64,000 nt of DNA from Vulcanimicrobiota bacterium (GCA_003135555.1 PLCF01000080.1:6619-70618), one strand, 5' to 3'; shown: positions 1 to 64,000, numbered from the stretch's first letter. Notes: generated from the letters alone by a model not told the origin. A program made the numbers and translations.

Positions 1-447
1 CGTGCGCCGCCGGCGGCGCACGCCGTGATCGTGGTTCCGGACATCGCGCTCAGCACCGCGCAGGCGCGTGCGTTGATACCGCAAACCTACGCTCGCGCCG
101 CCGCCGTGCACAACGTGCAGCGCGCCGCGCTGCTGGGCGCAGCACTCGCCTCCGGGCGGCTGGACCTGCTGCGGGCCGCCGCGCGCGACCAATTGCATCA
201 GCCGTATCGGGCGGCGGCGATCCCGGGCCTGGCCGAGATCCTCGAGCTCGACCACGAGGCGATCCTCACGGTGGTCCTCTCAGGCGCGGGACCGTCGGTG
301 CTGGCGCTGTGCCGTTCGGCTGCCGAACCGGTCGGGCGCCTCATCGCTTCGATCTTCGAGCGCCACGGCATCGGCTGCACCGTCCTCACGCCGGCGCTCG
401 CCGCGACCGGCGTTACGGTGTCTGAACGCACGGAGCGAGCGAGCTAG
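1..447 (+). CDS. thrB: Homoserine kinase, C-terminal part (starts before the window)
   Basis: STAQARALIP, DQLHQPYR and LSGAGPSVLA motifs of the GHMP kinase C-terminus; frame open from base 1. Confidence 0.88.
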   Translation, partial: RAPPAAHAVIVVPDIALSTAQARALIPQTYARAAAVHNVQRAALLGAALASGRLDLLRAAARDQLHQPYRAAAIPGLAEILELDHEAILTVVLSGAGPSVLALCRSAAEPVGRLIASIFERHGIGCTVLTPALAATGVTVSERTERAS

Positions 448-482
448 AGGGGCCGCCTCCGGCCACGCGAACGTGGCCGCAG

Positions 483-902
483 ATGGTCAACGTCAGCGTC
501 GGATCGCCCGCGGGTATGTGCACGGTTGCTAACCCGGCGTTCTACCGCTACGTTCTGCGCCTGGCCGAAGCGCCGTTGCGCACCAGTCCGGTCGACCGCG
601 CCCAGCTCGACATGCTGGCCAACGTCCCGCACGCGTATGCCGATGAAGAAGAGTGCTCGGGCGACGGGTGGCGCATCGTTCCGGCGATGTCGTACGAAGA
701 CTGGCCCGTCCTCGAAGCCAGCCCGCAGCGCCTGCGGGCCGCCTTTCAGACGGCCCGCCGGCTGCTGTGGACCAACGCCGGCCCCGTCGGGATCAGCGCC
801 GGCGACATGATCGCGGTCGACAAAGAGATCGAGTCGGTTCTGGGCGTCCTGCACCAGGCCGAAGCCGGCGGCTTCAGCGTCAACGTCTCCTACGTAAGCT
901 AA
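483..902 (+). CDS. Hypothetical protein (139 aa)
   Basis: ORF with protein-like composition filling the gap after thrB. Confidence 0.65.
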   Translation: MVNVSVGSPAGMCTVANPAFYRYVLRLAEAPLRTSPVDRAQLDMLANVPHAYADEEECSGDGWRIVPAMSYEDWPVLEASPQRLRAAFQTARRLLWTNAGPVGISAGDMIAVDKEIESVLGVLHQAEAGGFSVNVSYVS

Positions 903-915
903 GGCCCCAGCGCGC

Positions 916-1809
916 CTACTGGCGCGGGTTGAAGAGGCTTCCCAGCACGCCGCCGACGTTGCTCGTACCGCCGGCCTGCTGCGCGCCTTCGGGCGCGGGC
1001 TCGTGATAGGTCATCGACTGCAAACCCAGCCGGCCCGGTCCGGTGAAGCGGTTCATCATCAGCGACGCCCCGCCGACGAGCGCGCCGAGCGCGCCCATGA
1101 ACCCGCCGCCGCCGCCGGACTGCAACACCGTAACCGTGTCCATCTGCACGGAGGCGTCCTTCCAGAGCCAGGCGCCGGGCTCGACGTCGAGCTGCTCGCC
1201 CGGCCCGAGCTGCTTTTCGAAAACGTTTCCGTAGCCGTGCAGCAGCACCAGACCCTGATCGTTGGTCGCGGCGAAGCGGTCGATGAACAGGCCGGTGCGC
1301 GCGAACAGGACGTTGGCCAGACCCTGCTGCCAGTAGAAGTCGTACCCGACGCTGTTCGTGGCCATCAAGAACTGATGCTCGCGGACGTCGACGACTTGAC
1401 CGGGGCTCAGTTTGAGGGCGACGATTTGCCCCGGTGCTTCGCGCGACACCGCGATGTTGCCGGGGCCTTGCGCGGTCGAGATGAAGATCTGCAAGCCGGC
1501 GAAGAAGCGTTTCCCCGCGTTCTTGAGGCCCATGAACCCGAGCCGCACTTGCGGCTGTTTCCACAGCAAGATGTGGTGCTCGAAGTAGACGCCCGTCTGG
1601 GGTCCGAGCTCGATGTCGACGACCGGGCAAAGCTCGCCCTCGACGCGCACCGTGGTGTCGCCGATGGTGATCGGCTCCTTGGGATTGTCGCGCTCCGAAA
1701 CCGGTTCGGTGTAGGCGCCGACGCCGACCGCCTGCGGCGCCGGAGCTCCGCACGCCGCGCAAAAGCGCGCGCCGTCGGGGATCGCAGTTTGACAGCTTGG
1801 ACAGGTCAT
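916..1809 (-). CDS. AIM24-family protein with N-terminal zinc ribbon
   Basis: CPSC...FCAACG zinc ribbon; GLVLLHGYG and NRFTGPGRLGLQSM are typical of AIM24/TRAP-like proteins. Confidence 0.85.
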   Translation of the reverse strand: MTCPSCQTAIPDGARFCAACGAPAPQAVGVGAYTEPVSERDNPKEPITIGDTTVRVEGELCPVVDIELGPQTGVYFEHHILLWKQPQVRLGFMGLKNAGKRFFAGLQIFISTAQGPGNIAVSREAPGQIVALKLSPGQVVDVREHQFLMATNSVGYDFYWQQGLANVLFARTGLFIDRFAATNDQGLVLLHGYGNVFEKQLGPGEQLDVEPGAWLWKDASVQMDTVTVLQSGGGGGFMGALGALVGGASLMMNRFTGPGRLGLQSMTYHEPAPEGAQQAGGTSNVGGVLGSLFNPRQ

Positions 1810-1865
1810 GCGCACGCGTTCGCCGCCTTGGGGTCGGAGCCTGGTCGCATGGGTACGCTGCGGCC

Positions 1866-1973
1866 ATGGAACGCGAATCGGTCGAGCAGCTCGGAGCCGA
1901 TGACGAAGAGTTCGCCTCGGTCGAGGATACCGGCCCGGAGCCCAGCGAGAACCCGACCGTCGACGACGTCTAG
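1866..1973 (+). CDS. Putative 35-aa acidic small protein (MERESVEQLGADDEEFASVEDTGPEPSENPTVDDV)
   Basis: Not in the ORF track; -10-like TACGCT (1854-1859) 6 nt before the ATG; fills the intergenic gap. Confidence 0.5.
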   Translation: MERESVEQLGADDEEFASVEDTGPEPSENPTVDDV

Positions 1974-1982
1974 CGCCGCCGG

Positions 1983-2627
1983 TTAGGCGATCAGCTCGAC
2001 CGTTTCGTCGGCGAAGACGCGAAAGCGCGTGTCGTAGGAGCGCATCGCGTCGCCGGCGACCAGGCGGCTGTGGATCCGCACGTCGCGCGCAATGCGCCCG
2101 TCCTCGAGCTCGCGCAGCGGTTCGGCGCGGTGCCGGATCAACGGTGCGATCCCGGACGCGGGCGGCGCCAAGCGCTTGAGCCGCACGAGATGGCTAACGA
2201 TCGCGCTCTGCACGCGCGTCGACAGCGTGCGATAGTCTTCGTCGATGCCGGGCTCGTCCGTCGCCGGGGGCGCCGGCGCGTTCTGGACGTAACGCGTGAC
2301 CGCTTCCAAGTCGTCGGCGGCGATCGAGGTGAAGGAGCAGAAGTAGCGGTGGACGAGCTGCTTGGCGGCGCGGATGGTTTCGTCTTTGTCGATGCGTACG
2401 CGGCTGAAAATGCTGCGCCGGCGCAGCGTGAAGGTCAGCGGCACGTCGCGGCCGTGCACCGGCACCTGCGAGACGAAGGCCAGGCCCTCGCGCGCGACGG
2501 TCGTCCCCAGGACGCGGATGCTCCGGCCTTCGCAGAGCGCGACGGCGTCGAACGCACCGTTGCGCCCGCCGGCCTTTTCGAACCACAGCGGCTCCGTCTT
2601 GCCGAAGAGCTGGTCGAGGAGGAGCAT
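1983..2627 (-). CDS. Hypothetical protein with degenerate PilZ-like barrel
   Basis: GLAFVS...LTFTL...RYFCSFTSIAADDLEAVTRYV resembles a PilZ C-terminal pattern; start set at MLLLDQLF. Confidence 0.55.
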   Translation of the reverse strand: MLLLDQLFGKTEPLWFEKAGGRNGAFDAVALCEGRSIRVLGTTVAREGLAFVSQVPVHGRDVPLTFTLRRRSIFSRVRIDKDETIRAAKQLVHRYFCSFTSIAADDLEAVTRYVQNAPAPPATDEPGIDEDYRTLSTRVQSAIVSHLVRLKRLAPPASGIAPLIRHRAEPLRELEDGRIARDVRIHSRLVAGDAMRSYDTRFRVFADETVELIA

Positions 2628-2733
2628 CGTGATAAAGGTTTCGGCAAAAACGAGGGCGACTTCGAGGCTGGACCGGGCAATCGGGATCACAGTATCCCGG
2701 CCGGCCCGCCGGGAGAGGGCAGGGCAGATCGAC

Positions 2734-3768
2734 GTGACGACCGAGGCGGGCGGCCAGATCACCGCGCAGCGGCGAATCATTTTCGGGCCGCTGGCCGGGG
2801 CCTTGACCGGGCTGCACCTGCCCGGACCCGTCGCGTTGCTGGGCTCGCCGCGCTCGCTCGATACGGTCGCTGACGCCGACCTGGGCGGAGCGGCGGTGTT
2901 CCGCTACGCCGGGGTGCGACCGCACAACCCGCGGGCCGCGGTCGAGGAAGCCGGCGCCCTCATCGACGCCCATGGCTGCGCCAGCGTCGTGGCCATCGGC
3001 AGTTCGAGCGCGATCGACCTCGGGAAGGCCGTCTCGGACGGGCGCGCCGTGATCCTTTGCCTCGTGCCGACCGCGCTGGGCGGAGCCGAGATGTCACGCG
3101 GCTACGGGGTGCTCGAGGGTGACCGCAAGGCCGGCGGCCGGCTCGCTGCGCCGGCCCCGCTGGTTGTCTACGACGCGGCGCTGCTGGCGTCGCTACCGCC
3201 GCGCGAGCTGGGCTCGATCGGGCTCAACGCCTGGGCCCACACGATCGAAGCGCGCTACGCGCGCACGCCCCATGCCCTCGGCGGCGCGGCCGCGCTCGAG
3301 GCTGGACGCCGGTTGCCGCCGCTCTTGATCGCCGCCGCGTCCCGGCGCGACGAGGCGCTCCACGCGGCGCTCTTCGAGGCCGCCCACTTGGCCGGCTTCG
3401 CGCTGGACACGCGCTCGATGGGCCTGCACCACGCGGTGTGTCACGTCATCGGCGGCCTGACCGGCATCCCCCATGGGATCAACAACGCGATCGTGTTGCC
3501 GCACGCGGTCCGCGCCAACGCGCGCATCGCCCCCGACGCAGTCGCCGCGGTGGCGGTGGCGTTCGGCTTCGCCGATCTCGCGGCCGAGACGGAATCGATC
3601 GCCGCCGCGTATGCGCTGCCCCGCACGTTCGCCGAACTGGGCGCACCGCCGGATCTCGTCGAACGCGCGCTGCCGCGGGTGATGGAGCAGCCGCTGCTGC
3701 GCAACAACCCCGCCATGCCGGACGAAGCGACCGTCCGCGAGCTGCTCGAAGGCGCTTATGCGGGGTGA
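2734..3768 (+). CDS. Iron-containing alcohol dehydrogenase family (maleylacetate reductase-like)
   Basis: AIGSSSAIDLGKA, VPTALGGAE, NAWAHTIEA, GLHHAVCHVIG, PHGINNAIVLP. Confidence 0.85.
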   Translation: MTTEAGGQITAQRRIIFGPLAGALTGLHLPGPVALLGSPRSLDTVADADLGGAAVFRYAGVRPHNPRAAVEEAGALIDAHGCASVVAIGSSSAIDLGKAVSDGRAVILCLVPTALGGAEMSRGYGVLEGDRKAGGRLAAPAPLVVYDAALLASLPPRELGSIGLNAWAHTIEARYARTPHALGGAAALEAGRRLPPLLIAAASRRDEALHAALFEAAHLAGFALDTRSMGLHHAVCHVIGGLTGIPHGINNAIVLPHAVRANARIAPDAVAAVAVAFGFADLAAETESIAAAYALPRTFAELGAPPDLVERALPRVMEQPLLRNNPAMPDEATVRELLEGAYAG

Positions 3769-3791
3769 TGGAGGGATTCCATCATCTTCCC

Positions 3792-3819
3792 AGTAACGGA
3801 AATACCGATTATCGTCACT
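3792..3819. other. dif-like 11-6-11 tyrosine-recombinase site
   Basis: AGTAACGGAAA-TACCGA-TTATCGTCACT, an imperfect palindrome 37 bp upstream of the xer gene. Confidence 0.55.
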
Positions 3820-3856
3820 CCATGCGCCGTGGAAGAAGGCGCGGAAAGGACGATCC

Positions 3857-4828
3857 GTGGCCAAAGCCCGCCGCTACGAACGTGCCCAGTTCGCCTCGAC
3901 CGACCCGGCGATCGCGCGCTTCGCGCAATACCTGGACTTGCGCCGGATGAGCCCGCGGACGTCGGTGGCGTATCAACGCGATCTCGAAAGCTTCGGCTCG
4001 TTCCTCAAGGCGCGCGCCGGGAAGCTCGACCTCGACGTCCACCACGCGCCGCCCTACGACGCGCTCGAGGACGCGGTCGCCTCGGACGTGCTGGCCTATC
4101 TCACCCGCCTCAACGGCTCGCGGGCCTACGCAGGGCGCTCGATCCGGCGCAAGATCTCGGCCCTGCGGACGTTCTACAAGCACCTCAAGTTCGACGGGCG
4201 GCGCACGGACAACCCGGCCTCGGACGTCCCCAGCCCGCGGATCGGTAAGCCGCTCCCCAAGGCGCTCACCGAGCGCGACATGTCCGCGCTGCTGGCCATC
4301 GAGATCGCGGGGTTGAGCGAGACCCAGCGGCGCCGCGACCGTGCCATCCTGGAGTGCCTGTACTCGAGCGGCGTACGGCGGTCGGAGCTGCTGGGGCTCG
4401 CCATCGGCGACGTCGACCTGGACAGCCGCACGATGCGGGTGGTCGGCGGCAAAGGCAACAAGGACCGCCTCGTTCCGCTCACCCAGGTCGCGGCCGATGC
4501 GCTGCGCGCTTATCTGGGCGTGCGGCCGCGAACGGTGAGCGATGCCTTTTTCATCGGGCGCGCTGGGGCGCGCCTGAGCGAGTCGGCGCTCTACAAGATC
4601 GTGCGCACCTACATCGGGATCGCCGGCCTCGAGGGTCACGCCTCGCCGCACACCATGCGCCACTCGATGGCGACGCATCTGTACGAGCACGGCGCCGACC
4701 TGCTCGTCATCAAGGAGATCCTCGGCCACGAGAGTCTGGCCACGACGCAGGTCTACACGAAGGTCGCGAAGAGCCGCATGCTCGAGCAGTTCGACGCGAC
4801 CCATCCGCGCAGCAAGCGCTCGGGCTAG
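3857..4828 (+). CDS. xerC: Tyrosine recombinase, XerC/XerD family
   Basis: Catalytic R (GVRRSEL), K (GKGNKDR), HxxR (HTMRHS), H (LGHES) and Y (TTQVY); N-terminal SAM-like domain. Confidence 0.88.
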   Translation: MAKARRYERAQFASTDPAIARFAQYLDLRRMSPRTSVAYQRDLESFGSFLKARAGKLDLDVHHAPPYDALEDAVASDVLAYLTRLNGSRAYAGRSIRRKISALRTFYKHLKFDGRRTDNPASDVPSPRIGKPLPKALTERDMSALLAIEIAGLSETQRRRDRAILECLYSSGVRRSELLGLAIGDVDLDSRTMRVVGGKGNKDRLVPLTQVAADALRAYLGVRPRTVSDAFFIGRAGARLSESALYKIVRTYIGIAGLEGHASPHTMRHSMATHLYEHGADLLVIKEILGHESLATTQVYTKVAKSRMLEQFDATHPRSKRSG

Positions 4829-4983
4829 ATCCGAGCTCCGCGGCCGGTGATGATGTTGAACACCAGCATCACCAGGGCAATCACCAGCAGTAAGTGGATG
4901 ATCGAGCCTCCGAAATGCAACGCGAAGCCGAGCAGCCACAGAACGAACAGGATCACGATGATCCCCCAGATGAGTCCAGCCAT
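4825..4983 (-). CDS. Small membrane protein, lmo0937/DUF5670-like (52 aa)
   Basis: MAGLIWGIIVILFVLWLLGFALHFGGSIIHLLLVIALVMLVFNIITGRGARI; SD AAAGGA upstream; absent from the ORF track. Confidence 0.8.
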   Translation of the reverse strand: MAGLIWGIIVILFVLWLLGFALHFGGSIIHLLLVIALVMLVFNIITGRGARI

Positions 4984-5128
4984 GCGCACCGTCCTTTCTG
5001 ACCCCAGGCTTGCCCCTCAACGCGCCTCTTCAATCCGCTCCTTCTTCTCACTCCACGGCGGGCGAGCGGGCGCCCGAGTGTGATCGCCATCGCGCACATC
5101 GCTGTACCGCGCGGGGAAAGCCGGTCCT

Positions 5129-5425
5129 ATGCCGCTCGCGTACACGAACCTCCGCCCCCTCCCGGCCGGCCGTGCGTTCCCGCACTGGAGCGACGTGCTG
5201 CGCGAGCGCCTGGCCGCACTGCGACGCGAGGCCGAGCGCGAGGCGCGTGCCGGGCACTCCGGCGCTGAGCCGCTAACGGAGCTCGTGGCGCGCAAGCTCG
5301 CCGCGTTTCGGGCCGAGCTCCCGGCGCTACGCCGCGATCATCGCCGGCGCAGCGCCGGCACCGACGAGTTGCTCCACGCGATCGCAGCGCTCGGCCCACC
5401 CAGCGAACGCCGCATCGCCGTTTAG
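5129..5425 (+). CDS. Hypothetical helical protein (98 aa)
   Basis: ORF converging on panE. Confidence 0.5.
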   Translation: MPLAYTNLRPLPAGRAFPHWSDVLRERLAALRREAEREARAGHSGAEPLTELVARKLAAFRAELPALRRDHRRRSAGTDELLHAIAALGPPSERRIAV

Positions 5426-6324
5426 CGTCGCGTCCCCTCGCGCGCCTTTACCAGCGCCGTGAGCGTCTCGTTGTACGGCGTCGGCACGGCGGCGCGGCGG
5501 CCGGCCGAGACGACTGCGCCGTTGATGAAGTCGACCTCGGTGGGCGCGCCCGAACGCAAGTCTTGCAGCATCGAGTTGTCCAGCTCGGCGGTTTGCTCGA
5601 CGATCGTGCGCACGTACGTCCACGGGTCGGTGAAGGGCAGCGGGATGCGCATCGCGTTGGCGACCGTCGCGGCTTCTTGGGCGAGCGAGCGTGCGATGTC
5701 GCCGGCGTGCTCGTCGCTGAGGACGACCCCGTTGGGGCGATCGAGCAGCGCCGCCACGGGATTGATCGCGGCGTTGGCGATGAGCTTGCCCCACAGATGC
5801 GGCCGGATATCGTACGCTCCGCTGGCCCGCAGCCCGGCGTCGACGAGCAGCCGCACGACCCGGTTGACCAACTCGGGCGACGCGCCCGCGCTGCCCAAGA
5901 CCGTCGTGCCGTCGCCGACGCGCCGCACATCACCCGGACCGACCGCGAGCGCGGACTCGGTGGTGGCGCCGATCAAGAGCGGGATCGTCCCGCCTAGCGA
6001 GGTCTTGATCGCCTCTTCGTTGCCCAGCCCGTTCTGCAACGAGACGATCGCCGTGGCCGGGCTCAGCTCCGAGGCGAACGGGCGCAGCGCACGCAGCGTG
6101 TCGGTCGCGCGCACGAACACGAAGAGCACGCCGACCCCGAAGAGATCGCGCGGCTCGCTGGTAATCTGTGCGTTGCGGGCCTGACCGTCGACCCGCACGC
6201 CCGACTCGCGAATGGCGTCGACGACATCCTGCTTGCGCTCGAGGAGCACGACCTCGTTGGCAGCGGCCAGCCGCTGCCCGAACAACGTCCCGAGCGCACC
6301 CGCGCCGACGATGCCTAATTTCAT
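5422..6324 (-). CDS. panE: 2-dehydropantoate 2-reductase
   Basis: GIVGAGALG, SLQNGLG, LWGKLIANAAINP, SMLQD...TEVDFING. Confidence 0.92.
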   Translation of the reverse strand: MKLGIVGAGALGTLFGQRLAAANEVVLLERKQDVVDAIRESGVRVDGQARNAQITSEPRDLFGVGVLFVFVRATDTLRALRPFASELSPATAIVSLQNGLGNEEAIKTSLGGTIPLLIGATTESALAVGPGDVRRVGDGTTVLGSAGASPELVNRVVRLLVDAGLRASGAYDIRPHLWGKLIANAAINPVAALLDRPNGVVLSDEHAGDIARSLAQEAATVANAMRIPLPFTDPWTYVRTIVEQTAELDNSMLQDLRSGAPTEVDFINGAVVSAGRRAAVPTPYNETLTALVKAREGTRR

Positions 6325-6445
6325 TCTGACGGCGCTCCGCTCACGCTGCGCGCCCCCCACGCTTTGCGTGGGGCCCCCGGGTCCGACCTCGCAACGGCGT
6401 GACGGTACGCGGACGATTCTGCTGTGCTCGGTCCATCACCATGCT
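6325..6445 (-). repeat. Intergenic repeat family, copy 1
   Basis: TGGTGATGGA...GTTGCGAGGTCGG..GGGGGCCCCACGC-loop-GCGTGGGGGGCGC...GGAGCGCCGTCAGA immediately followed by the panE ATG. Confidence 0.85.
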
Positions 6446-6463
6446 GCTGTCACCGGGGTGCTG

Positions 6464-7156
6464 TTACCATGCTGCTCTTTGGCGTTTCCGGGTCATTTGG
6501 GCGATGAGGAAGACTCCGGCGCAAAAGCCGCCGATGTGGGCGAAGTACGCGGTCCCGCCGACCGACTCCGCCGCGCGGTCGCTGATCGTTCCGAACCCGG
6601 TCACGAACTGGCTCAGCGCCCAAAGTCCGATGACCAAGAGCGCCGGGAGCCGCACGAACAGTGGGAACCAGCCCAGCGGGACGATGGTGCGAATCCGTGC
6701 GAACGGAAAGCAGACGATGTAGCCGCCCAGGATGCCGGCGATCGCACCCGACGCGCCCAGCGCCGGCACGTGGCTCCACGGGGCGACCGCGATCTCCGCG
6801 ATCCCGCCCACGATCCCGCACAGCAGGTAGTAGGCCAGGAAGCGCACGTGGCCGCAGACGTACTCGATAGCCGGACCGAACACGAACAGGTACAACATGT
6901 TGAACCCGATGTGCAGCCAGCCGCCGTGCAAGAACATCGACGTGACGATCGTGAGCGGTGGGAACGGCGGCGACGGCGGGTCGAGCGCGACGCCGTGCGT
7001 GACGTCGAACGGGATCGTGGCGAAGGCGTTGATGAAGCGGTCGGGGTCGGGTGCACTCAGCTCTTGAAAGAACACCCACACGTTGAGCGCGATGAGAGCG
7101 TAGACGACGAAGGGGACGACCGGCGGCCGGCCTTCGTCATCCCCGATCGGGATCAC
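6464..7156 (-). CDS. Rhomboid intramembrane serine protease
   Basis: SMFLHGGWLHIGFNML, GASG and AHIGGF motifs. Confidence 0.92.
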   Translation of the reverse strand: MIPIGDDEGRPPVVPFVVYALIALNVWVFFQELSAPDPDRFINAFATIPFDVTHGVALDPPSPPFPPLTIVTSMFLHGGWLHIGFNMLYLFVFGPAIEYVCGHVRFLAYYLLCGIVGGIAEIAVAPWSHVPALGASGAIAGILGGYIVCFPFARIRTIVPLGWFPLFVRLPALLVIGLWALSQFVTGFGTISDRAAESVGGTAYFAHIGGFCAGVFLIAQMTRKRQRAAW

Positions 7157-7157
7157 C

Positions 7158-8774
7158 TTAGAATTGGTACTGCAGCCCGAAGGTTGTGCGGCGCGCGTCG
7201 CGCAGCGCGTCCCGCTCGCCGCCGAAAATGGTGAGCCCGTTACCCAGCCCGTAGTTGGCGTAGAGATCGGTCGTCGGCCGGCGCGGGTCGTAGATACGGC
7301 CCTCCACACCGAGTCCGCGGCTGAGTGCCGGTGAGTACACCGCGCGCGCTCCGAGCCGCGAGTACAACACGCCGCCGCCGACTTGCAGGTGCGGAAACAC
7401 CGTCGCCATGCCGGCGAAGTTCCACGACGTGCGCGGCCCGCCGATATCGTTCGCCCCGGCGAACAAACTCGTCGCTCCCTTCGGCAGCGCGATGACGTTG
7501 ACGTCGGTCTGCGGCCCGCGGTCGCGCGTCAGCAGCGGTGAACTGTTCGTGCCGGCATGCTGCGCATCGAGCGCCGAGACGCGTATCTCCAGGGCCACGA
7601 GGTCCTTGACCAGGGCGCCGACCTTGTTCTTGACATTGCCCTGGATCGAACCCGGCGGCGGCGTTGCGCCGGGGCCGGGCGCTCCGGTACGCTGCGGGTA
7701 CGTGCCGTTCGGTAACGGCGTCCCCGCCGGAGCGGGCGTTGCGCCGCGATCGACTCCGTACACGCTGGACCGCCCGCCGAACTGAGCCAGCAGCGAATTC
7801 GCCTTCTGCGCCGCAGCGTCGACGTTGGCGACCGTGTCGCGTAGTTGCGCCTGCGTCTGGCTGTTGCCGGTCACGTTGCGCAAGTCGGCGGCGATCGACG
7901 AGAACGTTGTCGCGGTTTGCGCGATCCCTTGCGTGGTTTGCAGGATGTTCGAGCGCAGTTGCGGGTCGCCGGCGAGCGCCGCCACGTGGTCGGCGGTCCG
8001 GTTGAGATCGCGTGCCGAAGCATCGAGGGCAGCCACGATCGTATCGACGTGGCCGGTGTTGCGGTGTACGGCGCTGTCGAGCTGGGTGGTGATGTCGTTG
8101 ATATTGGCGCTGCCCTGCTGGATCGCCAGCTGCAGCGTGCTGGTCAGCGAGTCCATGCGCCGCGAAAGGTGCTGGAACGACGCGTTGGCAGTCGTGCTGA
8201 TCTCGTTGGCGTTGTTGAGCGCCGACTGGAAGGTGTTGAGCAGCGCGGGCTCGCGCCGCTCGAGCTCGGCGAGCATCGTGTCGAGGCGGCGCACCTCGCC
8301 CTGTCCTTGGTCGAGCAGGTCTTGAATCGTCGCCGGATTCGTTCCGTGCGGCTGCTGGTCGCGCGGCAGGATCTGGTGCGGCAGAATGGCCACGGCCGCG
8401 GGCGCATTGGTCGGCGCCGAGCGGCCCGACGGCTGCGGTGGCGAGAGAACCGGCACGATCTCGAGGGTCGAGTCGCCGGTCAGCGGCGCTTGAATGAGGA
8501 AGCGCGCGTTGCGCGGGACGTCGATCTTGTTGTCGATTGCGAGGTCGACCTCGACCGAGAAGTCGTCGGGGTTGAGCTTGGTGTCATCGACGACACCGAC
8601 GACCACGCCGCTCTCGTAGACGAGCGCGCCTTTGTGCAGCCCGGCCGCGGACCGGAACTGCACGCCGATCTTGTAGCGGCCTTGGGGGCCCACGTTCGCG
8701 AGCACCAGGAAGAAGCCGAACAGCCCCAGCAGCGCGGCGATGGTGAAGAGACCGACGATCGCTTGTCTATTCAT
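7158..8774 (-). CDS. mlaD: Long MlaD/MCE protein with helical stalk and C-terminal beta-rich domain
   Basis: N-terminal TM, MCE motif FRSAAGL..GA.V..SGV.VG.V; ends in FGLQYQF. Confidence 0.85.
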   Translation of the reverse strand: MNRQAIVGLFTIAALLGLFGFFLVLANVGPQGRYKIGVQFRSAAGLHKGALVYESGVVVGVVDDTKLNPDDFSVEVDLAIDNKIDVPRNARFLIQAPLTGDSTLEIVPVLSPPQPSGRSAPTNAPAAVAILPHQILPRDQQPHGTNPATIQDLLDQGQGEVRRLDTMLAELERREPALLNTFQSALNNANEISTTANASFQHLSRRMDSLTSTLQLAIQQGSANINDITTQLDSAVHRNTGHVDTIVAALDASARDLNRTADHVAALAGDPQLRSNILQTTQGIAQTATTFSSIAADLRNVTGNSQTQAQLRDTVANVDAAAQKANSLLAQFGGRSSVYGVDRGATPAPAGTPLPNGTYPQRTGAPGPGATPPPGSIQGNVKNKVGALVKDLVALEIRVSALDAQHAGTNSSPLLTRDRGPQTDVNVIALPKGATSLFAGANDIGGPRTSWNFAGMATVFPHLQVGGGVLYSRLGARAVYSPALSRGLGVEGRIYDPRRPTTDLYANYGLGNGLTIFGGERDALRDARRTTFGLQYQF

Positions 8775-8777
8775 GAT

Positions 8778-9530
8778 CTAGATCGGGATCGGCCCGACTT
8801 CGCTCCCTTGCAAGAATTGCTGCACGATCGGATTCGGTGACCGCCGAATTTCGTCGACGGTTCCGTAGGCCACAATGGCCCCTTCGAACAGCATCGCGAT
8901 ATAGTCTGCCATCATATAGATGCTCTCCAGGTCGTGCGAGATCACGACCGCGGTTCCGTTGAGGCGTTCGCGCAGCTTGACGATCGTGTCGGTCAAGACG
9001 TGGGTGATAATGGGGTCGAGCCCCGTCGTCGGCTCGTCATAGAGCACCGCTTTGGGGTTGGTGATGACGGCGCGTGCGAAGCCCGCCCGCTTGACCATCC
9101 CGCCCGAGAGTTCCGCGGGGAAGCGTTCCTCGACGTGCGCCAGGCCGACCGAGTCCAGCGTCTCGGAGACGAGCTTGCGAATCTCCTGGTCCTTCATCTT
9201 CGAGTGCTCGCGCAGCGGCAGGGCGACGTTCTCCCCGACCGTGAGCGAGTCGAACAGGGCCGAGAACTGGAACGCGAAGCCGATCGTGCGGCGCAGCTCG
9301 ATCAGATCGCGTTCGCGCATCTCGGTGATGTCGTTCTCCTGAACGAAGACCCGTCCGCTATCGGGCTTCTTGAGGCCGTTGAGGAGGCGCAGGATCGTCG
9401 ACTTGCCGGCGCCGGAGAGCCCGATGATGCAGGTGATCGCGCCCTCGACGATGTCGAGCGAGAGATTTTGCACGATGATCTTGGGACCGTAGCGGACCGA
9501 GACGTCGTCGAGGCGGGCCCAGAGTGCCAT
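8778..9530 (-). CDS. mlaF: MlaF-type ABC ATPase
   Basis: GLSGAGKS, FQFSALFDSLTV, ELSGGMVKR, YDEPTTGLDP. Confidence 0.9.
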   Translation of the reverse strand: MALWARLDDVSVRYGPKIIVQNLSLDIVEGAITCIIGLSGAGKSTILRLLNGLKKPDSGRVFVQENDITEMRERDLIELRRTIGFAFQFSALFDSLTVGENVALPLREHSKMKDQEIRKLVSETLDSVGLAHVEERFPAELSGGMVKRAGFARAVITNPKAVLYDEPTTGLDPIITHVLTDTIVKLRERLNGTAVVISHDLESIYMMADYIAMLFEGAIVAYGTVDEIRRSPNPIVQQFLQGSEVGPIPI

Positions 9531-9531
9531 G

Positions 9532-10305
9532 CTAGTGCGCGAACAAGACGTACGAGAGTGCGAAGTTGAAAATGAAGATCAGGATGATCGAGGTGACGAC
9601 CGCACCGGTCGTCGCCTTGCCGACGCCGGCCGCGCCGCCGCGCGTCCGCAGACCCTGATATGACCCGATGATCGCGATGATCACCCCGAACACCGCGGAC
9701 TTGAAGAGTCCCTTGAGGACGTCCTCGAACGGCACCGCCGACCGCGCCGAGGTGATGAACGATTCCTGTGAGATGTGCGCGTAGATACCGGCGACCCACA
9801 TCCCGCCGATGATCGAGATGATGTCGGCAAGCACGGTCAGCAAAGGCAGCATGATCAGCAGCGCTAATAGGCGCGGTACGACCAGCATGCGGGTCGGCGA
9901 GAGGCCCAGCGACTGCAGCGCCTCGATTTGCTCGGTGACAACCATCGACCCGAGCTCGGCGGCGATCGCGGCGCCCGTTCGGCCGGCCACCACAACCGCG
10001 GAGAGCATCGGACCGAGCTCGCGGGCGGCGGTGAAGGCGACCAACCCCCCGACGAGGTTGCCGACGCCGTATTGGACCGCTTGGACGGCGCTCTCGAGCG
10101 AGAACACCATCCCGGTGAAGAGCGAGGTCAGGATGACGATCGAGACGGATTGCACGCCCAGCAAATAAGCCTGATCGACCGTCGCGCCCACCCGAATCCG
10201 CAACCCCACGATGAAGCGCAGCGCGTCGGCAAAAAGCTCCGCGACGCCTCCGGCGTAGGCGAAGGCGTTGGTCGTCCCGCGCCCGGCGTCCTCGAGCACC
10301 TTCAT
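9532..10305 (-). CDS. mlaE: MlaE-type ABC permease
   Basis: RELGPML...AGRTGAAIAAELGSM.VTEQIEAL; GGAAGVGKATT. Confidence 0.92.
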   Translation of the reverse strand: MKVLEDAGRGTTNAFAYAGGVAELFADALRFIVGLRIRVGATVDQAYLLGVQSVSIVILTSLFTGMVFSLESAVQAVQYGVGNLVGGLVAFTAARELGPMLSAVVVAGRTGAAIAAELGSMVVTEQIEALQSLGLSPTRMLVVPRLLALLIMLPLLTVLADIISIIGGMWVAGIYAHISQESFITSARSAVPFEDVLKGLFKSAVFGVIIAIIGSYQGLRTRGGAAGVGKATTGAVVTSIILIFIFNFALSYVLFAH

Positions 10306-10646
10306 CCGGCGCGAAGTTCAGCGAGGGCGCCGAGGACGCCTCGCACCGCCTCGATCCGCTTGGCCACCACACCGCGCTCGGCGGTGAGGTTGTACTCGAG
10401 CTGGTAGAGGCGCTCGAGTTCGCGGTCCACGTGGCGCAGCTGGCCCTGCGCCTCGCGCTCGTAGGGTTCGAAATAGCGCCGGACGGCCTCGAGATAGGCC
10501 TCGGCCACGGCGGCATCCACCGCGCCGGCCGCCAAGGCGCGCTCGACGCGATCCTGCGCGCCCCGCATGGGGCGGTCGGTCAGGTGAAAGGCTCCGACGG
10601 CTGCCGCCAGCGCCGCGAGGCGCTTGGGCTCAGGGGCCGAGGGCAC
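10302..10646 (-). CDS. Hypothetical coiled-coil protein between rph and mlaE
   Basis: Heptad-rich ORF whose stop overlaps the mlaE ATG; start uncertain. Confidence 0.6.
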
Positions 10647-11358
10647 GAGCCTGGGCCTCGAACAGCTGCCGGATCCCGGCCTCGGCGAGCTCGAGCAGCC
10701 CGTCGAGCTGGGTGCGGGTGAACGGCTCGCGCTCCGCGGTGCCTTGCACCTCGACGAAGCCGCCGGCATCGGTCATGGCCACGTTCATGTCGACCTCGGC
10801 CCGGCTGTCCTCGTCATAGGGAAGATCGAGCACGGGCGTCCCCTCGACGATGCCGACCGAAACCGCCGCGATCTGGCCGATCAGCGGCCACTTCTGCTTC
10901 TGCTCCGGATCGAAGTGCTTGCGCAGCGCCAGGGCCAACGCCACCCAGGCCCCGGTGATCGCCGCGGTGCGGGTGCCGCCGTCGGCGCCGATCACGTCGC
11001 AGTCGACGATCACGCTGCGCTCGCCGAGCTTCTGCATATCGACCACCGCACGCAACGCGCGGCCGACCAGCCGCTGGATCTCGTGCGTACGCCCGCCCAG
11101 ACGCCCCTTCGTTGCCTCGCGCTGATTGCGCTCGGGAGTCGCTTGCGGCAACATCGCGTATTCGGCGGTGACCCAGCCGGTGCCGCGGCCGCGCATCCAG
11201 GGCGGCACGCGCTCCTCGATCGTCGCCGCGCAAATCACCCGCGTGTTCCCGACCGAGATCAGCACGCTGCCGTCGGCGAACGTCAAATACCCCGGCTCGA
11301 ACGTGACGGGGCGAAGCTGATCCGGAGCACGGCCGTCGCTACGCTGCACCGGCGCCAT
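10630..11358 (-). CDS. rph: Ribonuclease PH
   Basis: [56 protein letters not shown]. Confidence 0.95.
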
Positions 11359-11381
11359 GTTCCGATCCACGAAGGCCGTTC

Positions 11382-13220
<1,839 letters not shown>

Positions 13221-13358
13221 TCTAACGGCGCTCCGGTTTGACGGCGCTCCGCCCCAGGCTCCGCGCCCCCCACGCCTGCGGCGCGGGGCCCCCGGACCGA
13301 CCTCGCAACGACACGATCATCGCTTCACTATTCTACTGCGCTCGGTCCATCACCACTC
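13221..13358 (-). repeat. Intergenic repeat family, copy 2 (3' end GGAGCGCCGT duplicated)
   Basis: Same conserved blocks as copy 1; ends GGAGCGCCGTTAGA directly before the glmS ATG. Confidence 0.85.
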
Positions 13359-13370
13359 TGGTGAACGCTG

Positions 13371-13589
13371 CTATTTGATCCCTTCCTTCGTGCGCTTGTA
13401 GGGGATCTTGCCGAGGCGGACTTCGTTGAAGGCGGTCGACACCGGCTTGTTGGGGTTCACGCGCTCGGTGAGCGGCGGGGCGCCGTTGTTGAGCTGCTTG
13501 GCACGCTTGGTCACGACGTTGACCAGAGAGAATTTCGAGTCGACGTGCTTGAGCAGTCCGTCGAGGTCGCCAAATACGCTGTCACTCAT
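13371..13589 (-). CDS. rpoZ: RNA polymerase omega subunit
   Basis: VDSKFSLVNVVTKRAKQL...KPVSTAFNEV; follows gmk. Confidence 0.92.
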   Translation of the reverse strand: MSDSVFGDLDGLLKHVDSKFSLVNVVTKRAKQLNNGAPPLTERVNPNKPVSTAFNEVRLGKIPYKRTKEGIK

Positions 13590-13592
13590 GGG

Positions 13593-14210
13593 TTAGGTGT
13601 CTTCCAATTCTTTGAGACGAATGTCGGGCACGCGATGGATACGGTACCGTTCGGCCCGCACGATCGCCTCGAGGTCGTCCACCGCTTGTTCGGGGTGGGC
13701 TTCCTCGTTGATGACGAGATAATCGAACCGGCGAACGAAGGTGAACTCGTCGTGCGCGATCTCGAGCCGCGCGGCGATCTGTTCGTTCGTCTCGGTACGC
13801 CGCGTCTCGAGGCGCGAGCGAAGGTGTGAGAACTTGTCGGGGACGATGAAGATGAGGACGGCGTCGGGGAACTGCGATTTGATGGCGAGCGCCCCGTTGA
13901 CTTCAGGCTTGGCGACGATATCGTAGCCGTCGCGCAGCTTGTCCTCGATGAACGACCGCGGCATCCCGTAGAGGCTGCCGTTGTACTCGCGCCACTCCAA
14001 AAACGCATCTTCCTCGATGCGGCGCTCGAATTGAGCGCGCGTCAGGAAGAAATAGTCGACGTCGTCGCGTTCGCCCTCACGGGGCGCTCGAGTGGTGGCC
14101 GAAACCGAGTATAAGAGACGCTCGTGGCGGGCCTTGAGACCCTCCACCAACGTGTCTTTTCCCGCTCCCGACGGGCCCGACACGACGAACAGTAGACCGG
14201 GCCCGGTCAG
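13593..14210 (-). CDS. gmk: Guanylate kinase (probable CTG start)
   Basis: GLLFVVSGPSGAGKDT, SVSATTRAPREGE; strong SD GGAGG precedes the in-frame CTG at 14210. Confidence 0.92.
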   Translation of the reverse strand: MTGPGLLFVVSGPSGAGKDTLVEGLKARHERLLYSVSATTRAPREGERDDVDYFFLTRAQFERRIEEDAFLEWREYNGSLYGMPRSFIEDKLRDGYDIVAKPEVNGALAIKSQFPDAVLIFIVPDKFSHLRSRLETRRTETNEQIAARLEIAHDEFTFVRRFDYLVINEEAHPEQAVDDLEAIVRAERYRIHRVPDIRLKELEDT

Positions 14211-14298
14211 GACGCCTCCCTCCTCACGTATGGGTCAAACACGGATAAATACGAAAATGGCGGGAAAGCACCTGCTCGCCTATGCCTTGTGACCCCGG

Positions 14299-16005
14299 AT
14301 GACCACGGATTGGATGCTGATTGGGCGCGCGGCTGCGGAGCTCGAGCGTGAACTGCGCGGCGGGCGCGTGACCGATGCGGGGCTCCTCGACGACGGCCGC
14401 GTCGCCCTGCGGCTGGGCGGGCTGCGCCGCCGTGGCAGCGCCACGCTGGCCGTCGACGCCTTCGGCTCACCGCCGCTGGTCACGCTCGACGACGCCGAGC
14501 TGGCGGTCGCCGCAGATCCGGGCTGGCTCCGCTCGGTCGGCACGTCGCTACGCGGGATGCGGTTGCTCTCGGTGCACGGGCGGCGCGGCGACCGGGTGCT
14601 GGTATTCGAATTCGGAAAGGCGTCGCGCTTCGGCGTCGAGAGTGCGTCGCGGCTCGTTCTGGAGCTGGTGCCGCGTTACGGAAACGTCGTGCTGCTCAAC
14701 GACACCCTCGTTGTCGCCGCGGCCAAGCAGTTCTCGCCGGCCCAGAACGAAGCACGCTCGGTCCAGATCGGCCTGCCCTACAATCCCCCGCCGTTGCCGC
14801 AGCCGACCCTCGACTTCGCAGGCTTCACCCGCGCCCTCGAATCCGGCGCGGACGCCGCTGCCCGGGCGCGCGCGCTAGGCGGCTACCTGCCGGAGCTGCC
14901 GCGGCTCCCGGCGACCTCCCTGGCCGCCGAGAGTCTTCGCACGGCCTGGCCTTCGGCGGCGAGCCTGGCGGACTGGTTGGCACAGCGCGCGCAAGCGCTC
15001 TTGGCGTCGAGCGACGCGGTCACCAAGGGCGACGGCGAGGTTCACGTCTACCGCGACGCCGGCGGCGGCATCGTTGCGGCCCACGTGCTGCCGCTCGCGC
15101 AGTATGCCGAGCTCGCTCACGCGACCGGCGCGTCGTTGTTGGACGTCTTCGCCGAGGCGCGTTCGGCGACGCTGCGGGCGCAACACGGCGATGCGACCGA
15201 GCGGCGGCGCGCGACACTGTTGACGCGCATCACCGGACGCATCCGCAAGACCGACGCGGAGATCGACTCGCTCACCAAACGCCTGGGCGACGCCGCGGAG
15301 CGCGCGCGCCTGCGCGAGAGCGCCGACGCGCTCTATACGCATGCGCTGGAAGTTCCGCGCGGCGCGACGAGTTACGTCCCGCCGACCAACCCCGCGCTGA
15401 CGATCGCGCTCGACCCCGAACTGGGTCCCAAAGACAATGCCCAGCGGTACTACGCGCTCTACCGCAAAGCGGCCGGCGCGCTGCGGCATCTCGAAGAGCG
15501 CAGCACCGCGATGAGGGCGCGGCGCGCAGCGCTCGACGTGCTCGCCTTCGAAGCCGCGCGCGCCGACGCGCCCACCTTGCCGGAGCTCGTTGCCGACCTC
15601 GACGAGCTCGAAGGCCGACAGCCGCAACGTCCGGCGGCGTCGGGTGCGCGCCGCCGGGCGCCGCTGCGCGTCGACCGCCCGTCGGGGGCGCGTATCTACG
15701 TCGGGCGCTCGCCGCGCGAGAACGTCGAGGTCACCTTCCGGATCGGGCGGCCCGACGATCTGTGGTTTCACGCGCGCGGCATCCCCGGCTCGCACGTCAT
15801 CCTGCAAGCGCCGGCCGGCGTGGCACCCGACGACGCGGACCTCGATGCCGCCGCCGATCTTGCCGCCGCGCACAGCAAGGCCAAAGATGCGCCGCGAGTC
15901 GACGTCGACTACACCAAACGCAAGTACGTCCGCAAACAGCAGGATGCCGGTGTCGGAAACGTCTGGTACGTCAACGCGCGCACGCGCGTCGGGAGGCCGG
16001 GCTAG
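14299..16005 (+). CDS. rqcH: NFACT/Rqc2-family ribosome quality control protein
   Basis: GDRVL, ELVPRYGNVVL, NAQRYY..Y.K, DLWFHARGIPGSHV, VDYTKRKYVRK. Confidence 0.88.
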   Translation: MTTDWMLIGRAAAELERELRGGRVTDAGLLDDGRVALRLGGLRRRGSATLAVDAFGSPPLVTLDDAELAVAADPGWLRSVGTSLRGMRLLSVHGRRGDRVLVFEFGKASRFGVESASRLVLELVPRYGNVVLLNDTLVVAAAKQFSPAQNEARSVQIGLPYNPPPLPQPTLDFAGFTRALESGADAAARARALGGYLPELPRLPATSLAAESLRTAWPSAASLADWLAQRAQALLASSDAVTKGDGEVHVYRDAGGGIVAAHVLPLAQYAELAHATGASLLDVFAEARSATLRAQHGDATERRRATLLTRITGRIRKTDAEIDSLTKRLGDAAERARLRESADALYTHALEVPRGATSYVPPTNPALTIALDPELGPKDNAQRYYALYRKAAGALRHLEERSTAMRARRAALDVLAFEAARADAPTLPELVADLDELEGRQPQRPAASGARRRAPLRVDRPSGARIYVGRSPRENVEVTFRIGRPDDLWFHARGIPGSHVILQAPAGVAPDDADLDAAADLAAAHSKAKDAPRVDVDYTKRKYVRKQQDAGVGNVWYVNARTRVGRPG

Positions 16006-16355
16006 GGCTGCAGCGCCGCGCGGTAGGCGCGGACCTCTTTGGCGACGCGCTCGTACTCCGCGTCGATCGCGGCGGCGCGTTCGCGTGCCCCGGTCAAGTT
16101 GCCGAGCCGCGCCCGCGCGTCGAGGTCCGACGCCAGCAGGTACACCGCGTTGGCGCCGATGTTGCCGGCGCTCCCTTTGATGCCGTGCGCGGCACGGGCG
16201 ACCAGCGCCGCGTTGCCCGCCGCGAGGCCGTCCGCGAGCGTCGTGCGATGCTTCTTGCTGGTCTCGAGCGCCATCTCCAGCAACCTGGCGATGCCCTCGA
16301 CGTCGTCCTCGAACGCTTCTTCGAGCCGCGTTAGGTCGAGTACGCCCCTATCCAC
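16002..16355 (-). CDS. Hpt phosphotransfer protein
   Basis: AAHGIKGSAGNIGA Hpt motif; directly downstream of the hybrid kinase. Confidence 0.88.
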   Translation of the reverse strand: MDRGVLDLTRLEEAFEDDVEGIARLLEMALETSKKHRTTLADGLAAGNAALVARAAHGIKGSAGNIGANAVYLLASDLDARARLGNLTGARERAAAIDAEYERVAKEVRAYRAALQP

Positions 16356-19101
16356 CGACGCCGACGCCGTTCCCGAAGCGTTCGACGGCGTCGCGCAGCG
16401 CGGCGAGTTGGACGGGCTTGGCGAGATAGTCATCCATCCCGGCCGCCAAGCACGCTTCGCGGTCGCCATCGAGCGCGTTCGCGGTCATCGCGATGATCGG
16501 AACGTGACCGCCCCGCGACGCCTCGCTACGCCTGATCTCGCGGGTCGCCTCGAAACCGTCGAGTTCGGGCATCTGACAATCCATCAGGACGAGGTCGTAC
16601 GAGCGGTGCGCGAGGGCATCGATCGCCTCGCGACCGTCGGTCACCGCGTGCGCGCGGTAGCCCAGCTTCTTGAGCTGCTGCAGAGCCAGGGTCCGGTTCA
16701 CCGGGTTGTCCTCGGCGACGAGGACCAGCACGCCTTCGCCGCGCGGCTCCTCGACCGCGTCGAGCGCGATCGGTCCGACGGCCGGCATCGTGCCGCCGGC
16801 GAGAACGCGGGCGAGCACGTCCTGCAGCACCCCGCGCCGAATCGGCTTACGGATCACCGCGGCGAGCCCGACCTCGGCCCCAGCCGAAGTGCCGTCTTCG
16901 GCGCCGCTCACCATCACCATCGGGACGTGCTCGAAGCCGGGCAGCGACCGCAGTCGGGCGGCAAGAGCAATACCGTCGCCGCCGGCGCCGCGGTCGACGA
17001 CGACCACGTCGAAGGCCCGCTCGCGCGCCGCGGTGGCAGCGGCGAGCTCCAGCGCCTGCTCCGCGTTGCCGGTGCTCGTGGCGACGGCACCCCAGGCCAA
17101 GAGATATTGGTCGACGACGTTGCGCGCCACCGTCTCGCCGTCGACGACGAGGATGCGCGCGCCGCGCAGCGTGTCGGCCTGCGGTTCGCGCTCCTCGTCG
17201 CCGGCGACGCTGCTCAGCGGAACCGCGAACCAAAACGTCGAGCCGCGGCCGATATCGCTCTCGAAGCCGATCCGGCCCCCCATGAGCTCGACGATACGGC
17301 GCGAGATCGACAGGCCCAGGCCCGTGCCGCCGAAGCGCCGGCGCGTCGACTGATCGGCTTGCCGGAACGGCTCGAAGAGGCGCTCCGCCACCTCGGGCGC
17401 GATCCCGGGACCCGTGTCGGTCACCGAGAAGCGCAGCACGGCCGTCTGCTCCGCCTCGACGCGGTCGACGACCGCGCGCACGGTGACGCTGCCTTGCGCG
17501 GTGAACTTGACGGCGTTCCCGAGCAGGTTCAAGAGCACTTGGCGCAGGCGGTCGGCGTCACCCAGGACGCGCCGCGGGACGTCGGGCGCGACGTACGTCG
17601 AAAGCGAAAGGCGCTTCTTGCGCGCCGCGGCCGCGAGGATCTCGGTTGCGTTCTCGACGGCGACGGCCGGGGCGAACACGACGCGTTCGAGCTCCATGCG
17701 ACCGGCTTCGATCTTCGAAAAATCGAGGATGTCGTTGACGATCGCCAGCAGCGACGCCGCCGAATCACGTACCGTTGCGGCGTACTCACGCCCCTCCTCG
17801 GACAGCGGGGTTTGGAGCAGCAGCTCCGACATCCCGACCACCGCGTTGATCGGCGTACGGATCTCGTGGCTCATCGTCGCCAGGAACTGCGACTTCACTT
17901 CGGCCGCGTCGACGGCCCGATCGTGCGCGGCTCGGATCGCTTCGTCCGCGGTCTTGCGCTGAGTGATGTCGCGCAGGATGATGATCGTCTCGCCGAAGGC
18001 GTGCGTGAGGTTGCGTCCGCGCGCAATCTCGACCGGAAAGAGGTTGCCGCGCGAGTCGCACCCGACCGTCTCGGCGTTGGAAGGCTCGGGTACATCCGCG
18101 ATCGACGCGTAGTCGGGCAGAATGCGCACGATCGGCGTCCCGATGAGGTCCTCGCTCACGAAGCCGAAGAGGGCGGCGGCCGCCGGGTTCACCGACGCGA
18201 TGGCCGCGCGCTCGTCGAGCGCGATCAGCGCATCCGCGACGCCGTTGACGATTCCGCGCAAGCGCCGTTCGTTGGCCGCAAACACGCGCGACAGACGGTT
18301 CGTCTCGGCCAGCAGCGCAACGACCAGAAACGTCGTGGCGACCAGGACGTCGAGACGCGCGAGATACCAGCCCACGCTATAGCGCGCGCCGCCTAACGCG
18401 TTGAGCAACGCCTCGATGAGCAGCGCGGCCGTCGGAACCATCAGCCAGGCGTCGACCACGGTACGCTCGGCGCGGCGCTGCAGCATCACCAGCGTGCTCG
18501 CCGACAATACGGCGACGGCTCCGAGCGCAAGGTAGATGCCGATGAGGTACTGGCCGCCCTGCGAGAGCGGTGGCAGCGACTCGCCGAAGGTGAGCGTCAG
18601 CTGGATCGCGGCGAAGGCCGCGACGACCGTCGCGATGACGGCTGCGGTGGTGCGCCCGGTACGCACGCGCAGCCGGCCGTCGCGCGGACCGAGCACGACG
18701 TAGGCGGCAAATGCCGCGGGCAGCACCGTGTGCCACAGGATCCACAGGTATGTGGATGTACTCCCCGTCCGTCCGACGGTGAAGCCTCCCACGCCGGGGA
18801 ACGTCAGGATGTACGGAACGAAGACGATCGTGCTGAACAGCACGCCGCACGCCAGCACCAGCAGCGACGGCTTGCGCGAAACGGCGAATTGTCCGAACAG
18901 GATCGTGACGGTGATCGCCAGTCCCATGAGAACCGCGCCGCCGTAGAGCGTGACGAAGCCCGGAAACGTCCCCACGACAACCCGCGAGACGGGGGCAGCG
19001 GCCAACGCGACCGCACCGAGCGACGCGATCGCGACGAGAGCCGCGCGACGCTGTTGCGGCGAGGCCGGCAGAGTCGCGAGATCGAGAGCCGGACTGTTCA
19101 C
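16348..19101 (-). CDS. Hybrid sensor histidine kinase (MASE4-like membrane domain, PAS, HisKA, HATPase, 2x REC)
   Basis: FLATMSHEIRTP, NLLGNAVKFT, GGTGLGL, LVLMDCQMPELDG. Confidence 0.92.
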   Translation of the reverse strand: MNSPALDLATLPASPQQRRAALVAIASLGAVALAAAPVSRVVVGTFPGFVTLYGGAVLMGLAITVTILFGQFAVSRKPSLLVLACGVLFSTIVFVPYILTFPGVGGFTVGRTGSTSTYLWILWHTVLPAAFAAYVVLGPRDGRLRVRTGRTTAAVIATVVAAFAAIQLTLTFGESLPPLSQGGQYLIGIYLALGAVAVLSASTLVMLQRRAERTVVDAWLMVPTAALLIEALLNALGGARYSVGWYLARLDVLVATTFLVVALLAETNRLSRVFAANERRLRGIVNGVADALIALDERAAIASVNPAAAALFGFVSEDLIGTPIVRILPDYASIADVPEPSNAETVGCDSRGNLFPVEIARGRNLTHAFGETIIILRDITQRKTADEAIRAAHDRAVDAAEVKSQFLATMSHEIRTPINAVVGMSELLLQTPLSEEGREYAATVRDSAASLLAIVNDILDFSKIEAGRMELERVVFAPAVAVENATEILAAAARKKRLSLSTYVAPDVPRRVLGDADRLRQVLLNLLGNAVKFTAQGSVTVRAVVDRVEAEQTAVLRFSVTDTGPGIAPEVAERLFEPFRQADQSTRRRFGGTGLGLSISRRIVELMGGRIGFESDIGRGSTFWFAVPLSSVAGDEEREPQADTLRGARILVVDGETVARNVVDQYLLAWGAVATSTGNAEQALELAAATAARERAFDVVVVDRGAGGDGIALAARLRSLPGFEHVPMVMVSGAEDGTSAGAEVGLAAVIRKPIRRGVLQDVLARVLAGGTMPAVGPIALDAVEEPRGEGVLVLVAEDNPVNRTLALQQLKKLGYRAHAVTDGREAIDALAHRSYDLVLMDCQMPELDGFEATREIRRSEASRGGHVPIIAMTANALDGDREACLAAGMDDYLAKPVQLAALRDAVERFGNGVGVGG

Positions 19102-19175
19102 GCCCGTTCCGCCTTCTCGGCCGGTGATCGGGCGCCCGTCGAAACCGTACTATCGAACGAAAAGAATCGGTAACA

Positions 19176-20282
19176 TCAGGCGCGTTCGACAAACATCGCA
19201 TCGCCAAAAGAAAAGAAACGGTAACGCTTTTCGATCGCCACGCGATAGGCATTTCTCATGCGATCGTAACCTGCGAACGCCGTAACGAGCACCAGCAACG
19301 TCGAGCGCGGCAGGTGGAAGTTGGTCAAGAGCGCGTCGACGACCTGAAACGTAAAGCCGGGCGTGACAAAGAGCGTCGTCTCCCCTTCCCCGGCGGGCAC
19401 CCGTCCGTTGCCCAGCGCGGCTCCCTCCAGCGCCCGCAGAACGGTGGTCCCGGCCGCGATGACGCGGCGTCCTTCACCTTTGGCCGCGGCGATCGCCGCG
19501 GCGGTCTGCGCTGGGATCGCATACCGTTCGGCGTGCATCACGTGGTCGTCGACCGTCGCTCCGGCCAGCGGCCGAAACGTGCCCATACCCACGTCGAGGA
19601 CGAGCGGCGCGACGATTACACCGCGCGCGCGGATCGTGTCGAGAACAGCGTGCGTGAAGTGTAACGACGCCGTCGGCGCGGCGACGCTGCCGGGCACGCG
19701 CGCGAACACGGTTTGATAGCGCGCGGCGCGCGCCGCGTCGCTCATCGCGTCCCGTGCCGCCTGCCCGTCGGCGCGGGGTGGCCGAAGGACGTACGGCGGG
19801 AGCGGAACCTCGCCGTGTGACTCGAGCAATCGGCCGACGTCGACATCCGCGTCGAAGCGCACGATGCGCGGACCATCCGGCAGGACGCCCACGACCGATA
19901 CGCCCGCAGTGCCGATGCGAAGCCGCGTTCCGTCACGCAGCTTGCGGCCGGGGCGCACCAACGCCAGCCAGTCGCGCGCGGCCGGATCGAAAGCGGCCTG
20001 CGCGCTGGGGCGCAGCAGCAGCAGCTCGGCGGCGCCGCCACCGTCGCGAACCGCGCGCAGCCGGGCGCGCACCACCAGCGTCTCGTTGACCACCAGCACG
20101 TCGCCGGCACGCAGCAGCTCGGGAAAGTCCGCAAAGGTCAGATCACGCGTCGCATCGCCGGCGCCGACGGCGAGCAGGCGCGAGCCATCCCGTTGCGCGG
20201 CCGGCTCGCGCGCGACGAGCTCGTCGGGCAGCGCGTATTCGTACGCCGCCGTGTCACGGGGACCGCCTGCGGAGTCGCGCAA
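19176..20282 (-). CDS. queA: SAM:tRNA ribosyltransferase-isomerase
   Basis: GEVPLPPY, RYQTVFA..PGSVAAPTASLHF, TNFHLPRSTL, YRFFSFGDAM. Confidence 0.95.
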   Translation of the reverse strand: MRDSAGGPRDTAAYEYALPDELVAREPAAQRDGSRLLAVGAGDATRDLTFADFPELLRAGDVLVVNETLVVRARLRAVRDGGGAAELLLLRPSAQAAFDPAARDWLALVRPGRKLRDGTRLRIGTAGVSVVGVLPDGPRIVRFDADVDVGRLLESHGEVPLPPYVLRPPRADGQAARDAMSDAARAARYQTVFARVPGSVAAPTASLHFTHAVLDTIRARGVIVAPLVLDVGMGTFRPLAGATVDDHVMHAERYAIPAQTAAAIAAAKGEGRRVIAAGTTVLRALEGAALGNGRVPAGEGETTLFVTPGFTFQVVDALLTNFHLPRSTLLVLVTAFAGYDRMRNAYRVAIEKRYRFFSFGDAMFVERA

Positions 20283-20286
20283 TCCG

Positions 20287-20631
20287 TCAGCGGGCCGGAA
20301 CGCGCCGGCCCTCCAGCTCGAGCAAGGTATGGAGCGTGCGACGCTTCTCCTCGCTCATCTCGACGAACAGGACACCGCAGGCAAAGGTGTCGCCGGCGAC
20401 GGCCCGCACCCAGCGCACCTCGCCGCGCACCACCAGCGGCGGCGTACACTTGAACGCGAAGGCGTATTGCATCAGCGGCGGCAGATACGCATCCGAGAGC
20501 AAGCGCATCCCGGTCGCGCTGATGTCGGCGACGGTGCCGTGAAACCGCGCGAAGGCATGCTTGTCCTCGATGACGACGCCGATCGACTTTCGCAACCGCA
20601 TACTCGCCCGTTCGGGCCCGCCGTCAGCCAT
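20287..20631 (-). CDS. PilZ-domain protein
   Basis: RASMR (RxxxR) and DISATG (DxSxxG) c-di-GMP motifs. Confidence 0.82.
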   Translation of the reverse strand: MADGGPERASMRLRKSIGVVIEDKHAFARFHGTVADISATGMRLLSDAYLPPLMQYAFAFKCTPPLVVRGEVRWVRAVAGDTFACGVLFVEMSEEKRRTLHTLLELEGRRVPAR

Positions 20632-21619
20632 TGGTCAGCGTCGTTCCCGGAAAGTAAAAGGCCAGGATCTCGGCCGCCCCGGCGCCGCCGGCGGCGAAGA
20701 ACTTCGTTCCCCACTGACACAACCCGACGCCGTGGCCGCGCCCCGCGCCTTCGATGAGCAGGCGCGGCGCAGGTTGCGCCGCATCGATGCGCACCGAGCG
20801 CAGCCACAGGCTGCGCACGACGTCGTAGCCGAGCGCGCGCCGGAAGTCCGCGACCGGGACCGTGGTCGAAGTCGCCCCCAGCAACGCCACGCCGCGCGGC
20901 CGTCCGGTGGCATCGGGTTGCGTGAGGAAGGTCCCCGTCAACGTTCCGCCGGTGCGCGCGCCGAACGCTGCGACGGCGCGTTCGAGCGGCACCGCGCGCG
21001 ACCAGCGGTACTCCGGAGCGGCGGCGCAGTACGGGTCGACGACGCCGCGCAGATAGGGCAGCGGCGCCCCGTTCCACACCGCCGCGACGTCGGCCGTGTG
21101 GCCGCCGCAGCACGACGAGTAGAACACCGACGCCAGACCACCGCCATAGGTGAGCGTGCGCCCGCGGCAGGTTTGGATCGCCGCTGTCGCGGCCGGATGC
21201 TCGGCATCGACGCCGCCCCATTGTTGATCGCTGTCGCCGGCTTGCACGTCCCACGGTCGCGAGAGCGAGCGGCGCGCGAGCGCAAACGTGCGCGCGACGA
21301 TCGCCTGAGCTTGCAGAGCCGCGGTCGGCCACGACGGCGGCGACTCGAGCGGAACCACACCCTGCAAGTACGCGTCGACGTCGATCGTGGTGACCAACGC
21401 CATCCTACCGTCGGGCATCCCGACGGTCGAGGGCGCACCGCGCCAGCGCTTTCCGGCGAAGCCGAACGTCCCGTCGGCGTACACGCGGGGCGTCTCGCCA
21501 CGCACGTCGGCCGCGACGAGCACCCGAATCTGCGGCGACGTCGGATCCCACACGTCCAGCCCGCCCGTTCCGATCGTGGACGCTGCGGCGAGCTTGAGGA
21601 ACTCCGAGCGTGCGATCAT
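20624..21619 (-). CDS. SpoIID/LytB-domain lytic transglycosylase
   Basis: YLQGVVPLE..ALQAQAIVARTFA, YSSCCGGHT, GHGVGLCQWG, ILAFYFPGT. Confidence 0.9.
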   Translation of the reverse strand: MIARSEFLKLAAASTIGTGGLDVWDPTSPQIRVLVAADVRGETPRVYADGTFGFAGKRWRGAPSTVGMPDGRMALVTTIDVDAYLQGVVPLESPPSWPTAALQAQAIVARTFALARRSLSRPWDVQAGDSDQQWGGVDAEHPAATAAIQTCRGRTLTYGGGLASVFYSSCCGGHTADVAAVWNGAPLPYLRGVVDPYCAAAPEYRWSRAVPLERAVAAFGARTGGTLTGTFLTQPDATGRPRGVALLGATSTTVPVADFRRALGYDVVRSLWLRSVRIDAAQPAPRLLIEGAGRGHGVGLCQWGTKFFAAGGAGAAEILAFYFPGTTLTNG

Positions 21620-21626
21620 GCGGGGC

Positions 21627-22703
21627 TCACAGCAGACGCTGCTGACGTTCCTCGCGCGGGCGCACGCCAAGGTGCGCGAGCGCGGCGGGCGTCGTTTTTC
21701 GGCCCTGCGCGGTGCGCTGCACGAAGCCGATCTTGAGCAGGTACGGCTCCACGACGTCTTCGAGCGTTTCCACGTCTTCGGTCAACGTCGCGGCGATCGC
21801 ATTGATTCCAACCGGGCCGCCGCCGTACTGCGCCGCGATGGTGTCGAGATACGCGCGGTCGAGCCGGTCGAGCCCGCGCGCGTCGACGCCTTCGCGCCGC
21901 AGCGCTTCGTCGGCCACGTCCGCCGTGATCACCCCGCCGGCGCGGACCTCGGCGAAGTCGCGCACGCGGCGCAGCAGCCGGTTCGCCACGCGCGGCGTGC
22001 CGCGGCTGCGTTCGGCGATGGTTTGCGCGCCCTCCGGCTCCATCGCGATCTCGAGCACCCGTGCGCTGCGCTCGACGATGCGCCGCAGCTCGGCCGGCTC
22101 GTAGTACGCGAGGTGATGGACGATCCCGAAGCGGTCGCGCAGCGGAGCCGAGAGCATCCCGGCGCGCGTGGTCGCGCCGACGAGCGTGAAGCGTTTGAGC
22201 GGGAGCTTGAGCGTCTTGGCATACGCGCCGCGATCGACGACGAAGTCGATCTGGAAGTCCTCCATCGCCGGATAGAGATACTCTTCGACCACCGTGCCGA
22301 GGCGGTGGATCTCGTCGATGAACAGCACGTCGCCGTTCTCGAGCGCCGTCAGGATCCCGACGAGGTCCTTGGGCTTCTCGAGCGTCGGGCCGGAGGTCGG
22401 GCGCAGCGTTCCACCGGTCGCGCGGGCGATCAAGTTCGCCAGGGTCGTCTTCCCGAGGCCAGGCGGACCGGAGAACAACACGTGCTCGAGCGGCTCACCC
22501 CGGCGCGCGGCGGCGTCGATGGCGATCCGAAGGTTGTCGACGATCTGTTCCTGGCCGACGTAGTCCTCGAACGTGCGCGGGCGCAACGTCGCACCGTACA
22601 CCTCGTCTTCGAGCGTCGCGTCGGTGCCGACGACGCGCGGCTGCTCCTCTTCTGCGGGCGCGGCGTCGGGGCCGATGGTCTTCTTGCGGACCGAGTCGCT
22701 CAC
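21627..22703 (-). CDS. ruvB: Holliday junction helicase RuvB
   Basis: LRPRTFEDYVGQ, GPPGLGKTTLA, FIDEIHRL, RGTPRVANRLLRRVRD. Confidence 0.97.
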   Translation of the reverse strand: MSDSVRKKTIGPDAAPAEEEQPRVVGTDATLEDEVYGATLRPRTFEDYVGQEQIVDNLRIAIDAAARRGEPLEHVLFSGPPGLGKTTLANLIARATGGTLRPTSGPTLEKPKDLVGILTALENGDVLFIDEIHRLGTVVEEYLYPAMEDFQIDFVVDRGAYAKTLKLPLKRFTLVGATTRAGMLSAPLRDRFGIVHHLAYYEPAELRRIVERSARVLEIAMEPEGAQTIAERSRGTPRVANRLLRRVRDFAEVRAGGVITADVADEALRREGVDARGLDRLDRAYLDTIAAQYGGGPVGINAIAATLTEDVETLEDVVEPYLLKIGFVQRTAQGRKTTPAALAHLGVRPREERQQRLL

Positions 22704-23332
22704 GCGCGCGCTCCGGCGGTATTGCGGTGGCGGTAGATCTCGGCTAGCAGGGCTTCGGCGTCGCTGATCGATGGCGCACGCTCGAGCGTCTCCGCGATCA
22801 TGGTCTCGGCCTCGCCGCGCTTGTACGCGAGCTGGAGCAGCACCGCGAGCGCTTCGCCGGCAAACTCCGGCATCGGCGGCTGATCCGGGACAGGACGCTG
22901 CGGTGCGTCCTGGATGAGCAAGAAGCGCGCGACCTTCCCCTGCAACTTGGCGACGATGTCGCGCGCCTTCTGTTGACCGATCCCGGGCAAGGTTTTCAAG
23001 AACGCGTGGTCGCCTTCGTCGATGGCCCGCGCGATCCGCCCCATCGGCGCCGAGAACGCGCGCGCCGCCGACTTCGGTCCGATCGACGCCACCGACAGCA
23101 ACGCCTCGAAGAACTCGCGCTCGATCCCGTTGGTGAACCCGAAGAACGTGAACCGCCCCGCGTTGCCGTCGAGCGCGAAGTGCGCGTAGATCTCCAGCGT
23201 CGTCTCGCCCCCGCCCGGAACTTTGTCCGCGATACTGGGCGGCAGCACGACGTCGTACACGAGCCCGCCGGTCTCGACGCGCACGGACTCTCCCGCGCGT
23301 TCGAGCACGGTGCCGGATATTCTCGAAAACAC
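22700..23332 (-). CDS. ruvA: Holliday junction-binding protein RuvA
   Basis: OB fold plus HhH motifs (VASIGPKSA, LPGIGQQKA); located between ruvC and ruvB. Confidence 0.92.
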   Translation of the reverse strand: MFSRISGTVLERAGESVRVETGGLVYDVVLPPSIADKVPGGGETTLEIYAHFALDGNAGRFTFFGFTNGIEREFFEALLSVASIGPKSAARAFSAPMGRIARAIDEGDHAFLKTLPGIGQQKARDIVAKLQGKVARFLLIQDAPQRPVPDQPPMPEFAGEALAVLLQLAYKRGEAETMIAETLERAPSISDAEALLAEIYRHRNTAGARA

Positions 23333-23408
23333 TCTAACGGCGCTCCGCCCTTGGCTCCGCGCCCCCCACGCCCTTGGCGTGGGGCCCCCGCAGCGGTCGC
23401 GCGCTCAC
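23333..23408 (-). repeat. Intergenic repeat family, copy 3 (3' half)
   Basis: GGGGGCCCCACGCC-AAG-GGCGTGGGGGGCGCGGAGCC..GGGCGGAGCGCCGTTAGA directly before the ruvA GTG. Confidence 0.82.
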
Positions 23409-23995
23409 GATTGCGACTTCGCGCGATTCCCCGAGGGCGCGCGTAGCAACAGGGTGGTAGCGCGGGAGCGGCGCTGGGGCATCACGACGCCGAGTTCGGC
23501 GAAGTGATTCCGTTGTGCTTCCACATTTGCGAAGGCGATGGCGAGCGCGAGCGCGTCGGAGACGTCGTCGGGCTGGGGCGGCGAGGCCAATCCGAGCAGT
23601 TGGACGACCATCCCCTTTACTTGTGCCTTGCTCGCCGAGCCGCTTCCGACGAGCGCGCGTTTCACCATCGCGTGAGCCAGGTCGTGGACTACGAGCGCGT
23701 TCGCTCCCGCGACGAGCGCGAGCACGCCGCGCGCGTGGCCCATCAGCACCGCGGTCTGCGGGTGTTCGTACGCCGTCCACAGCTCTTCGACCACCATGCA
23801 GTCCGGGCGCGTCGCGCGTACGACCTCGACCATACCGTCGTGCAGCTGCACCAAACGGCGCTCGAGCGGCGCGTTGGGATTCGGCTGCAAGACGCCGCCC
23901 TCGACCAGACGCAGCCCGCCGTCGCGCAGCTCGATGACGCCGTAGCCCGTCGTGCGCAGCCCGGGATCGACGCCGAGGATGCGGCGCCCGTTCAT
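23405..23995 (-). CDS. ruvC: Holliday junction resolvase RuvC
   Basis: ILGVDPGLRTTGYG, VVEE, KRALVGSG.ASK.QV, PDDVSDALA. Confidence 0.95.
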   Translation of the reverse strand: MNGRRILGVDPGLRTTGYGVIELRDGGLRLVEGGVLQPNPNAPLERRLVQLHDGMVEVVRATRPDCMVVEELWTAYEHPQTAVLMGHARGVLALVAGANALVVHDLAHAMVKRALVGSGSASKAQVKGMVVQLLGLASPPQPDDVSDALALAIAFANVEAQRNHFAELGVVMPQRRSRATTLLLRAPSGNRAKSQS

Positions 23996-26070
23996 GGTCC
24001 CGGCTTCACGACGGTGATGTTGACGGATTCTCCCGGTTTGAGCGCGCTGCCCGCTTCGGGTTCGGTGCGCACGACGTGGCCCGGTTCGAGCGAGCTGTCG
24101 GCGGTCTCCGCGATGTTGCCGATCTGATAGCCCGAGGCGATGAGCATCTGCTTCGCCTCATCCAGCGGCCTGCCCGCAACGTCGGGGATACTCCCCGGGA
24201 CGCTCCAGAAAATCGTCACCTTCGAGTGCTTCTTCGCCTTCGCATCGGCCTCGGGTTTCTGCAGCGAGATCTTACCGGTGGGGTTCGCGGCATCGACGGT
24301 GTAGGAAACGGCGACCTCGAAACCGGCACCCGTGAGCGCCGCTTGGGCGGCCGCGGCGTCGAGCCCGACGACGTTGGGGACCGTCGTGCTGGAGGCACCC
24401 GTGCTCACGATCACCGAGACGGTCGCGTTGGGCGCGACGGTCGCCGACGGCTCGGGGTCCTGCGAGGCGATGACGTCGGCGGGGATCGTGTCGTTCTCGG
24501 TCTTCTCCGCGATGGTGAGCGTGAGGTTGAGCCGGGCCAGCTTCTGGCGCGCCTCGTCTACGGTCAGGCTCACGAGGTTCGGCACGACGATCGGTTGCGC
24601 GCCCTTCGAGATGCGGACCGTGACGAGATCGTTCTGGCGCACCGACGCGCCGCTGGCGGGGACGACGTCGATCACTTGATCGGCCGGCACGCCGGCGTTG
24701 AACGCTTCGACGATCCGGTAGCGCAGCTTGGCCTTGCGCAGCTCGCTCACCGCGTCGGCGCGGCTGTACCCTTTGATGTCGGGAACGTCCACCCGCGGCA
24801 GACCACCCGAAACGACTAGCGCGACGACGTCGTTCTTGGCCAGCATCGACCCTGGTGCGGGATCCTGGCGGATGACGTGATCGGGCGGGACCGAAGCGTC
24901 GTCTTCGGTGGTGAGCTTCGACCGCAAGCCGCGCTGCAACAGTTCCTGCTGCGCGGCGGTGGCGCTCTTGCGAACCAAATCCGGGACCGGGATCGTCGCT
25001 GAAGCCGGGAACGCTCCGCCGCGCAGCGCGAAGTAGCCGATAAGGATCGCGGCAGCCAGCAGCACCGGGAAAATGACCCAGCGCAGGTCGCGCTCGCGTG
25101 TCGGCTCGTTCTGGTCCGTTTCGATGACGCGCGCGCCGCGCAATTCGGGCCGGTCGGGCGAGACCGACGGGCGCGGCGGCGGTTTGACCGTCGGGATCCG
25201 CGTCGTGGCGGCGTCGCCGAGCGCGTCGGCGTGCGGGACGTTGGGGCGCTCGCGGGCTTCGCGCAACGCGCTCGCGAGCTCGGTCGCCGACGCGAAGCGC
25301 CCGGCCGGGTTTTTGCGCAGCAGCCGCGCCACGATCGCAGCGACGGCGGGGCTCACCCCGGTGGTGGCAGGATCGATCGGCGGCGGCTCCTCCGAGACGT
25401 GCTTGAGGGCAACCGCGACGGGGTTATCGCCGGTAAAGGGCAGCGCCCCGGTCAGCATCTGGTAGAGCACGACGCCGACCGAATAGAGGTCCGCGCGCTC
25501 ATCGATGTCGTGGCCTTGCGCCTGCTCGGGCGAGATATAGGCGACGCTTCCCATCACCATCCCGGGCTGCGTCACGCCCAACGTGTGCTCGGAGACCGCG
25601 CGCGCGATCCCGAAGTCGCTGAGCTTCACGACGTCGTCGCTGGTGACCAGGATGTTGGCCGGCTTGACGTCGCGGTGCAGGAGCCCCTGACGATGGGCGT
25701 ACGCCAGCCCGCTGGCGATCTGGATCGCGTAGTCGACGGCGACCGGCTCGGGCAGCACGCGCTCCGCGCGCATCAGCTCGGCCAGCGTCGTCCCGTCGAC
25801 GAGCTCCATGACGATGTAGTACGCGTCGTCCTCGCGCCCGAAATCGTAGACGTTGACGATGTTGGGATGCGACAGCTTGGCTGCGGACTGCGCTTCATAC
25901 GAGAAGCGCTTCACGAAGTCGTCGTCGGTCGCGTACTGCTCGCGCAGAACTTTGATCGCCACGCGCCGCCGCAACAGCGTATCGGTACCGACGTACACGT
26001 TCGCCATCCCCCCATTTCCGAGGATGCCGTCGACGCGGTAGCGGTTATTGAAAATCTTCTCGGTCTGAAT
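23992..26070 (-). CDS. pknB: PASTA-domain Ser/Thr kinase (Stk1/PknB type), probable ATT start
   Basis: NRYRVDGILGNGGMANVY, HRDVKPANIL, DFGIARA, TM segment and several PASTA repeats; subdomain I lies upstream of the first ATG (26007). Confidence 0.92.
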   Translation of the reverse strand: MQTEKIFNNRYRVDGILGNGGMANVYVGTDTLLRRRVAIKVLREQYATDDDFVKRFSYEAQSAAKLSHPNIVNVYDFGREDDAYYIVMELVDGTTLAELMRAERVLPEPVAVDYAIQIASGLAYAHRQGLLHRDVKPANILVTSDDVVKLSDFGIARAVSEHTLGVTQPGMVMGSVAYISPEQAQGHDIDERADLYSVGVVLYQMLTGALPFTGDNPVAVALKHVSEEPPPIDPATTGVSPAVAAIVARLLRKNPAGRFASATELASALREARERPNVPHADALGDAATTRIPTVKPPPRPSVSPDRPELRGARVIETDQNEPTRERDLRWVIFPVLLAAAILIGYFALRGGAFPASATIPVPDLVRKSATAAQQELLQRGLRSKLTTEDDASVPPDHVIRQDPAPGSMLAKNDVVALVVSGGLPRVDVPDIKGYSRADAVSELRKAKLRYRIVEAFNAGVPADQVIDVVPASGASVRQNDLVTVRISKGAQPIVVPNLVSLTVDEARQKLARLNLTLTIAEKTENDTIPADVIASQDPEPSATVAPNATVSVIVSTGASSTTVPNVVGLDAAAAQAALTGAGFEVAVSYTVDAANPTGKISLQKPEADAKAKKHSKVTIFWSVPGSIPDVAGRPLDEAKQMLIASGYQIGNIAETADSSLEPGHVVRTEPEAGSALKPGESVNITVVKPGP

Positions 26071-26225
26071 GGCGCTACGCCCCCGGCTCCGCGCCCCCCA
26101 CGCGGTGCGTGGGGCCCCCGGACCGAGCTCGCAACGAGCACCCGAGCGGGGCTCGATGGTCCTGCGCTCGCTCCATCACCGTTGCGGCCGAACGATGGTC
26201 CTGCGCTCGCTCCATCACCATTGCG
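26064..26225 (-). repeat. Intergenic repeat family, copy 4 (5' block tandemly duplicated, 39-nt period)
   Basis: GGTGATGGAGCGAGCGCAGGACCATCG occurs twice, followed by the shared GTTGCGAG..GGGGGCCCCACGC..GCGTGGGGGGCGCGGAGCC core. Confidence 0.85.
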
Positions 26226-26228
26226 CAG

Positions 26229-27623
26229 CTACGTTCGATGGCGGGCGAGCGCTACCCTTAGGACCTCGCGGGCGATGGGTGCGGCGTAGGTGCCTCCATA
26301 CCCGACGTTCTCCACGACGATCGCCACGGCGACGCGCGGCGCCTCGGCCGGGGCGAAGGCGACGAACCACGCGTGCGACCGGCCGTGGGGGTTGGTGGCG
26401 GTGCCGGTCTTGCCGGCGACGGTGACGCCGGGAAGCTGGGCAGCCGTACCGGTGCCGCGCTGCACGACCGCGATCATCAGGTCGCGGACCTCGTGCGCGG
26501 TCTCCGTCGAGATGGGCTGGGCGAGCGTCTCGGGGCGCGTGGCGATCCCGGTTTCACTTCCGGCGATGCGGCGCACCAAGAATGGCCGCGGGGTGGTGCC
26601 GTCGTGCGCGATCGTCGCGGCGATGAGTGCCATGCGCATCGGCGTGACGAGCAGCGAGGCCTGTCCGAACCCCAGCTGCGCCAGAATCCCGGCATAGACG
26701 TCCTTTTTGGCCGGCAGACGATCCGGCGAAACCGCGAGATCGAAATCAACCGGCTGGCCGAGTCCCCACTTTCCCGCGTATTCGAACCAGGTGTTCACGC
26801 CGATCTTGAGCGCGATCTGCGCGAAGTCGACGTTTGAGCTCAACGCGAACGCACCGGTGAGGTCCTGCGTCCCGGTGACCTCCTCTTCGTCGTTGTGAAC
26901 GCGGAAGTTGCCGATCGTGAGCCCGCCGTAGTCGCTGAACGTCGACTGCGGCGTGACGATGCCGGCATCGAGCGCATCGGCCGCCGTGACCACCTTGAAC
27001 GTCGATCCCGGTGGATACAGGCCACCCGTCGAGCGGTCGAGCAGCGGCGACGACGGATCCTTCAAGAGCGACGGCCACAGCGCATCGAGCTTGTTGGGAT
27101 CGTACGCGGGCAGCGATGCCAGCGCGAGCACTGCGCCGGTTCGCGGATCCATCACTACGCCGGCGGCGCGCGGATAGCGCGATAGGCTGCCGACGAGCGT
27201 GCTCTGGATGGTGAGGTCGAGCGTCGTGACGATGTCGGCTCCGCGCGGCGCGCCATGGCTTCCGCCGACGATCTGCCGCAGCTGCGAGATCGGGTCGACC
27301 GCATCGGTGTGCGCGGTCAGCGCGCGGTCGAACGCGTCCTCGAGACCCGACGTCCCGTAGCGCCCCGAGGCGTACCCGACGGGTTGCGCGACCAGCGCGC
27401 CCTGGGGATACACGCGCTTCGCGCCGCGCGTGACGCCCAGCGGAGTCCCGTCCGAGGCCAGGATCGAGCCGCGCCCGACGGCGATCGCGGTGTGGCGCGG
27501 ATTGTACTGGCTGACGGTCAGCCGCGGGCCTTCCACGACTTGCAGCCAGAGCTGGCGCACCGCGACGATCGCGAACAGCGCGACGAAGATCGCGCCGAGC
27601 CGCGCGATCGCGCGATCGGTCAC
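26229..27623 (-). CDS. Class B penicillin-binding transpeptidase (PbpA-like)
   Basis: PGSTFK (SxxK), SSN and KTGT motifs; N-terminal TM. Confidence 0.92.
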   Translation of the reverse strand: MTDRAIARLGAIFVALFAIVAVRQLWLQVVEGPRLTVSQYNPRHTAIAVGRGSILASDGTPLGVTRGAKRVYPQGALVAQPVGYASGRYGTSGLEDAFDRALTAHTDAVDPISQLRQIVGGSHGAPRGADIVTTLDLTIQSTLVGSLSRYPRAAGVVMDPRTGAVLALASLPAYDPNKLDALWPSLLKDPSSPLLDRSTGGLYPPGSTFKVVTAADALDAGIVTPQSTFSDYGGLTIGNFRVHNDEEEVTGTQDLTGAFALSSNVDFAQIALKIGVNTWFEYAGKWGLGQPVDFDLAVSPDRLPAKKDVYAGILAQLGFGQASLLVTPMRMALIAATIAHDGTTPRPFLVRRIAGSETGIATRPETLAQPISTETAHEVRDLMIAVVQRGTGTAAQLPGVTVAGKTGTATNPHGRSHAWFVAFAPAEAPRVAVAIVVENVGYGGTYAAPIAREVLRVALARHRT

Positions 27624-27644
27624 GTGACGGTCCGCACCGCGCGG

Positions 27645-28427
27645 TTACTCCGCGCTGGGCTCATCGACGACGTCGGTCACTTGGGCGGTGCGTTCGCGCA
27701 GCAGCGTGTACCCGCCGTTGGTCGTCACCGCGAGGTGCGCGTGCGCGCCGTCGCCGCCGATCGCCTCGTTGAGCAGGCGTCGCGCGATTTCGTCGTCGAG
27801 GCCGTCGATCGCCAGGATCGCGTCGACGGCGACGTCGTCGAGCAGCGGTCCGGCGACGTACGCGGCGTGCGGAATCGTCTCCCACAAACGGTCCTCGTAG
27901 GGGGCATTGCGCCACGGGCCGCGCTTACCGAACACGGTTGCGTGATAGTCCCATGCGCACAACCGGCGTTCGTTCCACATGAAGTGGTCGCGAACGCAGG
28001 TGCGCCGGCAGATGGCGCATTGGACGAGCGCTTCGGGCGGGCGGCTCAACGCGTCGAGGATGTCCTCGGGAAGGTCGTCGACGTTCACGATCGCGTCGTC
28101 GCTGAGCGCTTCGGGGACCGCTGCCGACCACCCGACGCGGGCCAGCAGTTCCAGCTCGCGCAGCGAGGAGACGAACGAACGCTCGTCGCTCGGGTCGAAG
28201 GTCTGATCCGCCCAAGCTCCGAGGTTGTCGGAGGCAACGCCGACGCGCTGCCAGTTCTCCCCCAGCACCACGCCGATCGGCGTCCACGCGAGCGGGACGA
28301 GCCACGCCGTCACCTGGCGGTTCTCCGGCACCAGCGACGACGTGAACGCCAGCGTGCTGGCGTTCCCGCCCAGGACGTAGGCGCGGGCTTCGCTCTTGGC
28401 CGGAGGGTCGGCGATGGGAATGCTCAC
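27645..28427 (-). CDS. Hypothetical protein with Cys/His cluster
   Basis: QCAICRRTC...LCAWDYH; start uncertain. Confidence 0.65.
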   Translation of the reverse strand: MSIPIADPPAKSEARAYVLGGNASTLAFTSSLVPENRQVTAWLVPLAWTPIGVVLGENWQRVGVASDNLGAWADQTFDPSDERSFVSSLRELELLARVGWSAAVPEALSDDAIVNVDDLPEDILDALSRPPEALVQCAICRRTCVRDHFMWNERRLCAWDYHATVFGKRGPWRNAPYEDRLWETIPHAAYVAGPLLDDVAVDAILAIDGLDDEIARRLLNEAIGGDGAHAHLAVTTNGGYTLLRERTAQVTDVVDEPSAE

Positions 28428-28484
28428 CGCGCTGCGTACGGCGCGGCGCGCCTGCGCTCCCGCCGACCGCAATCCGATTCGCTG

Positions 28485-29639
28485 CTAGTGACGCAGAACG
28501 ACGCCGGCGATCGCGCCGAAAAGGACATAGGCCTGGTCCGGTACGCGCTTAGCGAGCCGCGGCCCGGCGAGCACGACGACCAGCAACAAAACGCTGAACC
28601 CGTCGAGAATGACGGGGCGCCCGATGAGATACGTCGTGCCGGCAAGCACGCCGACGACTGCGACCGTCACGCCGTGAACGAAGCCGGCTACGCGGGGATG
28701 CGCGCCGTAGCGCAAGAGCAGCGGCGTCGCGAGGACGGTCAAGACGATCGACGGCAAGAAGATCCCCAGCGTCGCCGCCGTAGCCCCGGCAAATCCGTCG
28801 ACGACGTAGCCCACGAACGTCGCGGGGATGACGACCGGCCCCGGGGAGATCATTCCGACAGCGACCGCGTCGACGAACGTCTGGTTGTCGATCCAGTGAT
28901 ACTGATCGACGATGTAGGTCTTCACGAACGACACGACGACCAGCCCGCTGCCGAATACGAGAAAACCGGTCTTGAGAAAAAACCAGAACAACGCCGGCGC
29001 GAGTCCGGACGACGGTACGGCCAACCCGAGCAAGACCGGCGCGCCGACCGCGCGCAACGTCGACGGCGGGGATGCGGTGATCGGGACGGGTGGGACCTTC
29101 GGCCGGGGCGCGAATGCGACGATCCCCAGGACACCGGCCGCCAGAAACAGCCACGCCAATTCGCGTTGCAGCGCGATCGTTACGACGCCGGCCACGATCG
29201 CGACGGCCCAGGCGGGATAGTCGTGCTTGAGCGTCTTGCGGCCGAGGTTCCAGCTCGCGCGCAGGATGAGCGCTACGACGACCGGGCCAATGCCGTAGAA
29301 AAGGCCGCGGACGAGCCCGGCGCCTGCGAAGCGCTCGTAGAGTGCTGCGATGGTCACGACGATCGCGAACGGCGGCAGCGCGAAAGCGATCGCGATGGCG
29401 AACGCGCCCAGCACTCCGTGCGTCACGTAGCCGCAGTAGACGCCGAGTTGGTACGCCATCGGCCCGGGGCACGCGGTCGCGATCGCGAGGCCGCGGTCGT
29501 ACGACGCTTCGTCGAGCCAGCCGCGCTTTTCGACCAGATCGCGGCGCATGTAGTTGGCGAGCGCGACGGGTCCGCCGAACCCGGTGGCGCCGAGCATCAG
29601 AAAGTACCGCACGAGGTCGAATAGCGACGGCCGCGTCAT
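28485..29639 (-). CDS. chrA: Chromate transporter, long-chain CHR family
   Basis: GATGFGGP, CPGP, FGSGLV, ISPGPV motifs in two homologous halves. Confidence 0.9.
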   Translation of the reverse strand: MTRPSLFDLVRYFLMLGATGFGGPVALANYMRRDLVEKRGWLDEASYDRGLAIATACPGPMAYQLGVYCGYVTHGVLGAFAIAIAFALPPFAIVVTIAALYERFAGAGLVRGLFYGIGPVVVALILRASWNLGRKTLKHDYPAWAVAIVAGVVTIALQRELAWLFLAAGVLGIVAFAPRPKVPPVPITASPPSTLRAVGAPVLLGLAVPSSGLAPALFWFFLKTGFLVFGSGLVVVSFVKTYIVDQYHWIDNQTFVDAVAVGMISPGPVVIPATFVGYVVDGFAGATAATLGIFLPSIVLTVLATPLLLRYGAHPRVAGFVHGVTVAVVGVLAGTTYLIGRPVILDGFSVLLLVVVLAGPRLAKRVPDQAYVLFGAIAGVVLRH

Positions 29640-30795
29640 TGCGGCTGCGTGACGGTGGGCGCGTGCTCGTCGACCGGTACGTTGCGAAACGTCGCGAGCA
29701 GCGAGAGGTCGTAGACGATCTTTAGCGCGCCGGCCAGAACGAATGGGAGGCCGGCTGCGGCGAGTTGAAACGCGATGCCGGTCAGCACCGGTGCGATCGA
29801 GGCAGCGGCCGGCCTCACCGCCGCGGTCACGCCGGCGGCGCGGGGACGATCGTGCGGCGGCACGAGCGACAGCGTGTAGGCCTGCCGCGTCGGGACGTCC
29901 ATCTGTGACAGGGCGGATCGCACCAGCAACACCGTCGCCGCGAGTGCAAACGACGGCATGAACGGCAAGAGGCACAGCAACACGTTGGACGGCAGGTGCG
30001 TGAACACCATCGTGTTGAGGAGGCCGATGCGCGCCGCAACCTGGGCCGCGAGCACATACGATGCCGCCGCGAGCAGGTTCGCGCCGAACAACAGCGGGCC
30101 GATCGTTTCAGCGCCGACCCCGAACCGCACCGAGAACCAGTACGCGATGAACGCCTGGACGATGAAGCCGCCGGCGAAGGCGTCCAGCGCGAACAGCGCA
30201 GCAAGGCGTTCGACGATCCCGAACGGCGCACGCGTTTGACGAACCGGCTCGGCGACCGTCACCTGCTCGTCGTTCATCACGAACGCGACGAGCACCACAA
30301 CCGCGCCGGCCGCGGCGTAGAGCACCAAGACGCCGGATACGTCAGAACGGCCGCCGCCAGCGCGCCGAAAGCGATCGCCGCGGCGCTGACGACGTTGTAC
30401 ACCGACAGCCGGCGCGTCATCCCGGCGGATTCGCCGGCCAGCGCCGCCTGCTCGATCGCGGCGAACGGTCCGACGTCCTGGCCGCCCGGACTCACCACGC
30501 CGAGCAGGCATGCGCAGACGATCGCCGGCTCCCCGCCGGCCAGCAGCACCGCGGCGACGATCATCGCGCCGCCGCCCATCCCAAGGGTAGCCCGCGTACC
30601 AAACGCCCCGACGAGGCGGCCGGTGAGCGCCGACGTCAGGGCACCGGCGAGCAGCGCCGTCGTGATCGCCGCGCCGATCCCGATCGGTGAAAAGCCCCGC
30701 GCCGCAAGGGCCTCGGCGAGCACGACGGCCAGGGCCCCGTAAGCCAGCGAGCGCGCCGTACGCGAGGCGAGAATGTATCGATTTCTATGTAACAC
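29636..30795 (-). pseudogene. MFS transporter with a frameshift near 30336
   Basis: N-half (GGQDVGPFAAIEQAAL) and C-half (LDAFAGGF, TMVFTHLPSNV, SQMDVPTRQAY) lie in different frames. Confidence 0.8.
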
Positions 30796-30815
30796 TAATT
30801 ACATAGAGAGTAGCA
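30784..30815 (-). promoter_or_regulatory. Perfect 9-6-9 palindrome with adjacent extended -10
   Basis: TCTATGTAA-CACTAA-TTACATAGA; minus-strand TGCTACTCT just upstream. Confidence 0.6.
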
Positions 30816-30885
30816 CATCGTACGGATGACGCAAGACCGTGTATGGGCGAGATCGAGGCCCGCCCTTCGTCCGCGTGTTCGGCTG

Positions 30886-30919
30886 GGGCTCCGCGCCGGT
30901 CGCACCGGCCGCGGAACCC
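30886..30919 (-). terminator. GC-rich hairpin after dctP (terminator or REP-like)
   Basis: GGGTTCCGCGGCCGGT-GCG-ACCGGCGCGGAGCCC; no clear U-tract. Confidence 0.4.
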
Positions 30920-30928
30920 ACCGCGCTC

Positions 30929-31945
30929 TTAGGCCAACTTCCCGGAGTACGACTCCAAGAGATCCCAGGCGGCATTTCCGAACTCCGCCTTCCAGTGCTT
31001 GTAGTAGTCGCCCAGCTTGGCGCGCATCGTGGCCCGATCCGCGGCGCTGAGGTCGTTGACCGTCATCCCTTGCGACTTGAGCTTGCCGATCAGGCTGTCG
31101 TTGAGTTTCATCACGTCGGCGCGCTGGCGGTCGGTGATCCGCGAGGCGTTGCGCGTCACGATCCCCTGAACGTCGGACGGAAGCTTGTTGAACCAGTCGC
31201 TCTCGGCGAGGAGCCAGTAGCCGCCCCACATATGGCTGCTCAGGCTCAGATTCTTCTGCACCTCGTAGAAGCGCGCGAACTCGATATTCGCCAGCGGATT
31301 CTCCTGACCGTCGACGACCTTCGTCTGCAGGGCGGTGTACAGCTCGCTGAAGTTCAGCGGCGTCGGCGCCGCACCGAGGGACTTGAACAGGTCCAGCGCC
31401 ATGCGGCTGTTCGGCGTGCGGATCTTCATCCCGGCGATGTCGCCGGCGTTGTGCACCGGCTTCGTGCTCGTCGTGATCTCGCGCATCCCGTTCTCCCAGA
31501 TCTTGTCGAACGCGTGCAGACCCTTGGTAGCGATCTCGCCGCGAACGTACGCGCCGAGCTTGCCGTCGAACGCGCGGAACGCTTGCGCTGAGTCGTTGAA
31601 TGCGAACCCGACGCTTTGAATCGCGGCGACGGGCACGACCGATTCGAGGATGCCGCCGTCGAGCGTCATGACCTGTAACGCCCCGGACCTGAGCTGCGCC
31701 AGCATCTGGGTGTCGCCGCCGAGCTGGTTGTTGGGGAACACCGTGACGTCGAGCCGGCCGTTGGTGTCCTTGCGAACCGCGTCCCAGAGGTCTTTCATCG
31801 CCACGCTCAGGGGGTGGTCGACGGGCTGATTCGTCCCGGCCTTGCCGGTGAAGTCCGCGGCCGCCGCGGGTGAACGGACGATCGCGACGGTCGCAAATGC
31901 CGCAGCCGAAGACGTGAGGAACGCGCCGCGCGTAGTACCGCTCAT
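30929..31945 (-). CDS. dctP: TRAP transporter solute-binding protein
   Basis: VFPNNQLGGD, GMKIRTP, ELYTALQTKVVDGQENP; Tat-like signal. Confidence 0.92.
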   Translation of the reverse strand: MSGTTRGAFLTSSAAAFATVAIVRSPAAAADFTGKAGTNQPVDHPLSVAMKDLWDAVRKDTNGRLDVTVFPNNQLGGDTQMLAQLRSGALQVMTLDGGILESVVPVAAIQSVGFAFNDSAQAFRAFDGKLGAYVRGEIATKGLHAFDKIWENGMREITTSTKPVHNAGDIAGMKIRTPNSRMALDLFKSLGAAPTPLNFSELYTALQTKVVDGQENPLANIEFARFYEVQKNLSLSSHMWGGYWLLAESDWFNKLPSDVQGIVTRNASRITDRQRADVMKLNDSLIGKLKSQGMTVNDLSAADRATMRAKLGDYYKHWKAEFGNAAWDLLESYSGKLA

Positions 31946-32058
31946 GAGCCTCTCCTAACCTGGATGCCGGGTTCGCGAACTAGCCCGCTCCGGCGGCCCA
32001 ATCCTGCCGGGCGGTCACGGACGAGGACTAAGCGACGGGGCATCGGCAATCCCGGAGA

Positions 32059-33254
<1,196 letters not shown>

Positions 33255-33258
<4 letters not shown>

Positions 33259-34025
33259 TTCGGGTCGAGCGCCGCGAGGCGGGGATCGCCTGGGTCGTCT
33301 TCGACCGCCCCCAAGCCCGCAACGCGTTGACCTTCGCGATGTGGGATCGGCTGCGCGAAGTCGCCGGCGAGCTCGATGCCGACGCGGACGTGCGCGTCGT
33401 GGTCTTCACGGGAGCAGGCTCGCAGGCGTTCGTCGCCGGCACCGACATCGCCGAGTTCCGGGCGATGCGCGGCGCTGACGACGGCGTCGCGTACGAAGCC
33501 CGCATCGAAGGCGTCATCGGCGCGCTCGAGGCGATTCACGTGCCGATGATCGCCGCGATCGCCGGAGCGTGCACCGGCGGCGGCGTGAGCATCGCCGCGG
33601 CCTGCGATCTGCGCATCGGCTCGACCGATGCGCGCATCGGCGTGCCGATCGCCCGCACGCTGGGCAATTGCGTCTCACTGCGCAACATCGCCCGCATCGC
33701 CGCGATCGTCGGGCTCGACGCGGTCAAGGCGTTGCTGCTCACCGGACGGCTGCTCGACGCCGGCGAAGCGCTGCGCGCCGGCTTGTTGAACGAGGTAGTC
33801 GAGCCCGAAGCGCTCGCCGCGCGGGCGCAAGCGCTGGCTGAGGAGATCGCCGCGTTGGCACCGCTCACGTTGCGCGTCACCAAGGAGATGTGCCGCCGGC
33901 TCCGCGACGCGACGCCGTTGCCGGACTACGAGGACCTCATCCGCGCCTGCTACGGCAGCGCCGACTTCCGCGAAGGCTTGACCGCGTTCCTCGACAAGCG
34001 GCGACCGCGCTGGACCGGCTCGTAG
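33255..34025 (+). CDS. Enoyl-CoA hydratase/isomerase
   Basis: RPQARNAL, AFVAGTDI, ACDLRI, DFREGLTAFLDKRRPRW. Confidence 0.9.
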
Positions 34026-34029
34026 CGGG

Positions 34030-35262
34030 CTAGCGCTGCACCCGGGCCGCGATGACGTCGGCGTGCCGGCGGATGAGCGGGTCCGCGCTGCCCGATCGCA
34101 GGGCGCGCGCGATCGCGACACGCGCTACGTCCCAGTGCCCCGACCGTGCCGCGGTCCAGGCCAGCGCGTCCTCGGCGTAGATGTCGTCGCGGACCGCCAG
34201 GTCGCGGGTCGCGATCCGGTAGGCGTCGTCGACGCGCACGCCGTGGTCGGCCTCCCAGAGGGCCAGCAGCCGGTCGTTGACGTGCAGCGCGTTTCCGATC
34301 CGCGCGACGGCGAAGATCTCGTCGCGCGTTGCCGCAGCCGAGTCGGGCTCGCCCAGCGCCGCCTGCGCGTCGGCCAACATCCCCAGGACCTCGGGATTCG
34401 GCTGCACGGCAACCGCGCGCAGCGCGGCAGACTTCGCGTCGGCACTGCGGCCGTCGGCAAGGTCGACTCGCGCCAGGATCGTGAGGGCGCGCAGATGCTC
34501 CGGAAAGATCGCGAGGGCGTCCTGCGCGCCGCGCCGCGCCGCGTCGTGATCGCTGGAAACGAAAGCGAGTTCGGCGGCCCGCGCGTGCAGCCAGGCACGG
34601 CGTTCGGCCGGGGTGTCGTAGATCGCATCGGCGCGCCGCATCGCACGGTCGACGAGCCGGCGTGCTTGGGCCGGCTGTCCCGTCTCCTCGGCGAGCCGCG
34701 CGGCGACCACGTCGAATGTGGGGTCACCGGAAAATGCGCCGGCCAAGCGACGAGCGCCGTCGAGGTCCCCCAACTCGAGGTCGAGCCCTGCTTCTTCAGC
34801 CGCGAGCCCGGGTTGGTCGGGACGCCAGCGGCGCGCATCGACGATCGGCGCACGCGCGGCGCGGAAGCGATGCAGCGTCACGAGGGCGCCGGCGAGGGCG
34901 GCATCGCCGGCCACGTTGCCACGGCTCTGGGCCCGAAGCGAACGCCGTGCGGCTGCTTCGGCGCGCAGGACGTCGCCCAGGTCGCCGCGCTCGCGGTAGC
35001 GCTGCAGATATTCCGCCGAGAGCAGGCGCGGCGTCAGCATGTCGCCGCGCACGCGTCCGGCGCGAGATTCGAGAAATGCGATGTTGGCGTCGCGCACTTG
35101 CCAGTCGGGCTTTACCGGCGCCGGCGTGGCGGCGGCACCGGATTCCGGCGGCACGGCGCCGCGCGCGCCTAAATACGCCGGCCATGCCGCGAGCGCGACG
35201 AGCGCGCCCGCGGCGATGACCGCCGCGGTTGGGATCCGGAGCTTAGTGCGGCGCCCCGGCAT
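34030..35262 (-). CDS. TPR-repeat protein with N-terminal TM/signal
   Basis: Ala/Arg-rich helical repeats; DIYAEDALAW motif; in the DUF4331 cluster. Confidence 0.75.
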   Translation of the reverse strand: MPGRRTKLRIPTAAVIAAGALVALAAWPAYLGARGAVPPESGAAATPAPVKPDWQVRDANIAFLESRAGRVRGDMLTPRLLSAEYLQRYRERGDLGDVLRAEAAARRSLRAQSRGNVAGDAALAGALVTLHRFRAARAPIVDARRWRPDQPGLAAEEAGLDLELGDLDGARRLAGAFSGDPTFDVVAARLAEETGQPAQARRLVDRAMRRADAIYDTPAERRAWLHARAAELAFVSSDHDAARRGAQDALAIFPEHLRALTILARVDLADGRSADAKSAALRAVAVQPNPEVLGMLADAQAALGEPDSAAATRDEIFAVARIGNALHVNDRLLALWEADHGVRVDDAYRIATRDLAVRDDIYAEDALAWTAARSGHWDVARVAIARALRSGSADPLIRRHADVIAARVQR

Positions 35263-35836
35263 ACGGGAAGGTTGCCGGCGTGACGTTGTCCTTGGCGTTT
35301 TGCTGCGGGACGTTGTCGGTCGTCAGGCACGGCGACTGCTTTCCGTCATCGGGGACGAGACCCAGCGCCGTGAGCGTGTTTCCGAACACCGCCCCGAGGG
35401 AGATGTCGATCACGTCGTCGGGCAGCCCGCGGCCGCCGTACTTTCCGCCGGTGGCGCCGCCGGTCTCCACCCCCAGGTACGCGGCGTTGCCGGGCTGCGC
35501 GAGATCGGCCGCAACCTCGTCCGGGATGAGGATCGCCTGCAGCGTCGCGGCATGGGCCGCGTCACGGCCTGCCACCGACGTCGCAAACGTGCCGATCTCT
35601 TGATACAGCGTCTGTGACGCGAGCGGCTGTTGCCAAGGCGCCGACCGATTCGTGCCGTCGTGGTTGGCAAACTGTTGAAACAGCTCTTTGACGGCCGGAC
35701 GGGCGAGCCGTTCGATCTGCGTGTACTGGGTGGTCCCCGTATTGATCGCCGGAGCCGACGTCGCGCCGCCGTTGCAGCTCGCGGTGCCGAGCACGACCGC
35801 GTACACCGCGGCAAAGCTGAGGAATGTCTGTCGCAT
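35243..35836 (-). CDS. DUF4331-like lipoprotein (C-terminal half of the family)
   Basis: Lipobox-like GTASC; QIERLARPAVKE, GGRGLPDDVIDISL, FPYAGAPH. Confidence 0.75.
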   Translation of the reverse strand: MRQTFLSFAAVYAVVLGTASCNGGATSAPAINTGTTQYTQIERLARPAVKELFQQFANHDGTNRSAPWQQPLASQTLYQEIGTFATSVAGRDAAHAATLQAILIPDEVAADLAQPGNAAYLGVETGGATGGKYGGRGLPDDVIDISLGAVFGNTLTALGLVPDDGKQSPCLTTDNVPQQNAKDNVTPATFPYAGAPH

Positions 35837-35841
35837 GATCG

Positions 35842-36615
35842 TTAGGCTCCGCTGGTGGTGCTGGTGGTGGCCCAGACGTGGATGATTTGCGATCCCGCCG
35901 CCGGCGCGATGAGGGCCTTGGGCGCCTCGATCACGATCGACAGGACGTTGAACGAGTTGGCCGACAGCGCATCGACGGGCGTACCCTGCACGCAGGCCGC
36001 GAATGCGCCCGCCGGGGCCGGGAATTTGAACGAGAACGGTGCTTTGGGCGCCGAGCCCGCGGTCTGAAAGTTCCGATCCGGCAAGAACGAGAAGAACTGG
36101 AAGAGGTCAAAAAAGAACGGATCGGCGCGCGGTCCTACGAAGACGCGCATCCCGTTGGCGAGCGCCGGCGCGGCGGTTGCGTTGAACGCGACGCTTCCCG
36201 CGGTCGGGCCCAGGACCGAAACGGTTCCGGCCGTCGGCGCGAACGGACCGTAGACGTTGACCGTCTGCGTCGTGCCGGCACCGGAGGCTTGGACTTGGAT
36301 CGCCATGTCCTCGGGGCCCGCGTTCGCGCCGTGCGCGATCTTGAACTGATAGAGGACCGCGGGATCGAGGGCCGCCTGCGATGCCGTCGCCGGGGTGAGC
36401 AGCGGATCGACGTTCATCTGGAGCACGACGTTGCTCGGGTTGTCGCCGGCCGGATAGATGAACACGTCGGTGATGTCGGCGGCGGGCCGCGCGACCGTGG
36501 TGGGTGAGTCCTGATGATCTGAACCCCGCACGGGCAGCGCGTTGTAGAGGACTCCGGTCAGGACGAGCGCGAGGACGGCCAGGCCGCCTCCGAGCGCGCC
36601 GGGGCGTATCGTCAT
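35842..36615 (-). CDS. DUF4331-like secreted protein (N-terminal half of the family)
   Basis: Signal peptide then GSDHQDSP, DITDVF, FVGPRADPFFFDL, NVLSIVIEAP. Confidence 0.78.
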   Translation of the reverse strand: MTIRPGALGGGLAVLALVLTGVLYNALPVRGSDHQDSPTTVARPAADITDVFIYPAGDNPSNVVLQMNVDPLLTPATASQAALDPAVLYQFKIAHGANAGPEDMAIQVQASGAGTTQTVNVYGPFAPTAGTVSVLGPTAGSVAFNATAAPALANGMRVFVGPRADPFFFDLFQFFSFLPDRNFQTAGSAPKAPFSFKFPAPAGAFAACVQGTPVDALSANSFNVLSIVIEAPKALIAPAAGSQIIHVWATTSTTSGA

Positions 36616-37427
36616 GGGGTGGGTTCTCCTGGGGTGACCGCCGTGGCGGCAGGGAGGACGAGGGCTGAGTTGCGCGTGCGCACGAAGATGTACGCGAAGA
36701 CGGCGACGAGCGAAACGACGAGCACCGCGCTCACGGTGAGATCGCCCAGCGGCGAACGCCACCCGAGCACTTGGGCGAGTTGGTAGACGGCGACCGCGAG
36801 CGCGAGGACGGTGACCGACGCGATCCAGACGCGCATCAGCGCCGGAAGGCGGTCGGCGCGGTACGAGATCAGCCGGTGGACGAGCAATGAGTCCAGCGTG
36901 TCGGTGAAGATCATGCCGGCTGAGAACGTCGCGCCGACGATCAGCGCGCCGGCGAGCCCGGCGTCGGCGGCGAAGGCGACGGCGTACGCCGCGACCTGGC
37001 TCGAGGTTTCGAAGCCGAAGCCGAACAGCAGGCCGATCGGAATCGCGAGCAGCGCGCTCGAGCCTTCACGCAGCCGGCGCGGCAGCAGGCGCGTCTTCGC
37101 CCCGGCGACGCGCATCGAACCGCTGCGCAGCGCGCGCAGATTCATCCCGGCGACCGCGAACAAGATGAGGATCGAGATCCACGTCCCGATCCGCTCGATC
37201 GTCGCACCGTGCGCGCCGACTCGCGTGCCGAGCAGACCGACCAAGGCGGAGATCGCGAGCACCATGATGGTGTGGCCGCCGGCGAACAACGTGCCGACGA
37301 ACCGGCTCAACCGCGGCGTCTTGACGTAGGCGTTGCGTGTGACGTTGTCGATCGCGGCGAGGTGGTCGGGATCGGCGCCGTGGCGCATTCCGAGGACGAA
37401 CACGGTGAACGCGCCGGGGCCGATCAC
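36612..37427 (-). CDS. HoxN/HupN/NixA-family Ni/Co transporter
   Basis: LGMRHGADPDHLAAID, FAGGH, LFGFGFETSS. Confidence 0.88.
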   Translation of the reverse strand: MIGPGAFTVFVLGMRHGADPDHLAAIDNVTRNAYVKTPRLSRFVGTLFAGGHTIMVLAISALVGLLGTRVGAHGATIERIGTWISILILFAVAGMNLRALRSGSMRVAGAKTRLLPRRLREGSSALLAIPIGLLFGFGFETSSQVAAYAVAFAADAGLAGALIVGATFSAGMIFTDTLDSLLVHRLISYRADRLPALMRVWIASVTVLALAVAVYQLAQVLGWRSPLGDLTVSAVLVVSLVAVFAYIFVRTRNSALVLPAATAVTPGEPTP

Positions 37428-38986
37428 GCGCGCACCTCCGCAACGGCGGGATGGCGGTGCCACGCGAACGCGTACCCCACGACCGCGGCGAGCACGAGCG
37501 CGGCTACCAGCGGTACCGGAACGCCGATCCCCTGAGCCGCAAAACCCTGTCCGACCATCACGGCGCCGACCGTCGCGATGACCAGCGACGTCGCCAGCGG
37601 CGCGAAGCGGGCCAGGCGATCGAACCGTGGCCGGGCGACGAGCCACGCAGCACTGCGCACGACCGCGACGCCCAGCACGGTCAGGACGGCGGCCAAGCCC
37701 AGGCTGAACGCGACGATCAGCGCCAGCCCGTAGCCGATTTGGTGGATGCCGATCGCGGCGAGCAGCACGACCAGCGCCGCCGGGCAGGGCGCGATGTTGC
37801 CGCTCGCGGCGGCGAGCACGGCGCTCCGGAAGGTCAGCGGAGCGGTACCGGCGATCCCGTGCGCCCGAGCGTGGGCCGCCGCGTCGAGATCGTCATGCCG
37901 ATGGTGCGGGTCGCCGGGCGCGTGAACGTGATCGTGGGCGTGCGGATGCGCGTCGGCATGCTCGTGGGCGTGCGCATGGCGAAACGGCAGGCGACCGCGC
38001 ACCTCACGCGCCACGGCGCGACCGCCGAGAACCGCGACGAACGCGCCCGAACCCAGCGTGATCCACGGATAGATCTGCTCGGGCACGACCCATTGCGCGG
38101 CGAGCAGCACGACCACACCCAGTGCGAGCACGCCCGCGGTGTGCGCGATCGTCAGCGCCGAGGCCAGGATCAGCGCTTGGCGCGGGGTTGCGCGCGCGCC
38201 GACGAGCGACACGGCCAAAAGCGTTTTGCCGTGCCCGGGCTCGAGCGCGTGCAGGGCGCCCAGCGCGATCGCCAGCAGCAGCGCGGCGAGCACGACCAGC
38301 GGGTCGCTCGCGCCCTTCGCGAGCACGTCGGAGAGCGCATTCGAGCGCCCGAGCGCGACGCTCGGCGACGGTCCGCCAATGGCCGAGTCCGTCTGCCCGA
38401 CCGCGACGATCCGCCCGGCCGCATCGATGTCGGCAACGACGGAGGTGCGGTCGCGGGGCGATCCGGTCAATGCGTTGGGATACGCGCGCAAGCTGTGTGT
38501 GGGTTCGACGCCGTCACCGACCACGACGTCCTTCCAACCGAGTCGTCCCGGTGCAGTCGCGTCGTGGAAAACGATCCGGTGCGCACCCGGCGCGACGCGC
38601 GCGGCGTAGAGCGCGGTGAAATACAGGGTGGGCAGGCCGCCCGCGCCGGGACGGCGCCGCACCGTCGAATCGAGCGGGTTCCAACTGACGGCGCGCCCGT
38701 CGACGGTCAGGGCAAGCTGCGGTGCAATCTCGCTCGCGTGGCTGCGCGCCCAGCGCCGCAGCGCGGAATCGCTGGGCTCACCGCGCGAATCGAGGCTGCG
38801 GTCCAAGGCGAAGGCCGGAATCTCCGCCATGTCGAGCACGTACCGCAAGCGCACGCCGTCCGGGGCAACGGTGATTCGGGAGAGGTGATTGAGGGTGAAG
38901 TTGCCGAGCGGATGTGCCCCGGCCGGGGCGAGGGCCGCGGCTGCGAGGACGATCGCGATGCCGGCGATGCGGATCAGTGCTGCCAT
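37424..38986 (-). CDS. RcnA-like Ni/Co transporter fused to an N-terminal extracytoplasmic domain
   Basis: Signal peptide then HPLGNFTLNH; LHALEPGHGKT; His-rich loop; PCPAALVVLL. Confidence 0.85.
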   Translation of the reverse strand: MAALIRIAGIAIVLAAAALAPAGAHPLGNFTLNHLSRITVAPDGVRLRYVLDMAEIPAFALDRSLDSRGEPSDSALRRWARSHASEIAPQLALTVDGRAVSWNPLDSTVRRRPGAGGLPTLYFTALYAARVAPGAHRIVFHDATAPGRLGWKDVVVGDGVEPTHSLRAYPNALTGSPRDRTSVVADIDAAGRIVAVGQTDSAIGGPSPSVALGRSNALSDVLAKGASDPLVVLAALLLAIALGALHALEPGHGKTLLAVSLVGARATPRQALILASALTIAHTAGVLALGVVVLLAAQWVVPEQIYPWITLGSGAFVAVLGGRAVAREVRGRLPFRHAHAHEHADAHPHAHDHVHAPGDPHHRHDDLDAAAHARAHGIAGTAPLTFRSAVLAAASGNIAPCPAALVVLLAAIGIHQIGYGLALIVAFSLGLAAVLTVLGVAVVRSAAWLVARPRFDRLARFAPLATSLVIATVGAVMVGQGFAAQGIGVPVPLVAALVLAAVVGYAFAWHRHPAVAEVRA

Positions 38987-39079
38987 GTGCCCCTTCCCGA
39001 AGCCTCGTGATCGAGCCCTCACTGGTCCAACGGTGGCAGCCGGTCAGCGGATTGGGCCGTTCGAAAGATCGGGCCGGCC

Positions 39080-39526
39080 TTACGTGCGCCGCGTGTCGAT
39101 GAGGATCGTTACAGGGCCGTCGTTGACGAGCTCGACCGCCATGGCCGCGCCGAAGCGCCCCGTGCCGACCGGGACGCCGGCTTCGCGCAGTTGCGAAGCG
39201 ACGCGCTCGTAGAGCCGTTCCGCGCGCTCTCCGCGCGCGGCGGTCACGAAGGACGGCCGGCGGCCTTTGCTCACATCGCCGAGCAGCGTGAACTGCGACA
39301 CAACCAGGACCGCGCCGCCGACGTCCGCCAGCCCGAGGTTCATGGCATCGTCCGCGTCCGCGAACACGCGCAGGCCCGCGATCTTCCGGGCGAGCAGGTC
39401 CGCGTCGTGCTCTTCGTCGTCGACGCTCACGCCGACGAGGACGAGCAGGCCGCCCTCGATCGCGGCGACGAGTTCCGCCCCGACGTGAACTGAAGCTCGG
39501 CTGACCCGCTGAACGACGGCGCGCAT
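39080..39526 (-). CDS. dtd: D-aminoacyl-tRNA deacylase
   Basis: MRAVVQRV, SQFTL, NDGPVT. Confidence 0.95.
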   Translation of the reverse strand: MRAVVQRVSRASVHVGAELVAAIEGGLLVLVGVSVDDEEHDADLLARKIAGLRVFADADDAMNLGLADVGGAVLVVSQFTLLGDVSKGRRPSFVTAARGERAERLYERVASQLREAGVPVGTGRFGAAMAVELVNDGPVTILIDTRRT

Positions 39527-40816
39527 CTACCAGACGGTCATCGCCGACGCGAACAAGGCAGCGAGCTCCGCTTCGCCCACCGGACGCGGCGCGTTGGCCA
39601 GCAATCGCTGCTGCGCGTACGCGCCGGCGACGAGCGCCGGGACGTCGGCGTCGGCATACCCCAGCGCGCGCAAACCGTTGGGCATGCCCGTCGCGCGCAT
39701 GAGTCGCGCCAGCGCGGCGGCAAGCGCGTCGCCGACCTCGTCGTCGGCCGCGCTCGCGTCGGCTCCCAGCACCATGGCGACGCGCCGGTGCTTCGCCGGG
39801 GCGGCGCTCGCGGTAAACCTTGCGACCGCCGGCGCGCTCACGATCACCGACATCCCGTGCGGGACCATCGCGTGATCGGCATCGTACCCGGGCGGCATGA
39901 AACCGCGCACCAGCCCGGCCACGGCGTACGCCATCCCGTGCGGGACGTGCACGCCCGCGTTGCCGAACCCGATCCCGGCCAGCGTCGCGGCGTACATCAC
40001 GCCTTCGCGCGCCTCGTCATCCTGTGCGTCGGCCACCGCGCGCTCGAGATACTGCCCCAGCAGCCGCAGTGCTTCGACGCAGGCCAAGTCGCTGTACGGG
40101 TTCGAGCCTTGCGACAGCGGGCGCGCCGACGGCGTAACGGGACGCAGCCGCTGGGTATAGGGCCGCGCGGTGAACGACTCTAGCGCGTGCGCGAGCACGT
40201 CGAAGCCGCTCGACGCGACGACCATCGCGGGCAGCGTGCGCGTCGCGTCGGGGTCGACGATACCCAACGTCGGCCGCAAGCGGCGCGACGCGATCCCGGT
40301 CTTGACCGCGTGCGCCGCGAAGTCGAAGATCGTGATCCCCGTGCACTCACTCCCGGTCCCCGAGGTGGTCGGGCACGCGATGTGCGGCGCCAGCACCCCC
40401 GGAACCGGCGCGCCCTCGCCCAGCGGCGGGTTGACGTAGCGTTCGAAGCGCGCCGGATAGGTGGCGTAGAGATTGGCGGCTTTGGCGGTGTCGATCACCG
40501 AACCACCGCCGACCGAGACGTAGCCGTCGACGTGCGCTGCGGCGGCGAAGGCCGCCCCTTCGCGAAACGACGTGTCGGTCGGCTCGATCCGCACCGCCGC
40601 GAACTCGGCGACGTCGACGCCCGCGGCCCGGAGCGAGCGGCGCGCGCGCTCGACGAAGGCGCCCGCGGCCAGGCGCCGGTCGGTGAAGAGCGCGACGCGG
40701 CGCAGGCCCAACGCCGCGGCCTCCGCGCCCACTTCGTCGATCGCGCCGCGGCCGAATTTGACCCGGGGTGCCTCGACTTCGAGGACCGTTTCGTGCTCGT
40801 GCGGGGTCGGCTGCAT
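39527..40816 (-). CDS. Hydroxyacid-oxoacid transhydrogenase (ADHFE1-like Fe-ADH)
   Basis: [44 protein letters not shown]. Confidence 0.88.
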
Positions 40817-40836
40817 CGCTGGTGGAAGTCCCGCTC

Positions 40837-41589
40837 GTGGCCGAGCCTATCCTCTCGACGCGTGACGTCGTCAAAGTCTACGCGGGATTCACCGCACTCG
40901 ACGGCGTCTCGCTCGATGTCGCCGAGGGCACCGTCCACGCGATCATCGGACCCAACGGCGCCGGCAAGACCACCTTCTTCAACGTCCTGTCGGGCTTCGC
41001 GCCCGCGACCCACGGCAGCGTCCGTTTCGGTGGGGTCGAAATCGTCCACCTCGATCCGGCCGGGATCGCGCGGATGGGGATGGTGCGCAGCTTCCAGATC
41101 AACAGCATCTTCCCGCACTTGAGCGTGCTCGACAACGTGAAGATCGCGCTGCAGGCGCGCACGCCGCTGTCGCGGCGAATCCTCGCATCGCCCTCGGTCA
41201 CGGCCGTGCTGGACGACCCGGCGCGCGCCGCATTGGACGCGGTCGGGCTGGACGACGAGCGGGCAACGGTCGCGGCGAACCTGCCCTACGGTAAGAAGCG
41301 TTCGCTCGAGCTGGCTATCGCGCTGTCGCAAGATCCGCGCGTGCTGCTGCTCGACGAGCCGACGGCGGGGATGGGCGTTGAGGACATCGACCGTACCGTC
41401 GAGTTGGTGAAGCGCATCGCCGCCGGCCGTACGATCGTCCTGGTGGAACACAATTTGCGCGTCGTCGCCGACCTGTGCGACCGCGTAACGGTGATGACGC
41501 GCGGCAAGGTACTCGTCGAAGGCACCTACGACGACGTGCGTGGCGACGCGCGCGTCGTCAGCGCGTATCTCGGCGGAGGGACGCACTGA
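40837..41589 (+). CDS. livG: Branched-chain amino acid ABC ATPase
   Basis: [35 protein letters not shown]. Confidence 0.9.
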
Positions 41590-42281
41590 TGCTGACCCTG
41601 CGCGAGGTCCACGCCTACTACGGCGAGTCGCACATCCTGCACGGGATGACGCTGCAGGTCGAGAGCGGCGAGGTCGCCACGCTGCTCGGTCGCAATGGGG
41701 TCGGCAAGACGACCACGCTCCGCACGATCATGGGCATCGTGCGCGCGCAACGCGGCGAGGTCGAGCTCGACGGCGTCTCGCTGGTGGGACTCCCGTCGGA
41801 CCGCATCGCCAAACGCGGGTTGGGCTACGTCCCCGAAGAACGCGGCATCCTCTCGACGCTCAGCGTCTACGAGAACCTTACCCTCCCGCCGGTCATCGGG
41901 CCCAGCGGTTGGAGCGTGGAGCGCATCTTCGACGAGTTTCCGATCCTCAAAGAGCGTGCCAAGGCTGCCGGTACGACGCTGTCAGGCGGCGAGCAGCAGA
42001 TGCTCGCGATCGCGCGGGTGCTACGCTCCGGTGCGCGCACGGTGTTGCTCGACGAGCCCACCGAAGGACTCGCGCCGGTGATCGTCGAGCGCATCGGCGA
42101 GCTGATCCGGGCGATGAAGGCCGACGGCATCACGGTGCTCCTGGTCGAGCAGAACGTCCGCTTCGCCACCGGCGTCGCCGACCGTCATTTCGTCATCGTG
42201 CACGGACAGGTGGCGCAGACCCTGGCGAACGCCGAAGTGATCGCGCGCGAAAAAGAGCTCCTCGACCTGCTGGGCGTCTGA
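41589..42281 (+). CDS. livF: Branched-chain amino acid ABC ATPase
   Basis: LLGRNGVGKTT, LSGGEQQMLAIAR, LDEPTEGLAP. Confidence 0.92.
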   Translation: MLTLREVHAYYGESHILHGMTLQVESGEVATLLGRNGVGKTTTLRTIMGIVRAQRGEVELDGVSLVGLPSDRIAKRGLGYVPEERGILSTLSVYENLTLPPVIGPSGWSVERIFDEFPILKERAKAAGTTLSGGEQQMLAIARVLRSGARTVLLDEPTEGLAPVIVERIGELIRAMKADGITVLLVEQNVRFATGVADRHFVIVHGQVAQTLANAEVIAREKELLDLLGV

Positions 42282-42286
42282 GCGCC

Positions 42287-43042
42287 ATGAAGATTGCAGT
42301 CACCGGTGCGGCCGGCACCATCGGAAAGCCCCTGTGCGCCGATCTCGCACGCGATCACGAGGTGGTGCGAATCGACCTCCACGAGGCCGACGTCGTTGCG
42401 GACGTGCGCGACGTCGACGCCCTCGCCCGCGCCTTCGCCGGCTGCGAGACCGTGGTCCACCTGGCCGGCGTCGTCTCGGTCGAGGCGTCGTGGGAAGACG
42501 TCGCCGGACCGAACATCGCCGGGACGTACGCGGCGTTCGAGGCCGCCCATCGCGCCGGCGTCAAGCGTACGATCTTCGCCAGCTCGAACCACGCCGTCGG
42601 GATGCACGAGGTCGAGAACCTGCCCGGCATCTACGAGCCAGGCTTCGGCCTGGTCGTGCGCACCGACGAGCCGTTCCGGCCCGACTCGCTCTACGGGGTG
42701 TGGAAAGCGTTCGGCGAGACGCTGGGGCGCTATTACAGCGACCAGCACGGCATGCAGGTCACCTGCGTGCGGATCGGCGCGATCACGCGCGCGGATTCAC
42801 CGACCCACCCGAGCGTCGGGCAGAGTTCCGACTGGCTCCCGCTGACCGAGGAGCAGAAGTTCGCGCGCTACGCGGCGATCTGGATGTCGCAGCGCGACTT
42901 CGCGCGCCTGGTGCGCGCCGTCATCGCACGCGACGTCCCGTATGCCGTCGTGTACGGCGTCGGCGACAACGCGACCCGGTTTTGGGACCTCGAACCCGGC
43001 CGCGCGATCTTCGGCTTCTGGCCCATCGACGGCACGCGCTAA
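42287..43042 (+). CDS. NAD-dependent epimerase/dehydrogenase (uronate dehydrogenase-like)
   Basis: TGAAGTIG, FASSNHAVG, RPDSLYGVWKAFGE. Confidence 0.85.
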   Translation: MKIAVTGAAGTIGKPLCADLARDHEVVRIDLHEADVVADVRDVDALARAFAGCETVVHLAGVVSVEASWEDVAGPNIAGTYAAFEAAHRAGVKRTIFASSNHAVGMHEVENLPGIYEPGFGLVVRTDEPFRPDSLYGVWKAFGETLGRYYSDQHGMQVTCVRIGAITRADSPTHPSVGQSSDWLPLTEEQKFARYAAIWMSQRDFARLVRAVIARDVPYAVVYGVGDNATRFWDLEPGRAIFGFWPIDGTR

Positions 43043-43864
43043 CTAGTCCTGCTCGCTCGCGGGTCCGGTCAGGTGACGGAGATAGCGCTCGGGCGCGTTG
43101 AGGAAATCGCGGGTCACGCGCACGTGTTCGAGCTCCTCGTAGGGCGTCTCGACGATCGTGTCAGTGTCGAAGACGCGGATCGATGCGCCGGGAAAGGCGA
43201 CGAGGATCGGGGAGTGGGTGGCGATGACGAATTGCGAGCCGGCGGCGACGCTGTCTTGCAAGAGCGCCAGCAACGCCAGCACGCGTGTCGGCGACAACGG
43301 CGTTTCGGGCTCGTCGAGCAGGTAGAGTCCCCGCGGCTGTACGTCGGCCCGGACGATGCCCAGAAAGGTCTCGCCGTGGGAGCGCGCATGCGGGTCGGCG
43401 CCGTATTTGTACGCCAGCATCCCTGCCGTGCTCCGCACATAGCCCGCACCCAGTTGGCGCCTCGACTCGCTCGCTTTGGGGTCGGCGAGCATCGCATCGG
43501 CTTCGGCGTTGATCTCCTTCATCTCGCGCTCGATGCGCTTGGTGAACCCGAACGAGTCCTCGGCCCGGAAGAACACCACCGCGCGCGGACGGCCGCGCTC
43601 GACCGTCTCGAACGCGTCGGCCAGCCGGCGCGGCCCCGATAGTGTCGCGTCGACGTCGACCTCCTCCGCGCCCGCGGCGCTCGCTTCGACGGCGACCGCC
43701 AGCGCTTCGAGCAGGGTCGACTTCCCGCAGCCGTTCTCGCCCATCAGGAACGTCACCGGCGCGGTGAAACGCATCTCGCGCAGCGCGCGCAGCGCCGGAA
43801 CCGTCCACGGAAATGCGTCGTCGATCTCAGCGCCGCGCCGCCGGCGAAACGCCTCGAGAAACAC
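43043..43864 (-). CDS. AAA/ABC-like ATPase (COG3910-like)
   Basis: GENGCGKSTLLEA, SHGETF, LDEPETPLSP, ATHSPIL. Confidence 0.88.
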   Translation of the reverse strand: MFLEAFRRRRGAEIDDAFPWTVPALRALREMRFTAPVTFLMGENGCGKSTLLEALAVAVEASAAGAEEVDVDATLSGPRRLADAFETVERGRPRAVVFFRAEDSFGFTKRIEREMKEINAEADAMLADPKASESRRQLGAGYVRSTAGMLAYKYGADPHARSHGETFLGIVRADVQPRGLYLLDEPETPLSPTRVLALLALLQDSVAAGSQFVIATHSPILVAFPGASIRVFDTDTIVETPYEELEHVRVTRDFLNAPERYLRHLTGPASEQD

Positions 43865-43874
43865 CGCCGCGGGA

Positions 43875-44828
43875 TTAGGTCTTGGCCCGCTTCGTGCGAT
43901 CGGCGAGCAGCTCGCCGATGATGCCGCGCCGGAACAGCAGCACGCACAACGCGAAGATCGTGCCCATCACGATGTTGGTCTTGTCGCCGATCGCGGTCTT
44001 GGAGACGAAGAAGTCCAGCGACTCGAAGATGCCGGCGCCGGCGATCGGACCGAAGACCGTCCCGATCCCGCCCAGGATCGACATCATCACGACCTTACCG
44101 CTGGTGTGCCAATCGACCCCGTCGAGCCCCGAGAGCCGGTTGCCGACCGCGAATAGCACCCCCGCGACGCCCGCCAACGTTCCCGACATCACAAAGGCGA
44201 TGAGCTTGTAGCGATCGACCCGAAAGCCCAGCGCGATCGCGCGCTGCTCGTTCTCGCGCATCGCGCCGAGCACCGCGCCGAAGGGTGAGCGCACGACCCG
44301 CACGACGAGGTACGTCCCCAACGCCGCGACGGCGAGCACCGCGTAGTAGAAGGCGATATCGTTCTCCAGCGCGATCCCGAACAGCGTCCCCCGACTGCTG
44401 AGCTGCACCCCGTTCTCGCCGCCGGTCCAACCGCCGAGTTGGTAGGCGAAGAAGTACTGCAGCTGAGCCAGCGCGAGCGTGATCATCGCGAAGTAGATCC
44501 CCTGGCGGCGGATCGCGATCGCACCGACGATCAGCGCGAGCACCGCGGCGTAGGCGATCGCCAGGATGACCGCCAGCGGAAAGGGGACATTCGCCTTCGC
44601 AATGAGGATCGTCGCGACGTACCCCGCGCCGCCCCAGAACATCGCATGGCCGAACGACAGCAACCCGGTAAACCCAAGCAACAGATCGAAGGCCACCGCG
44701 AATAGCCCGTAGGCAATGATGTCGATCGCCAGCACCGGGTAGACCAGCTTCGGCAGCGCCAGAGCGATCAGCAGGAGCACGGCGGCGACGATCGCGCCGC
44801 GGCGCGTCCCGAATAGCGCGGCGGTCAT
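43875..44828 (-). CDS. livM: Branched-chain amino acid ABC permease
   Basis: LLGFTGLLSFGH, GIYFAMITLA, RENEQRA, ILGGIGT. Confidence 0.9.
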   Translation of the reverse strand: MTAALFGTRRGAIVAAVLLLIALALPKLVYPVLAIDIIAYGLFAVAFDLLLGFTGLLSFGHAMFWGGAGYVATILIAKANVPFPLAVILAIAYAAVLALIVGAIAIRRQGIYFAMITLALAQLQYFFAYQLGGWTGGENGVQLSSRGTLFGIALENDIAFYYAVLAVAALGTYLVVRVVRSPFGAVLGAMRENEQRAIALGFRVDRYKLIAFVMSGTLAGVAGVLFAVGNRLSGLDGVDWHTSGKVVMMSILGGIGTVFGPIAGAGIFESLDFFVSKTAIGDKTNIVMGTIFALCVLLFRRGIIGELLADRTKRAKT

Positions 44829-45703
44829 TTCGCCGAAGCCGGCGCGCCGAACAAGCCGCTCGGCCGGATCAGCAGCACGATGATCATCAGCATGAAGATC
44901 AGCGTGTCGTTGAACGCCGGGAAGATGACCGCTCCCAGCGTCTGCAGCAGGCCCAGGGCGAAGCCGGTGATCACGGAGCCGCCGATCGAGCCGAGCCCTC
45001 CGATCACCACAATCGCGAAGGTGTTGATGATGATCTTGTCGCCCATCGTCGGCTCGACGTTCTGAATCGGCGCAGCCAGCACACCGCCGAGCGCAGCGAG
45101 TGCGACGCCCGCCGCGAAGGTAAGGGAGACGAGCAGCTGCGTGTCGATCCCGAGGGCGCGCACCAGTACCGGCGCCTCGGTCGCCGCGCGGATGCGCGCA
45201 CCGAGCGGCGTGCGTTCGAGGATCAACCACACGACCAAACACACGACCATCGCGAACCCGATCGCGAACAAGCGGTAAGCCGGAAAGAGCGCGAAGCCGA
45301 TGTTCACCGCGAAATCGAGCCCCGCCGGCGTTTCGTAGGGCGAACCTACCGACCCCGCGACGAGCCGCATCGAGTCCTCGATGATCAGCACCAGCGCGAA
45401 GGTGAACAGCAGGCCATAGAGCGGATCGAGCCCGTAGAGCCGCCGCAAGAAGAGGACCTCGATCGCCAACCCGAACGCCGCGACGATCAGCGGCGCTACG
45501 ATGATCGCCGCATAGAACGGCATGTGAACCAGCTGGAAGCCGTAATATGCGACGAACGCGCCCAGCATGAACATCGCGCCGTGCGCGAAGTTCACGATGC
45601 GCAGCATCCCGAAGATGACGCTCAGGCCCAGCGCCAACAGGGCGAAGTACGCCCCGTTGACGAGGCCGTTAAAGGTCTGGGTGAGGAGGTAGTCTGGGCT
45701 CAG
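44825..45703 (-). CDS. livH: Branched-chain amino acid ABC permease (probable CTG start)
   Basis: QTFNGLVNGAYFALLALGLSVIFG..RIVNFAHG extends upstream of the TTG at 45637 to a CTG 1 nt after the livK stop. Confidence 0.9.
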   Translation of the reverse strand: MSPDYLLTQTFNGLVNGAYFALLALGLSVIFGMLRIVNFAHGAMFMLGAFVAYYGFQLVHMPFYAAIIVAPLIVAAFGLAIEVLFLRRLYGLDPLYGLLFTFALVLIIEDSMRLVAGSVGSPYETPAGLDFAVNIGFALFPAYRLFAIGFAMVVCLVVWLILERTPLGARIRAATEAPVLVRALGIDTQLLVSLTFAAGVALAALGGVLAAPIQNVEPTMGDKIIINTFAIVVIGGLGSIGGSVITGFALGLLQTLGAVIFPAFNDTLIFMLMIIVLLIRPSGLFGAPASAK

Positions 45704-45704
45704 A

Positions 45705-46925
45705 CTACCAGTCCTTCTTGCATGTCGATGCCGACTCCGGACGGAAGGCGCGGCCCGGCGGGATCACCTGCACGACCTTGAACCATGCGTGCGGCTCCTT
45801 CACCTGTTCCTTGGGCAGCACGTCGACGACGTACATCTCGTGGATCACGCGGTGGTCGCGTCCGCGCCACTCGCCGCCCTTGGCGTAGAAGTCGTTGAAC
45901 TGCCGGTTGTCGAGGTACTGCTGGATCTTGTCGGCATCGGTGGTCCCGACCGCCTTCACCGCGTCGAGCCACTGCGTGGCGGCCGAGTAGTCGGCGGCCT
46001 GAATGTCGCTCGGCCGCAGACCGTGCATCCGCTTCGCGTACTTGTCCGCCCACTTGCGCGACTCGGGATTGTAGTTCCAGTACCACGACGTGGTGATGCG
46101 CGAGCCCGCATAAACGTCGGGGAGCGCGTCGACGTCGGTTAGGAACAGCAGCCCGACCGCGATCTTCATCACCTTGTCGACGCCGAACTGCTTCGCTTGC
46201 TTCATCGAGTTCGTCGTGTCGAGGCCGGCGTTGAACAGCCCGAGCACCTGCGCGCCTGAGTTCTTCGCCGAGAGGAGATACGACGAGAAGTCGGTTGTCG
46301 AGCCGAACGGATAGAGGTCGGCCTTCTGCATCTTGCCGCCCTTGCGCTCGATCGCGGCGGTGAAGTCGGCAAGCATCGCCGTTCCGAACGCGTAGTTCGG
46401 GACGATCGCGTACCAGGTCTTGCCGTTGGACTGCGCGGCGACGTTGGCGCCGGTCGACGCGGCGAGCGCGTACGTGTCGTACGCATAGTGGTAGGTGTAG
46501 CGGTTGCAGTTCGCGCCGGTCAGCGCGGACGAGGCGCCGCCGGTGACGATGGCGAGCTTCTTCTTCTCCTTGGCGACCGCGGCGACGGCCAGCGCGACCG
46601 CCGAGTTGGTCATGTCGAGCGCCAGATCGGCGCCGCCGTCATAGGCCTCACGCGCTTTGATCGCGGCGTCGGGGCCGTTGTTGCGGTGATCGATCGTGAG
46701 CACCTCGATCGGCCGGCCCAGTACCTTGCCGCCGAAGTCCTCGACGGCCATCTTGGTCGCCTCGATCGCACCCGGACCCGCCAGTGCGGCATAGACGCCG
46801 GACATGTCGGTGATGACCGCGATCTTGATCGGGCCGCTGTCGGCGCCTCGCGCCGGCGGCGCAGGGAACGACGAGGCGAGAAGCGCGAGAGCGAGCACAG
46901 CCGGCAGAGAACGTGAAAAACGCAT
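45705..46925 (-). CDS. livK: ABC substrate-binding protein (LivK/LivJ-like)
   Basis: Signal peptide; DMSGVYA, AVEDFGGKVLGRPIE, DFSSYLL. Confidence 0.88.
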   Translation of the reverse strand: MRFSRSLPAVLALALLASSFPAPPARGADSGPIKIAVITDMSGVYAALAGPGAIEATKMAVEDFGGKVLGRPIEVLTIDHRNNGPDAAIKAREAYDGGADLALDMTNSAVALAVAAVAKEKKKLAIVTGGASSALTGANCNRYTYHYAYDTYALAASTGANVAAQSNGKTWYAIVPNYAFGTAMLADFTAAIERKGGKMQKADLYPFGSTTDFSSYLLSAKNSGAQVLGLFNAGLDTTNSMKQAKQFGVDKVMKIAVGLLFLTDVDALPDVYAGSRITTSWYWNYNPESRKWADKYAKRMHGLRPSDIQAADYSAATQWLDAVKAVGTTDADKIQQYLDNRQFNDFYAKGGEWRGRDHRVIHEMYVVDVLPKEQVKEPHAWFKVVQVIPPGRAFRPESASTCKKDW

Positions 46926-47035
46926 CGGACCTACCTTGGGGGCGGGTGTCGAGAATGGGCCGGACGTTACCCATCGCGGTCGGCGTTCCTCCGGTCGACC
47001 GGGCGAAACCCGGCTTCCGGGGAAGAGACTTGACG

Positions 47036-48856
47036 ATGTCGCGACCGATCGAAGACTATGCGCTCATCGGCGATACGCGCACCGCCGCCTTGGTGTGCCG
47101 CACGGGCTCGATCGACTGGCTCTGCCTGCCGCACTTCGATTCGGGCGCGTGCTTCGCGGCGTTGGTCGGCGACGACGAAAACGGCACCTGGAGCCTGGCC
47201 CCGCAAGGGCACGCGGTCGCGATCAAACGCGTGTACCGCGAGGACAGCATGGTCCTCGAAACCACGTATGACCTCGAAGGCGGTGGCCGCGTCCAGGTGG
47301 TGGACGCGATGCTCGTCGGCAGCGAAGTCCCGCGCGTCCTGCGGCTGGTGACGGGTCTCGCCGGGCGGGTGGCGATGCGGTCGTCGATCCGCATTCGCTT
47401 CGACTACGGTCGCGTCGTGCCGTGGATTCACCGCGCTTCGGGAACCGTGATGGCCGTCGCCGGCCCCGACGCCGTCGCCCTGTACGCCGACGTCCCACTG
47501 CGCGGCCAAGACCTCTCGACGGTGGCCGAGTTCTGGGTCGGGCCGGGTGACCGGGTCGGCTTCGAGATGGCCTACTTCCCCTCGTACGAGGAGCAACCCG
47601 GACCCTCGGACGTCGTCACGGCGCTGCGCCGCACCGATGTCTTCTGGCGCGAGTGGGCGCGCACGTGCCGCTACGACGGGCCCTGGCGGGAGATCGTGAT
47701 GCGCTCGCTGCTCACGCTCAAGGCGCTCACCGACGCGCGCACCGGCGCGGTCCTGGCCGCCCCGACGACCTCACTGCCCGAACAGCTCGGCGGCGTGCGC
47801 AATTGGGACTACCGCTACTGCTGGCTGCGTGACGCCACGTTCGTCCTGGTCGCGCTGCTCAACGCCGGCTACGAGGAGGAGGCGTTCGCGTGGCGGGCCT
47901 GGCTGTTGCGTGCGGTCGCCGGGAACCCCAACCAGATCCAGATCCTCTACGGGTTGCGCGGCGAGCGGCGGCTGCCGGAGTTCGAGGCGCCCTGGCTGCG
48001 CGGCTACGCCGACTCACGACCGGTGCGCATCGGCAACGCCGCGGCCGAACAGCTGCAGCTCGACGTGTACGGCGAGGTCGCCGACGTGATGTACCAGGCG
48101 CATCGCGCGGGGCTGCCGCCCGACACCGACGAGTGGTCGCTCACCAAAGCGGTGGTCGAGGCGGTCGAGAAACAGTGGTCCGAACCGGATCGCGGCCTGT
48201 GGGAGGTCCGCGGACCGGCCCGCCCGTTCGTGCACTCCAAGGTGCTGGCGTGGGTTGCGCTCGATCGTGCCATCTGCGCGATCGAGAAGTTCGGGCTGGA
48301 CGGCCCGATCGACCGTTGGCGCGCGTTGCGCGACCAAATCCACGCCGAAGTCTGCGCGAAAGGCTACGATCCCAAGCGCGAGACGTTCACCCAGTCATAC
48401 GGTTCGGCGGAGATCGACGCTGCGGCGCTGTTGATCCCGCTGGTCGGCTTCTTGCCCCCGTCGGACCCGCGCGTCGCCGGCACGGTCAAGGCGGTCGAGC
48501 GCGAGTTGCTCGTCGACGGTTTCGTGCAGCGCTACACCCAGCCGTCGTCCGACACCGACGGCCTGCCGCCGGGTGAAGGCGCGTTCTACGCCTGCGGCTT
48601 CTGGCTCGCGGACAACTACGTGTTGCAGAAACGCCGTAAGGACGCGCGCGCGCTGTTCGAGCGGCTGATCGGAACCGCAAACGACGTCGGCCTGCTCTCC
48701 GAGGAGTACGACGTCGTAGGCCGCCGCCTCGTCGGCAACTTTCCTCAAGCCTTCTCGCACGTCGGCCTGGTGAACACGGCCTACAATCTCGCCGCCGACT
48801 CCAAGCCCGCCGAACAACGGCGCGGAAAGCAACCGGTTACGACGCCGCCCGCGTAG
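47036..48856 (+). CDS. Glycoside hydrolase family 15 (trehalase/glucoamylase-like)
   Basis: IEDYALIGD, AAPTTSLPE..GG.RNWDYRYCWLRD, GLWEVRG, LLSEEYD, GNFPQAFSH. Confidence 0.93.
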   Translation: MSRPIEDYALIGDTRTAALVCRTGSIDWLCLPHFDSGACFAALVGDDENGTWSLAPQGHAVAIKRVYREDSMVLETTYDLEGGGRVQVVDAMLVGSEVPRVLRLVTGLAGRVAMRSSIRIRFDYGRVVPWIHRASGTVMAVAGPDAVALYADVPLRGQDLSTVAEFWVGPGDRVGFEMAYFPSYEEQPGPSDVVTALRRTDVFWREWARTCRYDGPWREIVMRSLLTLKALTDARTGAVLAAPTTSLPEQLGGVRNWDYRYCWLRDATFVLVALLNAGYEEEAFAWRAWLLRAVAGNPNQIQILYGLRGERRLPEFEAPWLRGYADSRPVRIGNAAAEQLQLDVYGEVADVMYQAHRAGLPPDTDEWSLTKAVVEAVEKQWSEPDRGLWEVRGPARPFVHSKVLAWVALDRAICAIEKFGLDGPIDRWRALRDQIHAEVCAKGYDPKRETFTQSYGSAEIDAAALLIPLVGFLPPSDPRVAGTVKAVERELLVDGFVQRYTQPSSDTDGLPPGEGAFYACGFWLADNYVLQKRRKDARALFERLIGTANDVGLLSEEYDVVGRRLVGNFPQAFSHVGLVNTAYNLAADSKPAEQRRGKQPVTTPPA

Positions 48857-48861
48857 GCCTG

Positions 48862-49710
48862 TTAGAGGTGCGTCGCGACGAACTGCAACATCGCGAGAGC
48901 GCTCGCGCGCCAGAAGCCGTCGTCGTGGCAGCCAGGCTCGACCAGCACGTCGGCCGATGGGCACGCCCGCGCGAACGAGCGTACGCCCGCGGCGAACGGA
49001 TCGTTCGTGCCGCAGCGAATCCGCACCGCGCGCCCGCGCAGCGCTGCAGCATGCGTGATGACATCGTAGCGCGCGAAGTCTTCCGCCCCGTCGAAGGCGT
49101 CACCCACGCTTCCACGCTCGTCACGATAGGACGGAAAGATCGCCGGCCCCGCGACGGCGACCGCGCGATAGCGATCGGGTTCGCGCTCCGCGGCGAGCAG
49201 CGCCCCGTATCCGCCCATCGACATTCCCATCAGCGCTTCGCGCCGCGGCCGCGAACCGGTCATCCGGGCCACGACGTCCGGCAATTCCTCCGTCACGAGG
49301 GCTAAGCGGTTTTCGCCCGACGCGCGCGGGTGGAAGTATGAGTCGCCGGCGTCGATGGTGACCATAACCGAGCGCCTGAGGACCGGGCTGCTGCGAATCG
49401 CAGCCGACAACGGGGCGCCGAAGTTGAGCGCCGCAAAGACCGAGCGCGCCGATGCTGCGCGGCCCGGCAGCACGTAGATCGCACGATCGATCGTGCGCCG
49501 GTCGACGTCATCGGCGACCGCGAGCACGTACGCGACGGGTTGGCGCACGTAACGCGAGCGCAGCGTTCCCGCGATCGTGACGATCCCGGTCGGCGGGGAG
49601 TACGGCACGTCGGTACACCCCTTCGCCAGCACGCGAACGCGATCGCGCACGACGTCGCATCCCGCCAACGGCACGGCTGCCAACCCGAGTAGCAGCGCTG
49701 CGCGCGTCAC
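48862..49710 (-). CDS. Putative esterase lipoprotein (alpha/beta hydrolase)
   Basis: Lipobox LAGC; GMSMGG nucleophile elbow; DPF and GCHD. Confidence 0.8.
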   Translation of the reverse strand: MTRAALLLGLAAVPLAGCDVVRDRVRVLAKGCTDVPYSPPTGIVTIAGTLRSRYVRQPVAYVLAVADDVDRRTIDRAIYVLPGRAASARSVFAALNFGAPLSAAIRSSPVLRRSVMVTIDAGDSYFHPRASGENRLALVTEELPDVVARMTGSRPRREALMGMSMGGYGALLAAEREPDRYRAVAVAGPAIFPSYRDERGSVGDAFDGAEDFARYDVITHAAALRGRAVRIRCGTNDPFAAGVRSFARACPSADVLVEPGCHDDGFWRASALAMLQFVATHL

Positions 49711-50483
49711 GCCGCTAGCGAGTACTCCCGCGCGCGTGCCAGGATGGCGTCGGCGTGGTCGGGGGCGTTGCTGCGCAACCACAAGATGATCGCCTCGGCG
49801 CGCGGCAGCGTCGCCCACGCCGGCCAGTAGTGTGACGTCATGAGGCCATGCAGCACGGCGGCATTGGTGCCCAGCACGTCGCCGATCGCGCGATCGAGCG
49901 CGCCTTCCAGCGACGCGCGCGACGCGACGACGTTGGTGTGCGTGCACATCACGGCGTCGAGCTCGGCGGCGTGGAAATCTTCGCTCAAGACGTCGATCGG
50001 ATAAGCGCAGAACAGCTCGAAATCACGCTCGCTCAGGAGCGCGTTCCACAGCCCCTCGAGCCGAATCGCCGCGCTGAACTGACCCGCCTCCCACAACACG
50101 CCGACCATCTCACCGTACGCGCGCAGCCCGGGGCGAGCAGCTTGCATCTCTCGCACCTTGGCCGCGACGATTTGGTCGAACCGCGCCGCGTCAGGCAAGC
50201 CGTCGACCATGAATTGCGCCAGCGTTTCGTGCGCGTCGAGGAGCGTGAGCCGCCCATTGGCGAGCACCGTGGCGGAATCGACGCCCGCCCACTCGAGCTG
50301 CTCGACGATTGCGCCCGCGTGCTCGGGCACCGCGATGACGACGCCGGCGTGACCGCGTGCCAGCCCCTCGGCGAGATAGCTGCTCACGCTGCGCGCGAGC
50401 GGTCGCAGGTCGCCGTCGTAAAACTGGACGAGGTGCCGGTGCGGCTTCGGCTCGCTGATCTCCGAGCCTGGGGAAACCATCAT
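49707..50483 (-). CDS. MEDS-domain protein
   Basis: HLVQFY, LRAYGEMVGVLW, AAIRLE..WN, LFCAYP. Confidence 0.85.
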   Translation of the reverse strand: MMVSPGSEISEPKPHRHLVQFYDGDLRPLARSVSSYLAEGLARGHAGVVIAVPEHAGAIVEQLEWAGVDSATVLANGRLTLLDAHETLAQFMVDGLPDAARFDQIVAAKVREMQAARPGLRAYGEMVGVLWEAGQFSAAIRLEGLWNALLSERDFELFCAYPIDVLSEDFHAAELDAVMCTHTNVVASRASLEGALDRAIGDVLGTNAAVLHGLMTSHYWPAWATLPRAEAIILWLRSNAPDHADAILARAREYSLAA

Positions 50484-50551
50484 GCTCTTCTTCTTATCGG
50501 GGGTTTGGTCGCCGGGCTTGCGGGCCTACTCCTGCGGAACGGCCAGGGCGG

Positions 50552-50560
50552 ATTGTATCA
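50552..50560 (-). promoter_or_regulatory. Extended -10 promoter for the MEDS gene
   Basis: TGATACAAT on the minus strand about 70 nt upstream of the start. Confidence 0.5.
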
Positions 50561-50614
50561 CGTCATTCCCACCGAGGCCGCCCGAATCACGGGTGCCATC
50601 CCAGCGGTCGGTCG

Positions 50615-52696
50615 CTAGAGAACCACGTCGCGGCTGAGGCTCGACGCCGTGCGGTAGCGGGTGCGCCCGCTCAGCACGGCCCGGGCGTGGCTGCCGCCGC
50701 CGCGCCGGCGTTCGACCGAGAGCTCCTCGGCGAAGGCGGTGACCAGGAACAAGCCCCGACCGCGCTCGGACATGACGTCGATCGGCAGGCGCGGCCGGAA
50801 CTCGAAGCCGCTGCCTTCATCGAGAACGTGCAGCACCGGCGATTGACCCGACACGTCGAGCATCACCTCGATCGGCCCCGGGGCATACCGGACGACGTTG
50901 CCTACCAATTCGCCGAAGACCAGCTCGGCGTTGAGGGCTTCCTCGGCGTTGAGTCCCACGGCGCGCAGCCGGGCTACGAGGTCGGCCCGAGCCCGCGAAG
51001 CCGCGCGCGGATCCGCGGCGTCGAACATCCAGGCCGTTGCGCCACGCGGACCTTCGAGCGAGCGCAGCGGGTGGTGAAACGACACGGCGAGGATCGCGAC
51101 GTCGTCGGGTGCCGGCCGCCCGTGTGCGACGGCGTCGTAGATCTGATGCGCAACGTCCCCCGTCGCAGCTCGGAACGCATCGCGCACGCGCGCTTCGCCG
51201 CTCACCGCGTCGCGGTCGAACTCGGTCAAGCCGTCGGTGTAGCACAACAGCACCGAACCCGGCGCAATGTCGATCGCGTATCCGCCGTCTTCGGCGCGGC
51301 CCCGCAAGCCCAGCGGCAGGTCGCCTTCGTTCAAACTGCTCACCGTCCCGTCCGGTGCGCGCAGCATCGGCGGCGGGTGACCGGCCGAAGCGAAGGTGAA
51401 CTCGAAGCACACCGGATCGAGCACGCCGACAAACGCGGTTACGAACGGGGCTTGACCCATCGCCCGAACGATGCGGTCGACGGCATTGAGCACCGACACC
51501 GGTTCGGGATTGATCAGCGCCGCGGTGCGAATGCTCTGGCGCACGCTGGCCATGGCGACGGCCGCCTCGAGTCCTTTGCCGGCGACGTCGCCGATCGATA
51601 GCACGATTCGTCCGTCGGGCAAGCGGAAGGCGTCGTACCAGTCGCCGCCGACGGTCGCCTCGAGCATCGCCGCCTGATACATCGCATTGAACGTCAGGCC
51701 GGGAACGTCGGGCAGGACCGGAACGAGCGCGGCCTGCTGGAATGTCGTCGCGACCCTGCGCTCGCGTTCGTACGCCGTGGCGTTGCCGATCGCGGGCGTA
51801 ATGCGCCGCCCCAGCTCCTCGAAGAACGGGATGTCGTCGGATGAAAAGGAGCGGCCGCTGCCGCGCATCACCGCGTTGAGGGTCCCCACGACCCTTCCGG
51901 CCGAGAACAGCGGCACGATGAGCGCCGAATCCGAACCGATGGCGGCGAACGTCTCCCGAAACGGTGCGTCGATCGAGCTCTCGCCCTCGGCGAGCGACGT
52001 CGCCGTGTAGACGGTCGGCTTCCCCGTTCGCAAGACGGCGCCCGTCCCGGAATGCGACGCGCGATTCGCATACACGCGGCCGCGCAGTGCATCGAGCCGG
52101 CCGCGCATCACCGCATCGCGGTGGTATGCCGCCGCGAGGCGCACGTCACCCTGATCGTCGAGCAGATTCACCAGGGCCCAATCCGCAAACTCGGGGACGA
52201 TGCTGCGGCTGACCACCCGCAAGGTCTGCTCGAGCGACAGGGCACCCGAAAGCTCGGCGCCGAGGCGCGCGAAAAAGCGTTCGCGCACCCGTGGTCCGTG
52301 GTCGGCGTCGCTTTGGGCCAGCGTTCGCACCGCCTGAACGTCAACGCCCGTCCCGGTCCATCCGGTGAGCGCGCCCGCACCATCGGAGCGGGGCACGACG
52401 CGCACCCGAAACCAGCGTCCCGTGGGATCGTCATGGGCCGCGCAGCAGATCCGCACTTCCATCTCGAACGGCTCGCGCGCCTCGACGCAGCGCGCGAACG
52501 CTTCGGCCGCACTGGGCAGATCGGCCGGATGCACGCTCCGCAACCAGCCCTCTCGCAACGAAGCGTCCGGGCCGGAGGCGTGCTCGTGCCAAGCCCGGTT
52601 CGCCCAGTCGATCGTTCCGTCGGATGCTTGCATCCAAACCAAGATCGGCAGATCGTCGGCGAGACGCCTGAAATCGTCCGGGTTCGGGTTGCTCAT
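50615..52696 (-). CDS. PAS-GAF-PP2C(SpoIIE/RsbU)-HATPase(RsbW-like) regulator
   Basis: VGGDWYD, IGDVAGKG, AGHPPP, YTDGL, DDVAIL, ELVGNVVRY, RGRGLFLV. Confidence 0.9.
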   Translation of the reverse strand: MSNPNPDDFRRLADDLPILVWMQASDGTIDWANRAWHEHASGPDASLREGWLRSVHPADLPSAAEAFARCVEAREPFEMEVRICCAAHDDPTGRWFRVRVVPRSDGAGALTGWTGTGVDVQAVRTLAQSDADHGPRVRERFFARLGAELSGALSLEQTLRVVSRSIVPEFADWALVNLLDDQGDVRLAAAYHRDAVMRGRLDALRGRVYANRASHSGTGAVLRTGKPTVYTATSLAEGESSIDAPFRETFAAIGSDSALIVPLFSAGRVVGTLNAVMRGSGRSFSSDDIPFFEELGRRITPAIGNATAYERERRVATTFQQAALVPVLPDVPGLTFNAMYQAAMLEATVGGDWYDAFRLPDGRIVLSIGDVAGKGLEAAVAMASVRQSIRTAALINPEPVSVLNAVDRIVRAMGQAPFVTAFVGVLDPVCFEFTFASAGHPPPMLRAPDGTVSSLNEGDLPLGLRGRAEDGGYAIDIAPGSVLLCYTDGLTEFDRDAVSGEARVRDAFRAATGDVAHQIYDAVAHGRPAPDDVAILAVSFHHPLRSLEGPRGATAWMFDAADPRAASRARADLVARLRAVGLNAEEALNAELVFGELVGNVVRYAPGPIEVMLDVSGQSPVLHVLDEGSGFEFRPRLPIDVMSERGRGLFLVTAFAEELSVERRRGGGSHARAVLSGRTRYRTASSLSRDVVL

Positions 52697-52821
52697 TGCG
52701 GCGAGTGGCGCATCCTTGGCAGTGAAAGTGCCCGGCATACGGGCGCCCGGATCGTTCGTTCCCAGGACTGGGCCCGGCGACCCACCGCCGGCGATCGCAC
52801 GGCGCGCGGTCCGGCGCATCG

Positions 52822-55800
52822 TCAGTGCGCCACCGCCGGCGCATGCGAGGCTTGGTACTCCTGGAGCGAGCGCGGCGGCCCGGCCTCGGACTCCAGCGCC
52901 GTGACCAGGGCGTGCGCGGTGTCGAGCGAGGTGAGTGATGCGATCGAGGCTTCGACCGCAGCACGCCGGATGCGGTAGTTGTCGGTCTGGCCTTTACTGC
53001 TCTTGAAGTCGTTGATAACGAGGTCGACCGAGCGCTGCGTGATCAGGTCGAGCACGTCGGGGCCGCCCGCGCCGATTTTGTTGACCCGCTCAGCGGCGAT
53101 CCCGTGCGCAACGAGCACGTCGTACGTTCCCGGCGTGGCGACGAGCGTGTGACCGAGTGCGACCAGCCGGCGCATGAGCTCCACCGCGTCGTTCTTCTCC
53201 TCGTCGCTCACGGAGACCAACACGCGCCCGCCGCCGCTGGGCAGCCGAATACCGGCGCCGAGAAACCCCTTGCGCAGCGCACCGGCATACGTGGCGTCGA
53301 TCCCGAGCACTTCACCGGTCGATTTCATCTCGGGGCCCAGGATCGTCTCGACGCCGCGCATCTTGGCGAACGAGAATACGGGGACTTTGACGACCACGTA
53401 GTCGGGTTTGGGCCGCTGACCCGTACCCCACGGAAGGTCGCGCAACTTCTCGCCCAACGCGATTCGCGTCGCGGCCGCCACGAGATTGATCCCGGTTGCC
53501 TTGGAGATGATCGGAACGGTGCGGCTGGCACGCGGGTTGGCTTCGATGATGAGCAGGTCGTCGGTACCTTCGGGGATGACGAATTGGATGTTGATCAAGC
53601 CGCGTATTCCGAGCTCGCGCGCGATCGCGTCGGTGACCTCGACGATCCGGCGCTCCATGTCGTCGGAGATCGTCTGGGTCGGATAGACGCTGATCGAGTC
53701 GCCCGAATGGATGCCGGCGCGTTCGACGTGCTCGAAGATCCCCGGGATGAGGATGTCGTCGCCGTCGAACACCGCGTCGACCTCGACTTCGCGGCCACGC
53801 ATGTACTTGTCGATGAGCAGCGGCGCGCCGGGCGTGATCGGCGGCGCGCTCTCGACGTACGAGGCGAGCTGGCCCTCGTTGTAGACGACCTCCATCCCGC
53901 GTCCCCCGAGCACGTAGGACGGCCGCACCAGGACCGGAAAGCCGATCTCGCGCGCGATCGCGCGCGCCTCGCGGAAGGTATTCGCGGCACGGCCGCGCGG
54001 CCGCGCGACGCCCAGCTTCTCGAGCGCGGCGTCGAACTTCTCACGGTCTTCCGCCATGTCGAGTGAGCGGCGGTCACTGCCCACGATCGTGATGCCGCGC
54101 TTGGTCAGTTCGTCGGCGAGATTGATCGCCGTCTGTCCGCCGAACGCCAGCATCACGCCGCGCGCGTTGGTCGCGCGCGCGGTTGCCTCGACCTCATCGG
54201 CCCCGGGCGGCTCGAATACGAGCACGTCGCTGACGTCAAAGTCCGTCGACACCGTCTCGGGATTGTTGTTGATCACGACCGCGGCGCAGCCGGCAGCGTG
54301 CAGCGCCCACGCCGCGTGCACGCAGCTATAATCGAACTCGATCCCCTGACCGATGCGGATCGGGCCGCTGCCGACGACGACGACCGCCTCGCGCGCCGGC
54401 GGGCGCATCTCGTCGGCCTCGCCGCGCGAGAGATAGTAGTAGGGCGAGGTTGCTGGAAACTCGGCCGCCGCCGTATCGACCATGCGGAACTGGCCGCGAC
54501 CCATGGTCGGACCGACCGCGCCGGCCAGCGACTCGATGCCGCGCTGCGAATAGCCGGCCTCGACGGCCGCCTGCAAGTCACCGAAGGGCGCACACCGGAA
54601 ACCGGCGTCGTCGGTGTACGCGCCGCGGAGCCGTACTTCCAGGTCGACGAGAGCTTTGAACTCCCAGAGCCAGAACCGGTCGATCATCGAGAGCGCGCGG
54701 ATATCGTCGACGCTCCGTCCGCGCCGCAGCATCTCGCACACCGCGAACAACCGGTCGTGCGTCGGCTCGGTCGTGGCGCGCTCCAGCTCGTCGTCGCTCC
54801 ACTCGGCGTACGTACCGCCGGTGAGTGTCTCGTACTTGAGATCGAGCCCGCGCACCGCTTTCATCAGCGCGGCGGCGAAGGTGCGCCCGATTCCCATTGC
54901 CTCGCCGGTCGACTTCATCTGGGTGCCGAGGCGGAAGTCGGCGAGCGGGAACTTGTCGAACGGCCACCGTGGGAACTTCACCACGCAGTAGTCGAGCGTC
55001 GGCTCGTAGGCGGCCTTCGTGCGGCCGCCGGTGACCGGATTCGGAATCTGGTCGAGCGTCTGGCCGAGCGCGATCTTGGTCGAGATCTTGGCAATGGGAT
55101 AGCCGGTCGCTTTCGACGCCAGCGCCGAACTGCGCGAAACACGCGGATTCACTTCGATGATCTGGTACTCCGACCGGTCGGGGTGCAGCGCGAACTGGAT
55201 GTTGCAGCCGCCCTGAACGTTGAGCGCGCGAATCACGTTGATGCTCGACGTGCGCAGCATCTGGTAGTCGAGATCGGAGAGCGTCTGCGAGGGTGCGACG
55301 ACGATCGAGTCGCCGGTGTGCACGCCGACCGGATCGATGTTCTCCATATTGCAGACGATGATGCAGTTGCCGGCGCGGTCGCGCAGGACTTCGTACTCGA
55401 TCTCTTTCCAGCCGAGCAGCGAGGTTTCGACCAGCGCCTGGTGGATCCGCGACGCGTCGAGGCCCGTCTGCAGCGTAACGCGCAGTTCTGCCTCGTCGCG
55501 AACGACGCCGCCGCCGGTGCCGCCCAGCGTATACGCGGGCCGCACGACCAGCGGGTAACCGACTTCGGCCGCGAACGCGACGCCGGCCTCGACGTCGGTG
55601 ACGATCTGCGATTGCGGCACCGGTTCGCCGATCTCGATCATCTTGGCCTTGAAGCGCTCGCGGTCTTCAGCGAGCTTGATGGTGTCGAGCGGCGTACCGA
55701 GAAGCTCGACCCCGTAGCGCTCGATCACCCCGGCCTCGGCGAGTTCGACCGCGAGGTTGAGCCCGGTTTGGCCGCCCAGCGTCGGCAGCAGCGCGTCGGG

Positions 55801-56034
55801 GCGCTCGCGCTCGATGATGCTCTCGACCGACGCGACGGTCAGCGGTTCGAGATAGACCGCGTCGGCGATCTCCGGATCGGTCATGATCGTCGCCGGATTC
55901 GAGTTGACCAGGACGACCCGGTGGCCTTCCTCGTGCAACGCACGGCACGCCTGGACGCCGGCGTAGTCGAACTCGGCGGCCTGGCCGATGACGATCGGGC
56001 CAGACCCGATCACCATGACGGTACGCCGCTGCAT
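52822..56034 (-). CDS. carB: Carbamoyl-phosphate synthase large subunit
   Basis: GSGPIVIGQAAEFDY, NSNPATIMTD, EVNPRVSRSSALASKATG; duplicated ATP-grasp domains and MGS domain. Confidence 0.97.
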   Translation of the reverse strand: MQRRTVMVIGSGPIVIGQAAEFDYAGVQACRALHEEGHRVVLVNSNPATIMTDPEIADAVYLEPLTVASVESIIERERPDALLPTLGGQTGLNLAVELAEAGVIERYGVELLGTPLDTIKLAEDRERFKAKMIEIGEPVPQSQIVTDVEAGVAFAAEVGYPLVVRPAYTLGGTGGGVVRDEAELRVTLQTGLDASRIHQALVETSLLGWKEIEYEVLRDRAGNCIIVCNMENIDPVGVHTGDSIVVAPSQTLSDLDYQMLRTSSINVIRALNVQGGCNIQFALHPDRSEYQIIEVNPRVSRSSALASKATGYPIAKISTKIALGQTLDQIPNPVTGGRTKAAYEPTLDYCVVKFPRWPFDKFPLADFRLGTQMKSTGEAMGIGRTFAAALMKAVRGLDLKYETLTGGTYAEWSDDELERATTEPTHDRLFAVCEMLRRGRSVDDIRALSMIDRFWLWEFKALVDLEVRLRGAYTDDAGFRCAPFGDLQAAVEAGYSQRGIESLAGAVGPTMGRGQFRMVDTAAAEFPATSPYYYLSRGEADEMRPPAREAVVVVGSGPIRIGQGIEFDYSCVHAAWALHAAGCAAVVINNNPETVSTDFDVSDVLVFEPPGADEVEATARATNARGVMLAFGGQTAINLADELTKRGITIVGSDRRSLDMAEDREKFDAALEKLGVARPRGRAANTFREARAIAREIGFPVLVRPSYVLGGRGMEVVYNEGQLASYVESAPPITPGAPLLIDKYMRGREVEVDAVFDGDDILIPGIFEHVERAGIHSGDSISVYPTQTISDDMERRIVEVTDAIARELGIRGLINIQFVIPEGTDDLLIIEANPRASRTVPIISKATGINLVAAATRIALGEKLRDLPWGTGQRPKPDYVVVKVPVFSFAKMRGVETILGPEMKSTGEVLGIDATYAGALRKGFLGAGIRLPSGGGRVLVSVSDEEKNDAVELMRRLVALGHTLVATPGTYDVLVAHGIAAERVNKIGAGGPDVLDLITQRSVDLVINDFKSSKGQTDNYRIRRAAVEASIASLTSLDTAHALVTALESEAGPPRSLQEYQASHAPAVAH

Positions 56035-56118
56035 CCCGCCCAAGGATACGGCCGGACCCGGGCAGGTCCTTCACAGCGCCACGGGACCGTGCGCACACGT
56101 CGGCGTACACCAGCGCCG

Positions 56119-56850
56119 ATGCGCGCGGTGATCACTGCGGGTGGCCTGGTCGAAGGGAGCTTCGCGGCGACGATCGGGACGCGCGTCAAGGCGCTTGCTC
56201 CGTTCGGTTCGACGACGCTGCTCGACGTCGTGCTGGACGGCTGCGCCGGCGCCGGGATCGACGGCGTCGTCGTCATCGGCGGCATCGACGTTCGCGCGCA
56301 CCTGGCAGGCCGCGACGTACGCATCGTCGACGCCGCGCTCGACGGCGCCACCAACGTGCTGCGCGCGCTCGACGCATGGCCCAACGAGCGCTTCGTGTAC
56401 CTCAGCTCCGACCTGCCGTTTGCGAACGCCGGCGGACTGCGCGATCTGATCGCACGCAGCGACGGGTTTGCACTGACGATGGCCTTGGCGGACGTCGACG
56501 CGTACGCCGCGCGCTTCGCGGGCGCACCCGACCACAGCGTCGCGTTGGGCGGCGAGCGCGTCGCCAACGGAAATGCGTTCGTGCTCGACCCGTCGGCGGT
56601 CGAGCCCGCGCGCTCGCTGGCGACGAAGCTGTTCGAGGCGCGCAAGAGCTTGGTGCGGCTGGCGCTGCTGCTGGGGCCGGCGCTGTGCTGGAGGTTCGCC
56701 ACCAAGCAGCTGACGATCGCCCAGCTCGAGGCGTACGGGCGGCGCCGGCTGGGGGTCGCGGTCGGCGCGTTGCGTGGTTGCGATCCTGGACTGTGCTACG
56801 ACGTCGACACGCTCGAGGACTATCGGTACGCATGCACGCTTTCCGGCTAG
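56119..56850 (+). CDS. NTP-transferase domain protein (MobA-like)
   Basis: AVITAGG, KALAP, SSDLPF, YDVDTLEDY. Confidence 0.75.
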   Translation: MRAVITAGGLVEGSFAATIGTRVKALAPFGSTTLLDVVLDGCAGAGIDGVVVIGGIDVRAHLAGRDVRIVDAALDGATNVLRALDAWPNERFVYLSSDLPFANAGGLRDLIARSDGFALTMALADVDAYAARFAGAPDHSVALGGERVANGNAFVLDPSAVEPARSLATKLFEARKSLVRLALLLGPALCWRFATKQLTIAQLEAYGRRRLGVAVGALRGCDPGLCYDVDTLEDYRYACTLSG

Positions 56851-58010
56851 GGACGTTCTGGTTCGGGATCCAGGTCGTGTGGACGGCGATGCTCGGCGTC
56901 GTGTTTCAGGAGCGCGCCTCGGCGCTCGCTCCCGACGCGGTGACCACCTACACCGTGCTCGCTGCCGTCGGCGCGCTGCTGGGCGCCGCCGTGCAGGTTG
57001 CGGTCGGCATCGCCTCCGACCGCCGCCGGGCGCGCGTCGGCCATCGTCGGCTCTTCTACGCCGTGGGTGTTGCGCTTGCGGTTCCGGCGGTCGTCGTGTT
57101 GCCGGCGGTGCCGTCGCTAGCGGCATACTGGGCGGCGGCGCTGCTGCTGCAGATCGGGATGAACGTGGGCGGCGGGCCGTATCAGGGGATCGTCGCCGAC
57201 TACGTCGAGCCCGAGCGCATCGGTCGCGCCTCGTCGTGGATGAGCGTGCTGCAGTTCAGCGGCAGCGTGGTCGGAATACTGCTGACAACCCAACTGCACG
57301 GCGTGGCGCTGGGGGCCGCGCTTGCGGCGTGCCTGGTCGCGAGCTGGTTGGCGATGGACTCCTACGTCGCGCGACTGCCCGCGTGCCGCGATGCCGTCGT
57401 ACCATTGCGCCTCAACGCCAACATCTGGACGGTGCTGATCTCGCGCGCGCTGATCAACGTCGGCTTCTACACCCTTTTCGGATACCTGTTCTTCTTCGTC
57501 CACGAGTCGCTAGGTGTCCCCGACGCGCGCGTTACGACCGGGATCCTCATCCTGGCATTCACCGTCTCGGGCGTGCTCGGCGCGGCCCTCTCCGGTCGCG
57601 CGGCGGATCGCATCGACAAGCGCATCGTCGTCAGCCTGGCCTGTGCCGCGATCGCCGTTGCGGTCGGCGCCTTCGCCGCGGCGCCGACGGTAAGCGTCGC
57701 GCTCGCCTGCGCCGTCGGCGCCGGCGCGGCCTGGGGCGCATTCCTGACCGCCGACTGGGCGATCGCCTACGCGGTCCTGCCGCGCGCGGCGATGGCCGCA
57801 GCGATGGGCGTGTGGAACCTGGCCGCGGCCCTCCCGCAGGTCGCCGCACCGGCGATCACCGGGCCGTTGGTGAAGTTCATCGACGCACGCAACTATGGGC
57901 TCGGACCGCGCATCGCGCTCGTCTGCGTCATCATCGAGTTCGTCTTCGGCACCGCCTGGCTCTGGCGCTTGCGGCTTTCCGCTACGATCGCAGCACCTCG
58001 GAGAGATTGA
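56832..58010 (+). CDS. MFS transporter
   Basis: About 12 TM segments; GIASDRRR and GRAADRIDKR motif-A loops. Confidence 0.85.
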   Translation: MHAFRLGTFWFGIQVVWTAMLGVVFQERASALAPDAVTTYTVLAAVGALLGAAVQVAVGIASDRRRARVGHRRLFYAVGVALAVPAVVVLPAVPSLAAYWAAALLLQIGMNVGGGPYQGIVADYVEPERIGRASSWMSVLQFSGSVVGILLTTQLHGVALGAALAACLVASWLAMDSYVARLPACRDAVVPLRLNANIWTVLISRALINVGFYTLFGYLFFFVHESLGVPDARVTTGILILAFTVSGVLGAALSGRAADRIDKRIVVSLACAAIAVAVGAFAAAPTVSVALACAVGAGAAWGAFLTADWAIAYAVLPRAAMAAAMGVWNLAAALPQVAAPAITGPLVKFIDARNYGLGPRIALVCVIIEFVFGTAWLWRLRLSATIAAPRRD

Positions 58011-58036
58011 AACTCGCGTTGCCTTCGGAAACGCGC

Positions 58037-58462
58037 TCAGCCGAGTACCGTTTCGCGCAAGATGATGCGGCTGTGCGTCTCCGAGGCGCCGCGGGCGCGC
58101 AGCGTTTCGATCAACGTGACCAGAGCCGGCTCATCGGCGACCGCGACGCGTAGGGTGTAGTCGAAGTTGCCCGTCGTCAACGATGCCGATACGACCCCCG
58201 GCATGGCACGTAGCGCAGCCTCGAATGCGTCGGCTGCGGTCCCGCCCGCCAGACGTAGGTCCACGAACGCCGCCAGCCGTGCGCCGCTCGCGGCCGGGTC
58301 GATGTCGGCCCGGAAGCGCCGAATCGTCCCCGAGCTCACCAGCCGCCGTACCCGCTCCGCGACGGCGTTCGCGCTCAGGCCGACAGCCTCGCCCAGGTCG
58401 CGAAAGCTGACCCGGGCATCGTCGCGCAGCTGCCGGAGAATAGCGCGGTCCAAGGCGTCCAT
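58037..58462 (-). CDS. Lrp/AsnC transcriptional regulator
   Basis: MDALDRAILRQL..DARVSF.DLG..VGLS..AV.ERVRRL; TGNFDY. Confidence 0.92.
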   Translation of the reverse strand: MDALDRAILRQLRDDARVSFRDLGEAVGLSANAVAERVRRLVSSGTIRRFRADIDPAASGARLAAFVDLRLAGGTAADAFEAALRAMPGVVSASLTTGNFDYTLRVAVADEPALVTLIETLRARGASETHSRIILRETVLG

Positions 58463-58544
58463 TCCGGAGAGAAACGCGGCAAATCGGGTCTTATCCTTTT
58501 AATTTCCGTGTGAAGAGCGGCGCAAACGGCGCTATACTTCGCCT

Positions 58545-59615
58545 ATGAGAAGCCGCCCTACCGCTCTTGCCTTCGCTCTCGCTGTGCTGGCGACTGGCAA
58601 CCCCGTCCTCGCCGCCGACGATCCGGCGCGCGGCATCGTCGCGGGCGCCGCGGCGCGGCTCGAAGCCTATTACGTCTATCCCTCGCGGGCACGCCAAGCC
58701 GCGGAGCTGCTGCGGAGCAACGCATCGGGCGGCGCGTACGACGGCCTGCGGGAAAATGCGCTGGCAAAGCGCGTCACCGACGATCTCGCACCCGTCCTGC
58801 ACGACAAGCACGTGCGCCTGTCCTATTCCGTCGACGTCAACCCGCCGGCAAAAGCGTCGGGCAGCGGCCCGAGCGCCGAGGAAACCGCGGCGTTCGCGCG
58901 CTTCATGCGCCAGGCCGGCTACGGGTTGGGCCGCGTCGCGCACCTGCCGGGGAACGTCGGCTACATCGATCTGCGGGGCTTTTGGCAAGCGCCCCAAGAG
59001 AGCGCAACGGTGATCGACGGGCTCGCGAACGCGGTCGCGTACTCCGATGCGATCGTGCTGGACCTGCGCCGCAACCACGGCGGCGATCCGCTTGCGATCG
59101 CGCGGCTGCTGAGTCACTTTCTCGCGCCCAAGACCCATCTGAACGACTTCGTCGGCCGCGGCGACGACGACGCGAAGATCCAAGACTCGACCTTCACCGA
59201 GGACGTTCCGGGGCCGCGCATCACCGCACCGTTGTACGTCTTGACGTCGGGCGAGACGTTTTCGGGTGGCGAGGAGTGCGCGTACGACGTGCAGGCGCTC
59301 AAGCGCGGAACCCTCATCGGTGCGACCACCGGCGGCGGCGCGAACCCCGGCGACACGCGGCGTATCGACGACCACTTCTCGATCTTCGTCCCGGACGCTC
59401 GGGCGCGCAACCCGATCACCAAGACGAACTGGGAAGGCGTCGGCGTCAAACCCGACATCGAGACCCCGCGCGAGCGCGCGCTGATCGCAGCCTACGGCAC
59501 GGCACTCGACGGGAAGCTCCGCGACACTACGCTGTCGACCCCCGCACGCGCGCGACTGACCGAGCTGCGCGCGAAACTCGACACCATGACCGACGCGGAG
59601 ATCCTCGCGCTCTAG
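58545..59615 (+). CDS. Secreted S41-family peptidase
   Basis: GNVGYIDL, LDLRRNHGG, TFSGGEE, TGGGAN, NWEGVGVKPD. Confidence 0.9.
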   Translation: MRSRPTALAFALAVLATGNPVLAADDPARGIVAGAAARLEAYYVYPSRARQAAELLRSNASGGAYDGLRENALAKRVTDDLAPVLHDKHVRLSYSVDVNPPAKASGSGPSAEETAAFARFMRQAGYGLGRVAHLPGNVGYIDLRGFWQAPQESATVIDGLANAVAYSDAIVLDLRRNHGGDPLAIARLLSHFLAPKTHLNDFVGRGDDDAKIQDSTFTEDVPGPRITAPLYVLTSGETFSGGEECAYDVQALKRGTLIGATTGGGANPGDTRRIDDHFSIFVPDARARNPITKTNWEGVGVKPDIETPRERALIAAYGTALDGKLRDTTLSTPARARLTELRAKLDTMTDAEILAL

Positions 59616-59619
59616 GAGC

Positions 59620-60528
59620 TTACGGCACGGCGCGAAGCGCGTGGTCGAGTGCCGCGGCGAACTGTTCGGGCTGGTCGAGCATCACGAAGTGCTTCGCGCC
59701 GGGGATGACGACGACGTCCGCTTTGGATGCGCCGGTCAAGAGCGTGCGATAGAACGCGGCCTTCTGCTCCTGGGTGTACGGCTCGGCGGGACTGTAGCCG
59801 GTGATCTCGGTGAGCGGCACGGCCAGCATACCGAGTTGCGGCCGCAAGTCGGTTACGAGGTCGGCCTGGAGCCAGGCCGCTACCGTCGCGCGGTCGCTGC
59901 GTGCGCTCAACGCGGCGATCTCCTTGGCCAAGCCGGCGTCGGTGACGCCGACGCTCGCCATGTAGCCGCTTTCGTAGGTCGCGAACTGCTCGTCCGTCTG
60001 CGACCGCACGCTGTCGGCCAGCTGTTTGGCGGCGGCGGAGCGCTGATCGGCCGTCATCTGAGCGAGCATCGGGAATATCGGCAACCCGTCGACCGCCACG
60101 ACCGTGCGCACGCGATCGGGGTGCGCTTCGGCATACGCGATGACGAGCGTGCCGCCCAGGCTGTGGCCGACGAGCGCGGGCTTGACGATCGCACGCGAGG
60201 TCAGCAGCGCGCTCAAATCGGCGTCGAATCGCGCGAACGTCACGTCACCGCTCGCCGCCGGCCGTCCCGAAAAGCCCGCGAACGTGACCGCGTACACCGA
60301 ATGCGTGGCGGCGAGGTGCGGGATCACGGCGTTCCAGGTCCACGCCCCACTCGCCAGTCCGGGGACGAGCACGACCGAATCGCCGCTGCCGAAACGCTCG
60401 ACGTGCAGCATCCCGACGTCGAAGCTTTCGATCGGGCGCGGCGCAGGTGCAAGCGCTGCGGCACGCGCGGGGAGCGAGACCGACAGTGCGAGCAGCGCGG
60501 CGCACACGGCCGCAATGAGATTACGCAT
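59620..60528 (-). CDS. Secreted alpha/beta hydrolase
   Basis: Signal peptide; LVPGL, GHSLGG, KHFVMLDQP. Confidence 0.88.
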   Translation of the reverse strand: MRNLIAAVCAALLALSVSLPARAAALAPAPRPIESFDVGMLHVERFGSGDSVVLVPGLASGAWTWNAVIPHLAATHSVYAVTFAGFSGRPAASGDVTFARFDADLSALLTSRAIVKPALVGHSLGGTLVIAYAEAHPDRVRTVVAVDGLPIFPMLAQMTADQRSAAAKQLADSVRSQTDEQFATYESGYMASVGVTDAGLAKEIAALSARSDRATVAAWLQADLVTDLRPQLGMLAVPLTEITGYSPAEPYTQEQKAAFYRTLLTGASKADVVVIPGAKHFVMLDQPEQFAAALDHALRAVP

Positions 60529-60727
60529 GGATGGACTCCTCGTCGAGAAAGATGTCGTGAATTGTGCGTTCGAAGACGCGGGCGATTTTGAACGCCAGGG
60601 GGAGCGAGGGATCGTACTTACCGACCTCGAGCGCGTTGACGGTCTGGCGACTGACGCCGAGCCGCTCCGCGAGGTCACCCTGCGACCACTCGCGCTCCGC
60701 GCGTAAGACGCGCAGCGTGTTCTTCAC
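60521..60727 (-). CDS. XRE-family HTH regulator
   Basis: KNTLRVLRAEREWSQGDLAERLGVSRQTVNALEVGKYDPSLPLAFKIARVF. Confidence 0.92.
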   Translation of the reverse strand: MKNTLRVLRAEREWSQGDLAERLGVSRQTVNALEVGKYDPSLPLAFKIARVFERTIHDIFLDEESIHA

Positions 60728-61113
60728 GTGTAGCGCCGGCGGCCGATGTAGACGCCCAGGCCGTAGAGCGCCATCGTGAACGGGAAGACCCAGCCCACGC
60801 TGAACGTCGGAACGCCCGCGAGCCATTGCAAGAACCCGACCGTGAGGGTGACCGCAAAGGTGCCGAACACCGCGAACAACATCCCTTCCGCGTGGATCTT
60901 GCGGAACAGCTCGTCGCCGGCACGAATGCCGCGGACGTTTTCGATTCCGGCGAACACCAGCGGGACGAGCGGTAGCAACGCGAGGATCACGTGCAGCGCG
61001 TCGGGCCGACGAGGCTCGGGCATGAAGCTGCCCACGGCCACGACGACGACGCAATAGACGCCCATCCAGAGCAAGAAGCGCAACTGGTGCGCCTTCGTAG
61101 CCGCGTTCATCAT
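60724..61113 (-). CDS. Four-TM membrane protein cotranscribed with the XRE regulator
   Basis: Hydrophobic ORF with a DEL.RKI motif; stop overlaps the HTH start (GTGA). Confidence 0.75.
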   Translation of the reverse strand: MMNAATKAHQLRFLLWMGVYCVVVVAVGSFMPEPRRPDALHVILALLPLVPLVFAGIENVRGIRAGDELFRKIHAEGMLFAVFGTFAVTLTVGFLQWLAGVPTFSVGWVFPFTMALYGLGVYIGRRRYT

Positions 61114-61120
61114 GCACCCA

Positions 61121-61160
61121 ATAGTAAAGGGGACTTGTCTATCTGTCAAGTGTCCTAGAC
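61121..61160 (-). promoter_or_regulatory. Sigma70 promoter with two overlapping operator palindromes
   Basis: TTGACA (61149-61144), 17-nt spacer, TACTAT (61126-61121); GTAAAG-N4-CTTGTC and GTCAAG-N4-CTAGAC. Confidence 0.75.
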
Positions 61161-61230
61161 ATGACTCCCTTGACGTAAAAGGTACGAAGGCCCGGCCACC
61201 CCGGGCCGATCTCGATGCCCGAACCGACGT

Positions 61231-61340
61231 ATTAAAGACCGATCCCGTCGATGAACAGCACGCCGCCGTGGGCGGCCGACCTTGAAAACTGAAGCCCTGA
61301 CAGGGAGGACCGCCCGCCAGCATGTCTACGGCGTACCGGG
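61231..61340 (-). pseudogene. DNA cytosine-5 methyltransferase remnant
   Basis: VDMLAGGPPCQGFS (motif IV), then a frameshift to GVLFID and a stop. Confidence 0.7.
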
Positions 61341-61422
61341 TGTAGCATGGACGGGTATGCAGTCCCTCACGCAAGGACTACACTCAGACATTCCAAAAGC
61401 GCATTCTGCGGTCAGATAGGGA

Positions 61423-61808
61423 GTAAAACGCACCCCGCCTGCCCGACAAGCAAAAGAGCCCGCCCCGCACTCCTAATGCGGAACGGGCTCCTCGGGAAGG
61501 GTCCTCAGATCGGCTTCGGACCGATGTCTCCCCGTAAGGGGTGTTCTACCGGCTGAACCACCGAGGACCTAACGGAACCCACACCCCAGGCTCCCCCTGA
61601 CCAGCGCTCCTTACGGAGCACCGACCCTCATAGGCGCTACTCACCCTCCTTCTCGCAGAGATAGGGATACGACCACCGCTCGGCTCCGCAGCATGAACGG
61701 TGGTCGTATCATTTGCTTCCGACGCCGATGGCGTCGATTCCCTCGGGGGTCTCCCCCGTTTTGCTCACTTCTCCACAGGGTTCCACGCGGTTCCAAAGTG
61801 CGTTTTAC
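61423..61808 (-). ncRNA. Putative ~390-nt structured RNA containing a tRNA-like domain
   Basis: Terminal pairing, nested stems, GNRA loops and G-U pairs that work only on the minus strand; no credible ORF. Confidence 0.6.
61500..61569 (-). ncRNA. tRNA-like cloverleaf with a shrunken anticodon arm
   Basis: GGTCCTCGG-TG-GTTC.AGCCGGTA.GAAC-A-CCCC.TTAC.GGGG-AGAC-ATCGG.TCCGAAG.CCGAT-CTGAGGACC. Confidence 0.7.
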
Positions 61809-61919
61809 GCTGCGAACCCTCGCCCGGTAATCCCGAACACTGCGCCACCCGCCATGTTAACGTGAAGGTCGTGGTCGGGCCTTAACACGCGCGCCGGGCC
61901 GGTGTGGTATCCTGTCGTC

Positions 61920-62078
61920 ATGGATAGGTCGGAGCCCGAGAGGCCATTGACTCGGTTCCAGAAGATCGTCGCTGCGATCGCCCGCGTCCCAAAGTCCGAG
62001 GTTGACGCGATGAACGCTGCCGAGAAAGCGAAGCCGCGAACGAAGCGCGGCCCGAAGCCCAAGACGCGGCCCGCCTAA
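61920..62078 (+). CDS. 52-aa basic protein converging on the transposase
   Basis: MDRSEPERPLTRFQKIVAAIARVPKSEVDAMNAAEKAKPRTKRGPKPKTRPA; TGGTATCCT extended -10 just upstream. Confidence 0.65.
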   Translation: MDRSEPERPLTRFQKIVAAIARVPKSEVDAMNAAEKAKPRTKRGPKPKTRPA

Positions 62079-63039
62079 CACCTCACGCGCCCAGCTTTGT
62101 TCGTCAACTCGCGCCACGTGAGCCGCCGCCCGTCCGCTCCCTTGAGCCCTTTGACGAACCGCTTTCCGTCCTTCTCGTTGCGCTCATGAAGCGGTAAATC
62201 TGTTCGCCCAGGTATCGTTCCAGGTGGAACGGGCGCGCGCAGATATACGTCCCGGCGAGCGTGCGCTTCAATACCGACCAGAAGTTTTCGATGCTGTTCG
62301 TGTGAACGTGACCCTCGACGTAGCTAATCGCGTGGTCGATGACATGGTGAACGTAACTCTGGCTTACGTCGTGATAGGAGCGCAGAGCGTCAGTGTAGAC
62401 CGTTGACCCCGGCGCAACATGTTCGACAATCCTCGGCATGAGGGTGCTGCGCCGGGTGTTCGGGATGATGAACGCGCGGACGCGACCGCCACGTTCGATC
62501 ATGCCCATGACGACAGTCCTACCAGCCTGCGGACCCGGCGACTTCCAGCCATCGGGCCGCGGTTGACGACCGGTGTTTCCGCGCTTGTTCCCAAGCTTGC
62601 CGCCGATATACGTCTCGTCCGCCTCGACCTCGCCGGAAAGACAGTCGAACGTGTCAGCCTTGAGCGAGAGGCGCAAGCGGTGCAGCATGAACCACGCGGT
62701 TTTCTGCGTGACGCCGAGCGCGCGGTGAATCTCATAGGACGAAACACCGTTGCGACATGACGTGAGCATCCACAGCGCCGGGAGCCACTTGGAAAACGAG
62801 ATCGGCGAGTCCTCAAAGACGGTCCCGACCTTGGCGGTAAACTGCCGGTCGCACTCGCGGCAGCGCCACACGTTACGGCCCTTGATCGTCACCACGTCAG
62901 CCGATCCGCACCCCATTCGGGGACAGGCCATGCCGTTCGGCCAGCGGAGTGTTACGAAGTAGTCGTGCGCTACTTGCTTGTCAGCAAAGAGCGCGACGGC
63001 TTCCAGAAGCGTGGTCGGATCGGCGGGTAGTTGGGCCAT
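62075..63039 (-). mobile_element. IS1595-family (ISXO2-like) transposase with a 1-nt deletion near 62187
   Basis: Zn ribbon CP..GC..WRC.EC, HTH (LGVTQKTAWFMLHR), VEADETYIGG, YTD, HTNSIENFW; the family-type C-terminus (ERNEKDGKRF..GRRLTWRELT) continues in another frame. Confidence 0.9.
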
Positions 63040-63081
63040 ACTCGCAGACAAGGTTGGCGGCGGATGTCGACGACCGTTTCA

Positions 63082-63211
63082 TGTGAACCTCGCGTGGCGC
63101 ATCCCAGCCATGCACCCGCGTACGCCGGGCTCGAAATATACCGAGGACGAAGCGGCGGATGCGCTCGGCCGCGTCAAGGCACTAATGAATCACCTTGCCG
63201 ACGTTATCTAA
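63082..63211 (+). pseudogene. 3' remnant of a HEPN-like gene
   Basis: AWRIPAMHPR...YTEDEAADAL..VKALMNHLA, an Rx4H motif followed by a terminal helix. Confidence 0.5.
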
Positions 63212-63260
63212 AAGTCTTGTCGGTCAGTGCCTTCCAGGTGAGCCGGCAACCGTCCGCAGT
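63204..63260 (-). pseudogene. C-terminal remnant of a second IS1595 transposase
   Basis: TADGCRLTWKALTDKTFR* aligns with GADGRRLTWRELTNK of the adjacent transposase. Confidence 0.7.
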
Positions 63261-63400
63261 TCACACCTGGCGGGGTTGCACCACGATGCCTGCTTCGGAC
63301 GCCCGGCGACGGAGGCATAGTTACTACCTGCGACATATTCCCCAACGGAACGAGCTACGGCCCAAACAGGGTGCACTAAACGAGGTGCGGGACTTCGGAT

Positions 63401-64000
63401 ATGACGGTAGTCATCATGACCCTAACAACAAGAGTTTCCGGTGAAATGGAGCTCATTGCGGTCGCGGACAGACTATTGTCCGGCGGCGGTTTCTCGATGC
63501 AGTTGGGTCCGGGATCGAAAGTCGTGCCGTTATACAATCCGAACGCCAAAGGCGGAGCAAATTGGCTACTAGGATTCGCAGGCGACACCTCATGGTTTCT
63601 GCCCATCCGCGAGGCCATCAGAGCCATTACGACCGATGACTCGTCCGGCGACGAGGTCGTCGAGGCTGCTCGGGCCGGATATGTCGCGCAACGCCGGCGA
63701 GTATTTGAGCAAACAGTACTAAGCCCATTTGGGCTCGACGTTCCGTCACTGCTTTCCAAAGGGCGTGCCATCTTTGGCGAGGACGAGTTCAATCGGCTCT
63801 GTTGCGCGCTAACAGACTTCGATTTTCGGTTCCAGCTTGTTCTGGGGGGTTGGTCCAAGGCGAAGCAGCAGACGCGCCTGGTAAGCATAGAAAATCCTGG
63901 CGTGGTGATCGACCACTTCATAGAAGGCGCGGTTGCGATTGGCGAAGGCGCAGCGTTAGCAGCTGGTCATCTTTGGGCAACATATAATCGGTACGGGAGC
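63401..64000 (+). CDS. Proteasome beta-subunit/Ntn-hydrolase-like protein (runs off the window)
   Basis: Open for 200 codons: M-T start, IAVADRLLS, SKV, LLGFAGD, LVLGGW, AVAIGEGA. Confidence 0.7.
   Translation, partial: MTVVIMTLTTRVSGEMELIAVADRLLSGGGFSMQLGPGSKVVPLYNPNAKGGANWLLGFAGDTSWFLPIREAIRAITTDDSSGDEVVEAARAGYVAQRRRVFEQTVLSPFGLDVPSLLSKGRAIFGEDEFNRLCCALTDFDFRFQLVLGGWSKAKQQTRLVSIENPGVVIDHFIEGAVAIGEGAALAAGHLWATYNRYGS

Follow-up and report, generated by a model that had tools for sequence, protein, structure and literature searches.

What is the strongly folded element that lies downstream of an IS1595-family transposase gene in this genome, and does it have anything to do with the transposase? 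The preliminary description read positions 61423-61808, on the minus strand, as an unannotated multi-domain noncoding RNA linked to the IS1595 element, serving as its cargo, as an antitoxin, or as a scaffold or guide for the transposase or a small neighbouring protein. We examined the element within the whole stretch of 64,000 nucleotides (the window, contig C9:6619-70618), which belongs to a genome bin of 3.57 Mb in 98 contigs; the contig ends 1,015 nt past the window. The features discussed below are collected in Table 1.

Table 1. The candidate RNA, its parts and the neighbouring genes, with positions counted from the first letter of the window
Feature	Positions	Strand	Description
Candidate RNA as flagged	61423..61808	minus	includes outer 15-bp closing stem; minimum free energy (MFE) -203.5 kcal/mol
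Robust core	61448..61766	minus	GAGCAAAA (61766-61759) pairs with UUUUGCUU (61455-61448); retained with and without flanks
Hairpin H1	61744..61758	minus	CGGGGG-AGA-CCCCCG, GAGA-type loop
Hairpin H2	61720..61736	minus	CGACGCC-AUC-GGCGUCG, palindrome
Hairpin H3	61666..61710	minus	16-bp stem, 13 perfect, small apical stem
Hairpins H4 and H5, both short	61632..61665	minus	
Hairpin H6	61599..61626	minus	12 bp, GUAA loop, 4 G-U pairs
Hairpin H7	61571..61597	minus	8+2 bp, 5 G-U pairs
tRNA-like module	61500..61569	minus	70 nt
3′ hairpin	61448..61492	minus	G+C-rich, 18 bp (61492-61454), then CUUUUGCUU; terminator-like
C5 cytosine methyltransferase remnant	61276..61374	minus	GGPPCQGFS; PF00145 22.1 bits, E 1.2e-4; out of frame after ~33 aa
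p58, basic protein of 58 aa	61902..62078	plus	divergent from the RNA; stop overlaps the transposase stop
IS1595-family transposase gene	62075..63051	minus	PF12762 127 bits, PF12760, NF033547 173 bits; convergent with p58
295-aa proteasome-like protein	63401..64288	plus	first 200 codons in the window, 288 nt beyond

Fold, extent and strand asymmetry

Every pairing listed in the preliminary description is present on the minus strand. These include the outer stem (61808-61794 with 61437-61423; 11 Watson-Crick, three G-U and one G-C pairs), the nested helix between GAGCAAAA and UUUUGCUU, the GAGA and GUAA hairpins, the CGACGCC-AUC-GGCGUCG hairpin and the perfect 13-bp stem, which extends to 16 bp (61710-61666). 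The 3′ hairpin, placed near 61456-61490, was found as an 18-bp stem at 61492-61454. Between the outer stem and the nested helix, the minus-strand fold forms a ladder of short helices. The outer closing stem stood as far as sequence complementarity is concerned but not as a robust helix: when the flanks (61360-61880) were included, it formed with a pair probability of about 3%, because its 5′ arm favours upstream partners, and the nested helix and the interior persisted. The firm unit is therefore 61448-61766.

The stability of the element was compared with two chance expectations. Against 100 dinucleotide shuffles, the minus strand of 61423-61808 folded at -203.5 kcal/mol (shuffle mean -159.1, z -7.22) and none of the shuffles was as good; the plus strand folded at -167.0 kcal/mol, with z -6.09 against dinucleotide shuffles. 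As a second background, 255 windows of 386 nt from the 64-kb window were folded on both strands and their energy fitted to G+C. The candidate lies 44 kcal/mol under the fitted expectation (-5.7 SD), while the most extreme background window lies only 28.9 under it. Folded alone, the 5′ 201 nt still gave z -5.28, and the 122 nt of the tRNA-like module and 3′ hairpin gave z -4.76. The flank downstream of the candidate RNA (61111-61425) was ordinary (z -1.6).

The strand bias that had been noticed in four stems, with imperfections that are G-U on the minus strand and A-C on the plus strand, extends to all of the 24 wobble pairs. The minus-strand fold comprises 144 pairs, 24 of them G-U, with no A-C mismatch, and each of the 24 becomes A-C on the plus strand; its only mismatches are three of the 1x1 type, all G-G. 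The plus-strand fold has 3 G-U among 115 pairs. This asymmetry argues for a molecule read from the minus strand, an RNA or a single strand, with two cautions: the minus strand is G-rich (142 G vs 97 C), and a strand difference of at least 36.5 kcal also occurs in 8 of the 255 background windows. A promoter scan upstream of the candidate RNA showed no convincing promoter.

Uniqueness, surroundings and the transposase

Relatives of the element were sought from its own genome outwards. In the own genome it is single-copy, and only the element itself and its own hairpin were matched. BLAST against 60 relatives gave one 35-nt match, without further similarity on inspection; against 400 genomes of the phylum it gave single matches of 22-51 nt in 17 genomes, of which one (G032) is unpublished and carries no claim here. 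Of these matches in the phylum, 18 of 19 are chance hits on the H2 palindrome (61720-61736), in both orientations, and a collinear second match that would support homology was present in none of 14 loci examined. Two covariance models were also used. R1, built on 61494-61630 with the cloverleaf structure, picked up nothing in 150 family genomes but ordinary tRNAs preceded by a hairpin, and R2 reached at best 20.5 bits in the 150 family genomes and 19.4 bits in 40 genus genomes. Similarly, distant blastn found no homologue in plasmid and phage records, and one pattern had no match in viral contigs. A single 20-base motif had 12 matches in metagenome contigs, of which 10 were clearly ordinary tRNA genes and none was candidate-like beyond the pattern; metagenomic relatives beyond this one motif are possible. 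Finally, a 69-aa pseudo-ORF across the candidate RNA, used as bait for miscalled genes, caught none. Judged by sequence comparison, the candidate RNA is an orphan, without a homologue in everything searched.

The element is located in a stretch from about 61100 to 64390 with 56-62% G+C (genome 68%), flanked by a membrane-protein gene and pdxH. Several genes in it are damaged. The methyltransferase remnant retains 60% identity over 30 aa to an intact methylase of the same genome, and the transposase gene is frameshifted near its 3′ end, so that the C-terminal 36 aa lie in another frame; a copy on contig C96 is intact. We also considered that the RNA might have inserted into the methylase gene and rejected this: the motif-I-like peptide upstream, AGGAVFGITGRGF, matched only at E 1.2 by tblastn and had no Pfam match. 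The three public runs found to contain the stretch are DNA runs of a peat metagenome, two of which may be its source; no RNA sequencing run containing it turned up. In one of them (X2) an independent contig spans 60936-64000 without a difference. In another (X1), one contig spans 61101-62998 and a second joins 61153 to 63027 on opposite strands. This junction indicates a second arrangement in the population, in which 61153/61154 is the left border of a variable segment with the RNA inside. The flanks are not syntenic in five complete relatives, and therefore no empty site can be defined.

One alternative is that the element works as DNA, as a miniature inverted-repeat element (MITE), a recombination site or a single-strand origin. 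It does carry a perfect 11-bp terminal inverted repeat (GTAAAACGCAC/GTGCGTTTTAC), both strands fold well with DNA parameters (z -6.97 and -5.21), and the X1 contig shows that the neighbourhood rearranges. However, of the features of a MITE only the terminal inverted repeat is present: the element is single-copy, absent from every other genome searched, and has neither a flanking direct repeat nor a target-site duplication. The breakpoints 61153/61154 and 63027 are away from its ends, and the G-U/A-C asymmetry is not expected of a duplex element. We regard a DNA-level function as very unlikely.

The proposed link to the transposase could be examined at many loci. The candidate RNA shares its strand with the transposase gene, whose stop lies 270 nt upstream of it, and it diverges from the p58 gene. 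The genome contains three more IS1595-like genes (55-65% protein identity), with DNA similarity that ends at the coding region, and DNA comparison, R1 and R2 found the RNA beside none of the three. A scan of one genome per species yielded 597 relatives of the transposase, the nearest of which suggest that the genome is from Eremiobacterota/Vulcanimicrobiota-like peat bacteria. The RNA was present at none of the best 80 of these (47-60% identity, 3 kb flank; blastn/nhmmer, R1, R2). No convincing terminal inverted repeats were seen for the four IS1595-like copies.

The protein-coding neighbours recur in company. A p58 paralogue (51% identity) lies on contig C96, 770 nt from the transposase gene there. 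In a large protein set p58 had no word-sharing homologue. A two-sequence p58 profile searched against 400 other genomes of the phylum detected relatives in 19, which all belong to one and the same family as the host, and an IS1595-like gene lies within 1.5 kb at 12 of the 20 loci of p58 relatives; the linkage of transposase and p58 is genuine. The family of the 295-aa protein comprises 804 clusters (E<=0.001); its profile matches a proteasome beta subunit in the PDB (3h4p, E 1.2e-10), and it has no Pfam family and no member in viral contigs. Of six fetched loci of its relatives, three have an IS1595-like gene no more than about 2.5 kb away, and at one of them (G190) a p58 relative lies between the two. 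The RNA was found at none of the 20 p58 loci (16 of these were also searched with R2) and at none of the fetched loci of 295-aa relatives; of these, three were scanned for a comparable fold and had none (best -3.1 SD vs -5.5 SD for the candidate). The transposase, p58 and the proteasome-like protein are thus a loose recurring gene module, and the RNA is an extra found only here.

Transposon guide RNAs, namely the omega RNA of IS200/605, the HEARO RNA of IscB and the bridge RNA of IS110, are conserved alongside the gene for their nuclease or recombinase; the IS1595 enzyme is a DDE transposase. The candidate resembles them as a folded RNA adjoining a transposase gene but differs in its absence beside all 83 transposase relatives examined. 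Of the preliminary description, which had proposed collecting homologues near IS1595 transposases, the unannotated folded element is supported and its functional link to the transposase is not. A full-text literature search likewise returned no paper whose title or opening of the abstract names an RNA partner of an IS1595 transposase. A guide, scaffold or antitoxin RNA acting with the transposase or p58, to which position, orientation and the transposase-p58 linkage would lend themselves, is already largely refuted and to our minds extremely improbable. Among the roles first suggested, cargo of the island is possible; antitoxin and guide are without support. The obvious idea of a guide RNA for a DDE transposase can now be dismissed.

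The tRNA-shaped module and known RNA families

The tRNA-like domain that had been noticed in the element was located at 61569-61500, and its arms can be drawn in cloverleaf order. An acceptor-like stem of 9 bp (GGUCCUCGG/CUGAGGACC), which can also be read as an inner 7-bp stem followed by U and G at nucleotides 8 and 9, encloses a D arm (GUUC-AGCCGGUA-GAAC), at the anticodon position a 4-bp stem whose loop has 4 nt (CCCC-UUAC-GGGG), then AGAC, and a T arm (AUCGG-UCCGAAG-CCGAU). The nucleotides that we take to be those of the tRNA elbow read U8, A14, G15, G18, G19, A21, C48, G53, U54, C56, A58 and C61; position 55 is C, in place of U55, and there is no CCA. In class I tRNAs 23 nt separate the D and T stems. 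Here the spacing is 17 nt, which leaves no space for an anticodon, and with a 4-nt loop where the anticodon loop belongs the module would be unable to decode. The cloverleaf reaches -28.3 kcal/mol where the local MFE is -31.7, and it becomes the optimum once DNA parameters are used.

Quantitative support for the likeness was mixed. R1 scores ordinary tRNAs at 14.5-41 bits and aligns them arm for arm. ARAGORN called no tRNA or tmRNA gene in the window, and Rfam RF00005 had no match to the module at E<=10, even in a 91-nt search (29 bits being the calling level). Identity to the 55 tRNAs of the genome does not exceed 66%, and the module is therefore not a recent copy of a host tRNA. From inspection and from model R1, we consider that the module resembles a tRNA without being one. 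A tRNA gene was accordingly rejected, since a 4-bp stem with a UUAC loop replaces the 5-bp stem and 7-nt anticodon loop and both ARAGORN and RF00005 are silent. Compared with tRNA genes or pseudogenes at island borders, the element has arms that can be drawn as a cloverleaf, putative elbow nucleotides, a trailing terminator-like hairpin and the cross-match of R1 to real tRNAs, but differs in the 4-nt loop, the 17 instead of 23 nt, the 9-bp acceptor-like stem, C55 and the missing CCA. The 18-bp hairpin and its U tract begin 7 nt past the module. Together with CUUUUGCUU this hairpin looks like an intrinsic terminator, as judged from its predicted structure; it was not among the calls of a consensus terminator scan, and its only echo in Rfam was a sub-threshold hairpin match (Ref55, E 4.8).

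The element was also compared with known RNA families. None of the Rfam 15 covariance models matched anywhere in the 64-kb window at gathering thresholds. A permissive search of 61000-62300 (E<=10) returned four hairpin-level echoes only, of 12-21 bits with the 91-nt search included, and no match to tmRNA, RNase P, group I or II introns, HEARO, GOLLD, ROOL or YrlA. The preliminary description, too, had seen by eye no signatures of RNase P, tmRNA, SRP or group I introns. For tmRNA, moreover, the architecture is wrong: here the tRNA-like module is internal, whereas the tmRNA domain joins the 5′ and 3′ ends and comes with a tag frame.

The nearest RNAs in kind are of two sorts. Passages of PMC12286853 describe GOLLD and ROOL as large RNAs of phages and prophages without a known protein partner, often near tRNA islands; many GOLLD RNAs exceed 800 nt there, and their linker sometimes contains covalent tRNAs. 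The candidate is likewise a multi-helix RNA on mobile DNA: its closed chain of hairpins includes a tRNA-shaped module, and its island varies between strains. It differs by its size (~320-390 nt), by the lack of a family match at E<=10 and by a module that is no working tRNA; no phage genes were seen around it, and phage records and viral contigs contained no match to it. ROOL is larger than the candidate RNA. Bacterial Y RNAs (YrlA, Yrn1) are presented in passages of PMC4201824 as noncoding RNAs of 80-130 nt with a tRNA-mimicking domain, bound by the Ro60 orthologue Rsr and encoded beside rsr on the same strand. The same passages describe the YrlA domain as permuted (T arm, closed acceptor hairpin, D arm) with the Ro-binding stem at the anticodon position, name GGUCCGA as the heptamer contacted by frog Ro60, and give GNCGAAN0-1G near the 5′ end, in the Ro-binding stem, as the mark of a Y RNA (PMC4201824).

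As in Y RNAs, there is a tRNA-mimicking domain, the host genome encodes an Rsr/TROVE protein, and the candidate contains GGUCCGA (61522-61516). However, the heptamer lies in the hairpin loop of the T arm instead of a long 5′-proximal stem, GNCGAAN0-1G is absent near the 5′ end, and RF02553 had no match to the candidate at E<=10. The sole TROVE gene (rsr) is on contig C83, with its own YrlA-like match just upstream (37 bits, below threshold). A Y RNA was rejected on the normal order of the arms (acceptor, D, stub, T, acceptor), the size of ~320-390 nt and the position of rsr on another contig. By analogy, GGUCCGA and the Rsr of the genome may be a weak lead to Ro60/Rsr binding. The candidate belongs to no known family, with GOLLD/ROOL and the Y RNAs nearest in kind.

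Odd tRNAs were met near other copies of the gene module. On C96, a region of 426 nt that has the p58 paralogue on one side and the transposase gene on the other folds at z -5.7. It includes a tRNA (Rfam, 53 bits) whose T loop is 5 nt long (GCAGA) and is rejected by ARAGORN. In other genomes a tRNA lies within 1.5 kb at 4 of 20 p58 loci, where about one is expected from ~55 tRNAs in 3.6 Mb, a count in which related genomes are not independent and to which the two loci of the own genome, not found blind, do not belong. All four appear odd in ARAGORN drawings: one is a 'Thr' with an AGU anticodon and C33, one an 'Ala' of 87 nt whose extra arm is long, and two are 'Ser(GCU)' (72 and 75 nt) that lack the long arm of bacterial serine tRNAs. 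Among 80 transposase loci from other phyla, tRNAs occurred in only 3. At locus L129, a tRNA together with its inverted partial copy and a terminator suffices for an equally extreme z of -7.67, which calls for caution with fold scores near tRNAs. The gene module may itself bring in or attract tRNA mimics; another reading is that it inserts beside tRNA genes, where damaged copies are left.

Possible explanations: cargo RNA gene, relic or new class

The main rival reading is a relic, made up of a tRNA gene that has decayed, its own terminator and, upstream of both, palindromic hairpin debris that accumulated in a decaying island. Module and terminator hairpin have the layout of an ordinary tRNA gene, the island holds broken genes (the frameshifted transposase, the 33-aa methylase remnant), and the candidate is an orphan, as relics are. 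The odd tRNA genes at 4 of the 20 p58 loci, the aberrant T loop in the C96 region and the z of L129 are in line with the same origin. Yet the stems are nearly intact, with 144 pairs and three 1x1 mismatches, all G-G. Neutral decay predicts A-C as frequent as G-U, and 24 G-U and no A-C were counted. Also, the 5′ 201 nt hold no piece of a tRNA and reach z -5.28 nevertheless, and none of the 55 tRNAs of the genome exceeds 66% identity to the module. On balance we judge a relic somewhat unlikely.

We tentatively favour, as quite possible if short of probable, a genuine gene, or one that fell silent recently, for a stable noncoding RNA of the minus strand that is cargo of the island and separate from the IS1595 element. 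The strand-biased fold was shown here, as were its uniqueness and its independence of the transposase; transcription, the ends of the RNA and any protein partner we infer. The transcript would consist of seven short hairpins, then the non-decoding tRNA-shaped module, then the strong hairpin with its U tract. The tRNA-shaped module would offer a handle to elbow-binding proteins, for example RNase P, enzymes modifying the T loop or D loop, or a Ro/Rsr-type chaperone. Through this handle the hairpin domain upstream might be processed and stabilised; otherwise the handle might serve as a decoy or scaffold.

Several observations argue for such a gene. The fold is extreme against both shuffles and background, in each half independently; the G-U pattern is one-sided (24 vs 0 in the minus-strand fold); and the 5′ domain folds without any tRNA piece. 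The layout is gene-like, with 7 nt from the tRNA-like module to the 18-bp hairpin and U tract, and in our reading the module keeps the tRNA arms and the elbow nucleotides, with R1 finding real tRNAs. The low-G+C island has decaying mobile genes alongside, and the X2 contig is identical. Large folded RNAs of mobile elements near or containing tRNAs have precedents in GOLLD and ROOL, according to passages of PMC12286853. Against a gene stand the lack of a homologue, of a clear promoter and of a robust outer stem, the cautions on the strand difference and the silence of the Rfam tRNA model. The neighbours are pseudogenes, and the RNA may therefore be dead too. In any case a single sequence that has no relatives carries limited weight.

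In a bolder form of the cargo-gene reading, the candidate would be the first example of a kind of mobile-element RNA not described before, compact and 'ornate', to which an anticodon-less tRNA mimic is covalently joined. We consider this unlikely. In such an RNA the mimic would serve as a decoy or scaffold for tRNA-recognising proteins, for instance tRNA-cleaving defence nucleases, RNase P, modification enzymes or Rsr. If true, the candidate would be one face of a wider link between the gene module and odd tRNAs.

We know of no studied noncoding RNA from Eremiobacterota/Vulcanimicrobiota-like peat bacteria. If the RNA works, it would be a small, tractable example among the few large structured mobile-element RNAs of unknown function, and its built-in tRNA mimic would point to RNase P, tRNA-modifying enzymes and Rsr.

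A recurring gene module and its transposase

An IS1595-like transposase, a basic protein of 52-58 aa and a third, proteasome-beta-like protein some 280 aa long were repeatedly found as neighbours in this bacterial family (window 61902-64000; loci L128-L144, L172, L173 and L175 in the collection of fetched regions), in an order and orientation that differ among loci. The small basic protein carries a conserved pattern, VPKSE.DA ... KPR..RGPKPK. No Pfam family was found for this protein or for the proteasome-beta-like protein.

In the transposase gene of the window (minus strand) a single base has been lost close to codon 290, placing the final 36 residues (ERNEKDGKRF...) in a different frame (62075-62190), while the copy on contig C96 of the same genome is intact; alternatively, the lost base could be an assembly error. 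In both copies, on contigs C9 (the window) and C96, the transposase stop overlaps the stop of a convergent small gene (window 62075-62078; L098, the C96 locus, 3299-3302). A search for terminal inverted repeats in all four IS1595-like copies of the genome found none, and these copies may not be ordinary insertion sequences.

Folded regions and tRNAs near the module

The C96 locus carries a 426-nt folded region between its p58 paralogue (p58 being the small basic protein of the window) and the IS1595-like gene. It is a second folded stretch, unrelated to the candidate RNA of the window; it contains repeated GGGGACA/TGTCCCC motifs and a tRNA with anticodon CUG, which scored 53 bits with Rfam, has a T loop of 5 nt and was rejected by ARAGORN.

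The tRNA genes located within 1.5 kb of p58 relatives were all non-canonical in appearance. One is a 'Thr'(AGU) with C33; another, an 'Ala' of 87 nt, has a long extra arm; the other two are short 'Ser'(GCU) tRNAs that lack the long arm. At L129 2300-2760, folding energy compared with shuffled sequences gave z -7.67 because the tRNA is accompanied by a strong terminator and, downstream, by an inverted copy of its own 5' half that pairs in a helix of about 26 bp. This example shows that extreme fold scores beside tRNA genes need not signal a new RNA. Elsewhere, the largest strand gap in folding energy of the whole 64 kb was observed at window 8001-8400 on the plus strand (-201.8 vs -143.3), with z only -2.87 against shuffles, and probably reflects the base composition of a coding region.

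Coordinates of features in the window and at related loci
Feature	Location	Strand	Remark
C5 DNA methyltransferase remnant, 33 aa (GGPPCQGFS)	window 61276-61374	minus	directly downstream of the candidate RNA
426-nt folded region	L098 3546-3971 (G000:C96:32545-32970)	minus	z -5.7
tRNA gene near p58 relative	L129 2424-2497		
tRNA gene near p58 relative	L130 496-582		
tRNA gene near p58 relative	L136 1695-1769		
tRNA gene near p58 relative	L145 1763-1834		
Rsr/TROVE gene, 557-aa ORF	L017 (G000:C83:40000-50280), locus features about 4884-10281		

Separately, YrlA was matched below threshold (37 bits) directly upstream of the Rsr/TROVE gene of this genome, where a tRNA was also matched in part, and a tandem array of at least 13 tRNA genes lies about 2.3 kb beyond, reaching past the contig end (C83).

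The island and its second arrangement

The conserved motif of the methyltransferase remnant attracts 35-nt BLAST matches, 89-94% identical, in several related genomes. In X1, a public DNA run of a peat metagenome, a contig joins window position 61153 (61153/61154) to 63027 on opposite strands; as read from the sequence, this junction would create an in-frame fusion between a short ORF, which starts at 61112, and codon 5 of the transposase. The X1 junction therefore reveals a second arrangement of the island in the population.
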